The notes below the pieces were generated by a model. It was given only the letters and a program-made list of their open reading frames with translations, did no database searches and had not been told where the DNA came from. Positions 1-64,000 of a stretch of DNA of 64,000 nucleotides are shown here, in pieces. This DNA is from Candidatus Bathyarchaeum sp. Lineage in GTDB: Archaea; Thermoproteota; Bathyarchaeia; Bathyarchaeales; Bathyarchaeaceae. Within the stretch, counting starts at the first letter, position 1. The number at the start of each line of letters is the position of its first letter. The DNA lies in assembly GCA_020344315.1 (NCBI GenBank), contig CP070820.1:319116-383115 (forward strand), read 5' to 3'. A program made the translations under genes and the position numbers.

Positions 1-153
1 TTTGAGAATCGAGTTTATGAAATTCGGATGCAGTTGTGGAGCTTCGAAGGCTGCTCCAACTTTCTATCAAGAGTTAAAATTTAATCGGTCCGTCTTCTCG
101 GAGAATAAAAGGTTTAATATTCTCTTTTCTTGTTTTACCTTTAGGTGTAAACT

Positions 154-1233
154 TTGAGGTTATTCACGGTCGGTCCTGTTGCTTGCTATCCCGAAGTTCT
201 TAAAGAAATGAAACAGCAAATGTTCAGCCACAGGAGCCAAGAATACAAGAAACTCCATGCCGAAACAGTAGAACTGTTACAGAATTTCTTGGAGACAAAA
301 AATGAAGTATTCCTCTTTTCAAGCACTGGTTCAGGATTCATGGAAGCATCCGTCAGAAACTGCGTAAACAAAAAGATGCTATGTTGTATATGTGGAAGCT
401 TCGGCAAAAGATTCGCAGACGTAGCAACTTCAAACGGAAAACAAATAGAAACAATCGAGCCTCCCCTAGGAGAACCCATCACACCAGATTTGCTAGACCA
501 AAAATTGATGAAGAATCCAGACATCGAAGCCGTCTCCATCACTCACAACGAAACAAGTGTAGGACTGATGAACCCCTTAGAAGAACTCGCTGCCATTGCT
601 AAAGAGCATGGCAAGCTGCTCTTTGTTGACGCCGTGAGTTCAATGGGCGGAACGGAAATCATAGTCGACAAATGGGACTTGGATGTCTGCTTTTCAAGTT
701 CCCAGAAGTGCTTCGGCGTTCCTCCTGGCTTAGGTGTGGGAAGCGTGAGTGAAGAGGCTCTAAAAAAATCGGAAACTATCAAAAATAAAGGCTGGTACTT
801 CGATTTCAAAATATGGGAAAAATATCAAAAACAGAAGGGCACACCCATGACATCCGTTATTCCCCAGATAGCTGGTTTAAACAGAATCCTTAAGATGATC
901 GAAGAGAAAGGTGGCAAAAAATGGTTCTTCAATCTATATGCAGAAAGGAATCAACAGATTCGAGAAGGCGTAGAAAAACTGGGATTGACCCTGTTCCCCA
1001 AAAGCGGCTACGAAAGCCCAACAGTAACCTGCGTAAACGCCCCAGCTAACATTGATGGACTTGAAATTTACGAGAAGATGCGGAAAAAAGGGTTTGAGCT
1101 TGCGAAGGGCTACGGAAGCATAAAAAACGCCACCTTCAGGATAGGAAACATGGGATACATTGAATTCGAGGATATACACTCGATGTTGGAAGCTCTAGGA
1201 ACGGTCTTGGTTGACCTTGGATGGAAACGTTAG
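154..1233 (+). CDS. Class V PLP aminotransferase (serine-glyoxylate / archaeal phosphoserine aminotransferase type)
   Basis: 359-aa ORF with TTG start. N-terminus FTVGPV..P.V...M, SSTGSGFMEA and the overall length are typical of class V aminotransferases. It lies next to a phosphoglycerate dehydrogenase-like gene. Confidence 0.8.
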   Translation: MRLFTVGPVACYPEVLKEMKQQMFSHRSQEYKKLHAETVELLQNFLETKNEVFLFSSTGSGFMEASVRNCVNKKMLCCICGSFGKRFADVATSNGKQIETIEPPLGEPITPDLLDQKLMKNPDIEAVSITHNETSVGLMNPLEELAAIAKEHGKLLFVDAVSSMGGTEIIVDKWDLDVCFSSSQKCFGVPPGLGVGSVSEEALKKSETIKNKGWYFDFKIWEKYQKQKGTPMTSVIPQIAGLNRILKMIEEKGGKKWFFNLYAERNQQIREGVEKLGLTLFPKSGYESPTVTCVNAPANIDGLEIYEKMRKKGFELAKGYGSIKNATFRIGNMGYIEFEDIHSMLEALGTVLVDLGWKR

Positions 1234-1399
1234 CTAAAAAACCAAGTAAATTCATATATCTAAAAATGCTTAAATAATGCATTGAGCTTTCTCCCTGAGC
1301 TAAAGGGCTGTTCGGCATGAGGGACAATTTCAGCTACAACCAATCGATTTCCAAAAAACGCCAATCCAAGAAAATTGAATGTTAATGGTCGGTGGAACA

Positions 1400-2305
1400 A
1401 TGCGAAAACATACAATTCTAGTCTGTGACAATTTCGGTCAAGAGTTTCTCGATCATCTATCCAAGTTTGGAGAGGTTACTCAAGCAAACGACATCGACCC
1501 AAGTATGCCACTCAATGAAGTTACCATACTGGTTGTCCGAAGCAAAACAAAAGTTAACAAAGAACTAGTGAATAAAATGCGAAGCCTCGAATGCGTTATA
1601 ACTGCGACCCATGGCCTTGACCATATCGATCTGGAGTACTTGACAGAGAAGGGAATCGCATTCTTCAATATTCCTGTTCAATCCTATGACGTTGCCCAAG
1701 GCGTCATAGCCTACATTCTGGCTTATTCCACAAACCTACTTGAAGGAGATAGGTCGATGAAGCGGGGAGAATGGAAGAAGAAGTCCTTGATTGGATGCCG
1801 GATTACGGGAAAAGCTTTGGGAATTATTGGCTGTGGCAAAATTGGTAGGGAAGTTGCTAGGCTGGGCGCCGCTCTTGGAATGAAAGTTATTGTTTCTGAT
1901 CCTTGCCTTAAGGATGACGACACTATTGTTGTTGTTTCCTTGGAAGAACTCTTGAAGGCATCTGATTTTATATCACTCAACTGTCCCTTGACTGAAGAGA
2001 CCAGGCATTTGATTGGAAGAGAAGAGATTGCTTTAATGAAGGATGGGGCATTCTTGGTGAATACGGCAAGAGGCGGCATCGTAGATGATGAGGCCCTCTT
2101 AGATGCGGTGCGTGCTGGAAAGATTGGGGCAGCCTTGGATGTTTATGAGTCTTCTGCGCCATTCGAAAACGATACAGAGAATAGTTTGATTAAGAGTGAA
2201 GGGGTGATGGCGACGCCCCACAGTATTGGTCAGACAATCGAGGCAATCGAAGGAAAAGGCAAGGGCGTACTAAAGGCTATTAAAGACCACATAGCCTCCA
2301 GCTAA
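1400..2305 (+). CDS. serA: D-isomer 2-hydroxyacid dehydrogenase, short D-3-phosphoglycerate dehydrogenase type (no ACT domain)
   Basis: Rossmann motif GIIGCGKIGREVA and the catalytic region NTARGGIVDDEAL..A..G.I.GAALDV. The ORF opens at 1379, but ATG 1400 is preceded by GGTGG (SD-like), so 1400 is preferred. Confidence 0.75.
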   Translation: MRKHTILVCDNFGQEFLDHLSKFGEVTQANDIDPSMPLNEVTILVVRSKTKVNKELVNKMRSLECVITATHGLDHIDLEYLTEKGIAFFNIPVQSYDVAQGVIAYILAYSTNLLEGDRSMKRGEWKKKSLIGCRITGKALGIIGCGKIGREVARLGAALGMKVIVSDPCLKDDDTIVVVSLEELLKASDFISLNCPLTEETRHLIGREEIALMKDGAFLVNTARGGIVDDEALLDAVRAGKIGAALDVYESSAPFENDTENSLIKSEGVMATPHSIGQTIEAIEGKGKGVLKAIKDHIASS

Positions 2306-2413
2306 ACGTTAAAGCATAGAAATTCGGGTCCAAGCAACCTACACCCTTTTTTTGTTTGCTGATTTAGCTTTTTAAATAAGGCACTGACAATTTAGTATAG
2401 TTTAGATGTATTA

Positions 2414-3355
2414 TTGAAGTTGGGGAATGGTACTTTGCAGAAATCTGTTTTGGTTGCTGCGGATAGAATAAGAAGGCTTGAGGTTCAGGGAGCCAGGAAT
2501 GTGGCGATAACTGCCATAAAGGCTATTGAAGAGGGGGCAAAGGGATCCGAGGCTAAAGGTAAAGAGGCGTTTCTGAATGAGTTGTCTGACGCTAGAGAGG
2601 TTCTTTTTGCTTCTAGAGAGACAGAGCCTTTGATGAGAAATGCTATTCGACATGTAATTTATGCGGTGGAATCTAGCGAGAAGGGGGCGGTTAAAGAACT
2701 GATTGATGTAGTTTCAGAGGTTTCAAGTCAATTCTTGGAGAATCTTGAAAGGTCGAAGGAGAAGATTGCTGCTATTGGTTCCAAACGAATCACCCATGGA
2801 TCGAAAGTTCTTACTCACTGCCATTCTTCAACCGTTACAGGTATGTTGAGAAGAGCGAAGGAGGAGGGAAAATCGTTTGAGGTTGTCTGCACCGAGTCAA
2901 GGCCTGTTTTTCAGGGCAGAATCACGGCAAAAGAGATGTTGGAGGCTGGAATCAAAACAACGTTGATTGTTGATTCTGCTGTGCGTTATTTCATGAATGA
3001 GGTTGATTTGGTGGTGGTGGGGGCGGATGCTATAACCTCTGAGGGCAATGTTATAAACAAGATTGGAACGAGCATGGTTGCTCTTGCTGCTAAGGAGGCG
3101 AGGACGCCTTTTTATGTGGTTTCGGAGCTTTTGAAGTTTGATCCTGTGACGATTCATGGCGATTATGAAATTATTGAGGAGAGAAGCCCCAGTGAGGTTT
3201 GGGATGATCCTCCTTCCGGCTTGATTATACGAAATCCGGCTTTCGACGTGACGAGGAGAGAGTTCATTCACGGAATTATATGTGAAGAAGGAATTATTTC
3301 TCCTCATGCGATAGGCGAGTTGGTGAGCAGGAAATATCCGTGGATTTTGAAGTAA
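2414..3355 (+). CDS. eIF-2B alpha/beta/delta family protein (ribose-1,5-bisphosphate isomerase-like, e2b2)
   Basis: 313 aa. Colinear by eye with archaeal e2b2/R15P isomerases: THCHS, ESRP.FQGR.TA.E, VVVGADAI...G.VINKIGT, NPAFDVT. No AMP phosphorylase or RuBisCO is adjacent, so the specific activity is not asserted. Confidence 0.8.
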   Translation: MKLGNGTLQKSVLVAADRIRRLEVQGARNVAITAIKAIEEGAKGSEAKGKEAFLNELSDAREVLFASRETEPLMRNAIRHVIYAVESSEKGAVKELIDVVSEVSSQFLENLERSKEKIAAIGSKRITHGSKVLTHCHSSTVTGMLRRAKEEGKSFEVVCTESRPVFQGRITAKEMLEAGIKTTLIVDSAVRYFMNEVDLVVVGADAITSEGNVINKIGTSMVALAAKEARTPFYVVSELLKFDPVTIHGDYEIIEERSPSEVWDDPPSGLIIRNPAFDVTRREFIHGIICEEGIISPHAIGELVSRKYPWILK

Positions 3356-3402
3356 TGTGGTCAGGCTGTGGTTCCAGTTTCTGTTTTTAGAGCGGGTGAG
3401 GT

Positions 3403-3699
3403 TCACTTCTTTTCGGGGATGCGGAGTTTCATGATTTTGAGTTTTTGGTCTAACTTTTGAAGTTTCTTTTCTAGTTCTTCTATGTGGGCTGAGTAGTGTT
3501 CGAGGCGTTTTCCGTCTATGCCTATCCAGTATGCGATGGCCGCTCCGGAGAGTCCCATTATTAGATAGTAGCTGTAGAGGGGTAATCTCCATGCTTCTAT
3601 TTGTCCGCCGAGACTGTTTAGAAGGTAGATTGTTGCGAGGATCATGATTAGAAAGTTCAGCAGATGTAAAAAGGCTAAAAAAGTTCGTATCCTCATCAT
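3403..3699 (-). CDS. Small membrane protein (2 predicted TM helices) with C-terminal coiled coil
   Basis: The ORF track opens at 3825, but ATGATG at 3699/3696 is directly preceded by GGGAGTGA (SD-like). Hydrophobic helices are followed by the heptad-like EELEKKLQKLDQKLKIMK. Confidence 0.45.
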   Translation of the reverse strand: MMRIRTFLAFLHLLNFLIMILATIYLLNSLGGQIEAWRLPLYSYYLIMGLSGAAIAYWIGIDGKRLEHYSAHIEELEKKLQKLDQKLKIMKLRIPEKK

Positions 3700-3966
3700 T
3701 TCACTCCCTTCCATAAGGTTACTTACTTTCACCTTAAAGCTTTGCGAACAAAGGTTTGAGTAAGCAAATAAGATGAAATTAGGTCGCGGGCGGAAATCAT
3801 GAATGTGAAAGCGCCAACTTCGCAAAAATAGTTTGAAGCCAGATACATTCTTTGAATTAGAATATTTCGGTAACCGTAGGAATACCCATAAGTTTTTAGC
3901 TTGTTTCTAAGTAGTTGTTGAGCAAGAGAGAATTGTAGTCTTTAAACGTTTAATGGAGAGTAGCAG

Positions 3967-4149
3967 ATGACGACTTTAAGAAGTCTCCGAGAAAAGATTC
4001 AGAAGCTGGAGAGCGAGAAGGCTGACCTCATGGCAGTAATAGAGGAACTCAAAGAAAAAGCAGAGACAAAAGCCACCGCTCTAGAAGAAGAGGTAGCCAA
4101 ACTGCGCGAAGAAGCAGAATCACTGAAAGAAATGCTCGACATCCTCTAA
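3967..4149 (+). CDS. Small coiled-coil protein, unknown function
   Basis: 60-aa ORF with GGAGAG upstream of the ATG. The sequence is highly charged and heptad-like (EKIQKLESEKADL...EEEVAKLREEAESLKEML). Confidence 0.4.
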   Translation: MTTLRSLREKIQKLESEKADLMAVIEELKEKAETKATALEEEVAKLREEAESLKEMLDIL

Positions 4150-4270
4150 TAGAATCTACCATCCAACCTCAAGGATTCAGCCCTATCCAAAGAAAGCCCA
4201 ATCCAACATTACATAGACAAAGTCCTAACTAACAAACACTCCACATCTCTTCGGGCCATTCTACCCTTCA

Positions 4271-4304
4271 TATTTGAAGACTAATAATACTTCATTGTTG
4301 AAAA
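4271..4304 (+). repeat. 34-nt conserved upstream element, copy A (TATTTGAAGACTAATAATACTTCATTGTTGAAAA)
   Basis: 33/34 identical to the reverse complement of 34497-34530. It sits about 125 bp upstream of the CitG-like gene, in the same orientation relative to its gene as copy B1. Confidence 0.8.
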
Positions 4305-4353
4305 CTAGCTTTTTCTAGAAAACATGGGTGCCAACTGTTTCTGGCAAGATTGA

Positions 4354-4369
4354 GTGTAATTTTTTACAC
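4354..4369. promoter_or_regulatory. Palindrome GTGTAA-TTTT-TTACAC upstream of the CitG-like gene
   Basis: The 16-mer is identical to 34316-34331. It lies 60-75 bp upstream of ATG 4429 and overlaps a T/A-rich TATA-like stretch. Confidence 0.55.
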
Positions 4370-4428
4370 AAAGTAATTAAACTTCGCCTGCAAAATGACG
4401 ATATACAGCAAGCTCAAGGTTAGCCACC

Positions 4429-5379
4429 ATGAAGTACAGCTCATCCACAGAAAAGGCTGAACACATCTCCAGATGCCTAGAACTCGCCATCCTCCTGGAG
4501 GTAAGTGCCTACCCAAAGCCCGGAAACGTCCACCGAACAGCAGACTTTCCCGAGACACGATATGAACATTTTCTCGCGTCAGCAGTTGCAATAGCGCCCT
4601 CCTTCAAGAATGCAGCAGAACAGGGAATCAGGGTCTCTGAAGGAAAAATCCCTCCCTCTGAGGTGGGCATGGGGAACATAATCAAAGATGCAGTTGACAG
4701 AATGAGGCGGAACCAAAGCGGCGGCAACACTCTTTTAGGAGCGATTATCCTGCTTGCACCCCTAGCGGCTGCAGCTGGAATGGTCGCCAACCACTTCTCT
4801 CTGCCTAGGCTTAGAGAAAAGATTAAGGTGATTGTTGAATCGACAACTCCAGAGGATGCAGTGGACGTTTATAACGCGATATTTGCTGTGAATCCGGGAG
4901 GCCTAGGTAAGTCTCCTAAACTGGACGTGACAGACCCAACTTCAAAGAAGAGGATTCTAAAAGAGCAAGTGACCCTTTTTGAGACCTTTAAGATTGCCTC
5001 AGCATACGACTCCATTGCCTCAGAGTGGGTAAACAACTATCCCATCACCTTCGATCTGGGCTATCCATACTTCATTGAACAGCTTGAAGAGACAGGAGAC
5101 ATCAACACGGCAACTGTCCATGCTTTCCTGAAGGTTCTAGCCGAAGTCCCAGACACTTTTATCAGCCGAAAAGTGGGTCAAACCAAGGCGGAAAGCATCT
5201 CAGCTGATGCTGGAGGGGTCTTGAAGGAGGGGGGCTTGACAACACCGTCAGGAAGAGACCTCATCCAGAAGTTAGACATCAAACTTAGAGACCCAGCCCA
5301 TGACCTCAGTCCAGGAACAACAGCAGACATAACAGAAGCAATACTAGCCCTCAACAACCTAAACGGATACAAACCATAA
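4429..5379 (+). CDS. Triphosphoribosyl-dephospho-CoA synthase (CitG/MdcB) family protein
   Basis: 316 aa. Family-typical motifs are E....PKPGNV.R..D...T.YE.F..S and GGNT.LGAI.LL.PLA.AAG. Confidence 0.75.
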   Translation: MKYSSSTEKAEHISRCLELAILLEVSAYPKPGNVHRTADFPETRYEHFLASAVAIAPSFKNAAEQGIRVSEGKIPPSEVGMGNIIKDAVDRMRRNQSGGNTLLGAIILLAPLAAAAGMVANHFSLPRLREKIKVIVESTTPEDAVDVYNAIFAVNPGGLGKSPKLDVTDPTSKKRILKEQVTLFETFKIASAYDSIASEWVNNYPITFDLGYPYFIEQLEETGDINTATVHAFLKVLAEVPDTFISRKVGQTKAESISADAGGVLKEGGLTTPSGRDLIQKLDIKLRDPAHDLSPGTTADITEAILALNNLNGYKP

Positions 5380-5439
5380 ACTAGACTAAAAAGAACCCAA
5401 AACCAGTTAAAAATTAATTTCGGGTTTGGGGGTTAGATT

Positions 5440-5943
5440 TTAGCGCGCGTGCTCTTCTATATTACGAGCTGTTGGAGATAGGCAATCAACAACATGTCCG
5501 CACTCTAGACATTTTTCAGGTATCTCCACCGATTTTGGGCGCTTATGCAAATATCCTAGGTAAAACCCGCATCCAGGTGGAATCGAAGCGTCCTGCGGTA
5601 TCTGCTTTTCCTCCTCTTTAACAGTTTGAATCTGCTGGACTTGCTCACTCGGCTCTATTCGCTCTCCTTCCAGTACTTGTTGAACTTGCTGGACTTGTTG
5701 AATTTTTTTTGTTCGCTTTTTTTGTACACTTTGTTTTGTGAGAAGTGTTGGTTTCCCAAAAATTCCGATTCTTCCAAGCTGAGTGCTAAGAATGATTAGT
5801 ACAATGGATAGTATCAATCCAAAATAATTCTGCATGCTCACTTGACCCAGTGCCTTATTCCAAATGAAAACATCGTAGCCTATCCAATACAAGAACCATA
5901 TGGAAGAAATAATGAAAGCAATAATCCACACTGCCTTAAGCAT
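5440..5943 (-). CDS. Membrane protein with low-complexity Q/V linker and C-terminal Cys4 zinc-ribbon-like motif
   Basis: Two N-terminal TM helices, then KKIQQVQQVQQV...EQVQQIQ repeats, then C-terminal CGFYLGYLHKRPK..IPEKCLECGHVVDC. ATG 5943 is preferred over TTG 5970. Confidence 0.55.
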   Translation of the reverse strand: MLKAVWIIAFIISSIWFLYWIGYDVFIWNKALGQVSMQNYFGLILSIVLIILSTQLGRIGIFGKPTLLTKQSVQKKRTKKIQQVQQVQQVLEGERIEPSEQVQQIQTVKEEEKQIPQDASIPPGCGFYLGYLHKRPKSVEIPEKCLECGHVVDCLSPTARNIEEHAR

Positions 5944-5966
5944 TACTAACCTAGATTTTGTGAAAA

Positions 5967-6290
5967 TCAAACCGTATCCGCCTCATTTGATCTTTTTCGC
6001 TTTGTGCCCGTCTTGAGTGCTTTCGTAAGCTCTTCACAGGAAAATTTCAAGTCCAAGATTTCGTCTCTCAGTTTTTCTATGCTGTTCTTTTTGTATTCAA
6101 TCTCTTTCTGGACCTTTAACCGCAGTTTTTCCTTCAAAGATACCAGGTTTTCCTTCTCTTCTATCAAATTAGCTTCGTTATTCATTAATTTCTGCAAAAC
6201 TTCACTTGGTTCTTCCTCGACGTTTTCCTGCTCTGAAACAGTTTCCTTCTCAAGAATAGCCGCAGCTTTTCCTCTCCTCAACCTAACCAT
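5967..6290 (-). CDS. Coiled-coil protein, unknown function
   Basis: 107 aa, charged and heptad-like. It is immediately upstream of, and co-oriented with, 5440-5943. The antisense ORF 6004-6327 is low-complexity and was judged spurious. Confidence 0.45.
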   Translation of the reverse strand: MVRLRRGKAAAILEKETVSEQENVEEEPSEVLQKLMNNEANLIEEKENLVSLKEKLRLKVQKEIEYKKNSIEKLRDEILDLKFSCEELTKALKTGTKRKRSNEADTV

Positions 6291-6449
6291 TTTGGCATCA
6301 AAACAAAATGTATCGAAGAGAATGTAAAAACATTATGAACGCCTAATTTGAACTTGAACTCAAGTTTCCAAACTAAGACGGCGCATAAGCAGTCTCTAAC
6401 AATGAGAAAAATGACCCGAATCCATCCTTCGTTAGTTACAAAAGCATTT

Positions 6450-6550
6450 GGGGAGAGCGAGCGAGCGAGCGTGTGAGTGACTGACTAACCACACGCGCGG
6501 GCGAGGTACGGTACACACGCGTATACAAGGGTACGTGGGTTGGGGGGGTT
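6450..6550. other. GC-rich low-complexity intergenic island: (GAGC)4 microsatellite, GCGTGTG/CACACGC hairpin, G-quadruplex-type run
   Basis: (GAGC)x4 at 6455-6470. A 7-bp stem at 6469-6475 / 6490-6496 encloses a 14-nt loop. GGGtacgtGGGttGGGGGGG lies at 6529-6548. The composition contrasts strongly with the surrounding AT-rich spacer. Confidence 0.6.
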
Positions 6551-6631
6551 AAAATCTAATAATTAATGGACTTTTGGGCTCAATTTAAATTCTAGAATCC
6601 TGTTATTAGGACGAGAGGAGGAGGCAATGGA

Positions 6632-7348
6632 ATGTTTGGCAGAGTTATAGTTGCTGTTGTTGGAAGCAGCAAATCCGGGAAAACCACGGCTATAGAAGCT
6701 TTGATAAGAGGATTGACAGAGAGGGGATACAATGTTGCCTCTGCAAAACATATCCCTGACCCTGAATTCACCCTTGACACAGAAGGAAAAGACACGTGGA
6801 GACACGCCAAAGCTGGAGCCAGCACCGTCTTAAGCGTTGCCCCCAAAGAACTAACCACCATCAAAAAAGTTGATACCACAGAATACACTCTAGAACAGAT
6901 TACGGCAGAGTTCGAGGAAGCTGACATCATCATCCTTGAAGGATTCAAAGCAATAGCAGGACAAGATGCGACCATACCCAAAATAGTAGCAGTTAAAACG
7001 GTTGACGAAATCTCAGCGGCTCTTGAAAGCTACAAAAACATCCTAGCCTTTATCGGTACCATCCCAGAGAAAAAAGGGAAAACAGAAATCCCATTCATAG
7101 ATGTGCTAAAAGAATCCGAGAAGCTTGTTGACTTGGTAAACCAAAAAGTTGCGATTTTAGTGGAAAGAAAACGGAAACAAGAAGAAAAAATCACAATACA
7201 GGTTGACGGAAGATTCGTGCCCCTAAGTCCCTTTGTTCAGAAGATCGTGGGGGAAACTATTCTCGCTATGATCTCAACTTTAAAAGAGATAAAAATAAAG
7301 GGGGAAGAGAAGGTTTCGATAGTCATCAAGAGACTTTCAAGAGGCTAG
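6632..7348 (+). CDS. mobB: Molybdopterin-guanine dinucleotide biosynthesis adapter MobB with about 80-aa C-terminal extension
   Basis: P-loop VVGSSKSGKTT, then H.P....LD.EGKDTWRH..AGA and ILEGFK. Strong SD (GAGGAGGAGG) upstream of ATG 6632. Confidence 0.8.
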   Translation: MFGRVIVAVVGSSKSGKTTAIEALIRGLTERGYNVASAKHIPDPEFTLDTEGKDTWRHAKAGASTVLSVAPKELTTIKKVDTTEYTLEQITAEFEEADIIILEGFKAIAGQDATIPKIVAVKTVDEISAALESYKNILAFIGTIPEKKGKTEIPFIDVLKESEKLVDLVNQKVAILVERKRKQEEKITIQVDGRFVPLSPFVQKIVGETILAMISTLKEIKIKGEEKVSIVIKRLSRG

Positions 7349-7491
7349 TGAGCTCAAGTGGCATCTGTGGGATTCAGAGAGATAATTTTTAAAGAGAGAA
7401 AGGAGGCTTTCAGACGCTGTCAAAAGAGTTGACACCTCTCTGAACCTTTCCACAACCACTATCAAGAGCTTAACTGACCCTCAATTTTACG

Positions 7492-8670
7492 TTAGAGTGC
7501 TTTGAAGGCTTCAGACCATTCGTTGTAAGATGATATACTGCGTGGAGATACGCTGGGCTTTCTGTCCTCCAAGATACCTCTGAAATCATTCATGGATATG
7601 GGTCTCGGCTTAGCGTGTTTGTCGCTTGCTTGGCCAGATTCGAATAGTTCTCCGATAACCCTTAGGTGAGCTGACTGACAAATGTCCCGTATGTCGCTTC
7701 CAGAGAAACCTCCAGCTAACCTAGCGAATTCATCTAGATCAACTTTCGATGCCAAATTCAGATGTGTTGTGTAAAGTTTGAGCATACTCAGTCGTGCCTC
7801 GTGGTCGGGTAGTGGAACCATGATTCGTTTCTGAAATCTACGTATGAATGGCCAGTCTAGGGCCCAAGGCTTGTTGGTGGCTCCGATCACGTATGCGTGG
7901 ATGTTTCTGCCTTTGTCGATAATTCCATCCATCTCCTTGAGAAACTGGTTGCGAACTCTGGTTTCTCCACCGACTTCGTTCGAGTGCATACCGATCAGCG
8001 AATCTAGCTCATCGATAAATAGTATGGCAGGGCGTCCGTTATTAGCAGTCTTTCTGGCTTGATTGAATAACTTTGCCACGTTCTTTTCAGCCTCGCCTAG
8101 CCATTTAGACATTACAGAGGCTGCATCCACTGAAACAAAAGCTGCATCGATCTCCGTTGCAACAGCAGCAGCTAGAAGGGTCTTTCCGCATCCGGGAGGA
8201 CCGAAAAGAAGTATTCCCCGAGGCCATCCTAAGGGAAATAAGTCCGGGCGCTCAACTGGGTACACAATAGCCTCTTTGATGGCTCTTTTCGCCAGTTCTA
8301 AGCCCACAACTTGGCCCCAACTTACATTAGGTTTCTCTTTTAGAACAAGTTCATCGTAGCTTGCCTTTCCATCCGTATCTGTTTCTCTCGAAGGTTCCAT
8401 CATCTCTGTTTTCTCCGGCTGAGGCTGGATGGGTTGGACAGGCCCCTCTCCTTGCAGAGCCTTTATCCTTTCTTGATACGCCTGCGCACGTTGAATGTAA
8501 ACCGTGTTTAGCCCATAATTAGGGTATAACCTGACGAGTTTCAGGAGGGTTGAGATGCCCTTCTGGTACATTGTGATGGCCATCCCCCTAGAACCCTGTT
8601 TGTCTAGGCGAACAGCCTCCATGGCATACTTTGTTGCAGCTTGTTCAAGTTCTTGGGAAGCGCTCATCAT
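7492..8670 (-). CDS. cdvC: Vps4-like AAA+ ATPase CdvC (MIT domain plus AAA)
   Basis: N-terminal MIT-like helices, Walker A GPPGCGKT, Walker B LFIDELD, second region of homology. ATG 8670 overlaps the cdvB TGA stop as ATGA. The ORF track opens at GTG 8676. Confidence 0.9.
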   Translation of the reverse strand: MMSASQELEQAATKYAMEAVRLDKQGSRGMAITMYQKGISTLLKLVRLYPNYGLNTVYIQRAQAYQERIKALQGEGPVQPIQPQPEKTEMMEPSRETDTDGKASYDELVLKEKPNVSWGQVVGLELAKRAIKEAIVYPVERPDLFPLGWPRGILLFGPPGCGKTLLAAAVATEIDAAFVSVDAASVMSKWLGEAEKNVAKLFNQARKTANNGRPAILFIDELDSLIGMHSNEVGGETRVRNQFLKEMDGIIDKGRNIHAYVIGATNKPWALDWPFIRRFQKRIMVPLPDHEARLSMLKLYTTHLNLASKVDLDEFARLAGGFSGSDIRDICQSAHLRVIGELFESGQASDKHAKPRPISMNDFRGILEDRKPSVSPRSISSYNEWSEAFKAL

Positions 8671-9554
8671 GACCACGCCTCAATCTTGATTTTTCCTTTT
8701 ACTCCCAGAGTCTCTAAGGCCTTTTCCACTTCTCCGATTGCAACGTTTAATTCATTGGCACATTGAGTGATGTCAATCTGTCCTTCACGTTTTTTCGCGT
8801 ACTGCAAGACTGTTTCCTCTAAAGCTGAATCTTTAACCGTCCAGGAAATTTGTTTCATTTCCGTGTCTTTATAGGACATATAATTTTTGGGTTCACTTGA
8901 CTCAGAAACTTCTGAGCAGGAAGCTGTGAGGGCAACCATCTGTCTCCTTTTTTCTACCCGTTGAGGTTTTTCCATGATCGGAGTGGAAGTTGGAGGTTCG
9001 GGAAGTTTTTCCGTTATCTGCTCCTCCAGCAAATCGGCGACTTCTTTAAGAACTTCTTTGCCGCCTGGAGTTTTCACGTCTGTCGGCATTTCAAGTTTTG
9101 AGGCATCGATTTTGGACATGGTTATGACCTCGAATATGCACTCATTCACCCTTTCCATTTCATAGGCCATCTGGGGCATGAAAGAACTGAGGCTTTTCGT
9201 CACCGTTTTAAGGTTTCTAAGAACTGGTTTCAGATCCGCAAATGCTGCGTTAAATTCTTTGAGTGTTTCTAGCCGTAAGATGATGCGTTCTACAAGAATC
9301 TGGGTATGGTAGAGGACTTTGGTGAGTTTTCTGATTTCTGCAAGTTCGTTAGCAAAAATTGCTGCACGTTCAGTGTTTTTTGCCTTTAGGGCTGTTGCAC
9401 AAGTTTTGAAGAGAATTTGATCTCTTCGGGTAAGTTTGACAATGACCTGGCCTAATTTGAACTTTTGAGATTTAAGTTTCGGCACAGCTTCGACAATTAT
9501 TTGCTCGAAGTTAGGAGAAGCACGGAAAGGGTTTTTGATAGCGCGATCCCTCAC
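8667..9554 (-). CDS. cdvB: ESCRT-III (Snf7) protein CdvB with C-terminal winged-helix-like domain
   Basis: Helical Snf7-like core (ANELAEIRK...L.RLET), a Pro-rich LPEPPTSTP segment (MIM2-like), and a C-terminal about 60 aa (VLQYAKKREGQIDITQCANELNV..GEVEKALETLGVKGKIKIE) resembling a winged helix. Confidence 0.85.
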   Translation of the reverse strand: MRDRAIKNPFRASPNFEQIIVEAVPKLKSQKFKLGQVIVKLTRRDQILFKTCATALKAKNTERAAIFANELAEIRKLTKVLYHTQILVERIILRLETLKEFNAAFADLKPVLRNLKTVTKSLSSFMPQMAYEMERVNECIFEVITMSKIDASKLEMPTDVKTPGGKEVLKEVADLLEEQITEKLPEPPTSTPIMEKPQRVEKRRQMVALTASCSEVSESSEPKNYMSYKDTEMKQISWTVKDSALEETVLQYAKKREGQIDITQCANELNVAIGEVEKALETLGVKGKIKIEAWS

Positions 9555-9566
9555 AGACCTCAGAGA

Positions 9567-10313
9567 TTATGAATGTTGTTTGTTGGGGTTCCTCACATGA
9601 ACGATAACTGGTGGTTCTGGAAGGTTCGGAGAGACAGGAGCAGGTGCTTTCTGAATCTCCGTTTGTTCTGGACTTTTAGTTAGGGGCGTTTCAGGCGCTT
9701 TTGGTTTTTCTTCTCCGAGTAGAAGGTTCGATAGCTTGCCCTTCAAAGCTTCTAGGTCGCTTTTTTCAGCGTTGACTCCCTTTAGTCCCCACTGAATTAT
9801 TCCCAAAGCCTTCTCGTATGAATCATTGGTTAATCTGCCGATTTCGCGTTCAATCTCTAGGTTTATCAAAGCCGAGTGAAGCTCATGAATCTGTTTATTG
9901 CAGTTGTCAATCTGGCTGTCGATATCATCCACTAGTCCTTTGGCATTATCCTTTAACTGGGTTAATGCTCCCTCAAAAGTCCTGTGTAGATCGTCATACA
10001 TTTCCGGCGGGATCTTCTTCTTTTCTACAAGCTCATTTAAAGCCCTGTCTTTTCGCCAGATCAAAGGAATCTCGTTACAGAGAGCCTTGGCCTTCAATTT
10101 GAGCGGCGGAGAGATCACTAGGTTTCCGTTGTCGATTTTGATTTGATCACTGGTGTAGCTGAGGAATTCTCCGTCGCCGTGTTCAACGAAGATTCCGTCT
10201 ATGCGACCTGCGGGGGTTACCTTGAATGAGGCAACTCGACCGATTTGCCTTCCGTATTCATCCCTGATTTGTTTGCCAACAAAAAGAAAGGGGTTGGAAA
10301 TGGATTTTGACAC
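9567..10313 (-). CDS. cdvA: CdvA (PRC-barrel plus coiled coil plus Pro-rich tail)
   Basis: N-terminal PRC-barrel-like GKQIRDEYGRQIGRVASF..T..GRIDGIFVEHGDGEF, a long helical region, and a C-terminal PNLPEPPVIVHV tail. GTG start is preceded by AAGGAGGTGA. Confidence 0.8.
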   Translation of the reverse strand: MSKSISNPFLFVGKQIRDEYGRQIGRVASFKVTPAGRIDGIFVEHGDGEFLSYTSDQIKIDNGNLVISPPLKLKAKALCNEIPLIWRKDRALNELVEKKKIPPEMYDDLHRTFEGALTQLKDNAKGLVDDIDSQIDNCNKQIHELHSALINLEIEREIGRLTNDSYEKALGIIQWGLKGVNAEKSDLEALKGKLSNLLLGEEKPKAPETPLTKSPEQTEIQKAPAPVSPNLPEPPVIVHVRNPNKQHS

Positions 10314-10362
10314 AGTTTCACCTCCTTAATATGCGTGAACAGCTATAGTTTTTGTTGGAGAG

Positions 10363-11016
10363 CTAAGTTTCGCTTTGAACTGCCTCACCAAATGAAGGGA
10401 TGCCACTGGGCAAATCTGGGAACTTCTCTTTGACTTTCTGTTCTGCAACGGTGGCTGCTTCGTTCAGGATCTTCTGAGCGTCGTCGCCTGCTGTCTGGAA
10501 GTCGATGCTCATGCCAGAGTTGTAGCCGGCGTCCATGATGATTCCGCTGAGTAAGTTGCCGATGCTTCCAATTTCTCTTTCTGCCTCGGGAAAGACTGAA
10601 GACATTCCACTTTTAACACTACGCAAAACGCTGATTGCTGGAGCCAAAGTGCTGACTACGTCGCCGAGTTCTGAAACTGTGCTTAATCTGAGAACTATCT
10701 GTTCTAGGGCTAGCCTAGAGTGCATAATCATCTTTTCCATTTTTCGGATTTCAGCTAATTCGTTAGCGAAGACGTTGGCTCGTGCCATATCGTGCTTGGT
10801 GTAGGCGTCAACGATTTTTGCGAATATCGATTTGTCGCGATCTGAGAAGCGATCTGATGCCTTGTCCAGTCTCTGAATCTGCATTTGCATTCGTTTAACA
10901 GCAAAATCTAGGCGTGGTTTCAATGGACCTGGAGGGCGAACAGCCTCCTTAATTCTTGTGCTCATGGGTGTGTCGTCGATTCCTTCTCCCCATTTTTTAG
11001 CAAATTTTTCTGACAT
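10363..11016 (-). CDS. ESCRT-III (Snf7) paralog, CdvB1/B2-like, no winged helix
   Basis: Same core as cdvB (FANELAEIRKMEK...LEQIVLRLSTV). C-terminal FPDLPSGIP. ATG 11016 is preferred; the ORF track extension to 11172 adds 52 implausible residues. Confidence 0.8.
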   Translation of the reverse strand: MSEKFAKKWGEGIDDTPMSTRIKEAVRPPGPLKPRLDFAVKRMQMQIQRLDKASDRFSDRDKSIFAKIVDAYTKHDMARANVFANELAEIRKMEKMIMHSRLALEQIVLRLSTVSELGDVVSTLAPAISVLRSVKSGMSSVFPEAEREIGSIGNLLSGIIMDAGYNSGMSIDFQTAGDDAQKILNEAATVAEQKVKEKFPDLPSGIPSFGEAVQSET

Positions 11017-11244
11017 TTTAAATTCCTCACGCAAGGAGGTGTGTTTATAGTGTATTATTACATTGTTAACATGTAGAGAACATTTACATATATACCAGAC
11101 ATAATATACCCATTCCGCCGCCGATTTGAGCTTTAAATCTAAGATTGAAAGAGATATGGGGCGCAGTTGCAAAAATAAACAGTTTCATGTAAGTTAGACT
11201 CAAAAGGGCGAAGTTTTAACTGTTAAAAGCATGGTGAAGAGAAT

Positions 11245-11460
11245 ATGGGTGACAGAATTAAAACACTGGGAATATTTGCGCTGTTAGGTTTCATAGGCGG
11301 AGTAATAGCGAACGTCGGTTTCCACACTGTGTGGCCTTGGTTGGCAGCTAACCTTCCCTTTATCCTCTCAGCAGAATGGGTTATCTCAGGAATCGCAGGC
11401 GCTCTGATAACTACATGCTTTGTAGTGATCTGGGTATACCTAAGCAGACCCCAAGAGTAA
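11245..11460 (+). CDS. Small 2-TM membrane protein, unknown function
   Basis: 71 aa with two clear hydrophobic helices. The antisense 124-aa ORF (11223-11597) looks spurious. Confidence 0.4.
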   Translation: MGDRIKTLGIFALLGFIGGVIANVGFHTVWPWLAANLPFILSAEWVISGIAGALITTCFVVIWVYLSRPQE

Positions 11461-11593
11461 CAGAAAGAACTCCCAACCCAATTTATTTGAGACCCCCGCA
11501 TCTTTCTATAGCGGAAAGCAACTTTTGATATTCCGGTAAAAGGGGATACTGAAGAACTGAGAGCTTCAAGTGATGCCATTAGAGAGTGGATTC

Positions 11594-12049
11594 TCATCTA
11601 GGATTGTGTAGTTTTCGTCTATAGATGACTATAGCAACTGCAAGCACAGTAAGTACGAGCAGCAGTGGTGTCCATGATGGAAATTCAGGGATGAAATCGG
11701 CTGGAGTGTATCGTTCATTTGCTACAATAGCGTTAGCGCCTGGGCCCCCAATCGCATATATCAAATCATCTACGACTGCAACACCTAACCCATAGCGGTT
11801 TGTTGGCATTAGAGCACCCATAGTCCAAGTGTCTGTTTCTGGATCATAGATTTGATTCAGGTTGAAAGTTGGATAACCACCTAATACGTAGATTCTCGTT
11901 GGAGCTAAGACCCCGCTAGTTACGCCTGCAGCCGCGTTCCCTCCGGGATAAGGCATAGAGGTTCCATTACTCCATGAGTTAGTTTGTGGATTATAAATTT
12001 GAGTTAAAGATTCAGAGAATATGTAGATTTTGTTAAAAGCAGTCTTCAC
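11594..12049 (-). CDS. Kelch-repeat fragment with PEF-CTERM sorting signal (probable N-terminally truncated remnant)
   Basis: About two Kelch blades (IYVLGGY, YDPETDTWT, DDLIYAIGG). C-terminus is IPEFPSW plus a hydrophobic helix plus YRRK. No signal peptide, and no further Kelch coding upstream in any frame. Confidence 0.6.
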   Translation of the reverse strand: MKTAFNKIYIFSESLTQIYNPQTNSWSNGTSMPYPGGNAAAGVTSGVLAPTRIYVLGGYPTFNLNQIYDPETDTWTMGALMPTNRYGLGVAVVDDLIYAIGGPGANAIVANERYTPADFIPEFPSWTPLLLVLTVLAVAIVIYRRKLHNPR

Positions 12050-12203
12050 GCTCTAGAAATTGAAGAATGGAAAGCCATACTGAAGGCAATCATCGAAAAA
12101 AAGAGGTCAGACAAAGAGAGTGTGGATTAAACAAAACCAAAAAAGCATCTACATTTAAGTCCAAATAAGAATATGTAGTGTAAAAAAGTTTGGGGTTTTA
12201 ATC

Positions 12204-13556
12204 GTGGTTCAACTGACGTTTTATGGGGGAGTTAACGAGATTGGTGGAAACAAGATTTTATTAGAAGACAAAGACACGCGTATTTTTTTGGATTTCGGTA
12301 AATCTTTCACTTGTGGTTGCGATTATTTTACAGGTTGGCTCTCACCTAGAAGAATTAATGGTTTAGGAGATTACTTTCATTGTGGATTGTTACCGAAAAT
12401 TAGTGGGATCTATGCTGAAGACCAACTGAAGTTCACAGATCTTCCTTACACTGAACCATCAATTGATGCAATCTTTTTGTCTCATGCTCACTTCGACCAC
12501 ATAGCACATATTGAATTTGTAGATCCAAAAATTCCTGTCTATCTTGGAGAAGGCACCAAGCTTTTTGTGAAATCCCAAGAGGAGACAAGCACTTTTTCAG
12601 ATTATGGGGAGCATCCTTACAAGACATTTCGGACAGGAGATAAAATCCAAATTGGCAATATTGTTGTTGAGCCTATTCATGTTGATCATTCGATTCCTGC
12701 TGCTTATGGCTTTTTGATTCACACTTCTGAAGGCACTTTGGTGTATACTGGAGATCTTCGGCTTCATGGGCCTAGAAAAGATATGACTGAAGAGTTTATT
12801 GATAGAGCATGTGACTCTGATCCTATAGCTATGATTTGTGAAGGCACTAGAATGGTCGAAGTGGAAAGAAGGAAGAACTATTCGGAACAACAAGTTAAGC
12901 AACATAGTGACGAAGTTGTATCTTCAACAGATAAGATGGTTTTCTTTACTCATTACAGTAGAGATATGGATCGTTTTAGAAGCCTTTACTCTGTGGCAAA
13001 GGACAATAGTAGAAGAATTGTGGTCTCCACAAAGACTGCTTATTTGCTAAGTAAGCTTGTTGATGACAAACGACTTGATCTACCTGATCCAGTTAAGGAT
13101 GATGATATTCTTGTGTATTTTAAACGGAAGAAATCTGGAGATTTCGAAGAGAAGGATTACTACCTTTGGGAACGTCCTTTCATAGATAAGATAGTTACTT
13201 TTGAGGACATCCACAAGAAACAAAGTGAATATGTTATGGATTTGGGTTTCTACCAGTTCGCTGAACTCGTCGATATAAAACCGGACTCTGGAAGCCATTT
13301 CATTCATAGTATGAGTGAGCCTTTTAGTGATGAGGATATTGAGGATGAAGTAATGCATAATTGGCTGAAGCTCTTTAACTTGCAGTTTCATCAATTACAT
13401 GCTTCAGGACACATGAATAGACAACAATTAGGAAAACTGATCAGGAAAGTAAACCCGAAAAAACTTTTTCCAATACACACAGAAAACCCTCAATTGTTCA
13501 AGAGTTTGGGTTATGATGTTCAGATAGTTGAGTGTGAACATAATTATAATATTTGA
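12204..13556 (+). CDS. rnj: Archaeal RNase J (beta-CASP metallo-beta-lactamase ribonuclease)
   Basis: 450 aa. N-terminus FYGGVNEIGGNKILLED, HxHxDH motif SHAHFDHI, C-terminal HASGH. Length and layout match archaeal RNase J. Confidence 0.8.
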   Translation: MVQLTFYGGVNEIGGNKILLEDKDTRIFLDFGKSFTCGCDYFTGWLSPRRINGLGDYFHCGLLPKISGIYAEDQLKFTDLPYTEPSIDAIFLSHAHFDHIAHIEFVDPKIPVYLGEGTKLFVKSQEETSTFSDYGEHPYKTFRTGDKIQIGNIVVEPIHVDHSIPAAYGFLIHTSEGTLVYTGDLRLHGPRKDMTEEFIDRACDSDPIAMICEGTRMVEVERRKNYSEQQVKQHSDEVVSSTDKMVFFTHYSRDMDRFRSLYSVAKDNSRRIVVSTKTAYLLSKLVDDKRLDLPDPVKDDDILVYFKRKKSGDFEEKDYYLWERPFIDKIVTFEDIHKKQSEYVMDLGFYQFAELVDIKPDSGSHFIHSMSEPFSDEDIEDEVMHNWLKLFNLQFHQLHASGHMNRQQLGKLIRKVNPKKLFPIHTENPQLFKSLGYDVQIVECEHNYNI

Positions 13557-13828
13557 CAATTGTACGCTCGTGGTCAATACGATTCTCGGGATAGACTCGA
13601 TTAAACAGCTGCATCTAGCGCTTCGGAATAAGATCCGCGCGCGGACTTAGGTTACCCCCATCATCCAGACACACTTAGCTGAACCCCTAGCTTTTTTAGG
13701 TGTTAGCCTTTTTTGTTGAACAATGTAGAAAATATAAAACACCTAAAACTGCTTTGCGCGCATCTAAAATTATAATTAGGAAAATATTCAATAGCAAACA
13801 TGAGAAACCCACTCTAGGGTGATTTAAA

Positions 13829-14998
13829 ATGACCAAAAGCATTCATATTTCAGGTTTTGTCAAACCTGAATTTGAGGCTGTGCGGGAAACATTTGAAGAG
13901 AATTTTGAGTGCCGTGATGAACTTGGCGCCGCTTGTTGCATCTATCACCGGGGAGAAAAAGTTGTCGATTTGTGGGGTGGTGTAAGGAACGAGTCCACTG
14001 GAGAACCTTGGGAAGAAAATACAATGGTTATCATGTACTCGACAACAAAGGGACTGGCTGGTCTGGCCATGGCGCTTGCTAATTCGCAGGGTTTGTTTGA
14101 CTATGACGAGCGTGTCTCAACGTACTGGCCTGAGTTTGCCCAACAGGGAAAAGACAAAATCACCATTCGGGAACTGCTGGCACATCAAGCAGGGCTATAT
14201 GCATTCGATGAAATGGATGATAAGAACCTAATAGCAGACCTTGATCGTCTAGCCGTAGTTTTAGCTAAGCAAAAACCGGCATATGAACCGGGAAGCAAGC
14301 AAGATTATCATGCCCTAACACTTGGATTTTACGAAAATGAAATTATCCGTCGGACTGACCCCCAAGGCCGTAGCATAGGACAATACTTTCAAGAAGAAAT
14401 TGCCTCTCCGCTTGGCCTTGATTTTTACATTCGTCTTCCTGAAGAAATTCCCAACAGCAGGTTGGCTACCACACGACAACCCAAATTTAACGTGCGTTCG
14501 ATGTTCACTCTGCCCTTTACTATCTTTCTCGCTGCAATCAACCCTCGTTCAGCGTTCCGCAAATCATTAGTAGGATCACTGTTTCCACTAGACAAAGAAC
14601 GCATCTACGCTAGAAACTTCGAAGTTCCGTCGGGAGGCGGTGTAGGAACAGCTCGAGCCATTGCCCACGCATACAGCGTCTTTGCAACAGGCGGAAAAGA
14701 GCTTGGACTAAAAGAAAAGACACTCAAGCAGCTCATGGCACCAGCTGTTCCACCATTGAAGGGATTTCCTAAGCATAGTCCGCAATTCTCACTCGGCTTC
14801 TTCAAGCCCAGTCCAGAGAACCCCTTTGGTCATCCGAGTTCCTTTGGTGCTCCAGGAACTGGAGGATCATTCGGATTTGCTGATCCGAAAGCAAAAATTG
14901 GATACGGGTACGTTCTTAATGGTATGGGCACTTACATAACGGATCCAAGAGACATAGCGTTACGTAAGGCAATGTATCGCTCGATTGGTGCTGATTGA
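13829..14998 (+). CDS. Serine hydrolase, beta-lactamase (class C / esterase EstB-like) family
   Basis: 389 aa with SxxK motif YSTTKG near residue 70. The overall pattern is typical of beta-lactamase-related esterases. Confidence 0.8.
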   Translation: MTKSIHISGFVKPEFEAVRETFEENFECRDELGAACCIYHRGEKVVDLWGGVRNESTGEPWEENTMVIMYSTTKGLAGLAMALANSQGLFDYDERVSTYWPEFAQQGKDKITIRELLAHQAGLYAFDEMDDKNLIADLDRLAVVLAKQKPAYEPGSKQDYHALTLGFYENEIIRRTDPQGRSIGQYFQEEIASPLGLDFYIRLPEEIPNSRLATTRQPKFNVRSMFTLPFTIFLAAINPRSAFRKSLVGSLFPLDKERIYARNFEVPSGGGVGTARAIAHAYSVFATGGKELGLKEKTLKQLMAPAVPPLKGFPKHSPQFSLGFFKPSPENPFGHPSSFGAPGTGGSFGFADPKAKIGYGYVLNGMGTYITDPRDIALRKAMYRSIGAD

Positions 14999-15120
14999 TT
15001 GACTTCCTCATAGACTTGTGCTCCAGCTTGTACTCTAGCTTTCAGGATAGCATTCCTAATTTTTTGTCTAAATATTCTGATTAAAACGAGTATTTGAACG
15101 GTGATCTGTCTAGGGTACAT

Positions 15121-15170
15121 TGGTAGCCCGGGGGAGATTCGAACTCCCGTCGGCGGGTCCAAAGCCCGCC
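15121..15170 (-). tRNA. 3' portion (about positions 26-76) of tRNA-Gln(UUG) with encoded CCA; no 5' half adjacent
   Basis: The minus strand reads GGCGGGCTTTGGACCCGCCGACGGGAGTTCGAATCTCCCCCGGGCTACCA. Anticodon stem GCGGG/CCCGC, loop CTTTGGA (anticodon TTG), T arm GGGAG-TTCGAAT-CTCCC, acceptor 3' strand CCGGGCT-A-CCA. No AGCCCGG acceptor 5' strand or D arm was found within about 300 nt upstream. Confidence 0.7.
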
Positions 15171-15446
15171 AACATATCAACTAATAGAGGTATGCACCTG
15201 GAAATTTGGGTGAGAATTCAGCACCATATTAGCAAATTCATGTGACAATGTTTAAAAGCTAGTTTAACATTTATTCTATTGGTATATCTAACTGAAAAAG
15301 ATTAAACTTAAATTGCAGTTATCAGCTTTTTTGTGTTTTTTCACTCCCAGCAGCTAAGTCAGGTCATAAAGTCTTCATCCACTTGTGCGCTCTAATGAGA
15401 CGCCATCAGGTTCTGACTTTTGCGGCAGAATCAGAATTTCCCATAA

Positions 15447-16196
15447 TTAAGACTTTTTGGACTCGAGGAGTTTTCTTCTGCTGTCCTCTCCGGGCTTCAG
15501 AACGTCTTCCACCATTTTGATCTGTCTCTCGTAGAGGTGGCAGTTCTTGCTATGGAAAATGAGTTTGCCCGTTTTGATGCCTAGTTTTCCTCTTCTGTTG
15601 ATCTCTGAAACGAGGGCTTCGTTGAATAGTTGGATTCCAGCTATGTTGGCGGGCAGTCCCGCGTAGGCGTCCCATGACCTGAAGTAACATGTTAAGGTCA
15701 GCTGTTTATCCAATATCTCTGTGTCAATTAGACTCAAACAGGGAGGCTCATGCTTTCTTGCATCTAAACGCTTCTGGATGTCTTCGGGCAGTCGAATCAC
15801 AAAGGTCACTTGTCTATCTCTTTTCTCCTCAACATATCTCTTAACGGCTTCTTCCACCTGATCCACAGGTTTTCTCATCCTGCTTCCGTACGTGTATGTC
15901 TCGTCCTCTATTGCTCCAGACCATAGGTACTTCAGGGCATACCACTGAACATACTTCATGTCGCAGGGGGCCATAAAATCAACTAGGGGACGATTCTCAG
16001 GATGAGCTATCTCGATGCTCAAGTTCAATTTTTTCGTCCTAGAAACTTCAGAGCCATATCCAACCTCGAAGTTGTCTCCTTTGTGCCATATTTCATGCAA
16101 AACCTTGTACCAAGCATCTGGACAATCAAAGGCTTTAATCACAGTATATCTCAACAGGAAATCCCTCAGTCTGCCCCAATAATTACCACACAACAA
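15447..16196 (-). CDS. Thymidylate synthase, archaeal (methanogen-type ThyA-like)
   Basis: 249 aa. Catalytic-Cys region PPCLSLID, then YFRSWDAY.GLP.N, consistent with the divergent archaeal ThyA family. The true start may be GTG 16162. Confidence 0.65.
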   Translation of the reverse strand: MLCGNYWGRLRDFLLRYTVIKAFDCPDAWYKVLHEIWHKGDNFEVGYGSEVSRTKKLNLSIEIAHPENRPLVDFMAPCDMKYVQWYALKYLWSGAIEDETYTYGSRMRKPVDQVEEAVKRYVEEKRDRQVTFVIRLPEDIQKRLDARKHEPPCLSLIDTEILDKQLTLTCYFRSWDAYAGLPANIAGIQLFNEALVSEINRRGKLGIKTGKLIFHSKNCHLYERQIKMVEDVLKPGEDSRRKLLESKKS

Positions 16197-16248
16197 AGCT
16201 ATGATTGACTGGTTTCTAAATATTGGTTTTTTGGTTGTAGGAGAACTG

Positions 16249-16716
16249 TCAATTTAATGATTCACCGATTAAGCGTCGCCGGTAATTCTCGTAGTCCGGG
16301 AGGATTCGATCATATTCTTGATCCATTAGAGTCGACGAGACCATGAAATCAGCAGTGGAACGGTTACAAGCAACAGGGATGTTCCACACTACAGCCATAC
16401 GTAAGAGAGCCTTCACATCTGGATCATGCGGAAGAGACTCGAGCGGGTCCCAGAAGAAAATCAGAAAATCAATTTCACCGTTTGCAATCTTGGCTCCAAT
16501 CTGCATATCCCCACCCAAAGGACCACTCTTAAGCCTAGTTACCTCCAAGCCTGCCTTTTCGATAACCTTTCCTGTAGTTCCAGTTGCATAAAGCTCATGC
16601 AGACTCAGAAGATACTTATTGAACTTCACCCACTCCAGCAAGTCCTCCTTCTTGTTGTCATGAGCCACTAAGGCAATCTTCTTTCTTTTTCCCATCAAAA
16701 CCTTCTCACTACCCAA
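16249..16716 (-). CDS. mgsA: Methylglyoxal synthase
   Basis: [47 protein letters not shown]...PHDPDV.ALLR...V.NIP.A.N. This is a nearly diagnostic MGS pattern. Confidence 0.85.
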
Positions 16717-16768
16717 TTTTCGTTCCTCTCACAATCACCCTTCTTTATCAAAGTGACAAAGAAAAGAT

Positions 16769-17308
16769 TTACTGATCTCGACCAGCGCTATCCTTTCTGA
16801 GAATTCTTTTCCACAAGATTAAGGAAAGGTACCCGCCAACTATACCACTTATTATGCCCGCGATAAGAATGACATTCCCCAGAGCAGGGTCTAACTCCAT
16901 TATTTTAAACGTAATCGTGATGTAGTAGCCAGAATAACCCGTGATCATCGTGCTGAGGGCCACAGCCAAAATAAGTCTCTTCTGTCTAACATTGCCATTT
17001 CTATCTCTAGCTCCAAAAACCAAACAAAAAACATCAATTAAACCGCCAAAAAGCAATGCAAAACCAAGGGTAAAGGGAGCTAGAGGCGCCCTCCAAACGG
17101 CAGTTAGGGAACCCCCGATCAATGAGATGAAAGTCGCTCCTGGCACTCCAATCAGCAGATAGCCCAAGGACAGGAGCATGGCTTGGAAAAAGGTGAAGGC
17201 TTTGTCCATGGGCGTGGGCAAGAGTGTTTCGAAGATGAAAATCATCACTCCGAATATGATGGCTAACGCCAAATTTCTAGTTGAGAGGTAAGGCATGACG
17301 ACTACCAA
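16769..17308 (-). CDS. Polytopic membrane protein (about 5 TM, ECF S-component-like), unknown substrate
   Basis: 179 aa, hydrophobic throughout. It starts 9 nt downstream of the radical SAM gene on the same strand. Confidence 0.5.
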   Translation of the reverse strand: MVVVMPYLSTRNLALAIIFGVMIFIFETLLPTPMDKAFTFFQAMLLSLGYLLIGVPGATFISLIGGSLTAVWRAPLAPFTLGFALLFGGLIDVFCLVFGARDRNGNVRQKRLILAVALSTMITGYSGYYITITFKIMELDPALGNVILIAGIISGIVGGYLSLILWKRILRKDSAGRDQ

Positions 17309-17317
17309 GTGACATTA

Positions 17318-19435
17318 CTATTTTTTTATGTTGCTCCTTTCAAACGACCGAGCCTTCGGCTGATAAATACACCATGGATCTTCTGCCATATAATTACCCC
17401 GTGTTTCTGTTGGATTGTGCAGAGCACCACAAAAGTCCATGAAATCAGTTGATACGCCATAGGCTCTAGCGCGGCATCCTCCGCATATATCATGGAATTC
17501 GCATATTCCACATTTTCCTTTTAGCTGGTCAAAGTCGCGCAGAGCCTTGAAGACCTCCGAGTTGAACCAAATATCCCTAAAAGACCTGTCGCGGATGTTC
17601 CCAAGACTAACCGGCATGTATGGACAGGGAGTAACCTCCCCCGAAGGATAGATACGACAATAATAAAGGCCAGCCATGCAGCCGCGAACCCAACGGCTCA
17701 TGTCAACCCCCTGTTCCTCAGCAACCCGCATAAACTGGGGAGCACACGAGGGCTTTATATTCATTTTATACTTGGTGGTCTGGGCGAGCGTGCTCGTAAT
17801 CATTTCTTCATACATCCTCGGCGTTATATCCTCGACATTTGTTCCTCTTCCTGTCGGCACCAAGAAGAATAGATGAAAATTTTCCACCCCAAGATTTTCA
17901 GCCAAAGACATTATGTCATCTACTTCATTGTAATTCTGTCTGGTCACTGTGGCATTCACCTGAACGTGTATGCCGTTCCTTTTGAGAGCGTAGATGGCAT
18001 TTACTGCATGTTCCCAGCAGCCCTTAACTCCCCGGAATTCGTCATGCCTCTCTGGAATGCTTGAGTCTAGGCTAATTGCAACCGTCGACATTCCCGAATC
18101 TTTGAGTTTTCTAGCAACGTCATCGTCGATAAGCATCCCGTTACTTCCCATCCCTATCTTTAAGCCACGGTCTGCGCCATATCGAATAATCTCGAAGATG
18201 TCCTCTCTCAGGAGTGGCTCGCCACCACTCAAGATTAAGAGAGGTCTACTGACCTCAACAATCTGGTGTATAAGCATCTTCGCCGCATCAGTGCTCAATT
18301 CATCTCTAAATTCCTTTTCACCAGCGTTGATGTAACAGTGAGAGCACTTCAGATTGCATCTTAATGTTACGTTCCAAGACACAACTAGGGGAACATACTT
18401 CTCTGCAGACGGTGCAGTTGAGGTGGGAGCAAGCCTGATTCGAAATTCACACTTTCCGTTTGTAGCCATCCTTAGAGGTTGCGACACACCCACAGGGAAG
18501 GGAATAACCTTTTCGAACATTGATTGGGCATGAGATTTACAGAAGTACGTACAGAAGAGTTGGGATGTTTCACTTTTTGTGCCCAGTTCAGCTTCCATGT
18601 AGCTGTGGCTTCCGTGGATAGGGCAGTTCAAGAATCGCATGAAGCCTCCCAGGTTCTTCATGTCCATCTTGTGCTCAATGAAATGGTCACAAAGCATTAA
18701 TTTCTGCAATTTTTCCTTCGGCATACCAACTTTGAGCGTAACATTGAAGGCGGAGTCAACGGTTTCATCTCCAAACCTCTTTCCAAGACGACTCATAGTT
18801 TCCCTGAGCTCTTCTAACCCTATGTCATCGGCTAATCTCTCCATGATCAAAAAACCCTTTATCGTCTCGTATTCTTGACGCAAACGCATCTCCACGACAT
18901 GTTCAGCCCACTCGCGAAACAGGCTTTGGAGTCTATCTCTGGCTCCAGGGTCCTTTCTATCAAGCATGTCCTCGACTTTTTTGGTCTCTTCCGTGAGCTT
19001 CTGGAAGCGAAGAATCTTCTCGTCTACGCTGAGATTTTGCCTTTTAATTGCGCCTCCTGCATTCATTGTAATGGGTATACTATCATGCAGGAGTTCTTTA
19101 GCATCGGAGACGAAATCGCTGTAAAATCTCCACAAAGGTCTTTCTACAGAGGGGACATCAACTCTCAGTTCTTCAAGGACCAACCTGTATTCGGAAGCCA
19201 TTTTGGTTACCATTGCCATGTGATACAACAATGATCCTTCCATTCCGGGATCACTGTTTCTGCCGGTGGAACCGTGGAAGACCTCGTAAGCTAACCTCTT
19301 TGCCGTTTTATGGTCTCCGGAAGCTGTGGCTTTTGAAGCTTTGTCTATCTTTCTCTTTCTCGCCTTTAATAACAAAGCCCACTTATGACAATGTCCCTCA
19401 TTGAACTTCGTTAAGGATGCCCTCTCCTCTCCCAC
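17318..19435 (-). CDS. Radical SAM/SPASM enzyme of AhbC/AhbD/NirJ type fused to an about 340-aa N-terminal helical / ATC-hydrolase-like domain
   Basis: CNLKCSHC (CxxxCxxC) at about residue 360, and FLVPTGRG. SPASM region GC.AG..YCRIYPSGEVTPCPYMP..LGN...SF.DIW, GKCGICEF...CGGCRARAY, EDPWCIYQP. The N-terminal part ends with a LCDHF...FC..FCKSHAQ...ATNGKCEFRI pattern. Confidence 0.85.
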   Translation of the reverse strand: MGEERASLTKFNEGHCHKWALLLKARKRKIDKASKATASGDHKTAKRLAYEVFHGSTGRNSDPGMEGSLLYHMAMVTKMASEYRLVLEELRVDVPSVERPLWRFYSDFVSDAKELLHDSIPITMNAGGAIKRQNLSVDEKILRFQKLTEETKKVEDMLDRKDPGARDRLQSLFREWAEHVVEMRLRQEYETIKGFLIMERLADDIGLEELRETMSRLGKRFGDETVDSAFNVTLKVGMPKEKLQKLMLCDHFIEHKMDMKNLGGFMRFLNCPIHGSHSYMEAELGTKSETSQLFCTYFCKSHAQSMFEKVIPFPVGVSQPLRMATNGKCEFRIRLAPTSTAPSAEKYVPLVVSWNVTLRCNLKCSHCYINAGEKEFRDELSTDAAKMLIHQIVEVSRPLLILSGGEPLLREDIFEIIRYGADRGLKIGMGSNGMLIDDDVARKLKDSGMSTVAISLDSSIPERHDEFRGVKGCWEHAVNAIYALKRNGIHVQVNATVTRQNYNEVDDIMSLAENLGVENFHLFFLVPTGRGTNVEDITPRMYEEMITSTLAQTTKYKMNIKPSCAPQFMRVAEEQGVDMSRWVRGCMAGLYYCRIYPSGEVTPCPYMPVSLGNIRDRSFRDIWFNSEVFKALRDFDQLKGKCGICEFHDICGGCRARAYGVSTDFMDFCGALHNPTETRGNYMAEDPWCIYQPKARSFERSNIKK

Positions 19436-19834
19436 AATTTCATGGCGTTAAAGCAATAAAAGGGTTAATAAATTCTCTGATTTTCCGAACTTTTTTGAAA
19501 TTTGACTTAAAATCAAGTTGGGTATTGTCTTTGGAATGAGGTTTCTGTTGTGTGACCTGTTCCTGCAGAGCTTAAAATAATCGGTTTGATGCTCTACGTT
19601 CTATCAGATTTGTTGTTTTCTCCTTTCTGTTTTGGAGGTTTTAGTGATACATGAATGTTTATTTTCTAAAATGTTTCGTTCATTATGTTCTATTCCTGAA
19701 AATACATTAAAAATTCTTTTTTGGCTCAAGCATCCCCTTTTTAAGGTTAAAACTCCCTTATCTGAGCCTTTCGAAAGGTAAATAAGCATCTAGATAAGTG
19801 AATAAATCCAAACTGATGCTAGAGGTAGCTTAAA

Positions 19835-22180
19835 TTGGTTAAGAAAGGTTTAGTTGTTAAAGCAAAAGAACTGAAAACAGACGTTGCCCTCGTAAAGAAT
19901 CTTGAGTTGTCCATCGGCAAGATCATCGATGACACTTGGGATGAACCAATGGGTCCAACTCCCTTCCCGTCAATGACTGATCTGAGAGATTGGGACTTCA
20001 AGCTTCTGCAGCGCTACAAACCATTTTATCTGCCTTACTGTGATGTCTGCTGTCTCTGCACTTTCGGAAAGTGCGACCTGTCAGGAGACAAACGAGGGGC
20101 CTGTGGATTAAACATGGCTGCTCAGCAGTCAAGGATAGTTCTCCTCGCATGTTGTATCGGAGCTGCTACACACATTGCACACGGTCGACATTTAATTGAT
20201 CATCTGATAGAAAAATATGGTCGACGAATCCCCCTTGATTCGGGCGGCTTAAATATCGACGTCGAAGCTCCTGTTACTCGTCTCGTCGTTGGAGTAAAAC
20301 CAGAAACTCTCCAAGATTTGGAAGAAGTCCTAGATTGGTGTGAAGAACAAGTTACAAGCTGTCTTTCTTCCGCTCACACAGGACAAGAGGGAAATAACAT
20401 AGACTTCGAGTCAAAAGCTTTCCACGTTGGAATGGCAGACCAAGTCGGAATGGAAGTCGCTGACCTCGCTCAGATTTCGGTTCTTAACTTACCAAAAGCT
20501 GACCCTGAAGCCCCACTTGTAGAGTTGGGTTTCGGAGTAGCAGATGTCAAGAAACCAACAATTCTTGTTATTGGTCACAACGTTCCATCAAGCGTTGGAA
20601 TAATTGATTATCTCACAAAAAAGAAGATGCTGGGCAAAGTCGAAGTTGTAGGAATCTGCTGTACAGCCCACGACCTAACTCGATACGAGCCCTCAGCAAA
20701 GATTGTTGGTCCAATTTCCTGGCAACTAAAATACATCAGAAGCGGACTTGCCGACCTGATCGTCGTTGACGAACAATGTATCAGAGCAGACACTCTGGAA
20801 GAAGCACAAAAAGTCAAAACACCTGTAATAGCATCAAGCCCCAAAAACTGTTTGGGTCTCAAAAACAGAACCAACGACTTAGCGAAAGAACTCGTAGACG
20901 ATCTGGTTGAAGCCAAAGTTCCTGGTGTGCTAATCTTAGATCCTGACAAAGCTGGAGAAGTTGCTGTTGAAGCAGCTATAGCTGTTGCCCCAAAAAGAAA
21001 GAGGTTTAACATAATTCCAGATCTTGAGGCAATTAAAGCAGCAGGTGAAGCTTGCGGTGGCTGCAACGAATGTATACGTGCATGTCCAAACAATCAACCA
21101 ATCCCTGAAGCAATGAAAGCCGCAGCATTAGGTGACCTTGACCCCTTGGCCACAATCCTCGGCGAATGTGTAGGATGCGCTCGATGCGATAGTGCATGCC
21201 CCAAGGATTTTTCACTCCACAGTTTCATGATAAAGGCAGGAGAGGAAAAGTTGTGGGAAGAAAAGTTCATGATGCGATCTGGGCGTGGTTCCATATCAGA
21301 TGTTGAAATCAGAAACGTTGGTGGTCCTATAGTACTGGGAGAGATTCCGGGAGTCATCGCTATAGTAGGATGTTCCAACTATCCTGAAGGTGGCGAAGCA
21401 GTGGCAGAAATTGCTGAAGAATTCGCGAAACGCAGATTCATAGTTGTCCTCTCCGGATGTGCAGCCATGTCTGTCGCAACGGTAAAAGATGAAGAAGGAA
21501 AATCTCTGTATGAGAAATACCCTGGCGGATTCGAAGCTGGAGGTATCCTAAACGTAGGTTCATGTGTTTCTAACTCTCACATAGCCGGAGCCGCCATCAA
21601 AATTGCGAGCATCTTCGCAAAAAGAAACTTACGTGCTAATTACGAAGAAATTGCTGATTACATCCACAACCGAGTTGGGGCTGTTGGACTTGCTTGGGGT
21701 GCTTACTCCCAAAAAGCAGCTGCGATAGCTTCTGGTTTCTGGAGACTTGGAGTCCCCGTAGTGGTCGGTCCGCATGGATCCAAGTATAGGCGTATGCTTC
21801 TTGGACGAGCCGATAAAAAGGAAGATTGGTACGTTTATGATGCCCGAACAGGCGACAGAGTTTACGTCGGTCCTGCTCCTGAACATCTGTTCACAACCGC
21901 AGAGTCAAAGGAAGAAGCTATAGTGATGCTGATGAAGCTCTGTATGCGACCAAACGACACAACTAAGGGTCGAAGTATGAAGTTGACCCACTACATTGAC
22001 TCGCACAAACGATACTTCGGTGTTATGCCCGACGATGTTCACTTGTTTATCAGAAACAAGATGGACATACCCATCACTATGAAGCCCGAAATCCTCAAAA
22101 TCCTCGAAGAGAAAGGCTGGAAAGAAACAAGAATTCCAGACCCAACTCTATTAAAAAGAATGATTAGGAAAAGAGGTTGA
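19835..22180 (+). CDS. cdhA: Acetyl-CoA decarbonylase/synthase complex alpha subunit (CODH catalytic subunit)
   Basis: 781 aa. WDFKLLQRY.P...PYCDVCCLCTFGKCDL..DKRGACG, HGRHL.DHLIE, two ferredoxin-type CxxCxxCxxxCP motifs mid-protein, GSCVSN.HI. Colinear with methanogen CdhA. The start codon is uncertain. Confidence 0.93.
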   Translation: MVKKGLVVKAKELKTDVALVKNLELSIGKIIDDTWDEPMGPTPFPSMTDLRDWDFKLLQRYKPFYLPYCDVCCLCTFGKCDLSGDKRGACGLNMAAQQSRIVLLACCIGAATHIAHGRHLIDHLIEKYGRRIPLDSGGLNIDVEAPVTRLVVGVKPETLQDLEEVLDWCEEQVTSCLSSAHTGQEGNNIDFESKAFHVGMADQVGMEVADLAQISVLNLPKADPEAPLVELGFGVADVKKPTILVIGHNVPSSVGIIDYLTKKKMLGKVEVVGICCTAHDLTRYEPSAKIVGPISWQLKYIRSGLADLIVVDEQCIRADTLEEAQKVKTPVIASSPKNCLGLKNRTNDLAKELVDDLVEAKVPGVLILDPDKAGEVAVEAAIAVAPKRKRFNIIPDLEAIKAAGEACGGCNECIRACPNNQPIPEAMKAAALGDLDPLATILGECVGCARCDSACPKDFSLHSFMIKAGEEKLWEEKFMMRSGRGSISDVEIRNVGGPIVLGEIPGVIAIVGCSNYPEGGEAVAEIAEEFAKRRFIVVLSGCAAMSVATVKDEEGKSLYEKYPGGFEAGGILNVGSCVSNSHIAGAAIKIASIFAKRNLRANYEEIADYIHNRVGAVGLAWGAYSQKAAAIASGFWRLGVPVVVGPHGSKYRRMLLGRADKKEDWYVYDARTGDRVYVGPAPEHLFTTAESKEEAIVMLMKLCMRPNDTTKGRSMKLTHYIDSHKRYFGVMPDDVHLFIRNKMDIPITMKPEILKILEEKGWKETRIPDPTLLKRMIRKRG

Positions 22181-22185
22181 TAAAA

Positions 22186-22731
22186 ATGAGCGCAAAACCA
22201 GAACCTTGGCAAACAGCAGAAATAGCAGGACCCAAAAAGGCTCTCGTCATCACGAAACCTGAAATAGCTGCGGCAATGATAAAACGGGCAAAACGCTCCA
22301 TCCTTGTTGTCGGATACTTGTCCACCAAAACTGACAAAGACACTGGCAAAATGATCGACTATGCCATCCGGCTAAACAAAGCAGCGGGAATCCCAATTGT
22401 CGCCACCGCACATACCATACAGGAATTTGTGAAAAAAGGATTTGAGCAAGCAACACAGATGAACGCCATGGATATCGGCAACCGACTCAAAGACCCAACA
22501 TGGAAGGGTCTTGACGGAAAGGGTCCATATGATGTGGCTCTGTTCATGGGACTACCCTATTACATGGAGTTCGTGATCTTATCCGGACTAAAGCACTTCT
22601 CCACAAATCTCAAGACCATAAGCTTGGACAGGTATTACAACCCCCATGCAACTTGGTCTTTCCCAAACCTCAAGGTAGAGGATTGGAATCAAAGTTTTGA
22701 AACCATGATAAGCAAGTTAGGAGGAAATTAA
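22186..22731 (+). CDS. cdhB: Acetyl-CoA decarbonylase/synthase complex epsilon subunit
   Basis: About 180 aa directly after cdhA. N-terminus PWQ.AEIAGPK.A......E.AA.MIK.AKR..LVVG. ATG 22186 has GAGG upstream (the track opens at TTG 22177). Confidence 0.85.
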   Translation: MSAKPEPWQTAEIAGPKKALVITKPEIAAAMIKRAKRSILVVGYLSTKTDKDTGKMIDYAIRLNKAAGIPIVATAHTIQEFVKKGFEQATQMNAMDIGNRLKDPTWKGLDGKGPYDVALFMGLPYYMEFVILSGLKHFSTNLKTISLDRYYNPHATWSFPNLKVEDWNQSFETMISKLGGN

Positions 22732-22735
22732 GAAA

Positions 22736-24121
22736 ATGTCAATGTTTGAAGACATCCCTGTCGATGTCGGAGTAATCTATGAAGGAGAAAGAATCCGAAG
22801 AAAAAACATGCAAGTAGAACTAGGAGGACCAAAGCAAGAAACAAAGTTCGAGCTAGTGCGAGCCAAAAAAATGGATGAAGTCGAAGACGAGAAAATAACA
22901 ATAATCGGACCAGATCTGAAAGACTTGGCAGAAGGAAGCAGTGTTCCCTTTGGAATCTACATAGAGATCGCTGGCAAAAACGTTGAAGAAGACCTTGAGG
23001 GCGTAACTGAACGCCGCATCCACGAATACTGCAACTTCATCGAAGGAATCATGCACCTTAACCAACGCTACGATATATGGATGCGACTAAGCAAAAAGTC
23101 ATTCAAAAAGGGGCTAAACTCCTTCACTCACATCGGAAAAGTCTTGGCAAGGCTCTACAAGAGCGAGTTGCCCTTCATCGAAAAGATACAGATCACCTTC
23201 ATAACCGACCCAGAAAAAATAAAAGAAATGTCTAAACAAGCCCTGGAAATTTATGAAGCCAGAGATGCAAAAGCCAGAGGAATGAAGGACGAAGAGGTTG
23301 ACACCTTCTACGGTTGCACGCTTTGTCAATCCTTCGCGCCGACCCACATGTGCGTTATCACTCCTCAACGATACTCCAACTGCGGATCCATCAGCTGGTT
23401 CGACGGCAGAGCCTCAGCGCAGGTCGACCCGAAAGGCCCAGTTTTCGCTATCGAAAAAGGAGAGTTGCTGGATCCAGAGAAAGGCGAATTCTCTGGCATC
23501 AACGAGTCTATTAAGCAAAAGACTTTGGGCGCAGTTGATAAAGTGTGGATGTATACTGGTTTCGGTTATCCTCACACCTCCTGCGGTTGTTTCGAGGCCA
23601 TGGCCTTCTATATCCCAGAAGTAGAAGGTTACGGCATAGTTGATAGAGGATTCAAAGGAGTAACCGTAAACGGGCTACCCTTCTCAACCCTAGCCGATTC
23701 AGGTGCCGGAGGCAGACAGGTGGATGGCTTCCATGGTATATCAATCGAATACATGAGGTCGCCAAAGTTCATGCAAGCCGATGGAGGCTGGGACCGAATA
23801 GTCTGGATGCCTGCAAGCGTCAAGGAACGGGTTAAAGAATTCATGCCCAAAGAAGCTGTAGTAGCTACTGAAAATGAGGCAAAGACTGTTGACGAGCTGA
23901 AAGTTTTCCTTAAGGAGCATAGTCACCCTATTGTTCAACAATGGAAAGAGGCTCCTGTTGAGGTCACACCCACAGCTGAAGGCGAAGAAGCAATGGAAGC
24001 AGCTGCATTTCCGGTTTCTACAGCCACTGTGGCTGCTGGTGGATTCAGGATAATCTTCAAAAACGCCAAAATCCACGCAGAAAAAGTAATCATTAAACGT
24101 GTTGATAAAGCGAAGAGGTGA
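22736..24121 (+). CDS. cdhC: Acetyl-CoA decarbonylase/synthase complex beta subunit (acetyl-CoA synthase, A-cluster)
   Basis: CTLCQSFAPTHMCVITPQR...CG.ISW.DGRA and SCGCFE, which are A-cluster ligand motifs. 461 aa. Confidence 0.93.
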   Translation: MSMFEDIPVDVGVIYEGERIRRKNMQVELGGPKQETKFELVRAKKMDEVEDEKITIIGPDLKDLAEGSSVPFGIYIEIAGKNVEEDLEGVTERRIHEYCNFIEGIMHLNQRYDIWMRLSKKSFKKGLNSFTHIGKVLARLYKSELPFIEKIQITFITDPEKIKEMSKQALEIYEARDAKARGMKDEEVDTFYGCTLCQSFAPTHMCVITPQRYSNCGSISWFDGRASAQVDPKGPVFAIEKGELLDPEKGEFSGINESIKQKTLGAVDKVWMYTGFGYPHTSCGCFEAMAFYIPEVEGYGIVDRGFKGVTVNGLPFSTLADSGAGGRQVDGFHGISIEYMRSPKFMQADGGWDRIVWMPASVKERVKEFMPKEAVVATENEAKTVDELKVFLKEHSHPIVQQWKEAPVEVTPTAEGEEAMEAAAFPVSTATVAAGGFRIIFKNAKIHAEKVIIKRVDKAKR

Positions 24122-24127
24122 AAGCAG

Positions 24128-25336
24128 ATGCCCGAGAGGGCTGAGAAGAAGCCCGACATTAAGCTTCCCCCAGAAATTCTTGAACTTCTTACTGGCGTTG
24201 AAGAACTTGAACTCGAAGATGTTGAGATAGAAGTCGGAGACCTCGAAATATGGTATCAACCAGGAGCATTGACCCGAATCCCGAGAATTATTGCTCCAAC
24301 AAAAGTCAAACCAACATCCATCCTGGAAGCTCCCTTCATGCCTCCTGTGCTGAAGTATCCAGGAGAAATCGTGGAGGTAAAGCTTGGAGCCACCAAGAGC
24401 GAGGGGGGAAGCCGAGGAAAACCTGTTATAATTGGCGGAGAAAAGTCGCCAGCCTTTTACACCTTTGAAAATCTAACGCCCCATCCTCCAGTGATTTCCT
24501 TTGATGTTTTTGACTCCAAAGTGCCCTTACCAAAAGCTGTGAAAATGAACTTCAAGGATGTAGTAGAAGACCCAGTAGCATGGGCCAAATTTTCTGTTGA
24601 CAAGTTCGAGGCAGACATGATTACCCTTCATCTTGTTAGCATAGATCCTTTAAACCCGAAGCCCTCGACACCTGCGGAAGCCGCGAAAACCGTGGAAGAT
24701 GTGTTGCAAGCCGTGGATGTTCCCCTTATCGTGGGAGGCTGCGGAGACCCCAAGAAAGACTTGGAGGTCTTTGAGAAGGTGACTGAGGTAGCTGCGGGAG
24801 AAAGACTCCTCATCAGCACAGTAACCTTAGACATGGACATAGAAAAGACGGCTAAACTAATCAAGAAGCACGGTCACGTCGCTTTAGCTTTCTCTCCCAT
24901 GGACCTGAACCAAGCAAGGGAGCTGAACAGGCGTCTCTTCGAATTCCTTCCAAAGGAACAGATAGTGATGGATACAACAACAGCGGCGCTGGGATATGGA
25001 CTTGACTACGCCTTTACCATAATGGAACGGGCACGCCTAGCTGGTTTGATGGGAGATCCGGAGCTTCAGCAACCCATGTCTTCTGGAACAACCAACGCTT
25101 GGGCAGCAAGAGAAGCTTGGCAGAAAATGGATCCACAATGGGGAGCCCGGGAACTTCGAGGACCCCTCTGGGAAACCGTTACAGCCCTGACACTATTGTT
25201 AGCTGGCGTCGACGTATTCATGATGATGCATCCGGCAGCCGTCAGAACCCTCCAAAACACTGTCAAGAGATTGTCAGGAAAGAGAGGGTTAGGAGACGCT
25301 AGAAAGATCGCTAACTGGATATCCGCGAAATTCTGA
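24128..25336 (+). CDS. cdhD: Acetyl-CoA decarbonylase/synthase complex delta subunit (corrinoid Fe-S protein small subunit)
   Basis: 402 aa in the cdhC-cdhD-cdhE position. TIM-barrel-like corrinoid protein pattern (ADMITLHL.S.DP, VPLIVGGCGDP). Confidence 0.9.
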   Translation: MPERAEKKPDIKLPPEILELLTGVEELELEDVEIEVGDLEIWYQPGALTRIPRIIAPTKVKPTSILEAPFMPPVLKYPGEIVEVKLGATKSEGGSRGKPVIIGGEKSPAFYTFENLTPHPPVISFDVFDSKVPLPKAVKMNFKDVVEDPVAWAKFSVDKFEADMITLHLVSIDPLNPKPSTPAEAAKTVEDVLQAVDVPLIVGGCGDPKKDLEVFEKVTEVAAGERLLISTVTLDMDIEKTAKLIKKHGHVALAFSPMDLNQARELNRRLFEFLPKEQIVMDTTTAALGYGLDYAFTIMERARLAGLMGDPELQQPMSSGTTNAWAAREAWQKMDPQWGARELRGPLWETVTALTLLLAGVDVFMMMHPAAVRTLQNTVKRLSGKRGLGDARKIANWISAKF

Positions 25337-25349
25337 GGAGTGATTGGGT

Positions 25350-26774
25350 ATGACAGAAAGAGAAGTTAAACGACGTGGAATGAAGGAACTCAGCCCCATT
25401 GACGTTTACATGCTGCTTCCCAAGACAAACTGTAAAGAATGTGGCGAAGAAAACTGCATGGCGTTTGCCACGAAAGTTGTGAATAGGGAAGTGAGTATAG
25501 ACCAGTGTTCTCCACTCTTAACGAAAGAGTATGAAAAGAACTACAAACAGCTCTCGGAAATGCTTAAGCCAGCTGTCAAAGAGTTAAGTGTTGGTGTTGG
25601 CGACAGTGCGGTTACTGTTGGCGGAAAGCTGGTTATGTATCGCCACGAATTCACATATTTCAATCCGACTGCAATTGCCATCGATGTTACAGATGAGATG
25701 TCTGAGGAAGAAATTTTGGGCAGAGTGAAGAAGACTCACGAGTTCACCTACACGTACATAGGCAACCAACTTAAACTTCAAATGGTGGCAGTTCGTTCTA
25801 TCTCCAGCGACCCCGAGAAATTCAAAGCTGCAGTTAAGAAAGTTGCCGAAAACACGAATTTGCCGCTTATTCTATGTTCCTTTGATCCAGCCATCATTGA
25901 AAGCGGTTTGATGGCAATTCCGAAAGCCAGACCTCTGATCTATGCGGCTACAAAAGAGAACTGGAAGGACATGGCGGAACTGGCTCTAATGTACAATTGC
26001 CCATTGGCTGTTTCAGCACCAAACGATCTTACTCTTCTCCGATCCTTGGTTAAGACCCTGAGAGAATACGGTGTCGAAGACCTTGTTTTGGATCCGGGTA
26101 CATTTCCCAGCGAAGGTTTGGGAGACACCGTTAACAACTTTACCATGATTCGGCGAGCAGCATGTAACATGGGCGACGATCTGCTAGGTTATCCTATAAT
26201 TGGTACCCCTATTGTAGCTTGGACCGAACCTGCAAGCTCTCCAACAGCGAGCGCTTGGAAAGAAGCTCAGGTTGCCTCTATGCTCGTGAACCGCTACGCT
26301 GACATCTTGATCATGCATAGCACAGAAGGTTGGGCGCTTCTTCCATTGACAGTCTTGCGGCAGAACATTTACACTGACCCAAGAAAACCCGTGGCTGTAG
26401 AAGCAGGCTTGAGAACCTTTGGAGCGCCTGATGAAAACTCGCCTGTGCTGATGACTACCAATTTTGCATTGACATACTACACTGTGGCGCAAGACATCGA
26501 GTCTACTGGTGTAGCTTCCTATCTGCTAGTCGTTGATTCTGAGGGAACAGCTGTGGACAGCGGTGTTGCGGGTCGAAAGATGACTGCCGAAACTGTGGCA
26601 GAAGCCATCAAAGAAAGCGAGATAGAGAAGAAGGTTAAGCATAGAAAGCTGATCATACCCGGTAAAGCGGCACGTATCAGCGGAGAGATAGAGGAACTCT
26701 CAAACTGGGAAGTCTTGGTTGGACCACGAGACTCTTCTGGTATTCCAAAATTCCTGCAAGAAAAATGGAAATAG
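25350..26774 (+). CDS. cdhE: Acetyl-CoA decarbonylase/synthase complex gamma subunit (corrinoid Fe-S protein large subunit)
   Basis: N-terminal [4Fe-4S] motif LPKTNCKECGEENCMAFA. About 470 aa. ATG 25350 lies 7 nt after GAGGAGTGA (the track opens at TTG 25344). Confidence 0.9.
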   Translation: MTEREVKRRGMKELSPIDVYMLLPKTNCKECGEENCMAFATKVVNREVSIDQCSPLLTKEYEKNYKQLSEMLKPAVKELSVGVGDSAVTVGGKLVMYRHEFTYFNPTAIAIDVTDEMSEEEILGRVKKTHEFTYTYIGNQLKLQMVAVRSISSDPEKFKAAVKKVAENTNLPLILCSFDPAIIESGLMAIPKARPLIYAATKENWKDMAELALMYNCPLAVSAPNDLTLLRSLVKTLREYGVEDLVLDPGTFPSEGLGDTVNNFTMIRRAACNMGDDLLGYPIIGTPIVAWTEPASSPTASAWKEAQVASMLVNRYADILIMHSTEGWALLPLTVLRQNIYTDPRKPVAVEAGLRTFGAPDENSPVLMTTNFALTYYTVAQDIESTGVASYLLVVDSEGTAVDSGVAGRKMTAETVAEAIKESEIEKKVKHRKLIIPGKAARISGEIEELSNWEVLVGPRDSSGIPKFLQEKWK

Positions 26775-26859
26775 AACTGCGTATGCAGAAATTATTCATA
26801 GCTGTGACTTAGACTCTCTCTTAACATGTGGAACCCTCAACTGTAAATTCTTTGATGAC

Positions 26860-27171
26860 TCACACCAACAAAATTGGGGCTTCAGCAGACTCTGGCTTTC
26901 TCAGAAGATTTGACATTTCATTGTAACTTTCGATATATTGAATACCTTTAGCAGTTGTTTCGTAGACTCTCTTCCTGTTCTCTACGCGGACCCGAAGGAA
27001 CCCCATTTCAGTTAAGAATGAAAGATACTCTTTCAGTTGGCTAAAACTCAAATTCACTCCATACATGATCTGGGTCTTCAGTCGCCCTCCATTTGCTAAC
27101 TCCATTATTTCCGCCATTATGCCGAGTCGGTCTCTCCGTTCCCAGAGGGTTTGCACATTACTACTTTTCAA
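26860..27171 (-). CDS. Small archaeal winged-helix regulator (HTH_45-like)
   Basis: 103 aa. RDRL.I...I.E.A.GG..KT.IMY..NLSF.QLKEYL.FL.E.G.L. Paralogous in pattern to 38242-38571. Confidence 0.6.
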   Translation of the reverse strand: MKSSNVQTLWERRDRLGIMAEIMELANGGRLKTQIMYGVNLSFSQLKEYLSFLTEMGFLRVRVENRKRVYETTAKGIQYIESYNEMSNLLRKPESAEAPILLV

Positions 27172-27279
27172 GACACTTCCTCGCTAATTTTGTTACAGAT
27201 TGTTCTTCTATACAACTAAGCCATAAATACGGTGTTTCCTTGAAACATATATTCCAGTAACAAGAATATGGCGAAAAGT

Positions 27280-27846
27280 TTATTGATACAAAATGGTTCC
27301 TATGTGTTCAAGGAGTATTTTCACTCCTATAGCTACCAAAATCAGGCCACCTAGGAATTCAACCCTGTTCTTAAGAATTCGTCCAAATCTGCTGCCAAGA
27401 TAGACGCCGAAAAAAGACAGTGAAAAAGTAACCACTCCAGTTACGATGGCAGGAATTATGACTGAAACCTTTAGAAGAGAGAGGCTGAGGCCAACAGCTA
27501 AAGCATCAATGCTGGTGGCAACAGATAACATTAACAACATTTTGATGCTGAGAGAGCTGACGAATTTATCTGATTCCTTTCTGATGGACTCGTAAATCAT
27601 TCTTAAACCAATAAACGTTAGAAGAAAAAAAGCCACCCAGTGATCAAAACCTGAAATTAACTCCACAATATGTACACCGGCATACCATCCGATGAGGGGC
27701 ATGATTGCCTGAAAGAATCCAAAGAAAGCTGATATTTTGAGGGCCTTTGTGGTTATGAATGTTTTAGTCGCCAGTCCATTTGCTATGGCTACTGAAAATG
27801 AGTCCATTGCTAGTCCTAAAGCAATAAATAATGTCATTATGTCCAT
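27280..27846 (-). CDS. mntP: Manganese efflux pump MntP (DUF204 duplication)
   Basis: LGLAMDSFSVAIANG at the N-terminus and the repeated ATSIDALAVGLSL half. 188 aa, 6 TM. Confidence 0.85.
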   Translation of the reverse strand: MDIMTLFIALGLAMDSFSVAIANGLATKTFITTKALKISAFFGFFQAIMPLIGWYAGVHIVELISGFDHWVAFFLLTFIGLRMIYESIRKESDKFVSSLSIKMLLMLSVATSIDALAVGLSLSLLKVSVIIPAIVTGVVTFSLSFFGVYLGSRFGRILKNRVEFLGGLILVAIGVKILLEHIGTILYQ

Positions 27847-27919
27847 TCGTCTTCACTTTTGGAAAGATGTAGCTTGTGAATAAAGCTACACCTAAAAACA
27901 TTTCTGAGAATAATTAGGC

Positions 27920-28462
27920 TTAAACAACATACCTGTAGGCGACGTATTTTCCTGCAGTTGCGCTCTTTCTTATTACCCTAACTACATCGCCCGGATTGGC
28001 GCCCACAGCTATTATTGCAGGGTCGGAAGCTTTGATCCGAGGCAACTGGTAAGGCTGCACCTTATATTTTTCCAGAATCATTTTTCTTTCTTCTGGTGTG
28101 AGAATTTCATGTTTCGACACGAAGTCGTGGTCGAAAACGTTGAAGGAGGGAAAGATTTTGGGAATCAGTTCTATCCCAAATTTTTTAGAGCGGGTCTTAG
28201 CGGTGTGGGTGTACTTTCCAATGGTGACAATGATGCCTTTTTCAACTTTGGCATCGTCCATGGCTTTCTTGAGTTGAGTGATGTATGCGACTCCTACCGT
28301 TCCGTCAGTGGTAACTGCCCAGATAATCGCCTTCTTATTGTCTTTCATCTTAATTTTGAAGCTAATGGTGTTCTTCTGGTCCTCTCTTTTCAGCACCTTG
28401 TAACCGCGAAGTTTTATGAGAACTTTGGTCTTCTTCTCAACTAACGTTTCTTTAGAACTCAA
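27920..28462 (-). CDS. rpoH: RNA polymerase subunit H/Rpo5 with N-terminal Rpb5-like (restriction-endonuclease-fold) extension
   Basis: The C-terminal 71 aa, HDFVSKHEILTPEERK.ILEKYKV.PYQLPRIKASDP....GA.PGDVVRVIRKSATAGKYVAYRYVV, are the canonical RpoH/Rpb5 C-domain. The N-terminal about 109 aa are absent from ordinary archaeal RpoH. TTG start is preceded by GAGGA. Confidence 0.8.
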   Translation of the reverse strand: MSSKETLVEKKTKVLIKLRGYKVLKREDQKNTISFKIKMKDNKKAIIWAVTTDGTVGVAYITQLKKAMDDAKVEKGIIVTIGKYTHTAKTRSKKFGIELIPKIFPSFNVFDHDFVSKHEILTPEERKMILEKYKVQPYQLPRIKASDPAIIAVGANPGDVVRVIRKSATAGKYVAYRYVV

Positions 28463-28604
28463 CTATTCATTCCTCACGCAGACAGGTATTCAGAGGGAAA
28501 ACCATCTGCAAACCCTTAAACTTTACGCTATTTTTACCCCTTATCCGTTAAATATATTCCTAACTGAAAGGAGAGAGAAGCGAACTCTGTTATGACAGTA
28601 TATT

Positions 28605-28835
28605 TTATAGTTCTGTTACAGTGATGATGGATACTGGACAGGAATCTTCTGCATCTCTTGCGTTTTCAATCTCCTCATCCTCGAAGACTCCAGAAGATGC
28701 CTTGGCATCAGTTTCTCCTCCAACAACTGTTGATTTTCCTTCTTCATCCGGTTCGAAGTGGGAAGGATTCAGACTGTAGCATACCCCGCAAGCGATGCAC
28801 CCCGTGCGGTCAATCTCAATCTTATATCTGATCAC
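28605..28835 (-). CDS. Small single-cluster ferredoxin
   Basis: 76 aa. CIACGVC near the N-terminus and a distal CP (EDSCPVSII), typical of Fer4_13/15-type ferredoxins. Confidence 0.75.
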   Translation of the reverse strand: MIRYKIEIDRTGCIACGVCYSLNPSHFEPDEEGKSTVVGGETDAKASSGVFEDEEIENARDAEDSCPVSIITVTEL

Positions 28836-29021
28836 TTCAGATCACCAAGCTGAGTAAACATTTATTGTTAAAAGTAATTAAATTTTCAATGAAAGCCTGG
28901 GACAAAAAGTTGATTAGAAGAATTTAGAGAAGTTGTACGTGTTCAGATAAATCATACGAAACTGTTATCTAGCTAAACAAGTCTCTACACCTTTTTACCA
29001 GAATAATTGGGAGAAGCAATA

Positions 29022-29759
29022 ATGAAAACTATCGATGTAGCAATGATCGGGGTTAGCGCTGCCCTCTATGCCATAGTTGGGTATCTAACAAACTTGGGAA
29101 TCGTAAGCCCAGTTGTCGGAGTTGTCAGATTTTGGCCATCGGTTATAGTTCCAGCAATCTTTGCTGTGCTCTTTGGTCCTTGGGTGGGAGGAACAGGTGC
29201 AGCGATAGGTATTTTCATCAGTGACATGGTTCATCCCGGTCACGGAATCGCCCTCTTAAGCCTCACTGTGGGTGTTCCTTCAAATTTTGTCGGCTTCTAC
29301 CTAATTGGTTTACTCTCACGAAAAAACCTGAACTGGCGTAACATCGCCATCGCATTATCTATTGGAAGCGCAGCATTAACTGGAATGACTGGTTACCTCT
29401 TCTTAATTGACCAATTAGCTTTGGACGTTGTAGCTCTTTTTCTAGGTGTCCTCTTTGCTTGTGTTGCCATAGTAATTGGAGTTGGATTATGGAAATCTGA
29501 ATGGAAAAGTTACGGCTTAGCATCTGTCATCGGCCTCTTTATGGGAAGTACCATCATAGGTTTCGGCCTTTGGGCATATAGTCAATTTCTTCCCCTGCCC
29601 TTGGCGAGATGGGAACGCAATGCACCCTTCTACGCAAGTTTTCTCTGGCTTGTGTGGACATTTGCCACAGAGATACCGTTCCTAGTAACCATAGTTCCAC
29701 CTATTGTAAAAATCTGCTACAAAGCTTTTCCTTTTCTGGCTCCCCAACATGAAAAATAA
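29022..29759 (+). CDS. Polytopic membrane protein, ECF S-component-like (possible vitamin/precursor transporter)
   Basis: About 245 aa with 6 TM. The N-terminal pattern IDVAMIGVSAALYAIVGYL...FWPSV..PA.FAVLFGPW.G..GAAIG.FISD resembles S components. ATG 29022 has GGGAGAAG upstream (the track opens at TTG 29007). Confidence 0.5.
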   Translation: MKTIDVAMIGVSAALYAIVGYLTNLGIVSPVVGVVRFWPSVIVPAIFAVLFGPWVGGTGAAIGIFISDMVHPGHGIALLSLTVGVPSNFVGFYLIGLLSRKNLNWRNIAIALSIGSAALTGMTGYLFLIDQLALDVVALFLGVLFACVAIVIGVGLWKSEWKSYGLASVIGLFMGSTIIGFGLWAYSQFLPLPLARWERNAPFYASFLWLVWTFATEIPFLVTIVPPIVKICYKAFPFLAPQHEK

Positions 29760-29772
29760 GAGGCGATAGAGG

Positions 29773-30702
29773 GTGCTCGATAGGGCTAGAGCTTTCAGTC
29801 CTGCAGGAATTTCCAGCTTCTTTGAAATCTGCGACAGAACGTCGGAAGGAATTCTGATCGCTGACGCAGAGCAGATTGGCGCTCGGGGGGGAGGATTTGC
29901 ACTCGACAAAGGAGTTTCAACCGAAGTTAGCCTAGCCAAGGCAAAAGAAAATCGAGTTAATGTGTTTATCAATGAAACGCTTTGGCAGGAAGCTGATACA
30001 ACAAGAACTGTGGTTGAAACATTGTTAAAGAAGGTTCCCAAAGCATACCACGTTACTGTGAGGCACCGCGTAGATGTGCCTATTGGAGCTGGTTTTGGGA
30101 CTAGTGCCGCTGGTGCCCTAGGCACTGCTCTGGCTCTCAGCAAGGCTTTGGATCTCAATTTTACGTACAACCAGCTTGGTAGAATAGCTCATGTGGCTGA
30201 GGTGAAGTGCCGAACAGGTTTGGGAACCGTTGGTCCATTAATGCATGGAGGATGCGGATTAACCCTTGAACCAGGAGCACCCGGATACGCTTCGTTAGAC
30301 CAGATTCCTGTTTCTGCGGATCACAGAATAATTGCAGGCACCTTCAGACCATATTCAACCAAGGAAATGCTTTCTTCCAGAGAAAAAAGAAGAATAATCA
30401 ATGAGTGGGGACGGAAAACCCTTGAGAAAATCCTTGCTTATCCCTCCCTCGGTAACTTTATGAGGGCATGTAAAGAGTTTGCTGTGGGAACCGGTTTCGT
30501 TACGGAGCGGGTTCAGAAGTTGATAGAACTTGCTGAGAAGACGGGAGCTATTGGCGCTGCACAGAATATGGTGGGCGAGGCGGTTCACGCCTTGGTTACT
30601 GGTGACCGGGTGGAAGCTGTTCATGAGGCTTTCAAGAAAGTTTTGCCTGAAGAAAAGATTATTATAGCGAACATCGACCTTCAGGGCGCTCGTATTGGGT
30701 GA
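29773..30702 (+). CDS. Pantoate kinase (archaeal CoA pathway, GHMP kinase superfamily)
   Basis: N-terminus A.SPAGISSFFEI and GHMP motif PIGAGFGTSAAGALGTALAL. 309 aa. Adjacent to archaeal PPAT. Confidence 0.75.
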   Translation: MLDRARAFSPAGISSFFEICDRTSEGILIADAEQIGARGGGFALDKGVSTEVSLAKAKENRVNVFINETLWQEADTTRTVVETLLKKVPKAYHVTVRHRVDVPIGAGFGTSAAGALGTALALSKALDLNFTYNQLGRIAHVAEVKCRTGLGTVGPLMHGGCGLTLEPGAPGYASLDQIPVSADHRIIAGTFRPYSTKEMLSSREKRRIINEWGRKTLEKILAYPSLGNFMRACKEFAVGTGFVTERVQKLIELAEKTGAIGAAQNMVGEAVHALVTGDRVEAVHEAFKKVLPEEKIIIANIDLQGARIG

Positions 30703-30711
30703 TGAAACGCC

Positions 30712-31182
30712 GTGGAGAAACAGTTTGAGACCGTGACTATAGGCGGAACCTTTGACATGTTCCACAGCGGACACCAAGCTCTATTGATGAAAGCGTTCGA
30801 GGTTGGAACTCGAGTTATCATAGGGCTTGCCTCAGACGACTTTGTGAAGACAATGAGGAAGCCTCACAGAATCGTGCCTTACGTCAAACGCCTCGAGGAG
30901 TTGAATAACTTCTTGAAAGAGAACGGATTTTTGGAAAGGGCAGAAATAATCCCCTTAAATGATGCTTATGGAATCACCTTGTCAGAGAAACGGATTGATG
31001 CCATAGTTGTGAGTGAGAGGACGGAGTCACGAGCTCATGAAATTAATGAAAAACGAAGGAGTTTGGGGCTGCCACCTTTACAGATCATAACTGTACGCAT
31101 GGTCCTCTCGGAAGACCATTATCCCATATCATCCACCCGAATCTGGTTCGAAGAGATCGACAGGGAAGGAAATCTACTTTAG
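30712..31182 (+). CDS. coaD: Phosphopantetheine adenylyltransferase, archaeal type (cytidylyltransferase fold)
   Basis: GGTFD.FH.GH..LL nucleotidyltransferase signature, about 155 aa, C-terminal ISSTRI. Confidence 0.85.
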   Translation: MEKQFETVTIGGTFDMFHSGHQALLMKAFEVGTRVIIGLASDDFVKTMRKPHRIVPYVKRLEELNNFLKENGFLERAEIIPLNDAYGITLSEKRIDAIVVSERTESRAHEINEKRRSLGLPPLQIITVRMVLSEDHYPISSTRIWFEEIDREGNLL

Positions 31183-31235
31183 ATGTCCACCGTAACAGAT
31201 GGGATTGTTTAAAGCTTCTTCATTGCATATTTTAT

Positions 31236-32369
31236 GTGACGAAAGGTGGTGTCTTGAAGAGAACAGGGGTTGCAAGGCTTCCGCTTCATTACGGTAAGGC
31301 TCCGAGATGGCTTGTTTTCCGAATGCTGAAACTCGCTAGAGAGATGTCTACAATAATCATAGATGAATATGGCCTAGACATGTTCCTGAGGCGAGTCTCT
31401 GATCCTTTCTGGTTTCAGGCTTTGGGTTGCGTCTTGGGATATGACTGGCACTCCTCTGGCGTGACCACCGTCTTAACTGGCGTTCTGAAGAGTGCAATAA
31501 ACCCCATGGAGCTTGGATTGACTATCTGCGGCGGGAAGGGCAAAACCTCCCGTAAGACACCGACAGAAATCGATCTCTTGGGAGAAAAGTACGGTTTCTC
31601 ATCAAACAAGCTCGACGGTTTACGGTATGTTAGTCGGATGAGCGCCAAAGTTGACACAACAGCAGTTCAGGCGGGCTACCCCCTCTATCATCATGCCTTC
31701 TTTGTCACAGAAAAGGGAACATGGGCTGTGGTTCAGCAGGGAATAAATACGAAGGACAAGTCGGCGCGGAGATATCACTGGCTATCCGAAAACGTCAAGG
31801 ACTTCGTGGTTGAACCCCACGATGCAGTTGTTGGAGACGTGAAAAGGGATGTGGCGTTGGACATGACTGCAAGAGAGAGTGAAGGCTGCCGAAAAACTTC
31901 AACTGACATCGCCAAGGAAGAGCCAAGGAAATTGAGAAAGATGCTTCTCTCGATTCGTCCGGTCCATCAGAAGTCCCTTCAGGAGTGGATTCCCAAAACC
32001 CTAGGGAAAGAGTATGCAATCGATGCTTTCTCGTTGCCTCGAAACCTCAACTGGAATGCTGTTAAAAGGGCGTATGACTTTCAACCCAAAAATTACGAGG
32101 AACTGATAGGTATCAAGGGAATAGGTCCTGCAACAGTCAGAGCTTTAGCTCTAGTGTCTGAGTTGGTCCACGGTGAGAAACCGAGTTGGGAGGACCCCGT
32201 CAAGTACAGTTTCTGTGTGGGAGGAAAGGATGGAGTTCCCTATCCGGTGGACAGGGCAACCTATGACGAAACGATTGAGATTTTGGAGAATGCAGTGAAA
32301 CAAGCCAAGGTTGGTAGTAAAGAGAAACTTAATGCTGTGAAGAGGCTTAGAGTCCTAGCAAATCAATGA
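31236..32369 (+). CDS. DUF763 family protein
   Basis: N-terminus LPLHYGKAPRWL..RM.KLA and WFQALGCVLG.DWHSSGVTT, as remembered for DUF763. C-terminal HhH-like IKGIGPATVRALAL. Confidence 0.7.
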   Translation: MTKGGVLKRTGVARLPLHYGKAPRWLVFRMLKLAREMSTIIIDEYGLDMFLRRVSDPFWFQALGCVLGYDWHSSGVTTVLTGVLKSAINPMELGLTICGGKGKTSRKTPTEIDLLGEKYGFSSNKLDGLRYVSRMSAKVDTTAVQAGYPLYHHAFFVTEKGTWAVVQQGINTKDKSARRYHWLSENVKDFVVEPHDAVVGDVKRDVALDMTARESEGCRKTSTDIAKEEPRKLRKMLLSIRPVHQKSLQEWIPKTLGKEYAIDAFSLPRNLNWNAVKRAYDFQPKNYEELIGIKGIGPATVRALALVSELVHGEKPSWEDPVKYSFCVGGKDGVPYPVDRATYDETIEILENAVKQAKVGSKEKLNAVKRLRVLANQ

Positions 32370-32459
32370 TGGGTAAATAATTCATTTTTTATGGTTTGAT
32401 TTAAGCATTTTTACCCCAGTATGGTTTTCGCAACTCAAGATGAAATGAATGTCAATCAA

Positions 32460-33557
32460 TTAGTGGGTCAAAATCATGTGGTCCGAGATCTTGCTTCCTA
32501 GGAGCAATCTGAAGTGTTCATGGTCTCCTTCTGGTTGCACTCTTTCAACTTTGCCTTCTGCAATCACAGCTTCACCACTCCTTGCTTGTTCACAGAATCT
32601 TCCCCGAAAGGACACGATCTCCTCAATTGGCTCAACAATTGGTCCTTGAAGGATTTCCACATTTGCGAGTTTGTAACTGCATGGTGTGAAGATTGCTTCT
32701 GAATCGTCTATCACTGTGGCTTTGATTCTTGCGCGTCCTTTTGGTTTGTAAATGATGGTGCCATATTGTTCACTGAGTTCGTTCCAGTTTTTTACGAAAC
32801 GGACAAAAAAGTCTCTTCCCATGAATTTGCCGTGGGAAACTTTTCTGGAGTCGGTTCGAACAAAATCTTCGAAAGATGTGACGGTGTCCTTCGAACGGAA
32901 ATCGAACAGTTCTCTCAAGCCATCTATATTGTAGGGCTTGAAAGGGCTGTTGTTGTCTTTGAGCATTCTCTTCAAGGCTGAATGTACTCTGTAGCTTGTT
33001 TCGGAACCGTAAACTATGGGGTCGATGTCAGATGAAGGAGTGTGAAGCCTCACTAGGATGGAGCCCGAAATGCCTAGTTTGCTCCATGGAATCCCCGATT
33101 TTTCTTTGAGGAGTTTCATGAATCGTAAAGCGGTTGTCTCGGTATCGTCCAAGTTGTCTCTGTTCCGGAGGTTTTCTAAACCTTGAGCTGGCTGGTAATG
33201 ATGTTTCACATCCTGATGTGGGACTTCGCAGAGTAGCGTATTGAAGATGGGGTCGTTTACTAGGTATTGTGGATAATTTTGATTTAGCAAGGAATAACGC
33301 TTTGACAAGGCGTAAAACTTTCTGTATCTCGTTCCATCTCGCTCTCGCTTACCTTCACGGTCGGGAACATAACGGATGAAAGCTACAATCCTATTCTGAG
33401 GATGAATCAAGCCCTTAACGTCAAATATGCATCCATCTAAGTTTTCGATCAAATCGCCTTCTCTAGCATTCATACTATCCACACAATTGATCCAGTAGAT
33501 CAACTGGATTAATTTTTCTGGATGTTTATTATTTTTTTGAAAGTAGCTAGCAGGCAA
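32460..33557 (-). CDS. Predicted nucleotidyltransferase (pol-beta superfamily, COG1665-like) with C-terminal OB-like domain
   Basis: NTase signature GISGSILVRLHTPSSDIDPIVYG. The C-terminal beta-rich region resembles an OB fold. The start is uncertain (alternative ATG at 33473). Confidence 0.6.
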   Translation of the reverse strand: MPASYFQKNNKHPEKLIQLIYWINCVDSMNAREGDLIENLDGCIFDVKGLIHPQNRIVAFIRYVPDREGKRERDGTRYRKFYALSKRYSLLNQNYPQYLVNDPIFNTLLCEVPHQDVKHHYQPAQGLENLRNRDNLDDTETTALRFMKLLKEKSGIPWSKLGISGSILVRLHTPSSDIDPIVYGSETSYRVHSALKRMLKDNNSPFKPYNIDGLRELFDFRSKDTVTSFEDFVRTDSRKVSHGKFMGRDFFVRFVKNWNELSEQYGTIIYKPKGRARIKATVIDDSEAIFTPCSYKLANVEILQGPIVEPIEEIVSFRGRFCEQARSGEAVIAEGKVERVQPEGDHEHFRLLLGSKISDHMILTH

Positions 33558-33587
33558 GAATTTTGGGGTAGTTTGAATGATTTAGCT

Positions 33588-34307
33588 CTATCTGATTAGA
33601 TCGAATATTCCTGCCTTTCTGAGGCTATAGTAGAGGGGCAAAGCTATAGCGGACGCTATGATTACAGCAACTATCCGTTCTATAGGATAAACAAACATAG
33701 CGGTGTTCCAAATTTCAGGAATTAGTCCGGGATTAAAGTACCATATTGCTAAACCACTCCCGAATATGTGATCCGTTAAAGTGCCAACAAACGCGGCTAT
33801 AGGCACGCCTAGACTCAGTTTCTTCATATTCGATAGCTCAGTTGACCAAACTGCAAGTCGCGTTGAGAAAACAAAGGCTACAATCGCCGCAATTATGTGC
33901 AAAAATGGATAGAGATTGGCTTCCCGACCAAATGGGTGACTGTAGAAGAGGAGGATTGAGGCAAGAATCATTGCCCCTGCAACGTAGCCTCGTTTTGTGA
34001 TTGTGAAGCCTGCGCCTAGAGCGCCTAGAGTGGCAGGCAAAAATGATAGAAATCCGAAGATTGCGCCACTGGGATTAACGAACATAGCTATAACTGAGCC
34101 GATTAGCACACCTAAACCTCCAGCGATTGGCCCGAGAATAATTCCAATTAGGGGGGCGCTTATTACTCCTAGCGTTATTGAACCGCCTGCAACACCTACT
34201 GGTATTGTATAAGGCAGGGAACTTAGAACTGTGTGAAAAGCTGCAAAAACTGCTATTAATGCTATTCCTTTGGTTGAGAGAATATCTTTTAACATTCTGT
34301 TTACCAA
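33588..34307 (-). CDS. Polytopic membrane protein, ECF S-component-like
   Basis: About 235 aa, 6 TM, Gly-rich helices (GVISAPLIGIILGPIAGGLGVLIGS). The likely start is ATG 34295 (the track opens at TTG 34307). Confidence 0.5.
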   Translation of the reverse strand: MVNRMLKDILSTKGIALIAVFAAFHTVLSSLPYTIPVGVAGGSITLGVISAPLIGIILGPIAGGLGVLIGSVIAMFVNPSGAIFGFLSFLPATLGALGAGFTITKRGYVAGAMILASILLFYSHPFGREANLYPFLHIIAAIVAFVFSTRLAVWSTELSNMKKLSLGVPIAAFVGTLTDHIFGSGLAIWYFNPGLIPEIWNTAMFVYPIERIVAVIIASAIALPLYYSLRKAGIFDLIR

Positions 34308-34315
34308 TTAATGTT

Positions 34316-34331
34316 GTGTAATTTTTTACAC
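34316..34331. promoter_or_regulatory. Palindrome GTGTAA-TTTT-TTACAC at the promoter of the 33588-34307 membrane protein gene
   Basis: Identical 16-mer to 4354-4369. It lies 21-36 nt upstream of ATG 34295, the position expected for a TATA box of a short-leader archaeal mRNA. Confidence 0.55.
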
Positions 34332-34401
34332 AGTGTTTTACACAATATTTACCCATTTAGTATATAAGATTAACTCACCGTTTTTTCTGAAAAAAGCCTG
34401 C

Positions 34402-34434
34402 TTTCAACAATACACTGTTATTAGGCTCCTAATA
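34402..34434 (-). repeat. Degenerate second copy (B2) of the 34-nt upstream element
   Basis: 27/33 ungapped identity to 34498-34530 (TTTCAACAAT......TTATTAG.CTCC.AATA), in tandem 96 nt from copy B1. Confidence 0.55.
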
Positions 34435-34496
34435 TGCTCGTAGACACGTTTAGAGAACAATTTATTATCTTGCTTGGAAAAACAGAAAAAGTACTT

Positions 34497-34530
34497 TTTT
34501 CAACAATGAAGTATTATTAGTCTCCAAATA
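34497..34530 (-). repeat. 34-nt conserved upstream element, copy B1
   Basis: The reverse complement, TATTTGGAGACTAATAATACTTCATTGTTGAAAA, is 33/34 identical to 4271-4304. Confidence 0.8.
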
Positions 34531-34584
34531 TGTAGGCAGCCCCTTTGAATGGTCGGGTTCGATGATGGATAGTAACTCGGTTTA

Positions 34585-34600
34585 GTCAAGAAATCTTGAC
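34585..34600. promoter_or_regulatory. Operator-like palindrome GTCAAG-AAAT-CTTGAC (site 1 of 3)
   Basis: Perfect 6-bp arms. Conserved left flank TTTA. Confidence 0.65.
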
Positions 34601-34629
34601 CAGAACCGTAATGGCGCGTCATTCATTTA

Positions 34630-34645
34630 GTCAAGAAACCTTGAC
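34630..34645. promoter_or_regulatory. Operator-like palindrome GTCAAG-AAAC-CTTGAC (site 2 of 3)
   Basis: Perfect 6-bp arms, 45 bp from site 1 (start to start). Confidence 0.65.
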
Positions 34646-34672
34646 TATGACGTGCTCACGCATTTTAAATAG

Positions 34673-34688
34673 GTCAAGAAACCTTGAC
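34673..34688. promoter_or_regulatory. Operator-like palindrome GTCAAG-AAAC-CTTGAC (site 3 of 3)
   Basis: Perfect 6-bp arms, 43 bp from site 2. It abuts TATA-like ATACATATATT / TATAATA, 44 bp before ATG 34732. Confidence 0.65.
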
Positions 34689-34731
34689 AAAAATACATAT
34701 ATTGAATATCCTGTATAATATGAATTGTTAG

Positions 34732-37700
34732 ATGTTCGGCATGAAAAAATTTGTATCAAAGTTTGTGCTGTCGCTAATTCTAACTTCATTGTTTGTAGCT
34801 CTCTTCAGTTTCACACATCACTTTGAAGTCAGAGCTGAGCTATTTCTTTTAGAAGACAACGAAAGTTACAGTGTTAGTGCTTCGTCTTCGATACAAATCA
34901 TGGTTCCAGACGATTATCCAACTATTCAAGAAGCAATAGTTCATGCAGCTGAAGGCGCTACAATCACTGTCAAAGACGGAACATACTACGAAGCTGTGAC
35001 TGTAAATAAAAAGTTGACCTTAATTGGAGTTGATTATCCAGTAATTGATAGCAACGAATCACGAAGTACAGTGATGATAACTGCTGATGGTGTAACTCTA
35101 CAAGGTTTTAATGTGACCAACTGTGGGTATTCGAGCGAGCCATTTGGCGGCGGTATAGAATTGAGTGGCGTAAGAGACTGTGTTATTGTTGGCAACAACG
35201 CTTACGACAATAAGAGAAATGGAATTTCTCTAACAAACTCAAATTATAACAAGATAGAAAACAACATATGTGCGAATAACTCGGATGGGATTAGACTTTG
35301 GTCAAGGTCACCTCTGACGAGCAGCAACAATTTGATAAAAAACAACATTTGTTTCAAAAATCGGCGTTACGGTATCGAATTTTGGTCTTACATCTATATG
35401 ACGACAACAACGAATGACAACATCATTACCTTGAATGATTGTTCCGCAAATCGTGAGGGTGGCATATACCTCGGCAAATCCGTTAATTGCGTTTTGTCTG
35501 AAAACACTTTATCTTATAACGAAATTGGGGTTTTCCTGGACGGCAGAAATATGACTACAAAGAACATTACCGTAACAAATAATCTAGTCTTGAATAACTC
35601 TCGTGGACTCTATCTCTATGGAACAGGTTTGAAGGAAACTCTCATAGTTGAAAACACTATTGGAAACAATGACCTTGGAATCTATTGCCAGAGCGTGTAC
35701 GGCAACGAATTTTATCACAACGACTTCATCAACAATATAGAGCAAGTTCATTTGAGTAGCTCTGGATCAGAAAACTTGTGGGATAATGGTGTTGAAGGCA
35801 ATTACTGGAGCAATTATGACGGTACAGATATCGATGAAGATGGAATTGGAGATGTCCCATACATAATTGATGAAAACAATCAAGATAACTATCCTTTGAT
35901 GGCACCATGGAACTCAGGAAGCGGAAATGTAACAACGGGTCCCGGCACATGGACTGTAGATGATAGTGGCTCCGCAGACTTTCACACAATACAGGAAGCC
36001 ATTAACGCAGCCGGGAATGGAGATACTGTTCTCGTATTCTCTGGAACCTATTATGAGAATGTTATTGTGAACAAAACATTAACCGTTGAATCGGAGAGTG
36101 GGGCTGAAAACACTATTGTCTGTACTCCAGACCCTGAAACAGGAAAAAGCGTCTTTGAGGTCTGGGCAGGTAATGTTGAAATCACTGGGTTTACAATACG
36201 GGACAGCACCAATAGAACGATTCCCGGAGACCCATTTAATCCCGCCAGTTACGTTGACGCATGCGGCATTTACGTTGGATCAGCTACAGGCACCAAAATT
36301 AGCAGAAACATCGTGAGAAACAATTTTGAGGGGATCGTCTTCGCAAATTGCTCGAACATCATCGTATCTGAAAACCAAATAACGGAAAATATCCATGAAG
36401 GTGCCAGACTTGTCTATTCGTCGTCCGCAACTCTTATAGAAAATAGCATAACCCGCAACCATCATCCAGAAATTTTGGCTGCGACAGGCCTAGTGATTTT
36501 CCATTGCACAAACAGTGAAGTTTTAACAAACCAGATAGATGCAAATGACAATGGTGTAGTGGTTTCGAACTCTCATAGCATTACCGTCTCCATTAATAGC
36601 ATAATCAACAACAGATTTCATGGCTTAAACATCGTTAATGGGAACGGTCAAATAATTTTTGGAAACAACATCAGAAACAACACCTACGGCATCTGTCCCA
36701 GTGGCGGCTCAAACAACCAAATTTCCGGGAATACACTACAGGAGAATGATCACGGCATAGCCTTCTACGGTTCCTCAAATAACCTCATCTATTCTAATGC
36801 CTTCATTAACAATTCAATCCAAGTCGGTAATTTCCATGGACACGAGACTAACCTATTTGATAATGGCTTTAAAGGCAACTACTGGAGCGACTACAACGGC
36901 ACAGACAGTGACGGAGATGGAATCGGAGATGTTCCATACGTTATTGACGAAAACAATCAAGACAATTGTCCACTTATGTATCGAGAGAGTTCTGGTCGCT
37001 CTCTCTCCTACCAACTTATAGTAGATAGCATACCCTCTGGAGTAACATTCACAATTGACAACGTAACGAGTACAACTCCTTGGTCAAAGGTCTATAATGG
37101 GACCACATCAGTTACCTTGGTGATGCCCGAATCTCACTCCATCGAAGGCGAAAACTACATTTGGTGGCGGTGGATCGACGGAGATACAAATCGAATAAGA
37201 ACAGTCACTGTAGACAACAGCACAGCATTAACTGCCATGTTTAAACCAGGAGACACATCTCTGAAAATTTCCATTCTGTCTCCAGAAAACAAGACCTATG
37301 CCACAACTGGTGTTCCTTTAGAAATCGCTGTGAATAGAATATTTTATTCGACATCATACAGCCTAGATGGGCAAGCAAACGTAACAATCATCGGAAACAC
37401 AACATTAACCGGTCTATCTGAAGGACCACACAACATCATAGTTTACATCCAAGATACACCCGAAAACGTCAGCGCCTCCCACATCATCCACTTCACTATT
37501 GACACTACTCCTCCGCGCATAACGGATGTGCACCAACTTCAATTAGAAATTAATGGAACCATTGGAGGAGTCCAAGTTAACGCCACAGTCACTGATGCAA
37601 TAAGCGGGGTTGAATGGGTGGCCTTGAACTACACAGATGGTAATGGAACATGGAATCTCAGTGAAATGACAAACCTAGAAAGCGACACATGGAGCGGCAC

Positions 37701-37905
37701 TATACCCGCTCTTCCACACGGCACAAACGTCACATACATAATTATAGCAAGAGACAAAGCCCAAAACACGATCACAACTGAGGAACTATCTGAATTGCAA
37801 CATCAATATGAAGTTATTCCAGAGTTTTCATCATGGATTATTCTGCCTCTAACCTTGATTGTAGCACTGTTTGCTGTGGACATCGTTAAAAAAACTTTGC
37901 AGTAA
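34732..37905 (+). CDS. Large secreted surface protein: two NosD-like parallel beta-helix modules, Ig-like C-terminal domains, PEF-CTERM anchor signal
   Basis: Signal peptide MKKFVSKFVLSLILTSLFVALFSF. Many PbH1-type repeats (N..I..N...GI.L). Two copies of GNYWS.Y.GTD.D.DGIGDVPY.IDENNQDN.PLM. C-terminus is VIPEFSSW plus a helix plus KK. Confidence 0.85.
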   Translation: MFGMKKFVSKFVLSLILTSLFVALFSFTHHFEVRAELFLLEDNESYSVSASSSIQIMVPDDYPTIQEAIVHAAEGATITVKDGTYYEAVTVNKKLTLIGVDYPVIDSNESRSTVMITADGVTLQGFNVTNCGYSSEPFGGGIELSGVRDCVIVGNNAYDNKRNGISLTNSNYNKIENNICANNSDGIRLWSRSPLTSSNNLIKNNICFKNRRYGIEFWSYIYMTTTTNDNIITLNDCSANREGGIYLGKSVNCVLSENTLSYNEIGVFLDGRNMTTKNITVTNNLVLNNSRGLYLYGTGLKETLIVENTIGNNDLGIYCQSVYGNEFYHNDFINNIEQVHLSSSGSENLWDNGVEGNYWSNYDGTDIDEDGIGDVPYIIDENNQDNYPLMAPWNSGSGNVTTGPGTWTVDDSGSADFHTIQEAINAAGNGDTVLVFSGTYYENVIVNKTLTVESESGAENTIVCTPDPETGKSVFEVWAGNVEITGFTIRDSTNRTIPGDPFNPASYVDACGIYVGSATGTKISRNIVRNNFEGIVFANCSNIIVSENQITENIHEGARLVYSSSATLIENSITRNHHPEILAATGLVIFHCTNSEVLTNQIDANDNGVVVSNSHSITVSINSIINNRFHGLNIVNGNGQIIFGNNIRNNTYGICPSGGSNNQISGNTLQENDHGIAFYGSSNNLIYSNAFINNSIQVGNFHGHETNLFDNGFKGNYWSDYNGTDSDGDGIGDVPYVIDENNQDNCPLMYRESSGRSLSYQLIVDSIPSGVTFTIDNVTSTTPWSKVYNGTTSVTLVMPESHSIEGENYIWWRWIDGDTNRIRTVTVDNSTALTAMFKPGDTSLKISILSPENKTYATTGVPLEIAVNRIFYSTSYSLDGQANVTIIGNTTLTGLSEGPHNIIVYIQDTPENVSASHIIHFTIDTTPPRITDVHQLQLEINGTIGGVQVNATVTDAISGVEWVALNYTDGNGTWNLSEMTNLESDTWSGTIPALPHGTNVTYIIIARDKAQNTITTEELSELQHQYEVIPEFSSWIILPLTLIVALFAVDIVKKTLQ

Positions 37906-38004
37906 ACATTAAAGAAATGTGTATTCTGAATCTATATTTCGAAGTCATAAGATAGTTAAATACCCTCAGCAACCAGTAAGCCAATTACCCATTAGGAGAA
38001 AAGA

Positions 38005-38199
38005 ATGATGAGAAAATCGTTCTCCCCCCAATACCGCAAAAAACTCCACAAAATGATGATAGACACCTTCACGAGTGAAATCCAAAGCCTCACCCCTGAA
38101 CTTCAATATATACTGGCGGATGACTTGGTTACAGCTCTTCAGAATCGCCTTGCAGTCTTCCAAAGAATACAAGCAAAAGCAACTCCTTTGCAGAAATAA
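38005..38199 (+). CDS. Small hypothetical protein
   Basis: 64 aa with AGGAG 6 nt upstream of ATGATG. It competes with the antisense ORF 37966-38205, which has no SD. Confidence 0.35.
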   Translation: MMRKSFSPQYRKKLHKMMIDTFTSEIQSLTPELQYILADDLVTALQNRLAVFQRIQAKATPLQK

Positions 38200-38241
38200 C
38201 AACAAAAACCTTAGTCCGAATCCATAAATGATATATATAAA

Positions 38242-38571
38242 ATGGGAAAAATTAAACTTAAAAGTGGCGTTAACATGCGAAGATCAAAACTCGAGATGTA
38301 TATTGACATCCTCAAGGTTCTGGCCCACAGAGGTCCACTTAAGCTAACTCACATTATGTACAAGGCCAACGTAAACTGCAGTGTCTTGAAGGAGTACTTG
38401 GACTTCCTTATCCAGCAAGAGTTAGTTGAAGAGAAGACCGTGGGCAAGAAAAGGATAGTTTACGCCGTTTCGGAAAAAGGGTTGAAGGTTCTTAAGTACT
38501 TCAGAGAATTGAAGATTATGCTGCCAGTCATCGAAGAGGGTCAAGCTAGACTGCCTGCTTCCCTCTACTAG
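38242..38571 (+). CDS. Small archaeal winged-helix regulator (HTH_45-like)
   Basis: 109 aa. RRSKLEMYIDILKVLA..GPLKLTHIMYKANVNCSVLKEYLDFLI.Q.LVEE. Same pattern as 26860-27171. Confidence 0.65.
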   Translation: MGKIKLKSGVNMRRSKLEMYIDILKVLAHRGPLKLTHIMYKANVNCSVLKEYLDFLIQQELVEEKTVGKKRIVYAVSEKGLKVLKYFRELKIMLPVIEEGQARLPASLY

Positions 38572-38721
38572 CGGCGCCTTCTCTTCATCTTCTACTTTAT
38601 TTTTCTCGGTCTTCTGTTAGATCAATATTCTGTTGTAGTTTCTGTTGGATGTTTGTTAAAATCATGAATATAGACTAATGTATCGTAAGATTTAATAAAT
38701 ATGTGCGCTAAATTACTGTAG

Positions 38722-39123
38722 ATGCGGAAAACACATCTAGGGATCAAGACTATGGCAGCCTACAGAAAATTTGAGGGAAAATCAACGCAACTACTCGAAA
38801 AAATAAGAGAAAATCTTGAACGGCTAAACGAAAAGATAGATGTGATGATTGAGATCCAGAAGCATGGTCGAAGGGAGCTTCCAGACAACCTACCTGAAGC
38901 CTTGGACGTAATGACCCTACTGTCTCTCCCTGACCATCTTAGAAAGACAGCGGTTACCCTCTGCAAGCTCGGAGAAGCAACAGCCGATGAGGTTTCTGAA
39001 CAAACAAAGCGAGCAAGGGCAGTAGAGAGCGGTTATCTGAACCAGTTGGTGGTAATGGGATACATGAAAAAGGAAAGGAAAGGCCGCAAGGCTTACTTTT
39101 ACGTAGATAAGGGGGCTGACTAG
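38722..39123 (+). CDS. Coiled-coil plus winged-helix DNA-binding protein (ArsR/TrmB-like)
   Basis: 133 aa. N-terminal helix, then LSLPDHLRKTAVTLCKLGEATADEVSE.T.RARAVESGYLNQLV.MGY..K.RKGRKAYF. Its stop is 1 nt before the ParA/MinD start. Confidence 0.55.
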   Translation: MRKTHLGIKTMAAYRKFEGKSTQLLEKIRENLERLNEKIDVMIEIQKHGRRELPDNLPEALDVMTLLSLPDHLRKTAVTLCKLGEATADEVSEQTKRARAVESGYLNQLVVMGYMKKERKGRKAYFYVDKGAD

Positions 39124-39124
39124 A

Positions 39125-39901
39125 ATGGGAAAGATCCTTGCAGTTCACTCTTACAAGGGCGGAACCGGAAAGACATCACTCTCCGCTAACCTAGCAGCCA
39201 CTTACGCTAAAAGGGGTAAAAAAGTATGCCTAATGGACCTAGATTTCCGCGCTCCGAGCCTTCACGCTATATTCGCCGCCCACAAAGCCGAGTACTGGTT
39301 AAACGATTACCTTAACGGCGTCTGTGAAATCGATAAAGTCCTAATCGATGCGAGTCGAGATTATGGTAATGGCGGCAAGTTATTCGTTGCACTTGCAAAT
39401 CCGTCCACAGAAGCGATTAGGGATATGTCAGCGAAAGATAGGAAGTGGGAGATGAAGGCATTAGGCAGGCTTTTATCCCTTAGACAGTCTCTTCTGAATG
39501 ATGCGGGTCTTGACTACATTATTTTTGATACAAGTCCTGGACTTCAATATTCATCTATCAACGCAATTGTTGCTGCCGATGTTGCTTTGGTGGTTACAAG
39601 CTTGGATGCTTCTGACATAAAGGGGAGTCAGCGGATGACTAGTGAGCTCTACGATCTTTTCGAGAAGAAGACGGGAATCTTGATGAATAAAGTGATTGCA
39701 GAATATCTATCGTCTGAGAAGGAACGGGAGAAATTCAATCAGCACTTCAACAGCGTACATAAGCTTCCTATCTTAGCCGCTATTCCTTGTTTCTGTGATG
39801 TGCTTCGAGCAGCAGGAGATTACGTATTCTCAGAAGAAAACCCAGAACACCCATTTACGGAGACTTTAGACAAACTAGCCACAAAAGTCGAAAAATTCTA
39901 A
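39125..39901 (+). CDS. ParA/MinD-family P-loop ATPase
   Basis: Deviant Walker A SYKGGTGKTS, LDLDFRAPSL, Walker B-like YIIFDTSPG. Confidence 0.85.
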   Translation: MGKILAVHSYKGGTGKTSLSANLAATYAKRGKKVCLMDLDFRAPSLHAIFAAHKAEYWLNDYLNGVCEIDKVLIDASRDYGNGGKLFVALANPSTEAIRDMSAKDRKWEMKALGRLLSLRQSLLNDAGLDYIIFDTSPGLQYSSINAIVAADVALVVTSLDASDIKGSQRMTSELYDLFEKKTGILMNKVIAEYLSSEKEREKFNQHFNSVHKLPILAAIPCFCDVLRAAGDYVFSEENPEHPFTETLDKLATKVEKF

Positions 39902-41169
39902 CCCTTCCCTTTTCCATCATATTTTTCCTTAGCCTTCTTTGCATCATCAGCGAATTTCCTAAGCCGCTTAAGCTCGATATGCTTTTGAGGCATAGTTTCC
40001 GGAGCGTACAGCAGTGGTAATACCGCTATGAAGAGGAAGAAACTGGCTAACGAAAATGCCGCCGAGACTTCATCCATAGCTTGAGCAAAAGGTGTGAACA
40101 GGATCTGTGAATAGCTAGCAATTAGAAAAGGTGCTAATCCGATCAAGTAGTATTTTTCTTTTTTTCGGTTCCCAGCCAATTCTGACCATACAACCAAAAA
40201 GAACATTGGTAAAAAGATTCCCCATGCAACACCGTCTATGATAATGTACAAATATTCAAAAAGAGGGATGCCTTGAAAAAATCCTAGCATTCCATACCCA
40301 ATTCCCAACATTATGAAACCAACGATAATTACCCGTTTTCGGCCAACTGAATCAGCAAACCTCCCACATAGTAATGCAACAAAACCACCCATCCCGAATT
40401 CGACGAGTGGGATAACTGAGGCAATTTCATTCCCAAAAACAATATATATTATGGGTGCTTCAAGAAAATTTATAAGAGTAAACATCATCCATGGAATGAA
40501 ATACATGAGAAACGATCTGTCTAGTAAAATCGATCTATACGAGATTTCACGCGTTTTTTCTTTTGAAACATCTTTTTTTGTTCGGGTAAGAAGAAATGAT
40601 AATAAGCCAATTCCTCTCCACGCGGCGAGTGTCATTGCGCCAATGAGTAGAGTGGAGAAACTTACGATCAAACCAATGAAAAGAATGCAGAAACCCGTTA
40701 CAAAAAATGTAATGCCCGCTAACAATCCTCTGTTTTTAATGGTACCATAATCTCCGAAATATGCGAGGCAAGAGGGAAACCCTAATCCTAAAGAAAATCC
40801 CAAAATAAAGGAAACTAGCAAAATAGATGCCATATTGAATGGCTCCAATGCAACCATCAGTATAGACGCTATAATTCCAGTGAACATCCAAACGGCTAGA
40901 AATGTATCACGACTCGGAAATCTCTTCACCAAGGCAGTTCCTACTACTGCAAAACCAATAGCTGCCGCAAATTGAACTCCGAATGCCGTCAACAATAAAG
41001 CGGAGTCCATTTGAAATTTTCCCAAAACGATATCGAAAAAAATGTACAACGGAAAGTACCAAGAAAATGTGTTTACAACAACTACCAAAACAGATAGAAA
41101 ATCTCTTTGAAGTATGTTGCTTGTTGTTGACGAGCTGTTTTCCATTATTGTACAACTCAATCTGCCCAT
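39898..41169 (-). CDS. MFS transporter
   Basis: 423 aa, about 12 TM. Motif-A-like G.FADS.GRKRVI between TM helices in the second half. Confidence 0.8.
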   Translation of the reverse strand: MGRLSCTIMENSSSTTSNILQRDFLSVLVVVVNTFSWYFPLYIFFDIVLGKFQMDSALLLTAFGVQFAAAIGFAVVGTALVKRFPSRDTFLAVWMFTGIIASILMVALEPFNMASILLVSFILGFSLGLGFPSCLAYFGDYGTIKNRGLLAGITFFVTGFCILFIGLIVSFSTLLIGAMTLAAWRGIGLLSFLLTRTKKDVSKEKTREISYRSILLDRSFLMYFIPWMMFTLINFLEAPIIYIVFGNEIASVIPLVEFGMGGFVALLCGRFADSVGRKRVIIVGFIMLGIGYGMLGFFQGIPLFEYLYIIIDGVAWGIFLPMFFLVVWSELAGNRKKEKYYLIGLAPFLIASYSQILFTPFAQAMDEVSAAFSLASFFLFIAVLPLLYAPETMPQKHIELKRLRKFADDAKKAKEKYDGKGKG

Positions 41170-41367
41170 AATGTTACATTACAGCGATAAAATGTTTGCT
41201 AATTCACGATTCATTTTGTGCTACTTTATTCCTTGAACAAACTGTTTATGTGTTGAACAAAGCTTATAAGTAACTTGTAGAACATGAATACAATACGGGG
41301 ATGAAGGATGGCAAAGAAAAAGAAAAAGCCGATGAGATTATATCATATCTAGGCTTTATTTGCAGCA

Positions 41368-42357
41368 TTATAAATCCTCAATTATTCCCTTAATTAGTGT
41401 TTCTACTGAGGATAACAACTTTTTATTAGGTATATTTTTGATCTCAGTTAAAGCTTCTTCAGCCAGTTGGTTAACCTCATTTCTAAAAGTTTCAACATTT
41501 TCATCTTCATAGATCATGTCTACTATTTTCTCAGCATCTTCGTCAGAGACCCGCTGTTTTGAAAGATAATCTATTATAGTCCTTTTGGTCTGTGGGCTCT
41601 TGAATGCATAAAGGATGGGAAGTGGCAGACATTCATTCCTAAAGCGGTTCTGAAGTTCCTCATCTTCGAACACATCAATAAAATCCTCTCTTATGCTAAC
41701 CAGAATACCCATTGTCCTGCCGTAATCGCCCAATAAGTCAACAACATCTTTTTCTGCTCCTCCAACAATGGCGCCAATGCGCATGTGAGCTTCGAAGGTT
41801 GAAGCCTTCATTTTCAGAATCCGAAAGCCTTCCTCCGGAGAAATATCTATATTGCCTTTCAGAGAAGCTTCGAGGGCCTCAGCGTCTCCCAGTTCAAAAA
41901 ATAAACTGTTAATTATGTCCCAAATCGCATTGATCTTTTCTGTAGGAAATTGTTTCTCTAACTTGTGAAGAAGAACTAGGGCCTTCATCAAAAAGGCGTC
42001 ACCTACAAGAAGAGTAATGTCTTTACCAAATTTTGCGAAGACGGTGGGCTTCCCATATTTTGTCCTTGACTCATCAATAATATCATCATGAACATCAAAT
42101 CCAGCAGTTAGCAATAACATGGCAACTTGTACCGGGATTGTATCATCAGCTCTGCCTCCCACCGCTTCACAAGCAATTGAAACTAACCCAGGATGCACAA
42201 CATCATACCAAGCTTTTGCATAATACTTGAAGGCATCATTAATTTCTTCACTCACTCTCTTTTCCTGCAAAATCTCTTTTTTTGCAATCTCAAGAGATTT
42301 TTTGCTTCTTTCAACCAGCATTCGGTTAACTTGTACAATTAACTTCGTAGTTTTCAC
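41368..42357 (-). CDS. idsA: Polyprenyl (geranylgeranyl/longer) diphosphate synthase
   Basis: First Asp-rich motif DVHDDIIDES and a second acidic motif REDFIDVFED. 329 aa. Confidence 0.85.
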   Translation of the reverse strand: MKTTKLIVQVNRMLVERSKKSLEIAKKEILQEKRVSEEINDAFKYYAKAWYDVVHPGLVSIACEAVGGRADDTIPVQVAMLLLTAGFDVHDDIIDESRTKYGKPTVFAKFGKDITLLVGDAFLMKALVLLHKLEKQFPTEKINAIWDIINSLFFELGDAEALEASLKGNIDISPEEGFRILKMKASTFEAHMRIGAIVGGAEKDVVDLLGDYGRTMGILVSIREDFIDVFEDEELQNRFRNECLPLPILYAFKSPQTKRTIIDYLSKQRVSDEDAEKIVDMIYEDENVETFRNEVNQLAEEALTEIKNIPNKKLLSSVETLIKGIIEDL

Positions 42358-42468
42358 TTTGATTTCCCCATTTCACAAACTATAATTCCGCCTATTACTC
42401 ACTTTTGTTATTGAACCAATTGGACGTGAGTTTTCCTTCCTCTGTCATCTCAAATCTGTTGGGATCCT

Positions 42469-42816
42469 TCAAGATATCTCCTGAGCCTCCTTTTTCAAGT
42501 CTAGTTTTTGCAGCTGCTCATTCAGAACTTCATAGTAGGCGTCTATAAGTAGTGTTCCTTTTGGGGTGATTGTGTAAACTTTTCTTACGCGTCCTCCTTT
42601 GGTTGTTTTTTCGCTTTTGGCGTACCCTTCTGCTTCTAGGGAGTTGAGGAGGGGGTAGAGGGCACCGTGTCTGAGTTTTATTCCGAAGAGCCTTTTGGTT
42701 TCTTTGATGATTTTATAGCCCCACATTGGTTCTGCTTGGATGAGTCTCAAGATTAGGATGTCGAGGAAGTTTCTGGATATGCGTTGAACAATTTGTGTTC
42801 TGAAGTGTTCGGTCAA
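42469..42816 (-). CDS. PadR-family transcriptional regulator
   Basis: LDILILRLI...PMWGYKII.E......IKL.HGALYPLLN.LE.EGY......T.KGGR.RKVYTIT.KG. TTG 42816 gives a normal about 115-aa PadR. The track ORF extends to 43167, antisense into the divergent PadR gene. Confidence 0.75.
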   Translation of the reverse strand: MTEHFRTQIVQRISRNFLDILILRLIQAEPMWGYKIIKETKRLFGIKLRHGALYPLLNSLEAEGYAKSEKTTKGGRVRKVYTITPKGTLLIDAYYEVLNEQLQKLDLKKEAQEIS

Positions 42817-43051
42817 CTTTTTCCGTTTCCACTCTTCTTGTATCGTAGTTAGATGTATTTGTTTATTTAATTTGTCTAGGTTTTGGAATGGTTTTGATAT
42901 GCTTTGATATGCTTCGTTATGTTTCTCGGTCGCACCAACCTTTATATCATCGTTTATCGTATAGAGAAGATTGTAATATGTCTGGAAAAGGACATATTGT
43001 ATAGAAGTAGAACGGAAGAACTGTAGAACAAAACTACAAGAGGAAAAAAAT

Positions 43052-43438
43052 ATGAAACAAAAACTAAGAGAGGTCCAAACAAAACTCATGAGAGGCCTCC
43101 TAGACCTCGTAATCCTCCAATTCTTGAATGCAAAACCCATGCATGGGTACAGCATTATAACAAGCATCCGAAAAAACTTCGGGGTTTATTTCGGTCCAAG
43201 CACAATATATCCCCTACTAGGCACCCTAGAAGAGAAAGGCTATATCAAGAGCCAATGGGACCTAAAAAACGATCGACCTAGAAAGGTCTATTCACTAACT
43301 CCTGAAGGCGGCAGCCTCTTAAATGGCACCGAAGAGTCCCTTAATCACATCTGCCGCAGACTCTCCAGCATAGGGCTAAACCGACTGCAAATCAACGGCA
43401 ACAACTGCGCCCCGAAACCCATTCAACAAATACCCTAA
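43052..43438 (+). CDS. PadR-family transcriptional regulator
   Basis: LLDLVILQFL...PMHGYSII..I......YFGPSTIYPLLG.LEEKGYI.S......RPRKVYSLTPEG. Confidence 0.8.
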   Translation: MKQKLREVQTKLMRGLLDLVILQFLNAKPMHGYSIITSIRKNFGVYFGPSTIYPLLGTLEEKGYIKSQWDLKNDRPRKVYSLTPEGGSLLNGTEESLNHICRRLSSIGLNRLQINGNNCAPKPIQQIP

Positions 43439-43621
43439 TCCCCTAACATCAGAGTACAACAGAATTACCGCATTTACCCTACCTTAGCTTCCCCCCCACT
43501 TTTGTTCCAGTTTTCAACATATTTCAAATTCTGATATATAATCCCAATTTTTCACAAATTCTCAAGCCTGACAACACTAACCTTAACACAAGAAATGAGG
43601 TTCTTGATGGTTATATCGCTT

Positions 43622-44182
43622 TCACGTTGTTGATTTATTGAAGTAGATTCTGAGAGCGGACAACATAATCCATGCGAAGGTTGCCACTGAGGATATGGCC
43701 TCGGGCACCGCAATCCCAGCACTGTATATTCCTATCCCATACAAGATCCATGAGCCGAAGCCAATAATTAAAGCTGCAAAGGCTACAACAGATCTTTTCT
43801 CCATGGCGTAGATTACGGAAGCGAAGCCCAGTGTCACGAAGAACAATACCGAAACCTGAAAGTGAAGTGGATTGTAAATTTCATCAAAGGTGGCGACCAA
43901 CTGAAGGGATAACCCTATGATTGCCAGAAGGTAGCTCGTGTATTTGGCGTGATTCCTGAAAATCGTGATGGAATAAATTATCATGAAAAAGCCTGATAGT
44001 AACAAGCCAAAATTAAACAACGGCGCCACCTCACTGTTATCGGAATGGCCGAGGTCGCTGAGAGCATTGCTCCACCAGCTGAACCGCGGCGAAAAAATTA
44101 TGGAGATTAATACGAAGAAAATTGCTGTCACAGGTCCTAAGAGTCCCAAGAGAGCGTATTTTCGTTCATTCAACTGTGTCAC
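43622..44182 (-). CDS. DUF998 family membrane protein
   Basis: 186 aa, 6 TM. N-terminal pattern GP......V.I.I..SP.FSWW.NALSDLG is typical of DUF998. Confidence 0.65.
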   Translation of the reverse strand: MTQLNERKYALLGLLGPVTAIFFVLISIIFSPRFSWWSNALSDLGHSDNSEVAPLFNFGLLLSGFFMIIYSITIFRNHAKYTSYLLAIIGLSLQLVATFDEIYNPLHFQVSVLFFVTLGFASVIYAMEKRSVVAFAALIIGFGSWILYGIGIYSAGIAVPEAISSVATFAWIMLSALRIYFNKSTT

Positions 44183-44226
44183 TCAACCCCTTACTATTTA
44201 TTGACTTTCAGTTAATTAAATGGTGG

Positions 44227-44961
44227 ATGGAAAAATGCATGCCTGGAGCCGAGACACTTATTCCCTTTCTCAAAGATAAGGGGAAAACGGAACAACCTAC
44301 CATCATAGTGGATAGCCGTGAGGCGACAACAGCGCCGAAAATTGTCAAGGGCCTGAAGGAGCTGGGTGCCGTGGTTAGTATGCGGCACCTTGAGAAGGGT
44401 GACTATGTTATTTCAGACCTCTGCGCCTTTGAAAGAAAAACTGTTCGCGACTTCGTTTACACTCTTACCCGAAGGTACCTCTTCGACCAGCTTTTCAGCC
44501 TAAAGGAGTGTTATGAAAAACCTTTCATTCTCATAGAAGGTTACTTGCCCATCGTCTACAAATTCAGTAGAATCAAGCCCGCCTCGGTCTGGGGAGCCAT
44601 GTTCGCCCTCGCCAAACAAGGAATCTACCTAATCCACACAAATAGCTACAAGGAAACGATAGACTTCCTCTACACGGCTGCAAAACAGGAGCAAATCGTT
44701 GGAAAGAGAGCTCCAGTTGTGCATCCAGTAAAAAAACACGGGACCTTGGCTGATGCTCAAATCTTCTTTATGGCTAGTCTCCCGAACATCGGTAGAGAAA
44801 AAGCCGTAGCCCTCCTAAACGCCTATGGAGCTCCTTTAAATGCCCTCATAAATGTGGATCAATGGTCAAAGGATGTCCATGGGTTAGGACCGAAAATCAC
44901 GAAGAAAGTGAAAGATGTTATCCACAACCCATACGAAGAGTCAAACGAGGCTACAAACTAA
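44227..44961 (+). CDS. xpf: Short-form XPF/ERCC4 structure-specific endonuclease with C-terminal (HhH)2
   Basis: ERCC4 motifs IVDSRE, L..GDYVIS....FERKT..DF. C-terminal LPNIGREKA..LL..YG....L. ATG 44227 removes the overlap with the divergent DUF998 gene (the track opens at 44122). Confidence 0.8.
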   Translation: MEKCMPGAETLIPFLKDKGKTEQPTIIVDSREATTAPKIVKGLKELGAVVSMRHLEKGDYVISDLCAFERKTVRDFVYTLTRRYLFDQLFSLKECYEKPFILIEGYLPIVYKFSRIKPASVWGAMFALAKQGIYLIHTNSYKETIDFLYTAAKQEQIVGKRAPVVHPVKKHGTLADAQIFFMASLPNIGREKAVALLNAYGAPLNALINVDQWSKDVHGLGPKITKKVKDVIHNPYEESNEATN

Positions 44962-45046
44962 CAAAAATCGCTTTGATTCTTCAGGTGACCCATCGATTAT
45001 GATTTAAGTGAGTTGACTGACAATAAAGTCTGAGAGGAAAAAAATT

Positions 45047-46420
45047 TTGGCCGCTCTTGGGAAAGCAGACTTTGACCACATTTTTAGAGCCTACGATATA
45101 AGAGGGGTCTTCGGCGAGGACCTGACGGAAGAAGTCGCAGCTAAGATCGGAGCGGCCTTCGCAACTTTCATAGACGGCAGAACAGTCGTAGTTGGCAGAG
45201 ACGTCAGAATAAGCGGGGAAAAGCTTCGAGACGCCTTGGTTTCTGGTCTCGTTTCCCGTTGCAACGTTACTGACGTAGGCGTAGTTCCGACGCCTCTCCT
45301 TTATTTTGCCCTGAATCGCCTCCAGAAGGACGCTGGTGTCATGGTAACTGCCTCTCACAACCCGCCCCAATGGAACGGATTCAAGGCGTTCAGGGGGCAA
45401 AAGGGAAGCATTTACGGTGAAGACATGAAGAAAATCAAACAGATAACCAACGGTATTGATCCAAAAAAGCTGGGTGAGAAAAGGGGAAAATTAGTCAGTT
45501 ACGAGGGCATAATACAGGAATACCAAGAATTTGTTCAGAAGAAGATACAACTTGAACGAAAGCTCAAGGTTGTCGCAGACACCGCAAATGGCACCTGTGG
45601 ACTGGTAGCTCCGGCCCTCTTCGAGAGATTAGGGTGCAACATTTTAACCTTGAACCAAGAGCCAGACGGCACTTTCCCGGCGCATTTACCCGTGCCAAAA
45701 GAAGAGACATTGGGCGAACTGAAGAAGGAAGTGGTGAAGAACAAGGCGGATTTTGGAGTGGGTTATGATGGGGATGGCGACAGAGCGGTCTTCATAGACG
45801 AAAAGGGCAACCTGATCCCTGGAGACCTGACGCTGCTTATCTATGCCAAAGATGTCCTACAGAAAAATAGAGGCGGAAAAGTGGTTTACGAGTTAAGCTG
45901 CTCGATGGCTGTTGAAGAATACGTGAAGAAACTCGGCGGAATCCCCTTGGTTGAGAGGGTTGGCCACACTTTTATAATGGACAGGATGATTGAGGAGAAG
46001 GCATTGCTAGGCGGAGAAAAGAGCAGTCACTTCTATTTTTCCGAAGTCTACGGCATGGATGACGCCGTCTTCGCCAGTCTAAGGATGGCTGAGATACTCT
46101 CCAGAAGCAGCGAGAAACTCTCAGAAATTTTTGCTTCCCTGCCGAAGTACCCGTCCGTCTACGAGAAGAACTTCGAATGTGCCGACAACCTGAAATTTGC
46201 GGTCATTGAGAAGCTGCGGTCCAAGTTTAAGGAGTATGGTTTAAAGACCTTAGATATTGACGGGGTGAAATTATTGGAAAAGGACGGGTGGGTGATCTTA
46301 AGAGCCTCCAACACTGAGCCCGTCATAAGAATCTCAGCTGAGGCGAGAACGGAAGAGAAACTCAGGGAACTTTATGATTTTGCTAGTCAAGAATTGAATA
46401 AAGTTTTGAAAGGTGGTTAA
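45047..46420 (+). CDS. glmM: Phosphohexomutase (phosphoglucosamine / phosphomannomutase)
   Basis: Active-site loop VMVTASHNPPQWNGFK, metal site GVGYDGDGDR, sugar loop GGEKSSH. Confidence 0.85.
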   Translation: MAALGKADFDHIFRAYDIRGVFGEDLTEEVAAKIGAAFATFIDGRTVVVGRDVRISGEKLRDALVSGLVSRCNVTDVGVVPTPLLYFALNRLQKDAGVMVTASHNPPQWNGFKAFRGQKGSIYGEDMKKIKQITNGIDPKKLGEKRGKLVSYEGIIQEYQEFVQKKIQLERKLKVVADTANGTCGLVAPALFERLGCNILTLNQEPDGTFPAHLPVPKEETLGELKKEVVKNKADFGVGYDGDGDRAVFIDEKGNLIPGDLTLLIYAKDVLQKNRGGKVVYELSCSMAVEEYVKKLGGIPLVERVGHTFIMDRMIEEKALLGGEKSSHFYFSEVYGMDDAVFASLRMAEILSRSSEKLSEIFASLPKYPSVYEKNFECADNLKFAVIEKLRSKFKEYGLKTLDIDGVKLLEKDGWVILRASNTEPVIRISAEARTEEKLRELYDFASQELNKVLKGG

Positions 46421-47755
46421 TTGCAGACAATAATCCTTGCTGGAGGAGAAGGAAAGAGGGTTTTTCCCCTTGCGGTGAACAAGCCGAAACCCCTGTTCAA
46501 GATCTTGGGAAAGCCCTTGATTCATCACATTGTCGAAACTCTGAAAGAAGCTGACCTGAAAGACTTTGTCGTAGTGGTGGGTCACCGGGGAGATCAAATC
46601 AAAGAGTATCTCGGAGACGGCAGCAAGCTTGGAGTCAACATCGAATACACGGTTCAGAAAGAATCTTTGGGAATGGCAGACGCCCTTGAAACCGTGAAGA
46701 ATTTGGCAGAAGACAACTTTCTTGTTGTCAATGCTGATGATGTTTTCGAGGCTTCACTGATAAAAGAGATGATTAGACAATTTAGGGAAGGGGACGCAGA
46801 GATAGTTCTTTCCTGCAAACCCGTCCAAGAAACGTGGAAGTTTGGAATAATTCGCGTTGAGGACGAAAGGGTAACAGATTTTGTTGAAAAGCCTCCGAAG
46901 GGAAAGGAACCGAGCAATCTGGCTGTAGTCGGAGTCTACATCCTTCCCAAACGAATTTTTAATTACTACAAGAAGATTGCCGTTTCTGATCACCAGTATG
47001 AGGACGCGATACTGCGATTCATCCAAGACAGGAACGTTGTTAAATCAGTCAGTTACGATGGCTTTTTTGCAGGCTACAAGTATCCATGGGACCTCTTCAC
47101 AATAAACAAGCATCTCATGGATGGGCAGGTAAAGAAGCGGACGATTGAGGATGGCGCAGAGATTTCTGAGCGTGCAACAGTTGAGGGCAGAGTTTGGATT
47201 GGGCGGGGAACAAGAGTTTTTGTAGGCGCTTGCATAAGGGGACCCTGCTATATCGGCGATAACTGCATCGTTGGGGGCAACAGTTTGGTCCGCGATTACT
47301 CTTCTTTAGGCAGCAACTGTGTTGTGGGTTTCTCAACAGAAATCAAACATTCTCTCATTGGCGACGATTGCTGGTTCCACATCAACTACATCGGCGACTC
47401 CATAATCTCCAACAACTGCCTCTTTGGCGCAGGAACAATAACCGCCAACTTCCGGTTCGACGAGAAGAACATCAAAGTTAGAATAGGAGAGAAACGGATA
47501 GATTCCGGCACAAACAAGCTGGGCGCCATCATAGGCGACAACTGTAAAACAGGAATCAACGCCTGTCTCGAACCGGGAGTAAAGATCGGCCCCCAGAGCA
47601 TCGTCGGTCCCAACGTGGACCTCCAAGACGATCTGGAACCGGGAAAAATCATTCTCGTGGACAAGAATAACTACGTAAAGAAAGCGAACAAGATAACTAT
47701 CTCGTCCGAAAGCAAGCAGCAGCTGATGAAGAAACTTAGGAAATACGAAAGCTGA
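46421..47755 (+). CDS. Bifunctional sugar-1-phosphate nucleotidyltransferase / left-handed beta-helix acetyltransferase (archaeal GlmU-like)
   Basis: ILAGGEGKR..P....KPKPL..I.GKP and many hexapeptide repeats in the C-terminal half. It starts directly after the glmM stop. Confidence 0.85.
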   Translation: MQTIILAGGEGKRVFPLAVNKPKPLFKILGKPLIHHIVETLKEADLKDFVVVVGHRGDQIKEYLGDGSKLGVNIEYTVQKESLGMADALETVKNLAEDNFLVVNADDVFEASLIKEMIRQFREGDAEIVLSCKPVQETWKFGIIRVEDERVTDFVEKPPKGKEPSNLAVVGVYILPKRIFNYYKKIAVSDHQYEDAILRFIQDRNVVKSVSYDGFFAGYKYPWDLFTINKHLMDGQVKKRTIEDGAEISERATVEGRVWIGRGTRVFVGACIRGPCYIGDNCIVGGNSLVRDYSSLGSNCVVGFSTEIKHSLIGDDCWFHINYIGDSIISNNCLFGAGTITANFRFDEKNIKVRIGEKRIDSGTNKLGAIIGDNCKTGINACLEPGVKIGPQSIVGPNVDLQDDLEPGKIILVDKNNYVKKANKITISSESKQQLMKKLRKYES

Positions 47756-47915
47756 CCGCAGAAATTTTGCGCCTCTGGAAGCATGCTTCAAATCCTATAT
47801 CCTGTAGAATTTTCTATTGTTTTTGATGGAATGGCTCAAAAAGGTGAAGTTTTTCTTGTTTTCTGTAGAAATAAATAAGTTCTGCTCCTTTCTATTTAGT
47901 GGCTAGGTGTTAAAA

Positions 47916-48341
47916 ATGTCGGTAGCTAAAAGAAAGTTCTTCGGAGAGATAGGAGCGCTCCTTGACAAAACAGTCATGGTCATCACGGTTGATGGGAAGA
48001 AATATACTGGAACCTTATCTGGCATAGACCCAGAAACACTGAGCCTCTCATTGTCAGAAGCTAAGGAAGAAAAGGGCACAAAATTACACAAAGTGTTTCT
48101 GAACGGCAGCATCATCGGTCAAATCTTCACTATTGAGAAGCCCTTTGATCTGAAGGCTCTGTCTACACGCCTTGAAAAGGTCTTTCCAACCATGGTTAGG
48201 CTCTATGAGGACAAAGGCTTCATCTGGGTCATGGAAAAGATCAAAGTGACAGAGAAGGGTGTGGTGGAGGGTTCAGGTCCAGCAGCTGAGCGAGTTCAAA
48301 GAGTCTACGATCTCTTCACTAAAGAGGCAGCATCTAAATAA
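47916..48341 (+). CDS. Sm-like (LSm) protein with C-terminal extra domain (SmAP3-like architecture)
   Basis: Sm1-like VMVITVDGKKYTGTLSGID...LSLSL and Sm2-like KVFLNGSIIGQIF, followed by an about 70-aa C-terminal domain. AGGTG lies 8 nt upstream of ATG 47916. Confidence 0.6.
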   Translation: MSVAKRKFFGEIGALLDKTVMVITVDGKKYTGTLSGIDPETLSLSLSEAKEEKGTKLHKVFLNGSIIGQIFTIEKPFDLKALSTRLEKVFPTMVRLYEDKGFIWVMEKIKVTEKGVVEGSGPAAERVQRVYDLFTKEAASK

Positions 48342-49089
48342 ACCAAAGAAAATCCGACTCCCGCTTCTTTTTTTCTGTTGAAGGAGAAACAATCCCGAAA
48401 GACTTCAGTATGTCATTTGTTGCTTCTGCGGCTCCCTTTAAACTCTTCAGATTTGTTTTCAGATTCAGCATCTTACGAAGAGCTTTCATGACCTCCCGCG
48501 TAGCCAAGGCGTCTGGATACAATCCGGGAGTCTCAGCTAACAGACAGAAACCCCTCATGTCTCTCAATTTGCACAATCCAACAAGAAGTCCAGCTACCCC
48601 AAAGATGTGCCCTTTCATGACCTTGGCGCCAAGATTTAATGCATCCTGCAAAGTTTCCCGGTCTGAAGCCGCGCAATAGAGTTTCGGCTTTTCAACTTTT
48701 TCATCCTTTTTCAGACCCCCAACAGTCAGGATATATTTGCATCCAAGTTCTTCGGCAAGGTCTAAAATTTTTCCGCAGAGTTCATACTGTCCGACCGTCG
48801 TCAAGGCTTGTGTGTTGCCGTAGACTATGATGAGGTCCCTTTCGCCTTCTCTGGCTTTGTGGTAGTAGAGTTGGTTGACGGGAAAGTAGGTTCCTCCATT
48901 ATCGGTTGTCATGGCAAGGTCTTGGAAGAAGGATGAATGTATCTCTGCGAAGAGTTTTGCTTTCAGCTCTTGGATTAGATGTATAGCTGTGATGTTTGCG
49001 ACAAATCCAATGCCGGGTAATCCCTCAATCAACACGGGATCATTTAAGACCGGTTTTTCGTAAACTTGAACTCTACAGACCATGCACAT
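48334..49089 (-). CDS. PAC2-family proteasome assembly chaperone (PbaA/PbaB-like)
   Basis: PVLIEGLPGIG.VANI.A.HLI.EL.A..FAEI.S..F pattern, about 250 aa. Confidence 0.75.
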   Translation of the reverse strand: MCMVCRVQVYEKPVLNDPVLIEGLPGIGFVANITAIHLIQELKAKLFAEIHSSFFQDLAMTTDNGGTYFPVNQLYYHKAREGERDLIIVYGNTQALTTVGQYELCGKILDLAEELGCKYILTVGGLKKDEKVEKPKLYCAASDRETLQDALNLGAKVMKGHIFGVAGLLVGLCKLRDMRGFCLLAETPGLYPDALATREVMKALRKMLNLKTNLKSLKGAAEATNDILKSFGIVSPSTEKKKRESDFLWFI

Positions 49090-49158
49090 TAACCCTCAGC
49101 CAAACCAGCACAATTAAGAGACGGAAATTCAATATAAGTGTGTCTTGGCGGTTTCCAC

Positions 49159-50781
49159 ATGTCCTTTGAAATAGTAAACAGAGATTTGATGGCGCGGATA
49201 GGCAGATTTGAAACCAAGAGTGGAGTAGTGGAGACGCCGCAGCTGCTGCCGGTTATAAATCCTAACGTTCAAACAGTGCTTCCCAAAACATTAGAGGAAG
49301 AGTTTGGTTGCAGAGCCCTCATAACTAACGCCTACATAATAAATAGGAAGCACAAAGAAGCCGCCTCCGAAAAGGGCTTACACGAATTCTTAAACTTTAA
49401 TGGTACTATCATGACCGACTCCGGCGCCTACCAACTTCTCATCTACAAAGGCGTGGAAACAACCCCACAAGAAATTGTACGCTTCCAAGAGATGATAGAC
49501 ACGGACATCGCCACCATACTGGACATCCCAACAGGATGGGGAGTCACAAAAAAATACGCACAACAAACCGTAGATGAAACCATCAAACGAGCAAAAGAGC
49601 TAGAGAAGATGAAGACCCGCGACGATATAGCGTGGGTCGGTCCAGTTCAGGGAGGCAAATACCTCGATCTTGTAGCCAAATCAGCAAGAGAAATGACAAA
49701 ACTGCCCTTTCAGATTCACGCTTTAGGCAGCCCAACCCCAGTTATGGAACAATACAAGTTCGACACTCTAGTTGACATGATCGTAACAGCAAAAATGAAT
49801 CTCCCGCCCAACCGTCCCCTTCACCTCTTCGGCGCCGGTCACCCCTTCATGTTCGCTTTAATAGTAGCCCTAGGATGTGACTTCTTCGATTCCGCCGCCT
49901 ACGCCCTCTTCGCCCGAGAAGACCGCTACATGACAGAATCCGGCACCACCAGACTCAACGAACTAGAATACTTTCCATGCTCATGTCCTGTCTGCAATAA
50001 AACCAATCCAGAAAACATGAGAGCACTGCCGAAGGCTAAGAGACAAGGATTGATTGCTGAGCACAACCTTCACGTTAGCTTCTACGAACTGAGGCGAATA
50101 AAACAGGCGATAACTGAGGGACGCCTCTGGGAACATCTGGAAATGAGGGGCCATGGACATCCATCGCTTCTCCAAGCCCTAAAAAAACTAGGGAATTACA
50201 GTACATTTTTGGAAGAACATAGCCCCGTGACAAAGAGGCGGGGCATCTTCTTTTTCAGTTCACTGGGACTAGCGCGTCCAGAAGTCGTCCGCTACAGAAA
50301 AAGGATGCTTAACCGATATTCTCCGCCACCAAAAGCCAAGATTCTCCTTCTTTTACCGCAAACTCGAACGAAACCCTTCCACAACTCCAAAGAACATCGC
50401 GAAATCCTGAAGGCAATACAACAAATAGATACAGTTGATACCGTTCACGTTTGCACATACGCGGCTCCCTTTGGCGTAATACCTCTAGAACTCGATGAAG
50501 TTTATCCGCTGTCACAACATGAAATTGCGTCTCCTTTAGACGCTGAAACAATAATGTATGTGGCGAAACAGGTGGCAAGCTATATCGAGAAGACAAATTA
50601 TGAACAGATAATTCTACTTCGAGACCCCAAAGTCTGGAGGGGAAAGATCGTGGCAGCTTGCAGAAGGGCTTCTAAAAAGAAAACAATTTCCTTCACAGCA
50701 TTACGAGAAAGAGAACCTTGGACCCAGAACACTGTAGAACATCTTGCGGCTGTAATTCGGGAAGCAGTGAAGTCGCCATAA
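49159..50781 (+). CDS. tgtA: Archaeosine tRNA-guanine transglycosylase
   Basis: FEI...D...RIG.FET..G.VETP.L.PV.NP, TDSGAYQ, zinc site CSCPVC...H. ATG 49159 is preferred over GTG 49138. At about 540 aa, the C-terminal PUA region may be reduced. Confidence 0.85.
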   Translation: MSFEIVNRDLMARIGRFETKSGVVETPQLLPVINPNVQTVLPKTLEEEFGCRALITNAYIINRKHKEAASEKGLHEFLNFNGTIMTDSGAYQLLIYKGVETTPQEIVRFQEMIDTDIATILDIPTGWGVTKKYAQQTVDETIKRAKELEKMKTRDDIAWVGPVQGGKYLDLVAKSAREMTKLPFQIHALGSPTPVMEQYKFDTLVDMIVTAKMNLPPNRPLHLFGAGHPFMFALIVALGCDFFDSAAYALFAREDRYMTESGTTRLNELEYFPCSCPVCNKTNPENMRALPKAKRQGLIAEHNLHVSFYELRRIKQAITEGRLWEHLEMRGHGHPSLLQALKKLGNYSTFLEEHSPVTKRRGIFFFSSLGLARPEVVRYRKRMLNRYSPPPKAKILLLLPQTRTKPFHNSKEHREILKAIQQIDTVDTVHVCTYAAPFGVIPLELDEVYPLSQHEIASPLDAETIMYVAKQVASYIEKTNYEQIILLRDPKVWRGKIVAACRRASKKKTISFTALREREPWTQNTVEHLAAVIREAVKSP

Positions 50782-50887
50782 AATATGGTTTTGATAGATG
50801 CAAAAATTCTTGAGAAAAAAGGTTATTGTTTAAATGGTAGAATGCCATAAACCAGTCAACATTCCATTGGACTCTACATAACGGAGG

Positions 50888-52159
50888 ATGAAAACGATTC
50901 CGACAAAAATCAGTTTTCTCGGAGGTGCGAGAGAAGTTGGGAGGGCAGCGGTTACAGTCAAATCTGAGAAGACTCAACTGCTCCTAGATTATGGTGTTAT
51001 GTTAGATAGTGAACCGGGTTTTCCCATGCATATTCCGCCCAAAGAGGTTGATGCCATCATTCTAACTCACAGTCACCTAGATCATTCAGGGGGTATTCCT
51101 CTCTTCCACATTCAAGAGAAGAAACCCGTTTACGGAACGCAACTAACCTTTGATCTAGCCAAGCCCCTCATATCTGACTTTATACACCTGTCAGGTTACT
51201 ACCTCTCCTTCGAGTATCTAGAATTGCAAACCATGCTGAGAAGCACGATTCACCTTGACTTCAGAAAAGAAGAAACCATAGGAGACATGAAATTTCAACT
51301 TCTAAATTCTGGGCATCTACCCGGAGGCGCTCAAGCTCTAGTGGAGGCAAATGGGAAACGGATTGTCTACACAAGCGACTACAACACAAGGGAAACCCGC
51401 CTTCTCTCTGGCGCAGACAGAGACTACGGAAACCTCGACGCCCTAATCATAGAGAGCACTTACGCCGACGAGGTTCACCCTGACAGAGCAGAGCTAGAAA
51501 AAGAATTCATGGAAAGCGTCAACGAAGTCGTGGAAAACGGAGGAACCGCCCTGATTCCCGCCTTCAGCGTAGGACGTTCACAAGAAATCGCCTGCGTCCT
51601 AGCCGCCAACCACTTCGAGTATCCAGTTGCCATGGACGGTATGGCTCGTGAGGCTAACCGCATAATGATGAACCACCCGTCCTATATGCGAGATCCCAAG
51701 TTGTTCATGAACGCTCTTCACTCCGCGGCTTGGGTGGAAGGATGGAAAGACCGGAGAACAATAGCCAGAAAACAGGGGGCAATAATATCTCCGGCAGGGA
51801 TGCTTAAAGGAGGACCAGCCGCCTTTTACATCCAAAAGGTTGGGAAAAAGAGCCAGAACGCTGTTTTCCTTGTAGGCTATCAGATTCCTGGAACCCCAGG
51901 CCGGGAGTTGCTTGACGAGGGGAAGTGCGTTATTGACGGGAAAGTGCAGAAAGTGAAAGCTCAAGTGAAACGCTTCGATTTTTCGTCTCACAGCGGAGGC
52001 AACGATCTTAAGGAGGCGGTGAAAGAATTGAAGGGAAACCCCGTCGTTTATGTGGTTCATGGAGAAGAAAATAACTGTGAGATGTTTACCGAATGGATCA
52101 AAACAGAAGTTGGACTTGAAGCTGTGGCACCAAAGACTGGAGACGCCTTCACAGTTTAA
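50888..52159 (+). CDS. beta-CASP metallo-beta-lactamase ribonuclease, aCPSF2-like (no KH domains)
   Basis: FLGGAREVGR, THSHLDHSGG.P, FSVGR.QE, FS.HSG, VVHGE. 423 aa. Confidence 0.8.
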   Translation: MKTIPTKISFLGGAREVGRAAVTVKSEKTQLLLDYGVMLDSEPGFPMHIPPKEVDAIILTHSHLDHSGGIPLFHIQEKKPVYGTQLTFDLAKPLISDFIHLSGYYLSFEYLELQTMLRSTIHLDFRKEETIGDMKFQLLNSGHLPGGAQALVEANGKRIVYTSDYNTRETRLLSGADRDYGNLDALIIESTYADEVHPDRAELEKEFMESVNEVVENGGTALIPAFSVGRSQEIACVLAANHFEYPVAMDGMAREANRIMMNHPSYMRDPKLFMNALHSAAWVEGWKDRRTIARKQGAIISPAGMLKGGPAAFYIQKVGKKSQNAVFLVGYQIPGTPGRELLDEGKCVIDGKVQKVKAQVKRFDFSSHSGGNDLKEAVKELKGNPVVYVVHGEENNCEMFTEWIKTEVGLEAVAPKTGDAFTV

Positions 52160-52275
52160 GGTAAATGAACATCGACTAGATTTTACGTAAACTATCCATG
52201 ATTACTCGCTCTGCTTAGTGGACATGAGTGAAAGAATTTTATTGTAGAGCGTCTATCCTCTTGTGGTCATAAGCG

Positions 52276-53469
52276 TTGAGAGTCACTGAAAGAGTACAAA
52301 ATCTAGAATATGCGATTCGCGATGTGGTAGGATACGCCAGAGAGCTGGAGAAGAAAGGAAAAGATGTCATATACCTCAACATTGGAGACCCAGTGAGTTT
52401 TGACTTTGACATACCTGAACACATCAAAGAAGCTTTGATTCAAGCAGTGAAGGAAGGTTTCAACGGGTATTCTCCTTCCGAGGGCACTCTGGAGCTAAGA
52501 GAAGCGATCTGCGAAAAAGAGAAGAAAATTGGCGGCATCAACATTTTGCCCGAAAATGTGATAATTTCTAACGGCGTTTCTGAAGGGATTCAAATGATTC
52601 TCGGCGCCTTAGTTGAGAAAGGAGATCAGATATTGGTGCCGGGTCCTGCTTATCCTCCTTATATTTCATACGCAGAGTTCTTTGGTGGTGAAGCTGTTCA
52701 ATATCGAACTTCTGAAGAGAATGGGTGGCAACCTGATTTAGACGATATTCGATCTAAGATAACTGACAAAACAAGGGCGATAGTTGTTATAAACCCTAAC
52801 AACCCCTGCGGAGCCCTTTATGACAAGAATGTTGTTAAGGAAATAGCTGATTTGGCGGGAGAATTTAACATCCCTCTGATATCAGACGAAATTTATGACC
52901 AACTTGCATATGATGAGTCTTTGAGCACGGCTAGCGTAGCCAAAGATGTGCCTGTTATCGGGTTAAACGGTTTCTCAAAAGTATATCTGATGACCGGTTG
53001 GAGGCTAGGTTACGTGTACTTTTACAGTGAAGACGACAAAAATTTGAAGGAACTGCGAGAGCACATTACAAAAGAGGCGAGAATAAGACTCTCCGCTAAC
53101 ACTCCTGTTCAAAAGGCTGCTGTAGAAGCCTTGAGAGGACCCCAAGACCATATACGTCGTATGGTGGAAAAGCTGCGTAAGAGGAGAGATTACTCTCATA
53201 AGCGCTTAAATGAAATTGATGGAATCAGCTGTGCTAAACCCAAAGGGGCTTTCTATTTCTTCCCAAAAGTTGACGGAATTGGATCAAGATGGAAAAACGA
53301 TATGGCTTTCGTTCGCAATCTCTTGGAGAAGACGGGTGTCCTATTTGTTCACGGCTCAGGATTCGGAACAGCGTACGGTTCTGGACACTTCAGAGGAGTT
53401 TTCCTGCCTCCCATAGAAACTCTAGAGAAGACTTTTGATAGACTTGACCATTTCATGGCATCAACATAA
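52276..53469 (+). CDS. Class I/II PLP aminotransferase (aspartate/alanine aminotransferase type)
   Basis: NIGDP, NPNNPCGA.Y, PLISDEIYD, and the PLP Lys region FSKVYLMTGWRLGY. Confidence 0.85.
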   Translation: MRVTERVQNLEYAIRDVVGYARELEKKGKDVIYLNIGDPVSFDFDIPEHIKEALIQAVKEGFNGYSPSEGTLELREAICEKEKKIGGINILPENVIISNGVSEGIQMILGALVEKGDQILVPGPAYPPYISYAEFFGGEAVQYRTSEENGWQPDLDDIRSKITDKTRAIVVINPNNPCGALYDKNVVKEIADLAGEFNIPLISDEIYDQLAYDESLSTASVAKDVPVIGLNGFSKVYLMTGWRLGYVYFYSEDDKNLKELREHITKEARIRLSANTPVQKAAVEALRGPQDHIRRMVEKLRKRRDYSHKRLNEIDGISCAKPKGAFYFFPKVDGIGSRWKNDMAFVRNLLEKTGVLFVHGSGFGTAYGSGHFRGVFLPPIETLEKTFDRLDHFMAST

Positions 53470-53551
53470 GCGTTAAGTGAATGAATGGACTTCACGGCAT
53501 GGTATACTAGAAGAAAGAGTGCAGTTTCTTGTATGAGATAGATTGTTGTCT

Positions 53552-53701
53552 TTAGACGCATCCGCCGCAGTTGATGCAGCCGCTCATTATGCCTCTGCAC
53601 CACATTGGTAGTGGTCGTTGTGGCTTCTCGGTTTCTGTTTCCGCCTTCAGCCTCTTTTTAGCCAGGCTTTGTCGGCTGCGAGCCTGTTCTTGCAGTGCCA
53701 T
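53552..53701 (-). CDS. 49-codon ORF absent from the supplied ORF track: basic helical leader plus C-terminal Cys4 core (MALQEQARSRQSLAKKRLKAETETEKPQRPLPMWCRGIMSGCINCGGCV)
   Basis: Translated by hand. ATG at 53701 is preceded by GGTGAAAGCAAA (SD-like GGTGA, 7-nt spacing) and a T/A-rich stretch. It is below the ORF track length cut-off. Confidence 0.35.
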   Translation of the reverse strand: MALQEQARSRQSLAKKRLKAETETEKPQRPLPMWCRGIMSGCINCGGCV

Positions 53702-54056
53702 TTGCTTTCACCGAAATAACTAATGTTAGGGTCTGGATTATTCTTTAAGGTTAAAAAAAAGGATGTTTTGAGGTTTTAGTCACATTAATTGTTACTCAAG
53801 TTTACATATAAACAAGGAGAGATATTGAGGCAGGAACTTAGTTACAGATAATGTTACTTCTATCCCCAACAAATGAAAAATATGTAACAAAAAGAAGAAA
53901 AGGAAAATAACAAAAGGTTGGTGATTTGGGATTTGCACCCACGCAAAACATCTAGATTTAGCGGATTCAGCAGCAAGATGGTTGGTTAAATTATTTCCAG
54001 TTATTATTGTTCCATCGAGTAGTTCTCCCCGACTTCAAGCCAAACAGTTGACCTCA

Positions 54057-54072
54057 GTCAAAGTTTCTTGAC
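54057..54072. promoter_or_regulatory. Operator-like palindrome GTCAAAGTTTCTTGAC (same family as 34585-34688)
   Basis: 15/16 identical to the reverse complement of sites 2/3 (GTCAAGGTTTCTTGAC). It is preceded by a further TTGAC at 54048-54052 and lies 26 nt upstream of ATG 54098. Confidence 0.6.
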
Positions 54073-54097
54073 AAAAACGCTTTTCAGTTCTTTGAGT

Positions 54098-55744
54098 ATG
54101 ATGTATTGTTGGTACACAAAGGTGTGGAAAAAAGGGCATAAAAGTCGGGGTTTCCTTGGAGTTATTCTTACACTTGCAGTTACCTTGATGCTCATTGGAG
54201 TTTTTGTTTGTCAACCCGTTTCTAGCTGCTATGGTCCCCATATTAATACTACCGTCTCAGCGACTCAAATTAACATAAACGAAAACGTCACCGTAACCGG
54301 AGAAGTTTGTCTTGGCATTGACGAAGAAACAAACCTGACCGTAAGAATGGTATTTGTTAGACCAGACTACAGTTGGATAGAGCAATTTCTTCAAGCTGAC
54401 AATGAAACAGGCGAATTCATGGTAACTCAGAAACTTGATATGGTTGGATACTGGAACATATTTCCAGTGCTTGGTCACATAAATGACAGAATGGGTGTAA
54501 CTGTAGTTGATCCATCAGGTGAATCACGCGAACCGACGGTGATTGCCGGGTCACCATTTAAACCAAACCTTCTACTGGTATCTGTAGCCATAGCTATAGT
54601 AAGCATTGGTGGAATAGTAGCTATAACTGGAATACGGAAAAAGACGCGAAAAATCAGTTCTTTGCGGTTGTTCGTCCAAATTCTTTTGGTATTCATAATC
54701 TTCTTTGGCATGTTCGTTGATCACCAAATCCTGCCACAACCAGCAAGTAAAGTTCCTGTACACGAATTATTAGTTGGAACAAATGTTCTTGGAGTGGAAA
54801 TGCCTGATGGTTTTCCTGTTCCATTCTTTGGGTGTTACTATCCCTGTGGCAAAACTGTAACCTGTGCCCTTTGGGAAATTCAAACATACTTTTACCCTTT
54901 CTGGCAAACTGAGCGTGGCTGGGGCGTAGATTACAACTCTTCAGGGCTAGTCAGGTTGGCGGTTGTTTTCGGAGCAGTCATATTGTTGTCGATTCTTCTG
55001 GGCAAATTCTTCTGCGGATGGGTTTGCCCTTTCGGCTTGTATATGGATGCACTTACATACCTCAGAAAATTCGTAAAGATACCACATCGAGATTTGTCAG
55101 AAAACTTCAACAAGAAGTTTCATCAGCTCGGGTACGTGATTTTAGCCCTACTTATAGTATTAAGTGTCATTTTCGGCTCAGAAGCCATAGCAGGCGCACA
55201 ACTGGTTCCTGAAACCGAAGTAGGAGGCTTTGTTTACCAGTACTTTTCTGCGCCTTTTTGCCAAGTCTGTCCGATGAAGCCATTTTGTGTGCTACTACAA
55301 TCAAGCGTGAACTTGATACGTCCCGAATGGATTAGTCAGGTAACAACAGGGCAGTTCTATGAATTGGGTTATTATGTTACTTCAATAAATCTAATCGTGT
55401 TGGGCGTAGTTACCGTCGCAGCATTCTTTTTTAGGCGTGCATGGTGCAGAATCTGCCCTCTAGGCGCCTTAATCGCTTTATTCAATCGCTTTCCACCATT
55501 CAAATGGGTATCATTTCTTCGCTTAGACAAGGTGGAAGAGAAATGCACCAAATGTGGAATCTGCAAGAGAGTTTGTCCAACACAAGTCACAGAAGTGTAT
55601 GACGAGAAAAGCGGAGACGTCACGACCTCCAAATGTATAATGTGTCTACGCTGTGTTGAAATGTGCCCATACGAAGATGCTCTACAATTGAAAGCGGCAG
55701 GAAAAACCATTGCGAGGTCTAGAAACTGGTTAGAAGAAAGGTGA
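54098..55744 (+). CDS. NapH/NosH-like membrane polyferredoxin (COG0348-like) with N-terminal extracellular Ig-like domain
   Basis: Membrane Cys motifs FFCGWVCPFG and AWCRICPLG. C-terminal CTKCGICKRVCP and CIMCLRCVEMCP. Signal-anchor plus beta-rich about 130-aa N-domain. ATG 54098 is preferred because TTG 54068 lies inside the operator. Confidence 0.8.
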   Translation: MMYCWYTKVWKKGHKSRGFLGVILTLAVTLMLIGVFVCQPVSSCYGPHINTTVSATQININENVTVTGEVCLGIDEETNLTVRMVFVRPDYSWIEQFLQADNETGEFMVTQKLDMVGYWNIFPVLGHINDRMGVTVVDPSGESREPTVIAGSPFKPNLLLVSVAIAIVSIGGIVAITGIRKKTRKISSLRLFVQILLVFIIFFGMFVDHQILPQPASKVPVHELLVGTNVLGVEMPDGFPVPFFGCYYPCGKTVTCALWEIQTYFYPFWQTERGWGVDYNSSGLVRLAVVFGAVILLSILLGKFFCGWVCPFGLYMDALTYLRKFVKIPHRDLSENFNKKFHQLGYVILALLIVLSVIFGSEAIAGAQLVPETEVGGFVYQYFSAPFCQVCPMKPFCVLLQSSVNLIRPEWISQVTTGQFYELGYYVTSINLIVLGVVTVAAFFFRRAWCRICPLGALIALFNRFPPFKWVSFLRLDKVEEKCTKCGICKRVCPTQVTEVYDEKSGDVTTSKCIMCLRCVEMCPYEDALQLKAAGKTIARSRNWLEER

Positions 55745-55749
55745 AATGA

Positions 55750-56649
55750 GTGGAATGTCCCGTGAAACAAATAAAAGCGCTTGTTATTCTGTTAACCTTA
55801 ATCAGCTTCTGTTCTGTGAATATTTTGTCAGTTCAAGCATCTGGACTCATTTTTGTCAGGGCTGACGGAAGCCTTGAAGGAACAAATAAGATTCAGCGCA
55901 ACGGAAACGTTTACACTTTTATAGGCGACATCAAAGAGTCTTACGGAATTATTGTAGAAACAAAAAACATTGTGATTGACGGAAAAGGTCATACACTAGA
56001 GGGAACACCCAGAATTCTGCCAATCGGTTCATGGGACTTTGGAATAGAATTAACGAACATTACAAGCGGTCATGTGACAATCAAAGATTTGAAAATTCTA
56101 AACTTCAATATTGGAATCTACGTTGGGACAGCAAATAACACAATAACAGGGAACACAATAAGCGGCGGTAATGTAGGCATCACCATCGCAGAGTCCCCAA
56201 ACATTATTATTGGCAACCACATAGAAAACAATCTAGAAGGCGTCTTTTTAGGTCCTCTCCCACACGATCACGCAAATGTACATAACATATTTTATCACAA
56301 CAGTTTTGTTAACAACACGAGGCACGTTTACGATTGTGAATGCACTAACCCAATCTGGATTCAGCACCTGAACGTTTGGGACAATGGTACAAGCGGCAAT
56401 TATTGGAGTGACTACGACGGTATTGATGTGGATAAAGATGGAATTGGTGATACTCCCTACTCAGTTACTGAGGACGATGTTGATACGTGCCCTCTTATGG
56501 AGCCTCTAGCATATCCTTTAGGCGGAAAAGACGGCTTCCTAGGCACAAACATACCCTTAGAAGTTGGGCTTGCTATTATAGCAGGGGCAATTATTGCAAT
56601 ATCAACAACAGCTTATGTAGTTTTCAAGCGCAAAAAATCTAAGGCCTAA
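55750..56649 (+). CDS. NosD-like parallel beta-helix protein with signal peptide and C-terminal TM anchor
   Basis: Signal-like KQIKALVILLTLISFCSVNILSVQA, PbH1 repeats, GNYWSDYDGIDVDKDGIGDTPY....DVDTCPLM, and a C-terminal hydrophobic helix plus KRKKSK. Confidence 0.8.
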   Translation: MECPVKQIKALVILLTLISFCSVNILSVQASGLIFVRADGSLEGTNKIQRNGNVYTFIGDIKESYGIIVETKNIVIDGKGHTLEGTPRILPIGSWDFGIELTNITSGHVTIKDLKILNFNIGIYVGTANNTITGNTISGGNVGITIAESPNIIIGNHIENNLEGVFLGPLPHDHANVHNIFYHNSFVNNTRHVYDCECTNPIWIQHLNVWDNGTSGNYWSDYDGIDVDKDGIGDTPYSVTEDDVDTCPLMEPLAYPLGGKDGFLGTNIPLEVGLAIIAGAIIAISTTAYVVFKRKKSKA

Positions 56650-56668
56650 CAAAAAAGAAACGCTCTCA

Positions 56669-57358
56669 TCATAACTGAAGTAGCTCTATTACTGCAAATG
56701 ACAAAACGGAAATCCCTAGCAAAACAAGGATTATTCCACCCAGTATTGATATCCATTTTCTGAAGTCCGGAGCTTTTTCAAGAAGCCAGCCAACTACGCC
56801 TCCAAGAAACAGCAATGGAGATAATGCCGTTCCCAAACCAAAAAGAACCGCTAAAAGAGTACAATTTGCTTGAGAGAATGTAACGGCGTATAAGAGAAGA
56901 GCAATAAGAGGAGGACATAATACAAAACCTCTAGTGAAACCCATAGAAAATGCTCGAACATCAAATCTTTGCTTCACACTCTTTAAGATCCCTTGAGGTT
57001 CAAGGTCCTTTACCATGCAAGTGTCGCCGGAAGTTTTTTTGAAGAATATGCTTATGCCGATAAAGATAACGACAAAACCGAAGATTATAGAAGAAAATTG
57101 CTGGTAGGACTCTAAGAATGTGCCGCTCACAAAGAATTTGAACAAACCGGCTAAGCTCCCTATCACCGCATAGGCTGCTATGCGACCTGAATTATAGATT
57201 GCGGTGACCGTTACTCCTCTACGGAATCCTGCTTTGATTCCTGCAATGTAACTTGCCACATAAGGGAGGCATACTGACGTGCAGAATGTGAGCCCATACA
57301 ATAGCCCTAAAGCAAGGGATGCAAGATAAGGGTTCGAAATCTGCTCTAGCACACTCAT
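56669..57358 (-). CDS. DsbD_2 / CcdA-like thiol-disulfide transfer membrane protein
   Basis: 229 aa, 6 TM. Cys in TM1 (GLTFCTSVCLPY) and TM4 (GFVLCPPL), as in CcdA/DsbD-family electron-transfer cores. Confidence 0.6.
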   Translation of the reverse strand: MSVLEQISNPYLASLALGLLYGLTFCTSVCLPYVASYIAGIKAGFRRGVTVTAIYNSGRIAAYAVIGSLAGLFKFFVSGTFLESYQQFSSIIFGFVVIFIGISIFFKKTSGDTCMVKDLEPQGILKSVKQRFDVRAFSMGFTRGFVLCPPLIALLLYAVTFSQANCTLLAVLFGLGTALSPLLFLGGVVGWLLEKAPDFRKWISILGGIILVLLGISVLSFAVIELLQL

Positions 57359-57393
57359 CTTTAAAGACCTACACGATTTTTCTGATGTTTTGC

Positions 57394-58125
57394 CTATACT
57401 GGCTCTTCAAACTCCTCTTGAGGTATCTGCGAAAAAAGCTTTCCATCCCTCATAAAAAGCAAACGATTTGTGTATCCCCTGACATATCCCGCATGGGTTA
57501 CAGCTACAACCGTCTGACCCTGCTCCTTGTTGGCCTCATGGCATATCCTAAGAATCTCTCTTCCTGTTTTGGTGTCTAGGTTCCCGGTGGGCTCATCTAA
57601 AAGAAGAATCCTAGGCTTGTTAGCAAATGCCCGAACAATGGCTACCCTTTGTTGTTCCCCAGCACTCAATTCCACAGGCAAGTGATGAGCCCGTTGCCCC
57701 AGTCCGACCGATTCAAGAAGTTCTATTGATCGTTCAAAGCGTTCATTCTTTGACATGTCAGTTGGAGCTAAAGCTACTTCCACATTCTCAAGGGCGGAAA
57801 AAGTGGGTATTAAATTGAATGCTTGAAAGACAAAACCAACCTTCTCGCGTCTAACCCTAACCAACTCACCTTCACTCAGCTTCGAAAGCTCCAATCCATC
57901 CAGAATTACCTTCCCCCCACTTGGCTTGTCAAGCCCCCCTATCAGATTGAGGAGGGTTGTTTTGCCGCTTCCAGAGGGACCCAGAATAGTTAGGAATTGT
58001 CCTTCCGGAACCTCCAAACAGACTTCATCCACGGCTTTTACTTCACCAGCGCTCCCTTTACGATAGGTTTTTGACAGGTTTGAAACCTCGATTATGTTTC
58101 TTGTTGGCATCCCTAATTTCTCCAT
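57394..58125 (-). CDS. ABC transporter ATP-binding protein, MacB/LolD type
   Basis: Walker [18 protein letters not shown]...ALENV, signature [13 protein letters not shown], Walker B LLLDEPT. Confidence 0.9.
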
Positions 58126-59301
58126 CTATATTGTTCTAAGAGCGTCGACAGGTACCAGTCTAGCTGCCCTCCAAGAAGAGAATAATCCTGCAACGATCCC
58201 GCTTACCATTGATATTCCGAACCCTATGCTGAGGATTATGGGGTCTATTGTTATGAAATTCAGGGCTCCGCCAATTTCTCCTCCTATGGTGGAAAGGACA
58301 TACGAAGCAAAAATGTAACCTAAGGCGCAGCCTAGCAGTCCACCTATAATTCCCTGTATTACGGACTCGATGGCAATCTGGTTTACGACATTAGAGTTGC
58401 TCCAGCCTATTGCCTTCAAGATTCCTATCTCTTTAGTGCGCTCTGCCACAGTACTCAGTTGAGATTTAATTGTGAAGAGAATGGTGATAACCGCTAAAGC
58501 AATTGAAATGCTCCAAGCAGTATCCTCATTTATTTGGATAACCCCAAATGCTGTTTCAGCTAAATCCGAACCAGTTAATGTGCTTGAATTAGGCCACTCA
58601 TCTTCTAATGCTGTCGCAGTTTTTTCTACCTTACCTGGGCTACTTGTTCGGATGAGACCCATATTTACTAGCCCAACTGGTTTTTCAGGTAAGACTTCTT
58701 GGACGATTGGCAGGTTCACGTATATGTGGGATTTCATGATGTTTGTTGCACTAACTTCAACTATGCCCACCACTTCAAAGTCTGCTGCGTAAGTTACTGT
58801 TGAACCTAAAGTGAGATTATTTAGTTGAGCATATTCGTTGTCAACAAGAGCCACATACCCATCGTGGGCTGTAAGATATCTGCCCTCAATTATGGAGCTC
58901 GGCAATACGGCGTTTGTTTCTGTTTCGGATGGGTCTATACCCGTAAAAACCATAGCGCGTAGCCTGTGCATCAGTATCGGTACCGCACATTCAACATCGG
59001 GGACATCCTCTATTTCAGTTAGGAGGGTTTGGTTGAATGGATACGAAAAGAGGTGGTTTACAATATAGCAGCCTGTGCCTGCTGGTTTGACTGGTGCAGT
59101 GTAGAATAAGATTATGTCTGTTCCTATGCTGTTAAGGGGGACTTTGGTACATGTTTCCCAGCCTCTAGCAGCCATAACTAGTGTGATTAGGGTACTGATG
59201 GCGATGATAAAGCCTGCAATATTTACTGCGGTTCGATATTTCCGTCTTCGTATTTCCTTTACAGCATACGTGAATGGTATCAAAAAGTCAACCTCACCCA
59301 A
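58126..59301 (-). CDS. ABC transporter permease, FtsX/MacB type with large extracytoplasmic domain
   Basis: N-terminal TM, about 230-aa external domain, then a 3-TM FtsX module (ERTKEIGILKAIGWS). It abuts the ATPase gene. Confidence 0.85.
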   Translation of the reverse strand: MGEVDFLIPFTYAVKEIRRRKYRTAVNIAGFIIAISTLITLVMAARGWETCTKVPLNSIGTDIILFYTAPVKPAGTGCYIVNHLFSYPFNQTLLTEIEDVPDVECAVPILMHRLRAMVFTGIDPSETETNAVLPSSIIEGRYLTAHDGYVALVDNEYAQLNNLTLGSTVTYAADFEVVGIVEVSATNIMKSHIYVNLPIVQEVLPEKPVGLVNMGLIRTSSPGKVEKTATALEDEWPNSSTLTGSDLAETAFGVIQINEDTAWSISIALAVITILFTIKSQLSTVAERTKEIGILKAIGWSNSNVVNQIAIESVIQGIIGGLLGCALGYIFASYVLSTIGGEIGGALNFITIDPIILSIGFGISMVSGIVAGLFSSWRAARLVPVDALRTI

Positions 59302-59493
59302 TTATCAAGATATAACCTGAGATTCTTATGGTTTCTGTTTGTAAATGATTGATAAGATCAATAAAAAATCAACGTAACCATCACGGAACCCATGAAAAAA
59401 CTTAGACTACGTTTACAAATAGGTCGGAAAAAACAATGACGGCCTAACATACTTTAGAAAAAGGAAATAACTGCGTATTTCGTCAAAATATAC

Positions 59494-59691
59494 CTATATC
59501 TCGCGGATTTCGCAGCTCAGTTTTTTCACTATTTCTTCAGCGTTTGTGGGATTAACTTTTAGGGTGTACAGTTTTCGTGGAGTTCGAAGTTTTAGTTTAA
59601 CCACTCGTTCAAGCCGTTTAATGCTGCAGTATTCTGCCCGCTCCGCAATCTCTATGAATTCGTCAACATCAAAGATTTCTACAGGCATCAT
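59494..59691 (-). CDS. rpl38e: Ribosomal protein L38e (eL38)
   Basis: MMPVEIFDVDEFIEIAERAEYCSIKRLERVVKLKLRTPRKLYTLKVNPTNAEEIVKKL is colinear with eukaryotic L38 (..IKDFL..AR..DAK.V.IKK....VKFK.R.SRYLYTL...D..KA.KL). ATG 59691 has a TTTTATA box about 25 nt upstream. The track ORF extends to 59793. Confidence 0.75.
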   Translation of the reverse strand: MMPVEIFDVDEFIEIAERAEYCSIKRLERVVKLKLRTPRKLYTLKVNPTNAEEIVKKLSCEIREI

Positions 59692-59913
59692 ATTCGCCTT
59701 CGCAGGTTCGTATAAAACTGGCTCGCCTATTTTATCTTTTGTGGTTCCAAACAGAAAACGCTTATCTAGGCTATCTGCAAACCACTTTTTCAAACCTGCC
59801 CGCGCATTTCATCTCGATTCTTAAGCCATAAGACTTAATTTAGTGACTGCAGTAAATATAAATGGATTTTAACGGAGCGATTCGGACAAAGCCAAGCGCA
59901 AGATGAGGACTCC

Positions 59914-60360
59914 ATGCCAATAAACAAAAAAAAGTTTGAGGGAGGAAAACTCCACAGCATAGTAGAAGAGGAGATACTCTCATTCTTAAAAGAACGGAAA
60001 GAGGGAGCTTTCACGTCCCAGGAGATAATGGCTGGAATACGCTATCCCACGGATTTCAGCACTCCGGAAATTAGCAGGATGTCAGCTTTCGCAATAGCGG
60101 ATTTCACAACATTTCTCCATGATCTGGTGAGGAGGAGAACGATCAGAATGAAGATCGTTAGTAATCGAATGTACTTCATGGTACTTGACAGCCACGGGGC
60201 TAAATGTCCCAAGTGCAATGAGCTTTTTGAGCCGAAAAAAACGTGGAAGATGGCAGGGCGGCCAGACAAAAAGGGCAAACGCTTTCAGCTACACATAGGT
60301 CTATACAAGTGCCCAAAGCATGGAACCTTCAGAAAGGTTCTGGACAAAAGAAAAATCTAA
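59914..60360 (+). CDS. Winged-helix-like plus zinc-ribbon protein, unknown function
   Basis: 148 aa. The N-terminal half looks wHTH-like. C-terminal KCPKC...(27 aa)...KCPKHG forms a CxxC/CxxH ribbon with a basic linker. Confidence 0.45.
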   Translation: MPINKKKFEGGKLHSIVEEEILSFLKERKEGAFTSQEIMAGIRYPTDFSTPEISRMSAFAIADFTTFLHDLVRRRTIRMKIVSNRMYFMVLDSHGAKCPKCNELFEPKKTWKMAGRPDKKGKRFQLHIGLYKCPKHGTFRKVLDKRKI

Positions 60361-60371
60361 ATTTCTGATGT

Positions 60372-60554
60372 TTGACGATAGAGATACCACGAGCACAAAT
60401 ACGTGATCGTTATGGCAACTGGTCCGACTACAATCCAGAAAGGGTCGAAGATTGCATTAAAATTCTTCTGGAAGGAGTTAAACCACCATTTTCTTACTCA
60501 ATCACCCACGCTGACAGCATTCTCCATGTTATTCGAAAAGAACAATCAAGATAA
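60372..60554 (+). CDS. Hypothetical small protein (weak)
   Basis: 60-aa ORF with TTG start and no recognisable motif. It fills the gap between two co-oriented genes. Confidence 0.2.
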   Translation: MTIEIPRAQIRDRYGNWSDYNPERVEDCIKILLEGVKPPFSYSITHADSILHVIRKEQSR

Positions 60555-60642
60555 CTATCTACTAATGATAGAGCAACTTGACTTTTTGAGACTCTATGTT
60601 TATAAGAGACCCCCAGAAAGGGTTTTTCATACCTGAGGGCAT

Positions 60643-61584
60643 ATGATGAAAAGATCTGAGATCCTCGGTGCCACTGAACGTATTCTGGAAAAAGCGGGAT
60701 TTCAACTGTCAAAAAGATGCTCCTCACGATCCTCCTGCTTCGATCTAGCAGCCCAAGGACATAAACAGCTTATCTTCCTGAAGATTTGCGCCGATATAGG
60801 AAATGCGTGCCTCAATGACGCTGCAGAACTTCAGAAGATCTCAGGATGCTTCTCTGCTATACCCCTAATCATTGGCGAAAAGACCCGAAAAAAGCCACTC
60901 GAAGACGATACTGTTTACACTAGATATGAGATCTGCGTCATAACCGCTAGAACTCTGGAAGATATGGTCCTCAGGGGAGCGCATCCTCTGGTTGAGGCTG
61001 GACCTGGAGGCTATTACATAAAACTTGACGGGAACCTTATCAAGAAACGGAGACAAGAACTGGGGCTTTCTGTCGGAAAGTTGGCCGAGATGGTTGGAAT
61101 ATCAAGGAGAACTCTCTACGGCTATGAGAGAGGATTGGCAAAAGCCTCAGTCCCCGCAGCCTATAGACTTGAATGGATTCTGGGAGCGCCGGTGGTGCAA
61201 AACGCAGACGTCTTTCAAGCTCCTGACCGGATTTGTTTCATAGCTACAGCCAAGCGTATAGTCAGTAAACACCATCTTTTGAAGGCAGTTTTCAGAAAGT
61301 TTGCACAATTCAATTTCAAAGTAACCTGCATAGGAAGAGCTCCCTTCGATTTCATTGCCCGATGTCCAAAAAACGAAATGAAGATAATTGGGGGAGTGGC
61401 TAACGAAGGGGAACGGAACCTAGATCAGAGGATAAAGGAGACCACAAGTCTTGGCGAAATTATCGGTGCTCATGCCGTTTTCATAGTTCATGGAGAACGA
61501 ACTCAAAGCCGAAGTTTTCCCCTGATCCGTCCCAAAGTTCTTGAAAAAATGAAGTGTCCAGAAGAGCTCTTCGCCCAGCTTTAA
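60643..61584 (+). CDS. Archaeal putative HTH-type (XRE/cro-C1) transcriptional regulatory protein, about 310-aa family
   Basis: Central HTH IKKRRQELGLSVGKLAEMVGISRRTLYGYERG, flanked by conserved N- and C-terminal alpha/beta domains, as in the MJ1164-like family. Confidence 0.7.
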   Translation: MMKRSEILGATERILEKAGFQLSKRCSSRSSCFDLAAQGHKQLIFLKICADIGNACLNDAAELQKISGCFSAIPLIIGEKTRKKPLEDDTVYTRYEICVITARTLEDMVLRGAHPLVEAGPGGYYIKLDGNLIKKRRQELGLSVGKLAEMVGISRRTLYGYERGLAKASVPAAYRLEWILGAPVVQNADVFQAPDRICFIATAKRIVSKHHLLKAVFRKFAQFNFKVTCIGRAPFDFIARCPKNEMKIIGGVANEGERNLDQRIKETTSLGEIIGAHAVFIVHGERTQSRSFPLIRPKVLEKMKCPEELFAQL

Positions 61585-61618
61585 CTAGCACTGTTTTTCA
61601 TGAAAACTTTAAACTTTT

Positions 61619-62281
61619 TTACTGCAGTTTTTTCTGTCTAGAATCTGCTTCTCTCTTGATTCTTTTCGCTGGTTTCCATGATTTTCTCACGAAATCTGGG
61701 TAGGAACCAAACTTTTTGATCCAGCATTCTAAGAATTTAAGGGTGTTCGAGTCAGTTGGATAGCCGCAACCTATGTTGCCGTGTTTCTTTTGCAGTTCCG
61801 AAAGCACCTTATCCCGTTCCACCTTGGCTATGATAGAGGCTGCGGAGACGATCGGGTACTTTGCGTCTGCTTTGTGTTCAGATATTATTTTGAGACTGAA
61901 AGCGAGATTTTCAGTGATGTGTTCCTTAAATCGGTCAGGTAGAACGTCCGCTGCGTCCACATAAGCTACATCTGGTTTAAGAACTGCGATCACTCTTGCC
62001 ATTGCCTGAGCTTCGAGACGGTTCAGTCTGTGAAGCTTTCTTCCGGTTTCAACAACCCTGTCAATCTCAGCTGGAGACAACAACACTGTGTGACATTCAA
62101 GAGCCATCTTTTTTATCTGTACGGCAAGGGTTTTTCGTTTTTGGGGCGTTAGGAGTTTGGAATCCTTAACGCCAAGGTCCACTAGCTTAGGCAAATCTTT
62201 CTCCTCAAGTGAGATGCCTGCTATGGCTAAAGGACCAATGATCGATCCCCTACCAGCGTCGTCAACTCCAGATATTAACAC
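61619..62281 (-). CDS. rnhB: Ribonuclease HII
   Basis: GVDDAGRGS.IGPL, D.VYVDA.D, DSK...VSAASI.AK..RD. GTG start. Confidence 0.9.
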   Translation of the reverse strand: MLISGVDDAGRGSIIGPLAIAGISLEEKDLPKLVDLGVKDSKLLTPQKRKTLAVQIKKMALECHTVLLSPAEIDRVVETGRKLHRLNRLEAQAMARVIAVLKPDVAYVDAADVLPDRFKEHITENLAFSLKIISEHKADAKYPIVSAASIIAKVERDKVLSELQKKHGNIGCGYPTDSNTLKFLECWIKKFGSYPDFVRKSWKPAKRIKREADSRQKKLQ

Positions 62282-62425
62282 GTCGAAAACCTTCTTTGAT
62301 CACTTGATTAATTACTGACCATTTCTTCATGGGCCTTGACTTTCTGATAATAGTGCTTGGCGGCTAATTAGTACTACTAGTATAAGTAGATTAATTTCGA
62401 AAAATGTTTTGATTTATCGGATTTG

Positions 62426-63616
62426 TTATGATTTTTCTCCGCGCCACAATTTGGTGAACTTGGTTGGTTTTCCTTTATCGTATCGGATGATTAGCTTTGT
62501 CAATAGGGGAGTGACTATAATGGTGACTATGGATAAGAGAACTAGAGCCGCTACGATGTTCTCATCAAAGATTTCGTACTGAAATGCCAAGCTTGCTGTA
62601 GCCAATGTTGTTGACATCTGGGCAATTGTCATGACACCCATCCCCCAGCTGATTCTTGAGGGAAAACCTGCAAGGCGACCTCCAAGATAACCGCTCACCG
62701 ACTTACTAACTATCAAGGATAAGATGATCAAGCCTGTTGCTAGAGCATCTCCTGGAGCGAAGATCGTTGCCAAGTTAGTTGTCATCCCTAAGCTCAGAAG
62801 GAAAATTGGAATTAGGAAACCGTAGCTGATGGCAATGATGTTGCCTTCGAGTTTCTTTCGTCTTTTTAGCATATCTGAAAGGGTTAAGCCAGCTAAGAAA
62901 CCTCCAACCATGGCGTGAACGCCTATTAGTTCCGCCATCAATGCTACCAGAGCTAATGTTATGAAAACTGCCCTCACCCCTCCCGCAAAGACATCTTTTG
63001 AGGGTCCAAAATGGAAAAGCCATTCCTGAACTATTGGAATCACATAGAGAACCACAAGAACAAAAAACAATAAGGCAATTGGAAAAATCTCTAAGGGTAT
63101 CGGCGAAATGGGCACTACTGCCTTCAGCAAGACTGCGAGGAGAACAAGGCTGATCACATCCTCGAGAAAAATTGCTGACACCAGCGTTGATTTAATTTTT
63201 GGTTTAACATTCAGCTCTCTTAACATGGGAACGATTAACCCTACAGATGATGAACTGAAGCAGACTCCCAGAACTAATGATGAAAAAAAGTTTAATCCTA
63301 GGTAAGTTCCGACAAGAATTCCCGTGGAAAATGGGATGCCTAAGTTAACCGCAGAAAAAATTAGTACATTTTTGCCTGCTTTCTTTAGTGCCGAAAATCT
63401 TGTGTCCAATCCCGCGGTGAACATGAGAAAAACAAGTCCTATTGTTGCAAGGAAATTCATGACTTCCCCTGTATTGACAACGTTCAGACCATGGGGTCCC
63501 AAGAGCATTCCTGCAAAAATGACCGCGGTTACCCAGGGTATCTGAAATCTTCTTAGCATCACTGGAAAAAAGAAAGCGGCGGCAATCCAAATCAAGAATA
63601 AAAGGAAGTATGCCAT
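62426..63616 (-). CDS. Cation:proton antiporter (CPA2 / Kef-type Na+/H+ exchanger domain)
   Basis: 396 aa, about 12 TM. Typical LG.LLGP.GLN...........G...LMF.AGL pattern. Confidence 0.85.
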   Translation of the reverse strand: MAYFLLFLIWIAAAFFFPVMLRRFQIPWVTAVIFAGMLLGPHGLNVVNTGEVMNFLATIGLVFLMFTAGLDTRFSALKKAGKNVLIFSAVNLGIPFSTGILVGTYLGLNFFSSLVLGVCFSSSSVGLIVPMLRELNVKPKIKSTLVSAIFLEDVISLVLLAVLLKAVVPISPIPLEIFPIALLFFVLVVLYVIPIVQEWLFHFGPSKDVFAGGVRAVFITLALVALMAELIGVHAMVGGFLAGLTLSDMLKRRKKLEGNIIAISYGFLIPIFLLSLGMTTNLATIFAPGDALATGLIILSLIVSKSVSGYLGGRLAGFPSRISWGMGVMTIAQMSTTLATASLAFQYEIFDENIVAALVLLSIVTIIVTPLLTKLIIRYDKGKPTKFTKLWRGEKS

Positions 63617-63820
63617 CTATTACATCCTGACCCTCGCATATGTTATCCTTTAACACGGATTGGTTTCATAAATTCTGTATCTTGCATAAAAGGCTAATGG
63701 CTCAATGAAGAGTCTTTGCTGGATAGGGGTTAGCTAAGATTTCCTGTTGCAGTTTATCCATAATCGCACAGAGAGCAATCGATTTATCTTGATATTCAGT
63801 AGTCTCTGTGGGAGAGTCTA

Positions 63821-64000
63821 TGTCCTTCATTATTGTAATTATGACAGCCCCAAACAAGCAAGAAGCCGTAAACATAGTTCATTCCCTGCTAGAGGAGAGG
63901 CTAATCGCCTGCGCCAACATATTGGACCCTGTTCACTCCCTCTTCTGGTGGAAAGGAAAGATAGAGGAAGAAAAAGAGGTTATGATTCTCATGAAGTCCC
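63821..64000 (+). CDS. cutA: Divalent-cation tolerance protein CutA (5' partial, runs off the window)
   Basis: IIVIMTAPNKQEA..I...LLEERL.ACANI...V.S.FWWKGKIEE..EV..LMKS is the CutA1 signature. Confidence 0.8.

Follow-up and report, generated by a model that had tools for sequence, protein, structure and literature searches.

An orphan 3' portion of tRNA-Gln(UUG) in a Candidatus Bathyarchaeum genome, probably the scar of an integration event

The window analysed here, a 64-kb stretch of DNA, belongs to a Candidatus Bathyarchaeum genome termed G000 (G000:C1:319116-383115), which consists of a single contig of 1.557 Mb with 43.7% G+C. No tRNA was called in this 64-kb window, either by ARAGORN or by the Rfam tRNA model at its gathering threshold. 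The minus strand at positions 15121-15171 of the window carries an orphan 3' portion of tRNA-Gln(UUG), 51 nt long and equivalent to standard positions 25-76, which includes the anticodon arm (UUG), the variable region, the T arm, the 3' acceptor strand, the discriminator A and an encoded CCA. The Rfam model finds a partial match at this place, with 24.5 bits against a cut-off of 29. The fragment is identical in 50 of 51 positions to an intact tRNA-Gln(UUG) gene of the same genome, at G000 c[1379745-1379820] (blastn-short E = 6e-21), and the similarity between both sequences breaks off sharply on either side, with the 3' limit exactly at the CCA. An earlier sequence-only reading of this DNA, which described an orphan 3' portion of tRNA-Gln(UUG) with CCA but without a 5' half, is borne out by this match and by the lack of an acceptor 5' strand and of a D arm upstream; its estimate of where the homology begins, at about position 26, was right within one base (position 25).

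The sole mismatch between the fragment and the intact UUG gene lies in the T loop, with A in the fragment and G in the intact gene. The same A is found in the tRNA-Gln(UUG) of all relatives examined, as well as in the tRNA-Gln(CUG) gene of G000 itself. In agreement with this, the fragment is identical over its 51 nt to the tRNA-Gln(UUG) of the genomes G014, G012 and G005, and of the more distant G021 and G022, whereas for G026 the identity is 50/50 over the aligned stretch.

Directly 3' of the CCA, on the minus strand at 15083-15120, comparison with relatives revealed a trailer (ATGTACCCTAGACAG...CGTTCAAATACTCG, then a T-run), which we refer to as M-type, and whose pattern, of ~35-38 nt, can be written as ...ACCCWAG.C...GTTCAAA..CTCG followed by the T-run. 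On the opposite side of the fragment there is an AT-rich spacer (15172-15446), unrelated to a tRNA 5' half and absent here in relatives. This spacer had been described as very AT-rich, and with 35.6% G+C it does fall below the 5th percentile of 275-nt windows, a composition that is normal, however, for intergenic DNA. Likewise, the small hairpin AGGTGCATACCT reported just 5' of the fragment is present, but at 15188-15199 rather than at 15191-15202, and its 4-bp stem is trivial.

Within the spacer, at 15241-15335, lies a copy of a dispersed AT-rich, promoter-like repeat of ~95 nt with two TATA-like boxes. Further copies occur at G000:1469117-1469206, at G014 C22:8762-8850 and C7:17897-17986, and at G010 C13:600819-600910; none of these is followed by tRNA-like sequence, and a GCGCGCGC run follows in three of them. 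One copy each in G000 and G014 is located 10-12 kb from an integrase gene, the integrase in G000 being one that adjoins tRNA-Pro(GGG).

The next gene upstream of the fragment, 276 nt away and separated from it by the spacer alone, encodes a ThyA-like protein (15447-16196, minus strand). Downstream, and convergent with the fragment, is a gene for a serine hydrolase of the beta-lactamase family (13829-14998, plus strand; PF00144, E = 2.7e-56), found among five relatives searched in G002 only, with 90% identity and in another context. It is preceded by a metallo-beta-lactamase/RMMBL (RNase J-like) gene (12204-13556, plus strand), a divergent extra paralogue with 68% DNA identity to the conserved copy at G000:1415648-1416935, and by a gene stump, namely, an ORF of 151 aa (11594-12049, minus strand) in which Kelch motifs are the only recognisable feature. 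A 133-nt piece at 12025-12157 is 97% identical to DNA located ~235 nt from an integrase homologue on contig C22 of G014, as against 84-92% in those conserved blocks that were compared. This gene content includes neither an integrase nor any other mobile-element gene.

The serine hydrolase gene had also been said to be bracketed by GC palindromes, which did not hold: the palindrome TCCGCGCGCGGA is at 13634-13645, not at 13644-13655, and on one side of the gene only. It forms part of a dispersed repeat of ~130 nt (13631-13760) with copies at G000:504671-504799 and also in G014, G005 and G012, which may be MITE-like. The idea that this repeat and the one at 15241-15335 are a single unit, split by a cassette containing the hydrolase gene and the fragment, was discarded, as the other copies in G000 lie apart, at 505 kb and 1469 kb.

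The truncated 5' junction of the fragment could in principle have been created by a chimeric join at a repeated tRNA sequence, since G000 is a metagenome-assembled genome; the runs that hold the locus are all sediment or marsh metagenomes, and the tRNA-Gln genes of many other organisms pile up on the fragment. However, a contig from run X2, which may be the source sample of the genome, covers 15138-15582 without differences and thus spans the junction, which is therefore genuine rather than a product of this assembly. Other metagenome contigs are 100% identical over the spacer and both flanking genes. Moreover, if sequences had been joined at a repeat, a complete tRNA would be expected on one side of the junction, and none was seen. 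We therefore consider the probability of an assembly artefact to be negligible.

To place the fragment in its genomic context, we relied on the closest relatives, G014 (86% identity) and G012 (84%), with which G000 shares a synteny block made of the ThyA-like, MGS-like and radical-SAM genes. Synteny with both stops at window position 11527 on one side and resumes on the other at 15447, the stop codon of the ThyA-like gene, which is the first gene of the conserved block. The ~3.9-kb stretch in between (11528-15446), with the fragment near its ThyA-proximal edge, is absent here in these relatives, and in both of them position 11527 adjoins position ~60580 of the window. Beyond the ThyA-like stop codon each genome continues differently: G014 with sequence matching G000:230830; G012 with 5.6 kb of novel DNA and then window position 37934; and G003 with window position 4426. 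The short flank available for G005 is also unrelated to the spacer of G000. No tRNA-Gln remnant was detected in the kilobases beyond the ThyA-like gene in G014, G012 or G003, and the fragment is absent at this locus in all relatives examined. Such unrelated neighbours imply that the ThyA-like stop codon is a recurrent synteny breakpoint, and that the fragment sits there specifically in G000. A single inversion relative to G014 or G012 was tried as an explanation of the locus and rejected, as the relatives show several overlapping rearrangements.

The sequence-only reading had offered three origins for the fragment, namely, a split tRNA gene, an exotic intron and an integration scar, of which the last is supported by our results while the former two fail. 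A functional 3' half of a trans-spliced tRNA-Gln, or a 3' exon with an exotic long intron, would fit with an anticodon arm, a T arm and an encoded CCA that are all intact, and with a start near position 25/26, one of the split points known for trans-spliced tRNAs of Caldivirga. In addition, many tRNA genes of G000 are missed by standard tools. We nevertheless regard this origin as very improbable, in view of the following results.

First, G000 contains intact genes for both tRNA-Gln(UUG) and tRNA-Gln(CUG) (ARAGORN; Rfam 59.9 and 59.5 bits), so that the isoacceptor is not otherwise missing; a full-length tRNA-Gln(UUG) elsewhere is what the sequence-only reading itself had named as speaking against a split gene. 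Second, a search of the 1.56-Mb genome for the 26-nt 5' part, tolerating as many as five substitutions, found it only within the two intact Gln genes, and a permissive search (pairing with the acceptor strand CCGGGCU, G:U allowed, plus any D arm) yielded no candidate for an orphan 5' half genome-wide. The latter search returned the two intact Gln genes, a site within tRNA-Asn and the apparent start of another tRNA, and the trailers of these sites pair with the leader of the fragment no better than random genomic sequence (background mean -20.6, sd 5.2 kcal/mol). A same-strand upstream 5' exon, as needed for an intron-containing tRNA, was not found by ARAGORN, by Rfam or by either of the two 5'-half searches. 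Third, we built a promoter position weight matrix (PWM) from the upstream regions of the 34 tRNA genes of G000 (consensus AAAGCTTAAATA), with which no tRNA-type promoter was detected 22-65 nt upstream of the fragment. The best score there was 1.5, which 58% of random 70-mers match, as opposed to at least 2.4 for every one of the 34 tRNA genes (median 8.3, at about -41) and 9.3 for the intact UUG gene. Fourth, the 25-nt leader of the fragment is AT-rich, with 32% G+C, and has no complementary partner.

For comparison, published split tRNAs are recognised by the lack of the isoacceptor from the rest of the genome, by a 5' half that matches and is encoded at another place, by suitably spaced promoters and by a leader rich in G/C (PMC3218864). 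The fragment resembles the split tRNA halves of Nanoarchaeum, Caldivirga and Desulfurococcales in being a stand-alone 3' portion with intact anticodon and T arms, but unlike them it has its isoacceptor present in the genome, and lacks a 5' half, a promoter, a G/C-rich complementary leader and conservation of the locus (PMC3218864). With complete tRNA-Gln genes elsewhere, the fragment is thus ordinary genomic debris rather than a split tRNA and, as judged from its sequence, is without a role in decoding.

The intact UUG gene and the fragment are about 1.05 Mb (1.045 Mb) apart, both on the minus strand and therefore in direct orientation. The flanks of the intact gene look native, and its 5' block is syntenic in all relatives examined. 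Its 3' block, termed B, follows the UUG gene in G000, G005, G031, G010 and G034, and the CUG gene in G014, G008 and G009. These arrangements show that, across the genus, the UUG and CUG genes of different genomes have exchanged their downstream flanks, and that the two Gln genes recombine. In a side comparison of the tRNA-Gln(CUG) locus of G014 (L030, contig C21) with G000:1374782-1379826 and G000:1145450-1146758, its upstream flank was found to be that of the CUG gene of G000, while its downstream block and the type of its anticodon stem are those of the UUG gene, which points to a putative chimeric gene or to a flank exchange between the two Gln loci.

The trailer that accompanies the intact UUG gene of G000 is also of this different, B type. 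The M-type trailer of the fragment is found, in turn, after genuine tRNA-Gln(UUG) genes (G021, G007:C4 and G013:C60), after distal tRNA-3'-end repeats in G026 and after a 19-nt relic in G007:C15. Because this trailer is common to the fragment and to true tRNA-Gln(UUG) genes, the fragment together with its flank resembles a genuine 3' end with its native trailer. More generally, several families of the order share a conserved M-type trailer after tRNA-Gln (the window; L037 from G021; L036 from G026; L038 and L070 from G007; L046; and L047), which may act in termination or processing, contain a downstream promoter or extend an att arm. A search for its motif by a loose regular expression returned noise only.

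Some of these genes are themselves unusual. The tRNA-Gln(UUG) genes of L037:404-502 (G021) and of the provirus L075 (at ~88-184) have an insertion of 20-23 nt after about position 10, that is, at a non-canonical intron position in the D-arm region. A second copy of AGCCCGG lies 13-20 nt upstream of each of them, and one was miscalled and the other missed by ARAGORN.

That tRNA-Gln(UUG) is a target of integration in related genomes is shown by two cases. First, L075, a provirus according to its IMG/VR class, is the sole contig of the viral collection that contains the 31-nt 3' core of the fragment. Here, an intron-containing tRNA-Gln(UUG), 50/51 identical to the fragment, is directly followed by genes for a tyrosine integrase of 456 aa, a DNA methylase and a large terminase. 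Second, the tRNA-Gln(UUG) of G026 has downstream of it genes for a phage portal protein and a DUF2213 protein, as well as four direct repeats of 11-13 nt of the tRNA 3' end, two of which, including the most distal, are followed by the M-type trailer. The region at this tRNA in G026 is a decayed tailed provirus, flanked by the repeats. In addition, orphan relics that end at the tRNA 3' terminus occur in three of 25 genomes of the genus, with lengths of 51 nt in G000, ~40 nt in G015, where the copy is degenerate, and ~19 nt plus the M-type trailer in G007, whose relic also borders a genome-specific island.

The decayed provirus of G026 also contains an ORF of 202 aa similar to RadA/Rad51 (L036:13928-14536; PF08423, E = 7.5e-62), the end of which overlaps one of the tRNA-3'-end repeats, and which may be a truncated or an element-borne recombinase gene.

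A comparable arrangement exists in G000 at another tRNA gene. Within G000:1039100-1046965, an integrase fragment (1039344-1039523) comes directly after tRNA-Ile(GAU), and 24 nt of the tRNA 3' end are repeated at 1044851 and 1046942, that is, 5.7-7.8 kb downstream. The arrangement suggests one or two small integrated elements, which may be of the SSV type, where the integrase gene is partitioned. Other partial matches to the tRNA model in G000 are at 489678-489740 (21.6 bits), just upstream of an integrase-family gene (490052-490519), and at 712543-712600 (31.8 bits).

An element that integrates into a tRNA gene provides the gene with a new 3' part, and the old one is displaced, together with its trailer, to the far end of the element. 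On this basis, we consider it probable that the fragment is a non-functional, attR-type scar of integration at tRNA-Gln(UUG), later parted from its tRNA by rearrangement. A tyrosine-integrase element, either a provirus or a plasmid, would have recombined into the 3' part of the tRNA-Gln(UUG) gene, displacing the original 3' part with its chromosomal trailer as an attR-type repeat; the element would afterwards have been lost or have decayed, and later rearrangements would have carried the scar 1.05 Mb from the intact gene. We infer each of these steps, from the action of an integrase to the relocation of the scar, from the features of the locus and of related genomes.

Three groups of observations would be accounted for by such a scar. 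First, the fragment has an M-type and the intact gene of G000 a B-type trailer, and the T-loop difference goes in the same direction, as an A in the fragment and a G in the intact gene are expected if the intact gene had its 3' part replaced and the fragment is the original; this polarity, suggested by sequence comparison, depends on one nucleotide. Second, the fragment is found in a breakpoint stretch along with the Kelch stump, the divergent extra paralogue and the 133-nt piece that resembles DNA adjacent to an integrase gene, a setting that would suit the remains of an integration. Third, by analogy, the use of tRNA-Gln(UUG) in L075 and G026, the relics in the genus and the parallel provided by tRNA-Ile in G000 all argue for the same type of event.

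The features of known att sites provide a further comparison. In crenarchaea these sites span 29-69 bp, and their usual target is the 3'-distal part of a tRNA gene (PMC6563490, citing She et al. 2002/2004). Like the attL/attR tRNA repeats of archaeal tyrosine recombinases, the fragment is a partial copy, nearly without differences, of the 3'-distal part of a tRNA, ends at the 3' terminus, has a length (51 nt) within the range of att sites, lies where conserved DNA gives way to genome-specific DNA, and corresponds to a tRNA used by related proviruses with an integrase (PMC6563490). Unlike such repeats, it lacks a near partner repeat bounding a discrete element, an integrase within that element and, indeed, any recognisable element, the intact tRNA being 1.045 Mb away with native-looking flanks (PMC6563490).

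A simple history of the scar is opposed by the same distance, by the lack of an integrase near either copy, as none of the seven matches to the integrase family PF00589 in G000 is near 334 kb (the fragment) or 1380 kb (the intact gene), and by the lack of element proteins in the island, where the proteins of the L075 provirus gave no significant match. Nor did the viral and metagenome contigs provide a free element with the site of the fragment as its attP: the exact 49-nt tRNA part of the fragment has no match in viral contigs, and its exact 5' junction has none in metagenome contigs. Without a near partner, an integrase or a provirus remnant, and with an intact gene whose flanks look native, the simple layout of tRNA, element and fragment is not reconstructable.

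In view of these points, a tRNA-Gln gene that was duplicated or translocated and then simply truncated is a real alternative. The fragment would then be a pseudogene made without an integrase, from a second or translocated tRNA-Gln(UUG) that kept its native trailer and lost its 5' part at position 24/25 by ordinary rearrangement or deletion, perhaps involving homologous recombination between two tRNA-Gln genes. This would be in accordance with a heavily rearranged region, in which the neighbour of the ThyA-like stop codon differs in G014, G012 and G003, with the swapping of UUG and CUG downstream flanks, as seen for the B block, and with a site where no integrase or element remnant was found. 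It would not explain, however, why the copy runs from just before the anticodon stem exactly to the CCA, an extent and a length typical of att sites (PMC6563490), nor why the genus has repeated cases of relics, graded in length, that all end at the tRNA 3' terminus. Moreover, proviruses bearing an integrase demonstrably use the same tRNA. Truncation by ordinary rearrangement is thus unlikely, although it deserves serious attention.

A variation on the theme of integration is that the fragment is an attP-like site borne by an element, in which case the island, with its serine hydrolase gene, its metallo-beta-lactamase paralogue and its Kelch stump, would be a decayed element that arrived by another route. 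The variable DNA on the 3' side of the fragment, a layout shared with the relic of G007, would fit with this possibility, as would two pieces of the island (12025-12157 and 15246-15335) that are collinear with part of contig C22 of G014, where there is an island with an integrase. However, the trailer of the fragment is of the chromosomal type seen after genuine tRNA-Gln genes, the other copies of the ~95-nt repeat are not linked to tRNA pieces, and the island is devoid of integrase and other mobile-element genes. An element-borne site is therefore improbable, and an attR-type scar of chromosomal origin continues to be the reading that we prefer.

The position of this probable scar at a synteny breakpoint recalls the situation in Thermococcales, where pairs of complete tRNA genes contain the inversion breakpoints, which are attributed to the integrase of pTN3, an enzyme with activity shown in vitro (PMC5495485). 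As in that case, a tRNA sequence is found here exactly at a synteny breakpoint, in a heavily shuffled lineage in which tRNA-Gln flanks have been exchanged; unlike in Thermococcales, one of the partners here is truncated, and the event is not linked to any enzyme (PMC5495485). By analogy, it is tempting to speculate that the fragment is not inert, either as a putative live secondary att or recombination site or as the source of a tRNA-half-like RNA transcribed from the promoter-like repeat ~85 nt upstream, and, on a broader scale, that tRNA-Gln-centred recombination mediated by a pTN3-like integrase may be a main driver of genome shuffling in the genus. Taken jointly, we find these proposals doubtful.

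It is textbook knowledge that integrating elements leave partial tRNA copies in archaeal and bacterial genomes, and for this reason the fragment matters little by itself: it is a known kind of feature, in a new instance from a Bathyarchaeia genome, and not a new mechanism. Its analysis shows that this lead to split tRNAs in Bathyarchaeia was a false one, and marks tRNA-Gln(UUG) as a hotspot of integration and rearrangement in this lineage, as exemplified by a tailed provirus and by several relics. With regard to disrupted tRNAs, ARAGORN called 34 tRNA genes in G000, many of them with introns, and 31 were at or above the cut-off of the Rfam model. No genes for Met, Phe, Tyr, Cys and Lys tRNAs were called in G000 by either ARAGORN or Rfam, and a dozen or so isoacceptors went undetected in all. 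The corresponding genes are probably multi-intron or otherwise disrupted, and it is these, rather than the fragment, that represent the place to seek split, permuted or truly disrupted tRNAs in G000.

Follow-up and report, generated by a model that had tools for sequence, protein, structure and literature searches.

The window, i.e., the whole 64-kb stretch of Bathyarchaeum DNA that was analyzed, contains a block of five ORFs (from the ORF listing) in two convergent units, the stop codons of which are 19 bp apart. The plus-strand unit consists of a gene for a long NapH-type membrane Fe-S protein (54068/54098-55744; 548 aa from ATG 54098) and a gene for a NosD-like beta-helix protein (55750-56649; 299 aa). 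The minus-strand unit consists of a gene for an FtsX/MacB-type permease with a MacB_PCD outward domain (58126-59301; 391 aa), a gene for an ABC ATPase of the LolD/MacB/FtsE type (57394-58125; 243 aa), and, as the last gene of the operon, a DsbD_2-family gene (56669-57358; 229 aa). The existence of these five genes and their family assignments, as proposed in an earlier note on this DNA, held in Pfam and NCBIfam profile searches. We searched the 1.56-Mb, 88%-complete Bathyarchaeum genome and compared the neighborhoods of 80 Bathyarchaeia loci with the long NapH-type gene.

A 16-bp palindromic operator, GTCAAAGTTTCTTGAC, with one mismatch to GTCAAG-N4-CTTGAC, was found at 54057-54072, 26-41 bp upstream of ATG 54098. 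As TTG 54068 lies inside the operator, ATG 54098, the start given in the earlier note, is the likelier one. Three further copies are located at 34585-34688, by the gene of a 1057-aa protein; 0.25 matches were expected in the window and four were found, and the operator common to this gene and the NapH-type gene is real. Throughout the genome, 39 sites were found (4 for the control), and about 19 promoters of surface-protein genes carry the operator. The regulon targets are surface proteins that end in a PEF-type C-terminal anchor; many are of the beta-helix type ('NosD'/Beta_helix), and gene pairs of a small anchored protein and a beta-helix protein recur among them. The operator precedes the orthologous NapH-type gene in 8 of the 9 loci at >70% identity and in 26/80 loci overall. 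In this block, it is confined to the plus-strand unit; the minus-strand operon has none. The 1057-aa protein had been put forward as one candidate substrate of the five-gene set, and this proposal was not upheld as a specific one, as an operator on about 19 promoters singles out no particular substrate.

In the long NapH-type protein, Pfam detected Fer4_5 (58.7 bits) and a dicluster ferredoxin at the C-terminus, and the top NCBIfam model was NapH (91.7 bits versus a cut-off of 234). Hydropathy and charge gave six hydrophobic segments, with K/R-rich loops alternating with K/R-poor ones and both termini inside the cell. The AF2 model had an overall pLDDT of 73.9, with the lowest values in the outward loops (<50 at residues 236-258 and 417-424). 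Between the signal/TM0 segment and TM1, residues 49-137 (54242..54508, plus strand) form an outward Ig-like beta-sandwich, the strands of which were modeled at a pLDDT of about 90. Its fold matches were MG (macroglobulin), CARDB, and filamin domains, the TM-score to the target reaching 0.71; no Pfam family was related to it by sequence. Thus, the extra extracellular Ig-like domain that had been noticed from the sequence is real. In the alignment, C44, P47, G68, F86, P89, W119, N120, D130, and R131 are kept in at least 90% of the sequences.

Two outward loops of the same protein contain three cysteines each. Outward loop 1 (residues 208-282; 54719..54943, plus strand) is poor in K/R (3/75) and has C246, C250, and C256; outward loop 2 (residues 366-426; 55193..55375, plus strand; K+R 2/61) has C388, C391, and C397 in FCQVCPMKPFC. 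In the alignment, every one of the 79 NapH-type sequences has C246, C256, C388, and C391, and C250 and C397 each occur in at least 90% of them. These cysteine loops are missing from E. coli NapH and from two short paralogues in this genome. The six outward cysteines could be plain structural disulfides. Facing the cytoplasm are the NapH-type motifs C306-x3-C310-P and C450-x2-C453-P (55013..55459, plus strand), which are invariant in the alignment, lie on K/R-rich loops, and share the Cx(2-3)CP pattern with E. coli NapH. The C-terminal cytoplasmic 2x[4Fe-4S] ferredoxin domain (55517..55717, plus strand) matched Fer4_10, Fer4, and Fer4_7 in Pfam and only dicluster ferredoxins among PDB profile matches; its eight cysteines (C483/486/489/493 and C513/516/519/523) are all invariant among the 79 sequences.

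The 299-aa beta-helix protein scored 47.7 bits with the Pfam NosD model and has a signal peptide and a C-terminal TM helix with a basic tail (residues 270-298; 56557-56643, plus strand). Its AF2 model is a right-handed beta-helix (pLDDT 88.8). The fold search returned generic beta-helices, with NosD at ranks 7 and 14, and the profile of the family matched NosD 7o0y with an E value of 1.1e-9. A CxC motif, C196-E-C198 (56335..56343, plus strand), characterizes the NapH-partnered beta-helix subfamily: it is invariant in 55/55 aligned NapH-partnered proteins and falls opposite a gap in true NosD, and among the beta-helix proteins of this genome it occurs at only one of the 11 NYWSDY-type motif sites. 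The genome encodes at least ten beta-helix surface-protein paralogues. The sequence of the protein contains no His-Met-Met copper site, nor can it hold one, as it has a single internal Met.

In the minus-strand unit, the DsbD_2-family protein has six TM segments and scored 81.9 bits with DsbD_2 and 43.5 bits with DsbD_TM (Pfam); its gene is single-copy in the genome. C26, C30, C114, and C148-P-P are invariant in the family alignment (n=19). A search for sequence relatives in the PDB gave none, even at E <= 1. Among the Atlas clusters, the closest carry the names TauE/SafE, CcdA-like, and UreH-like. The assignment to the DsbD_2 family stands; the thiol-disulfide relay that had been read from it is one reading only, as the family is also labeled TauE/SafE-like and UreH-like. 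The ABC ATPase scored 113.5 bits with ABC_tran and 214 bits with the LolD model, under its cut-off of 307.75, and the permease scored 61.1 bits with FtsX and 42.8 bits with MacB_PCD (Pfam).

In 68 of the 80 loci, ORF calling placed the NosD-like gene directly beside the long NapH-type gene and in the same orientation, 62 times downstream (median intergenic gap, 0 bp) and six times upstream. As tblastn added eight loci with the partner, the total is 76/80; the four loci without it are L083, L087, L091, and L119. We found that the conserved unit is a two-gene operon of the NapH-type and NosD-like genes in one order of sediment archaea among the Bathyarchaeia, and the suggested functional pairing of the two genes is supported by this adjacency. 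An FMN_red gene is located within three genes downstream of the pair in 32/80 loci. However, the FMN_red, Amt, and Hcp-like neighbors all come from one subclade (57-63% identity) and thus may reflect inherited gene order and not function.

The other genes of the block have a narrower distribution. DsbD_2 lies near the pair in 13/80 loci and is absent from 67, and the MacB-type ABC lies near it in 10/80 and is absent from 70; the linkage of this transporter to the pair is restricted to Bathyarchaeum and two further MAGs. These absences do not agree with five genes forming one self-contained module, as had been supposed. Within the genus Bathyarchaeum, the block travels as a unit: the two operons are adjacent in 11 of the 12 congener loci, the twelfth of which ends at a contig end, and an FtsX orthologue (74-87% identity) is present in 13/13 congeners with the pair and in 0/11 without it. 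Inside the genus, the expected co-conservation of the two operons was therefore observed. The flanking genes vary among genomes while the block stays together, and DsbD_2 is missing from 5 of the 11 evaluable congener blocks. In all five checked sister-family genomes that keep the pair, no FtsX (E <= 1e-20) was found anywhere; thus, wherever the flanking contig sufficed, the transporter type was observed beside the pair. As related genomes are not independent, the perfect co-occurrence of the ABC and the pair could reflect a single gain or loss. The locus is a composite of a conserved two-gene core and accessory neighbors.

Neither NosZ nor NosL was found in the genome, as had been expected from the window, and neither NapA nor NapG was found above the cut-off. 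Membership in a nos system was rejected, since NosZ, NosL, and a NosFY-type partner are lacking, the first-ranked NCBIfam model for the beta-helix protein, TIGR04247 (NosD), gave 68 bits where its cut-off is 300, and there is no His-Met-Met. The nos analogy of the earlier note did not hold either, as the NosD-like gene is one of many beta-helix paralogues and has no NosFY-type partner. The protein resembles NosD of NosDFY(L) (7o0y/7osf) in its right-handed beta-helix and C-terminal GNYWSDY...DGxGD..Y region, but it is about 130 residues shorter, its CxC is in an insertion missing from NosD, and it has its own TM anchor, whereas NosD docks on NosY; NosF and NosY are also lacking here. The NapH-type protein aligns with E. 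coli NapH, the quinol dehydrogenase subunit of periplasmic nitrate reductase, in the Cx(2-3)CP motifs and both [4Fe-4S] motifs, but it has about 190 extra N-terminal residues in addition to the outward cysteine loops. The DsbD_2-family protein keeps the TM1 C26-x3-C30 and TM4 C148-P-P of CcdA/DsbD in 19/19 relatives; in contrast to CcdA/DsbD, no thioredoxin-like partner was seen in the block, the gene is optional in the cluster, and relatives in the family go by the names TauE/SafE, UreH-like, or ArsG-like. The transporter resembles the type VII MacB/LolCDE/FtsEX systems in the outward MacB_PCD domain of its FtsX permease and in its LolD-like ATPase, although none of the equivalog scores reaches its cut-off.

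The architecture of the long NapH-type protein agrees with that of NosR (Pseudomonas stutzeri) and PceC/RdhC, which have an outward N-terminal domain, a NapH-type Cx3CP TM core, and a cytoplasmic dicluster ferredoxin, and whose gene adjoins that of the extracytoplasmic protein presumably served. In the archaeal protein, however, an Ig-like beta-sandwich takes the place of the FMN-binding outward domain, six extra outward cysteines are present, and a CxC beta-helix protein stands where NosZ or a dehalogenase would be the partner; the NosR model NF046105, with its cut-off of 1000 bits, gave 45. As neither ApbE nor FMN_bind was found in the genome, it has no flavinylation route. NosR and PceC/RdhC belong to the 'NapH-like systems' of a survey by Meheust et al. 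2021 (PMC8238504), in which NapH-like proteins whose N-terminal domain faces outward are described as modular conduits that carry electrons across the membrane to reductases or oxidases on the outer side; for DsbD systems, it proposes redox cycling of a secreted CXC protein. The survey was confined to bacteria, whereas the present host is an archaeon. Our preferred reading, with a chance of about even, is that the pair is a flavin-free variant of the NosR/PceC-type transmembrane electron-transfer modules; it draws on the constancy of the pairing, the cysteine signatures of both proteins, the charge topology, the possible FMN_red donor, this precedent, the missing flavinylation route, the operator regulon, and the behavior of the block in the genus.

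Three other readings were weighed against this one. The five genes might be one nos-like extracytoplasmic maturation machine with a surface protein as client, in which the ABC energizes the beta-helix scaffold (cf. NosFY/NosD) and the NapH-like protein and DsbD_2 give reductant. The intact block between varying flanks in the congeners, the distribution of FtsX in the genus and its absence from the sister-family genomes, by which it is only pair-adjacent where assessable, and the profile match to NosD agree with such a machine. On the other hand, the pair persists without the ABC in 70/80 loci and without DsbD_2 in 67/80, even congener blocks lack DsbD_2, the units are convergent with the operator on only one of them, the permease is FtsX-type and not NosY-type, and NosZ, NosL, a sufficient TIGR04247 score, and any possible His-Met-Met are missing; the machine is thus unlikely. 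The beta-helix protein might instead be adhesive or glycan-binding, docked by the Ig-like domain, with no electrons exported. An adhesin or glycan-binding role suits the beta-helix fold and the regulon membership no less well than the redox role does. The regulon consists of PEF-type anchored surface proteins with many beta-helices and recurrent pairs, paralogues are numerous, the fold search matched glycoside hydrolases, lyases, and tailspikes, and NosD-like proteins without His-Met-Met and NosY-binding parts have been proposed to be adhesion-related (PMC13452462). However, surface architecture leaves unexplained the constant Fe-S membrane partner with its invariant cytoplasmic NapH and ferredoxin cysteines, the CxC invariant in this beta-helix subfamily only, and the cytoplasmic FMN reductase gene after the pair in 32/80 loci, and we regard it as improbable.

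Metal handling is a similarly doubtful alternative. CcoG, a cupric reductase, belongs to the NapH family and has an Ig-like domain; by this likeness, the NapH-like protein could be a CcoG-like Cu2+/Fe3+ reductase, with the beta-helix CxC and the outward cysteines binding metal and DsbD_2 (UreH-like) and the MacB-type pump moving metal or a metallophore. The UreH-like names among the Atlas clusters and the many conserved outward cysteines are in line with this, as is the role of true NosD as a Cu(I) relay (PMC13685413). Against it, neither FixG_C nor HMA was matched, the block encodes neither a copper ATPase nor a chaperone, and the beta-helix protein lacks a His-Met-Met motif; the Ig-like domain is N-terminal and has no sequence kinship to any Pfam family, and DsbD_2 and the pump are missing from most loci.

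In the flavin-free electron-transfer module, the cytoplasmic donor would be ferredoxin or, as many lineages have its gene directly after the pair, the FMN-reductase-type flavoprotein. Electrons would pass from the Fe-S domain across the NapH-type membrane protein to the outward cysteines, and then, by physical contact, to the CxC site of the beta-helix partner, which may reduce an extracellular substrate or hold a metal. In Bathyarchaeum, the operon of the pair lies under the operator of the surface-protein regulon, and the locus has probably gained DsbD_2 and the MacB-type ABC later as accessories, which share its inheritance or loss as a block. The extracytoplasmic redox role suggested earlier is plausible for the pair. 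Gene anatomy, the conserved pairing and motifs, the topology from charge bias, and the lack of nos partners are shown here; we infer the flow and direction of electrons, the protein contact, and the substrate, and in these archaea the pair probably passes electrons to the cell surface.

The five genes, called simply as the longest ORFs, lie in two convergent units with 19 bp between their stop codons. The plus-strand unit encodes a Fer4_5/NapH-type membrane protein with a C-terminal dicluster ferredoxin (gene 1, 54098..55744) and a NosD/beta-helix protein (gene 2, 55750..56649), together called the pair; the minus-strand unit encodes a DsbD_2 protein (gene 3, 56669..57358), a LolD/MacB-like ABC ATPase (gene 4, 57394..58125), and an FtsX permease with a MacB_PCD domain (gene 5, 58126..59301). 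Searches were made in the whole genome of 1.56 Mb, which is 88% complete and in which the window corresponds to C1:319116-383115. Pfam and NCBIfam profiles confirmed all the families that an earlier note had assigned to the five genes, and none of the five proteins reached a curated equivalog cut-off in NCBIfam. Gene 1 scored 91.7 bits with the NapH model NF007013 (cut-off 234), 79.3 with TIGR02163 (213.05), and 45 with the NosR model (1000). The ABC ATPase scored 214 bits with the LolD model (308), and the LolD, MacB, LolC/E, and FtsX equivalog models all scored under their cut-offs for the ABC genes; the FtsX (61.1 bits), MacB_PCD (42.8), and ABC_tran (113.5) matches place them in the MacB-type (type VII) architecture. 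The five genes are flanked by archaeal housekeeping genes (aminotransferase, beta-CASP, archaeosine TGT, L38e, and RNase HII). An unusually long non-coding stretch of about 600 bp (53470-54056), with no called ORF of 70 or more amino acids, lies 5' of the plus-strand operon; in seven other Bathyarchaeum genomes (congeners), a cyclophilin-like gene and a thermosome gene occupy the upstream side instead.

We scanned 185,579 species genomes with gene 1, obtained 318 relatives, and kept the best 80 loci (57-81% identity). Among these best 80 of 318, 78 are labelled Bathyarchaeia, Bathyarchaeota, Bathyarchaeum, Bathyarchaeales, MCG-6, Thermoproteota, or 'uncultured archaeon'. By ORF calls, a same-strand NosD-like gene adjoins the long NapH-like gene in 68 of the 80 loci (62 downstream and 6 upstream), and in 8 of the other 12 loci tblastn revealed a copy that had been missed owing to a frameshift, a contig end, or masking by ORF picking, giving 76/80. 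It is truly missing in four loci (L083, L087, L091, and L119); two of these, L083 and L087, come from genomes with a complete pair elsewhere and represent second copies. A median of 0 bp separates the two genes (range, -44 to 215 bp; 62 cases). The conserved unit is the pair of NapH-like and beta-helix genes. In an even sample of 300 Thermoproteota genomes, nine besides the present one have the long NapH-like form, and they belong to two families of one order (one genome in f1 and eight in f9). Two loci with labels of other phyla, L130 (a 'Methanocella sp.' MAG, 177-kb contig) and L107 ('Acidoferrum', 2.3-kb contig), have a typical bathyarchaeal pair, with 57-64% identity in the NapH-like gene, which suggests mis-binning or gene transfer.

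The minus-strand neighbours showed a narrower distribution. The five-gene set that the earlier note had proposed as one module holds as a block, DsbD_2 apart, within the genus, whereas in most loci overall only the pair persists: among the best 80 of 318 loci, DsbD_2 is present in 13, as a same-operon third gene in 6 of these, and a MacB-type FtsX gene is present in 10. We fetched 12 congener loci with a close orthologue of gene 1 (72-82% identity), and the NapH-like, NosD-like, ABC, and FtsX genes occur together in 11 of them, the twelfth ending at a contig edge; DsbD_2 is also present in 6 of those 11 blocks. Upstream of the block, at least six different contexts occur among these loci. An FtsX orthologue (74-87% identity) was found in all 13 congeners with a close long NapH-like gene and in none of the 11 without it, the genomes being related and not independent; as the congeners are kin, this co-occurrence may reflect few evolutionary events. 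The five pair-bearing genomes examined in the sister family all lacked an FtsX relative at E <= 1e-20 throughout the genome. As it tracks the pair in the genus and is absent from the sister-family pair genomes, the ABC transporter is a lineage-specific companion, gained or lost with the pair and outside the ancestral unit. In the case of locus L024 of genome G003 (2036-3203), the FtsX orthologue is split over two reading frames at about residue 108, probably by a frameshift or an assembly error.

Other neighbours vary in the same manner. Of the 80 loci, 32 have an NADPH-dependent FMN reductase family gene (FMN_red) up to three genes downstream; ammonium-transporter (Amt) genes are neighbours in 28 and a gene of the Prismane/Hcp-like type in 24, with matches to GDSL lipase in 11 and to acyltransferase in 8. 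All FMN_red, Amt, and Hcp-like neighbours come from a subclade of 57-63% identity and thus may represent inherited gene order. The order Amt, Amt, NapH-like, NosD-like, FMN_red recurs in L071, L095, L099, L105, and about 25 other subclade loci, with the Prismane/hybrid-cluster-protein gene nearby on the opposite strand. BLAST searches with Amt and Hcp-like queries gave no match in the present genome. As these neighbours occur in one subclade only and the queries were unmatched, we did not adopt a nitrogen-cycle reading. FMN_red homologues are present elsewhere in the genome (34% identity).

The DsbD_2 protein itself is a clear family member (PF13386, 81.9 bits; gathering threshold, 24.9), with C26, C30, and C148 invariant in 19 of 19 sequences; its profile gave nothing in the PDB at E <= 1. 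A DsbD/CcdA relay is characterised by a cytoplasmic thioredoxin donor and an outward thioredoxin-like acceptor, and no thioredoxin-like gene was seen in the block.

The topology of gene 1 was examined with an AF2 model from 79 sequences (alignment A1; mean pLDDT 73.9), together with hydropathy and a charge count. Six hydrophobic segments were seen in the protein; the loops rich in K/R face the cytoplasm, and those poor in K/R face outwards. The extra outward Ig-like domain described in the earlier note is borne out as a beta-sandwich spanning residues 49-137, with a pLDDT of about 90; in the fold search it resembled macroglobulin MG, CARDB, filamin, and S-layer Ig-like domains. Two outward loops each have three cysteines (C246, C250, and C256 in residues 208-282; C388, C391, and C397 in residues 366-426), and the inward motifs are C306-x3-C310-P, C450-x2-C453-P, and two CxxCxxCxxxCP. 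In A1, the ten cytoplasmic motif cysteines and the outward C246, C256, C388, and C391 are invariant, and C250, C397, and C44 are kept in at least 90% of sequences. The inward Cx3CP-type and [4Fe-4S] motifs align with those of E. coli NapH. E. coli NapH and two short NapH-like paralogues of the present genome have neither the Ig domain nor either outward cysteine loop; a congener paralogue of about 392 amino acids belongs to the outward-cysteine subfamily without the Ig domain. The start is probably ATG 54098, because TTG 54068 falls within the operator upstream and orthologues align from about residue 10. The fold search with the model returned Ig-like domain matches only, the membrane core having no solved-structure match, and profile matches in the PDB were confined to generic dicluster ferredoxins. 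Two candidate features were set aside: a conserved His-based metal site in the Ig domain (CYGPH...GH), of which both His are conserved in less than 90% of A1, and an outward Fe-S cluster on the six outward cysteines, which is unlikely because no twin-arginine signal precedes a TM segment and the charge bias places the ferredoxin domain in the cytoplasm.

In the model of gene 2 (pLDDT 88.8), a signal peptide is followed by a short right-handed beta-helix, and a TM helix with a basic tail closes the protein at its C-terminus. Its fold matches, none at E <= 0.001, are generic beta-helices, among them GH87, AlgG, tailspikes, and polygalacturonases; NosD comes at ranks 7 and 14. The family profile matched P. 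stutzeri NosD (7o0y) at E 1.1e-9 over the C-terminal turns and the GNYWSDY...DGIGD..Y region. Gene 2 passed Pfam PF05048 (47.7 bits; threshold 23.6) and scored 68.2 bits with the NosD model TIGR04247 (cut-off 300). The CxC motif formed by C196 and C198 is invariant in 55 of 55 family members and lies within an insertion that aligns to a gap in NosD. The present genome has at least ten beta-helix paralogues with 11 NYWSDY-type motif sites, and a CxC precedes the site in gene 2 only. Complex prediction with gene 1 (A1) and gene 2 (A2) gave a score of 0.00 against a mark of 0.32, which speaks neither for nor against contact.

The pair is a genuine member of an operator regulon. The palindrome GTCAAGAAACCTTGAC marks this regulon genome-wide: GTCAAG-N4-CTTGAC with up to one mismatch has 39 genomic sites, as against 4 for a reversed control, mostly in tandem (usually 2-3 copies, about 35-45 bp apart) at about 19 promoters of genes or operons. 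Nearly all of the target genes encode secreted proteins with a C-terminal anchor, many of which end with IPEFPSW followed by a TM helix; nine are beta-helix ('NosD'/Beta_helix) proteins, one is a Kelch protein, and one a PQQ-type propeller protein. A 464-aa HTH_20/ArsR-type protein has operator sites at the start of its own gene. One site (54057-54072) belongs to the plus-strand operon, and the minus-strand operon has none at up to two mismatches. In 8 of 9 loci of more than 70% identity, and in 26 of 80 overall, an operator is found between -400 and +120 relative to the NapH-like start; the chance expectation, estimated from the motif information content, is about 0.02 sites per locus. The largest regulon member in the window is a 1057-aa protein (34732-37905) with four NosD-domain and three Beta_helix stretches, preceded by three perfect or near-perfect operator copies (34585-34688). 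The earlier note had named this protein as a candidate substrate on account of the shared operator; the sharing is real, but it is not substrate-specific, as the operator marks about 19 promoters.

Other NapH-like paralogues were observed in the congeners. A conserved operon in L037-L040 and L140 (e.g. L038:2492-7423) starts with DsbD_2 and the 392-aa NapH-like protein and continues with HGD-D (2-hydroxyglutaryl-CoA dehydratase D-like) and two BcrAD_BadFG ATPases; this arrangement resembles an ATP-driven low-potential reductase that is connected to a membrane polyferredoxin. In our searches, this operon was absent from the present genome, which has a single DsbD_2 copy and no 392-aa-type paralogue. 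A second group of 402-416 aa occurs in L141 and L143-L148, in most cases preceded by a same-strand protein of 222-238 aa; the three of these small proteins that we scanned or read each combine a signal peptide and a beta-rich outward part with a C-terminal TM anchor, and they match no Pfam family. In L145, two PQQ_2 propeller surface proteins of about 850 aa flank the paralogue and its preceding partner, and in L036 the paralogue follows a 755-aa CARDB protein. When the first 200 aa of gene 1 were compared by BLASTP with the anchored proteins of about 230 aa upstream of NapH-like paralogues, nothing came below E of about 7, and full-length gene 1 against all proteins of the present genome did not match the small surface proteins of the regulon; thus, an origin of the fused Ig domain from a small anchored-protein gene cannot be claimed.

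We considered whether the five genes could be one nos-like machine. NosDFY is a Cu(I) relay from NosL to NosZ, and NosR and NosGH are Fe-S/flavin or quinol-linked electron routes to NosZ, as far as described in the available text of PMC13685413; the partner proteins described there are all absent here. NosL and both NosZ models gave no match in the genome (88% complete), so that the absence stated in the earlier note extends genome-wide by profile searches. NosD is encoded with NosF/NosY, NosL, and NosZ, whereas here the ABC genes are, as also stated earlier, of the FtsX/MacB type by Pfam and not NosFY. A His-Met-Met transient copper site defines canonical NosD in the available text of PMC13452462; the mature gene 2 protein has a single Met, within the C-terminal PLMEP, and thus cannot carry such a site, and the family consensus has no H/M at the helix turns. 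Since NosL and NosZ are absent, gene 2 falls short of the family cut-off and of the copper site, and the ABC is of another class, the locus is not nos, and a single nos-like machine is improbable. Metal handling by the locus, which the two outward cysteine loops might bring to mind, is also unlikely. The cupric reductase CcoG/FixG has a C-terminal Ig-like FixG_C domain, whereas gene 1 has no FixG_C match and its Ig-like domain is N-terminal. That gene 2 is purely an adhesive surface protein would suit its generic beta-helix fold and its place among anchored surface proteins of the regulon; set beside its invariant CxC and its tight pairing with gene 1, we regard this as likewise unlikely.

The nearest relatives in design lie elsewhere. 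Gene 1 shares the inward motifs with NapH, whereas the NapG and NapA partners are missing (none above cut-off in the genome, 88% complete). In NosR/PceC, the outward N-terminal domain binds FMN and is flavinylated by ApbE, whereas here it is Ig-like; ApbE and FMN_bind are absent from the genome, and gene 1 itself has no FMN_bind match. The available text of PMC8238504 describes bacterial 'NapH-like systems' in which a NapH core is combined with an N-terminal domain on the outside and a ferredoxin in the cytoplasm. Most of them carry an outward FMN-binding domain, and the text proposes that they exchange electrons across the membrane, in either direction, with neighbouring oxidoreductases on the outside; for DsbD systems, it describes a secreted protein with a conserved CXC motif as a likely redox-cycling element. 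Compared with the systems described there, gene 1 is alike in architecture, whereas the flavin domain is replaced by the Ig-like domain and six outward cysteines and the neighbouring outward protein is a CxC beta-helix. By this analogy, the pair is most likely a flavin-free variant of the NapH-like system design. A cytoplasmic donor, which could be a ferredoxin or an FMN-reductase homologue, would feed the [4Fe-4S] clusters of gene 1, and electrons would pass, by inference beyond the Fe-S domain, through the membrane core and the outward cysteines to the CxC of gene 2; DsbD_2 would be an optional second reductant line. Term searches of the literature and of the main texts of Bathyarchaeia genome papers did not find the gene pair described.

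According to the available text of PMC10477458, on the sole cultured genus of Bathyarchaeia, growth of Bathyarchaeum tardum is stimulated by DMSO, with formation of DMS, and by nitrate, and no Dms/Dor-type or nitrate reductase genes, no obvious electron-transport components, and no recognisable electron-transport chain or terminal reductases were found. The B. tardum genome (L076/L029) has the full block without DsbD_2. A link between this stimulation and the block is a hypothesis that is testable in the existing culture, as the genome carries the block. That the pair is an unrecognised electron exit behind the stimulation, independent of cytochromes, quinones, and flavins, is in our view very unlikely; electrons would run from the inner Fe-S clusters through the outward cysteines to the CxC beta-helix as a 'terminal' protein on the surface. 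If true, this would amount to a new type of enzyme, in which a beta-helix scaffold carries a thiol-based reductase of sulfoxide or other small oxidants.

Our results also call for caution in annotation: 'NosD' and 'NapH' labels in archaeal MAGs are not evidence of nitrogen-oxide metabolism. Bathyarchaeia are among the most abundant sediment microbes. With its tight conservation, membrane embedding, Fe-S clusters, cysteine-rich outward face, and dedicated surface partner, the pair is a concrete candidate for connecting cytoplasmic reductant to the outside of the cell in Bathyarchaeia, and it would extend the 'NapH-like system' design of NosR/PceC to Archaea in a flavin-free form.
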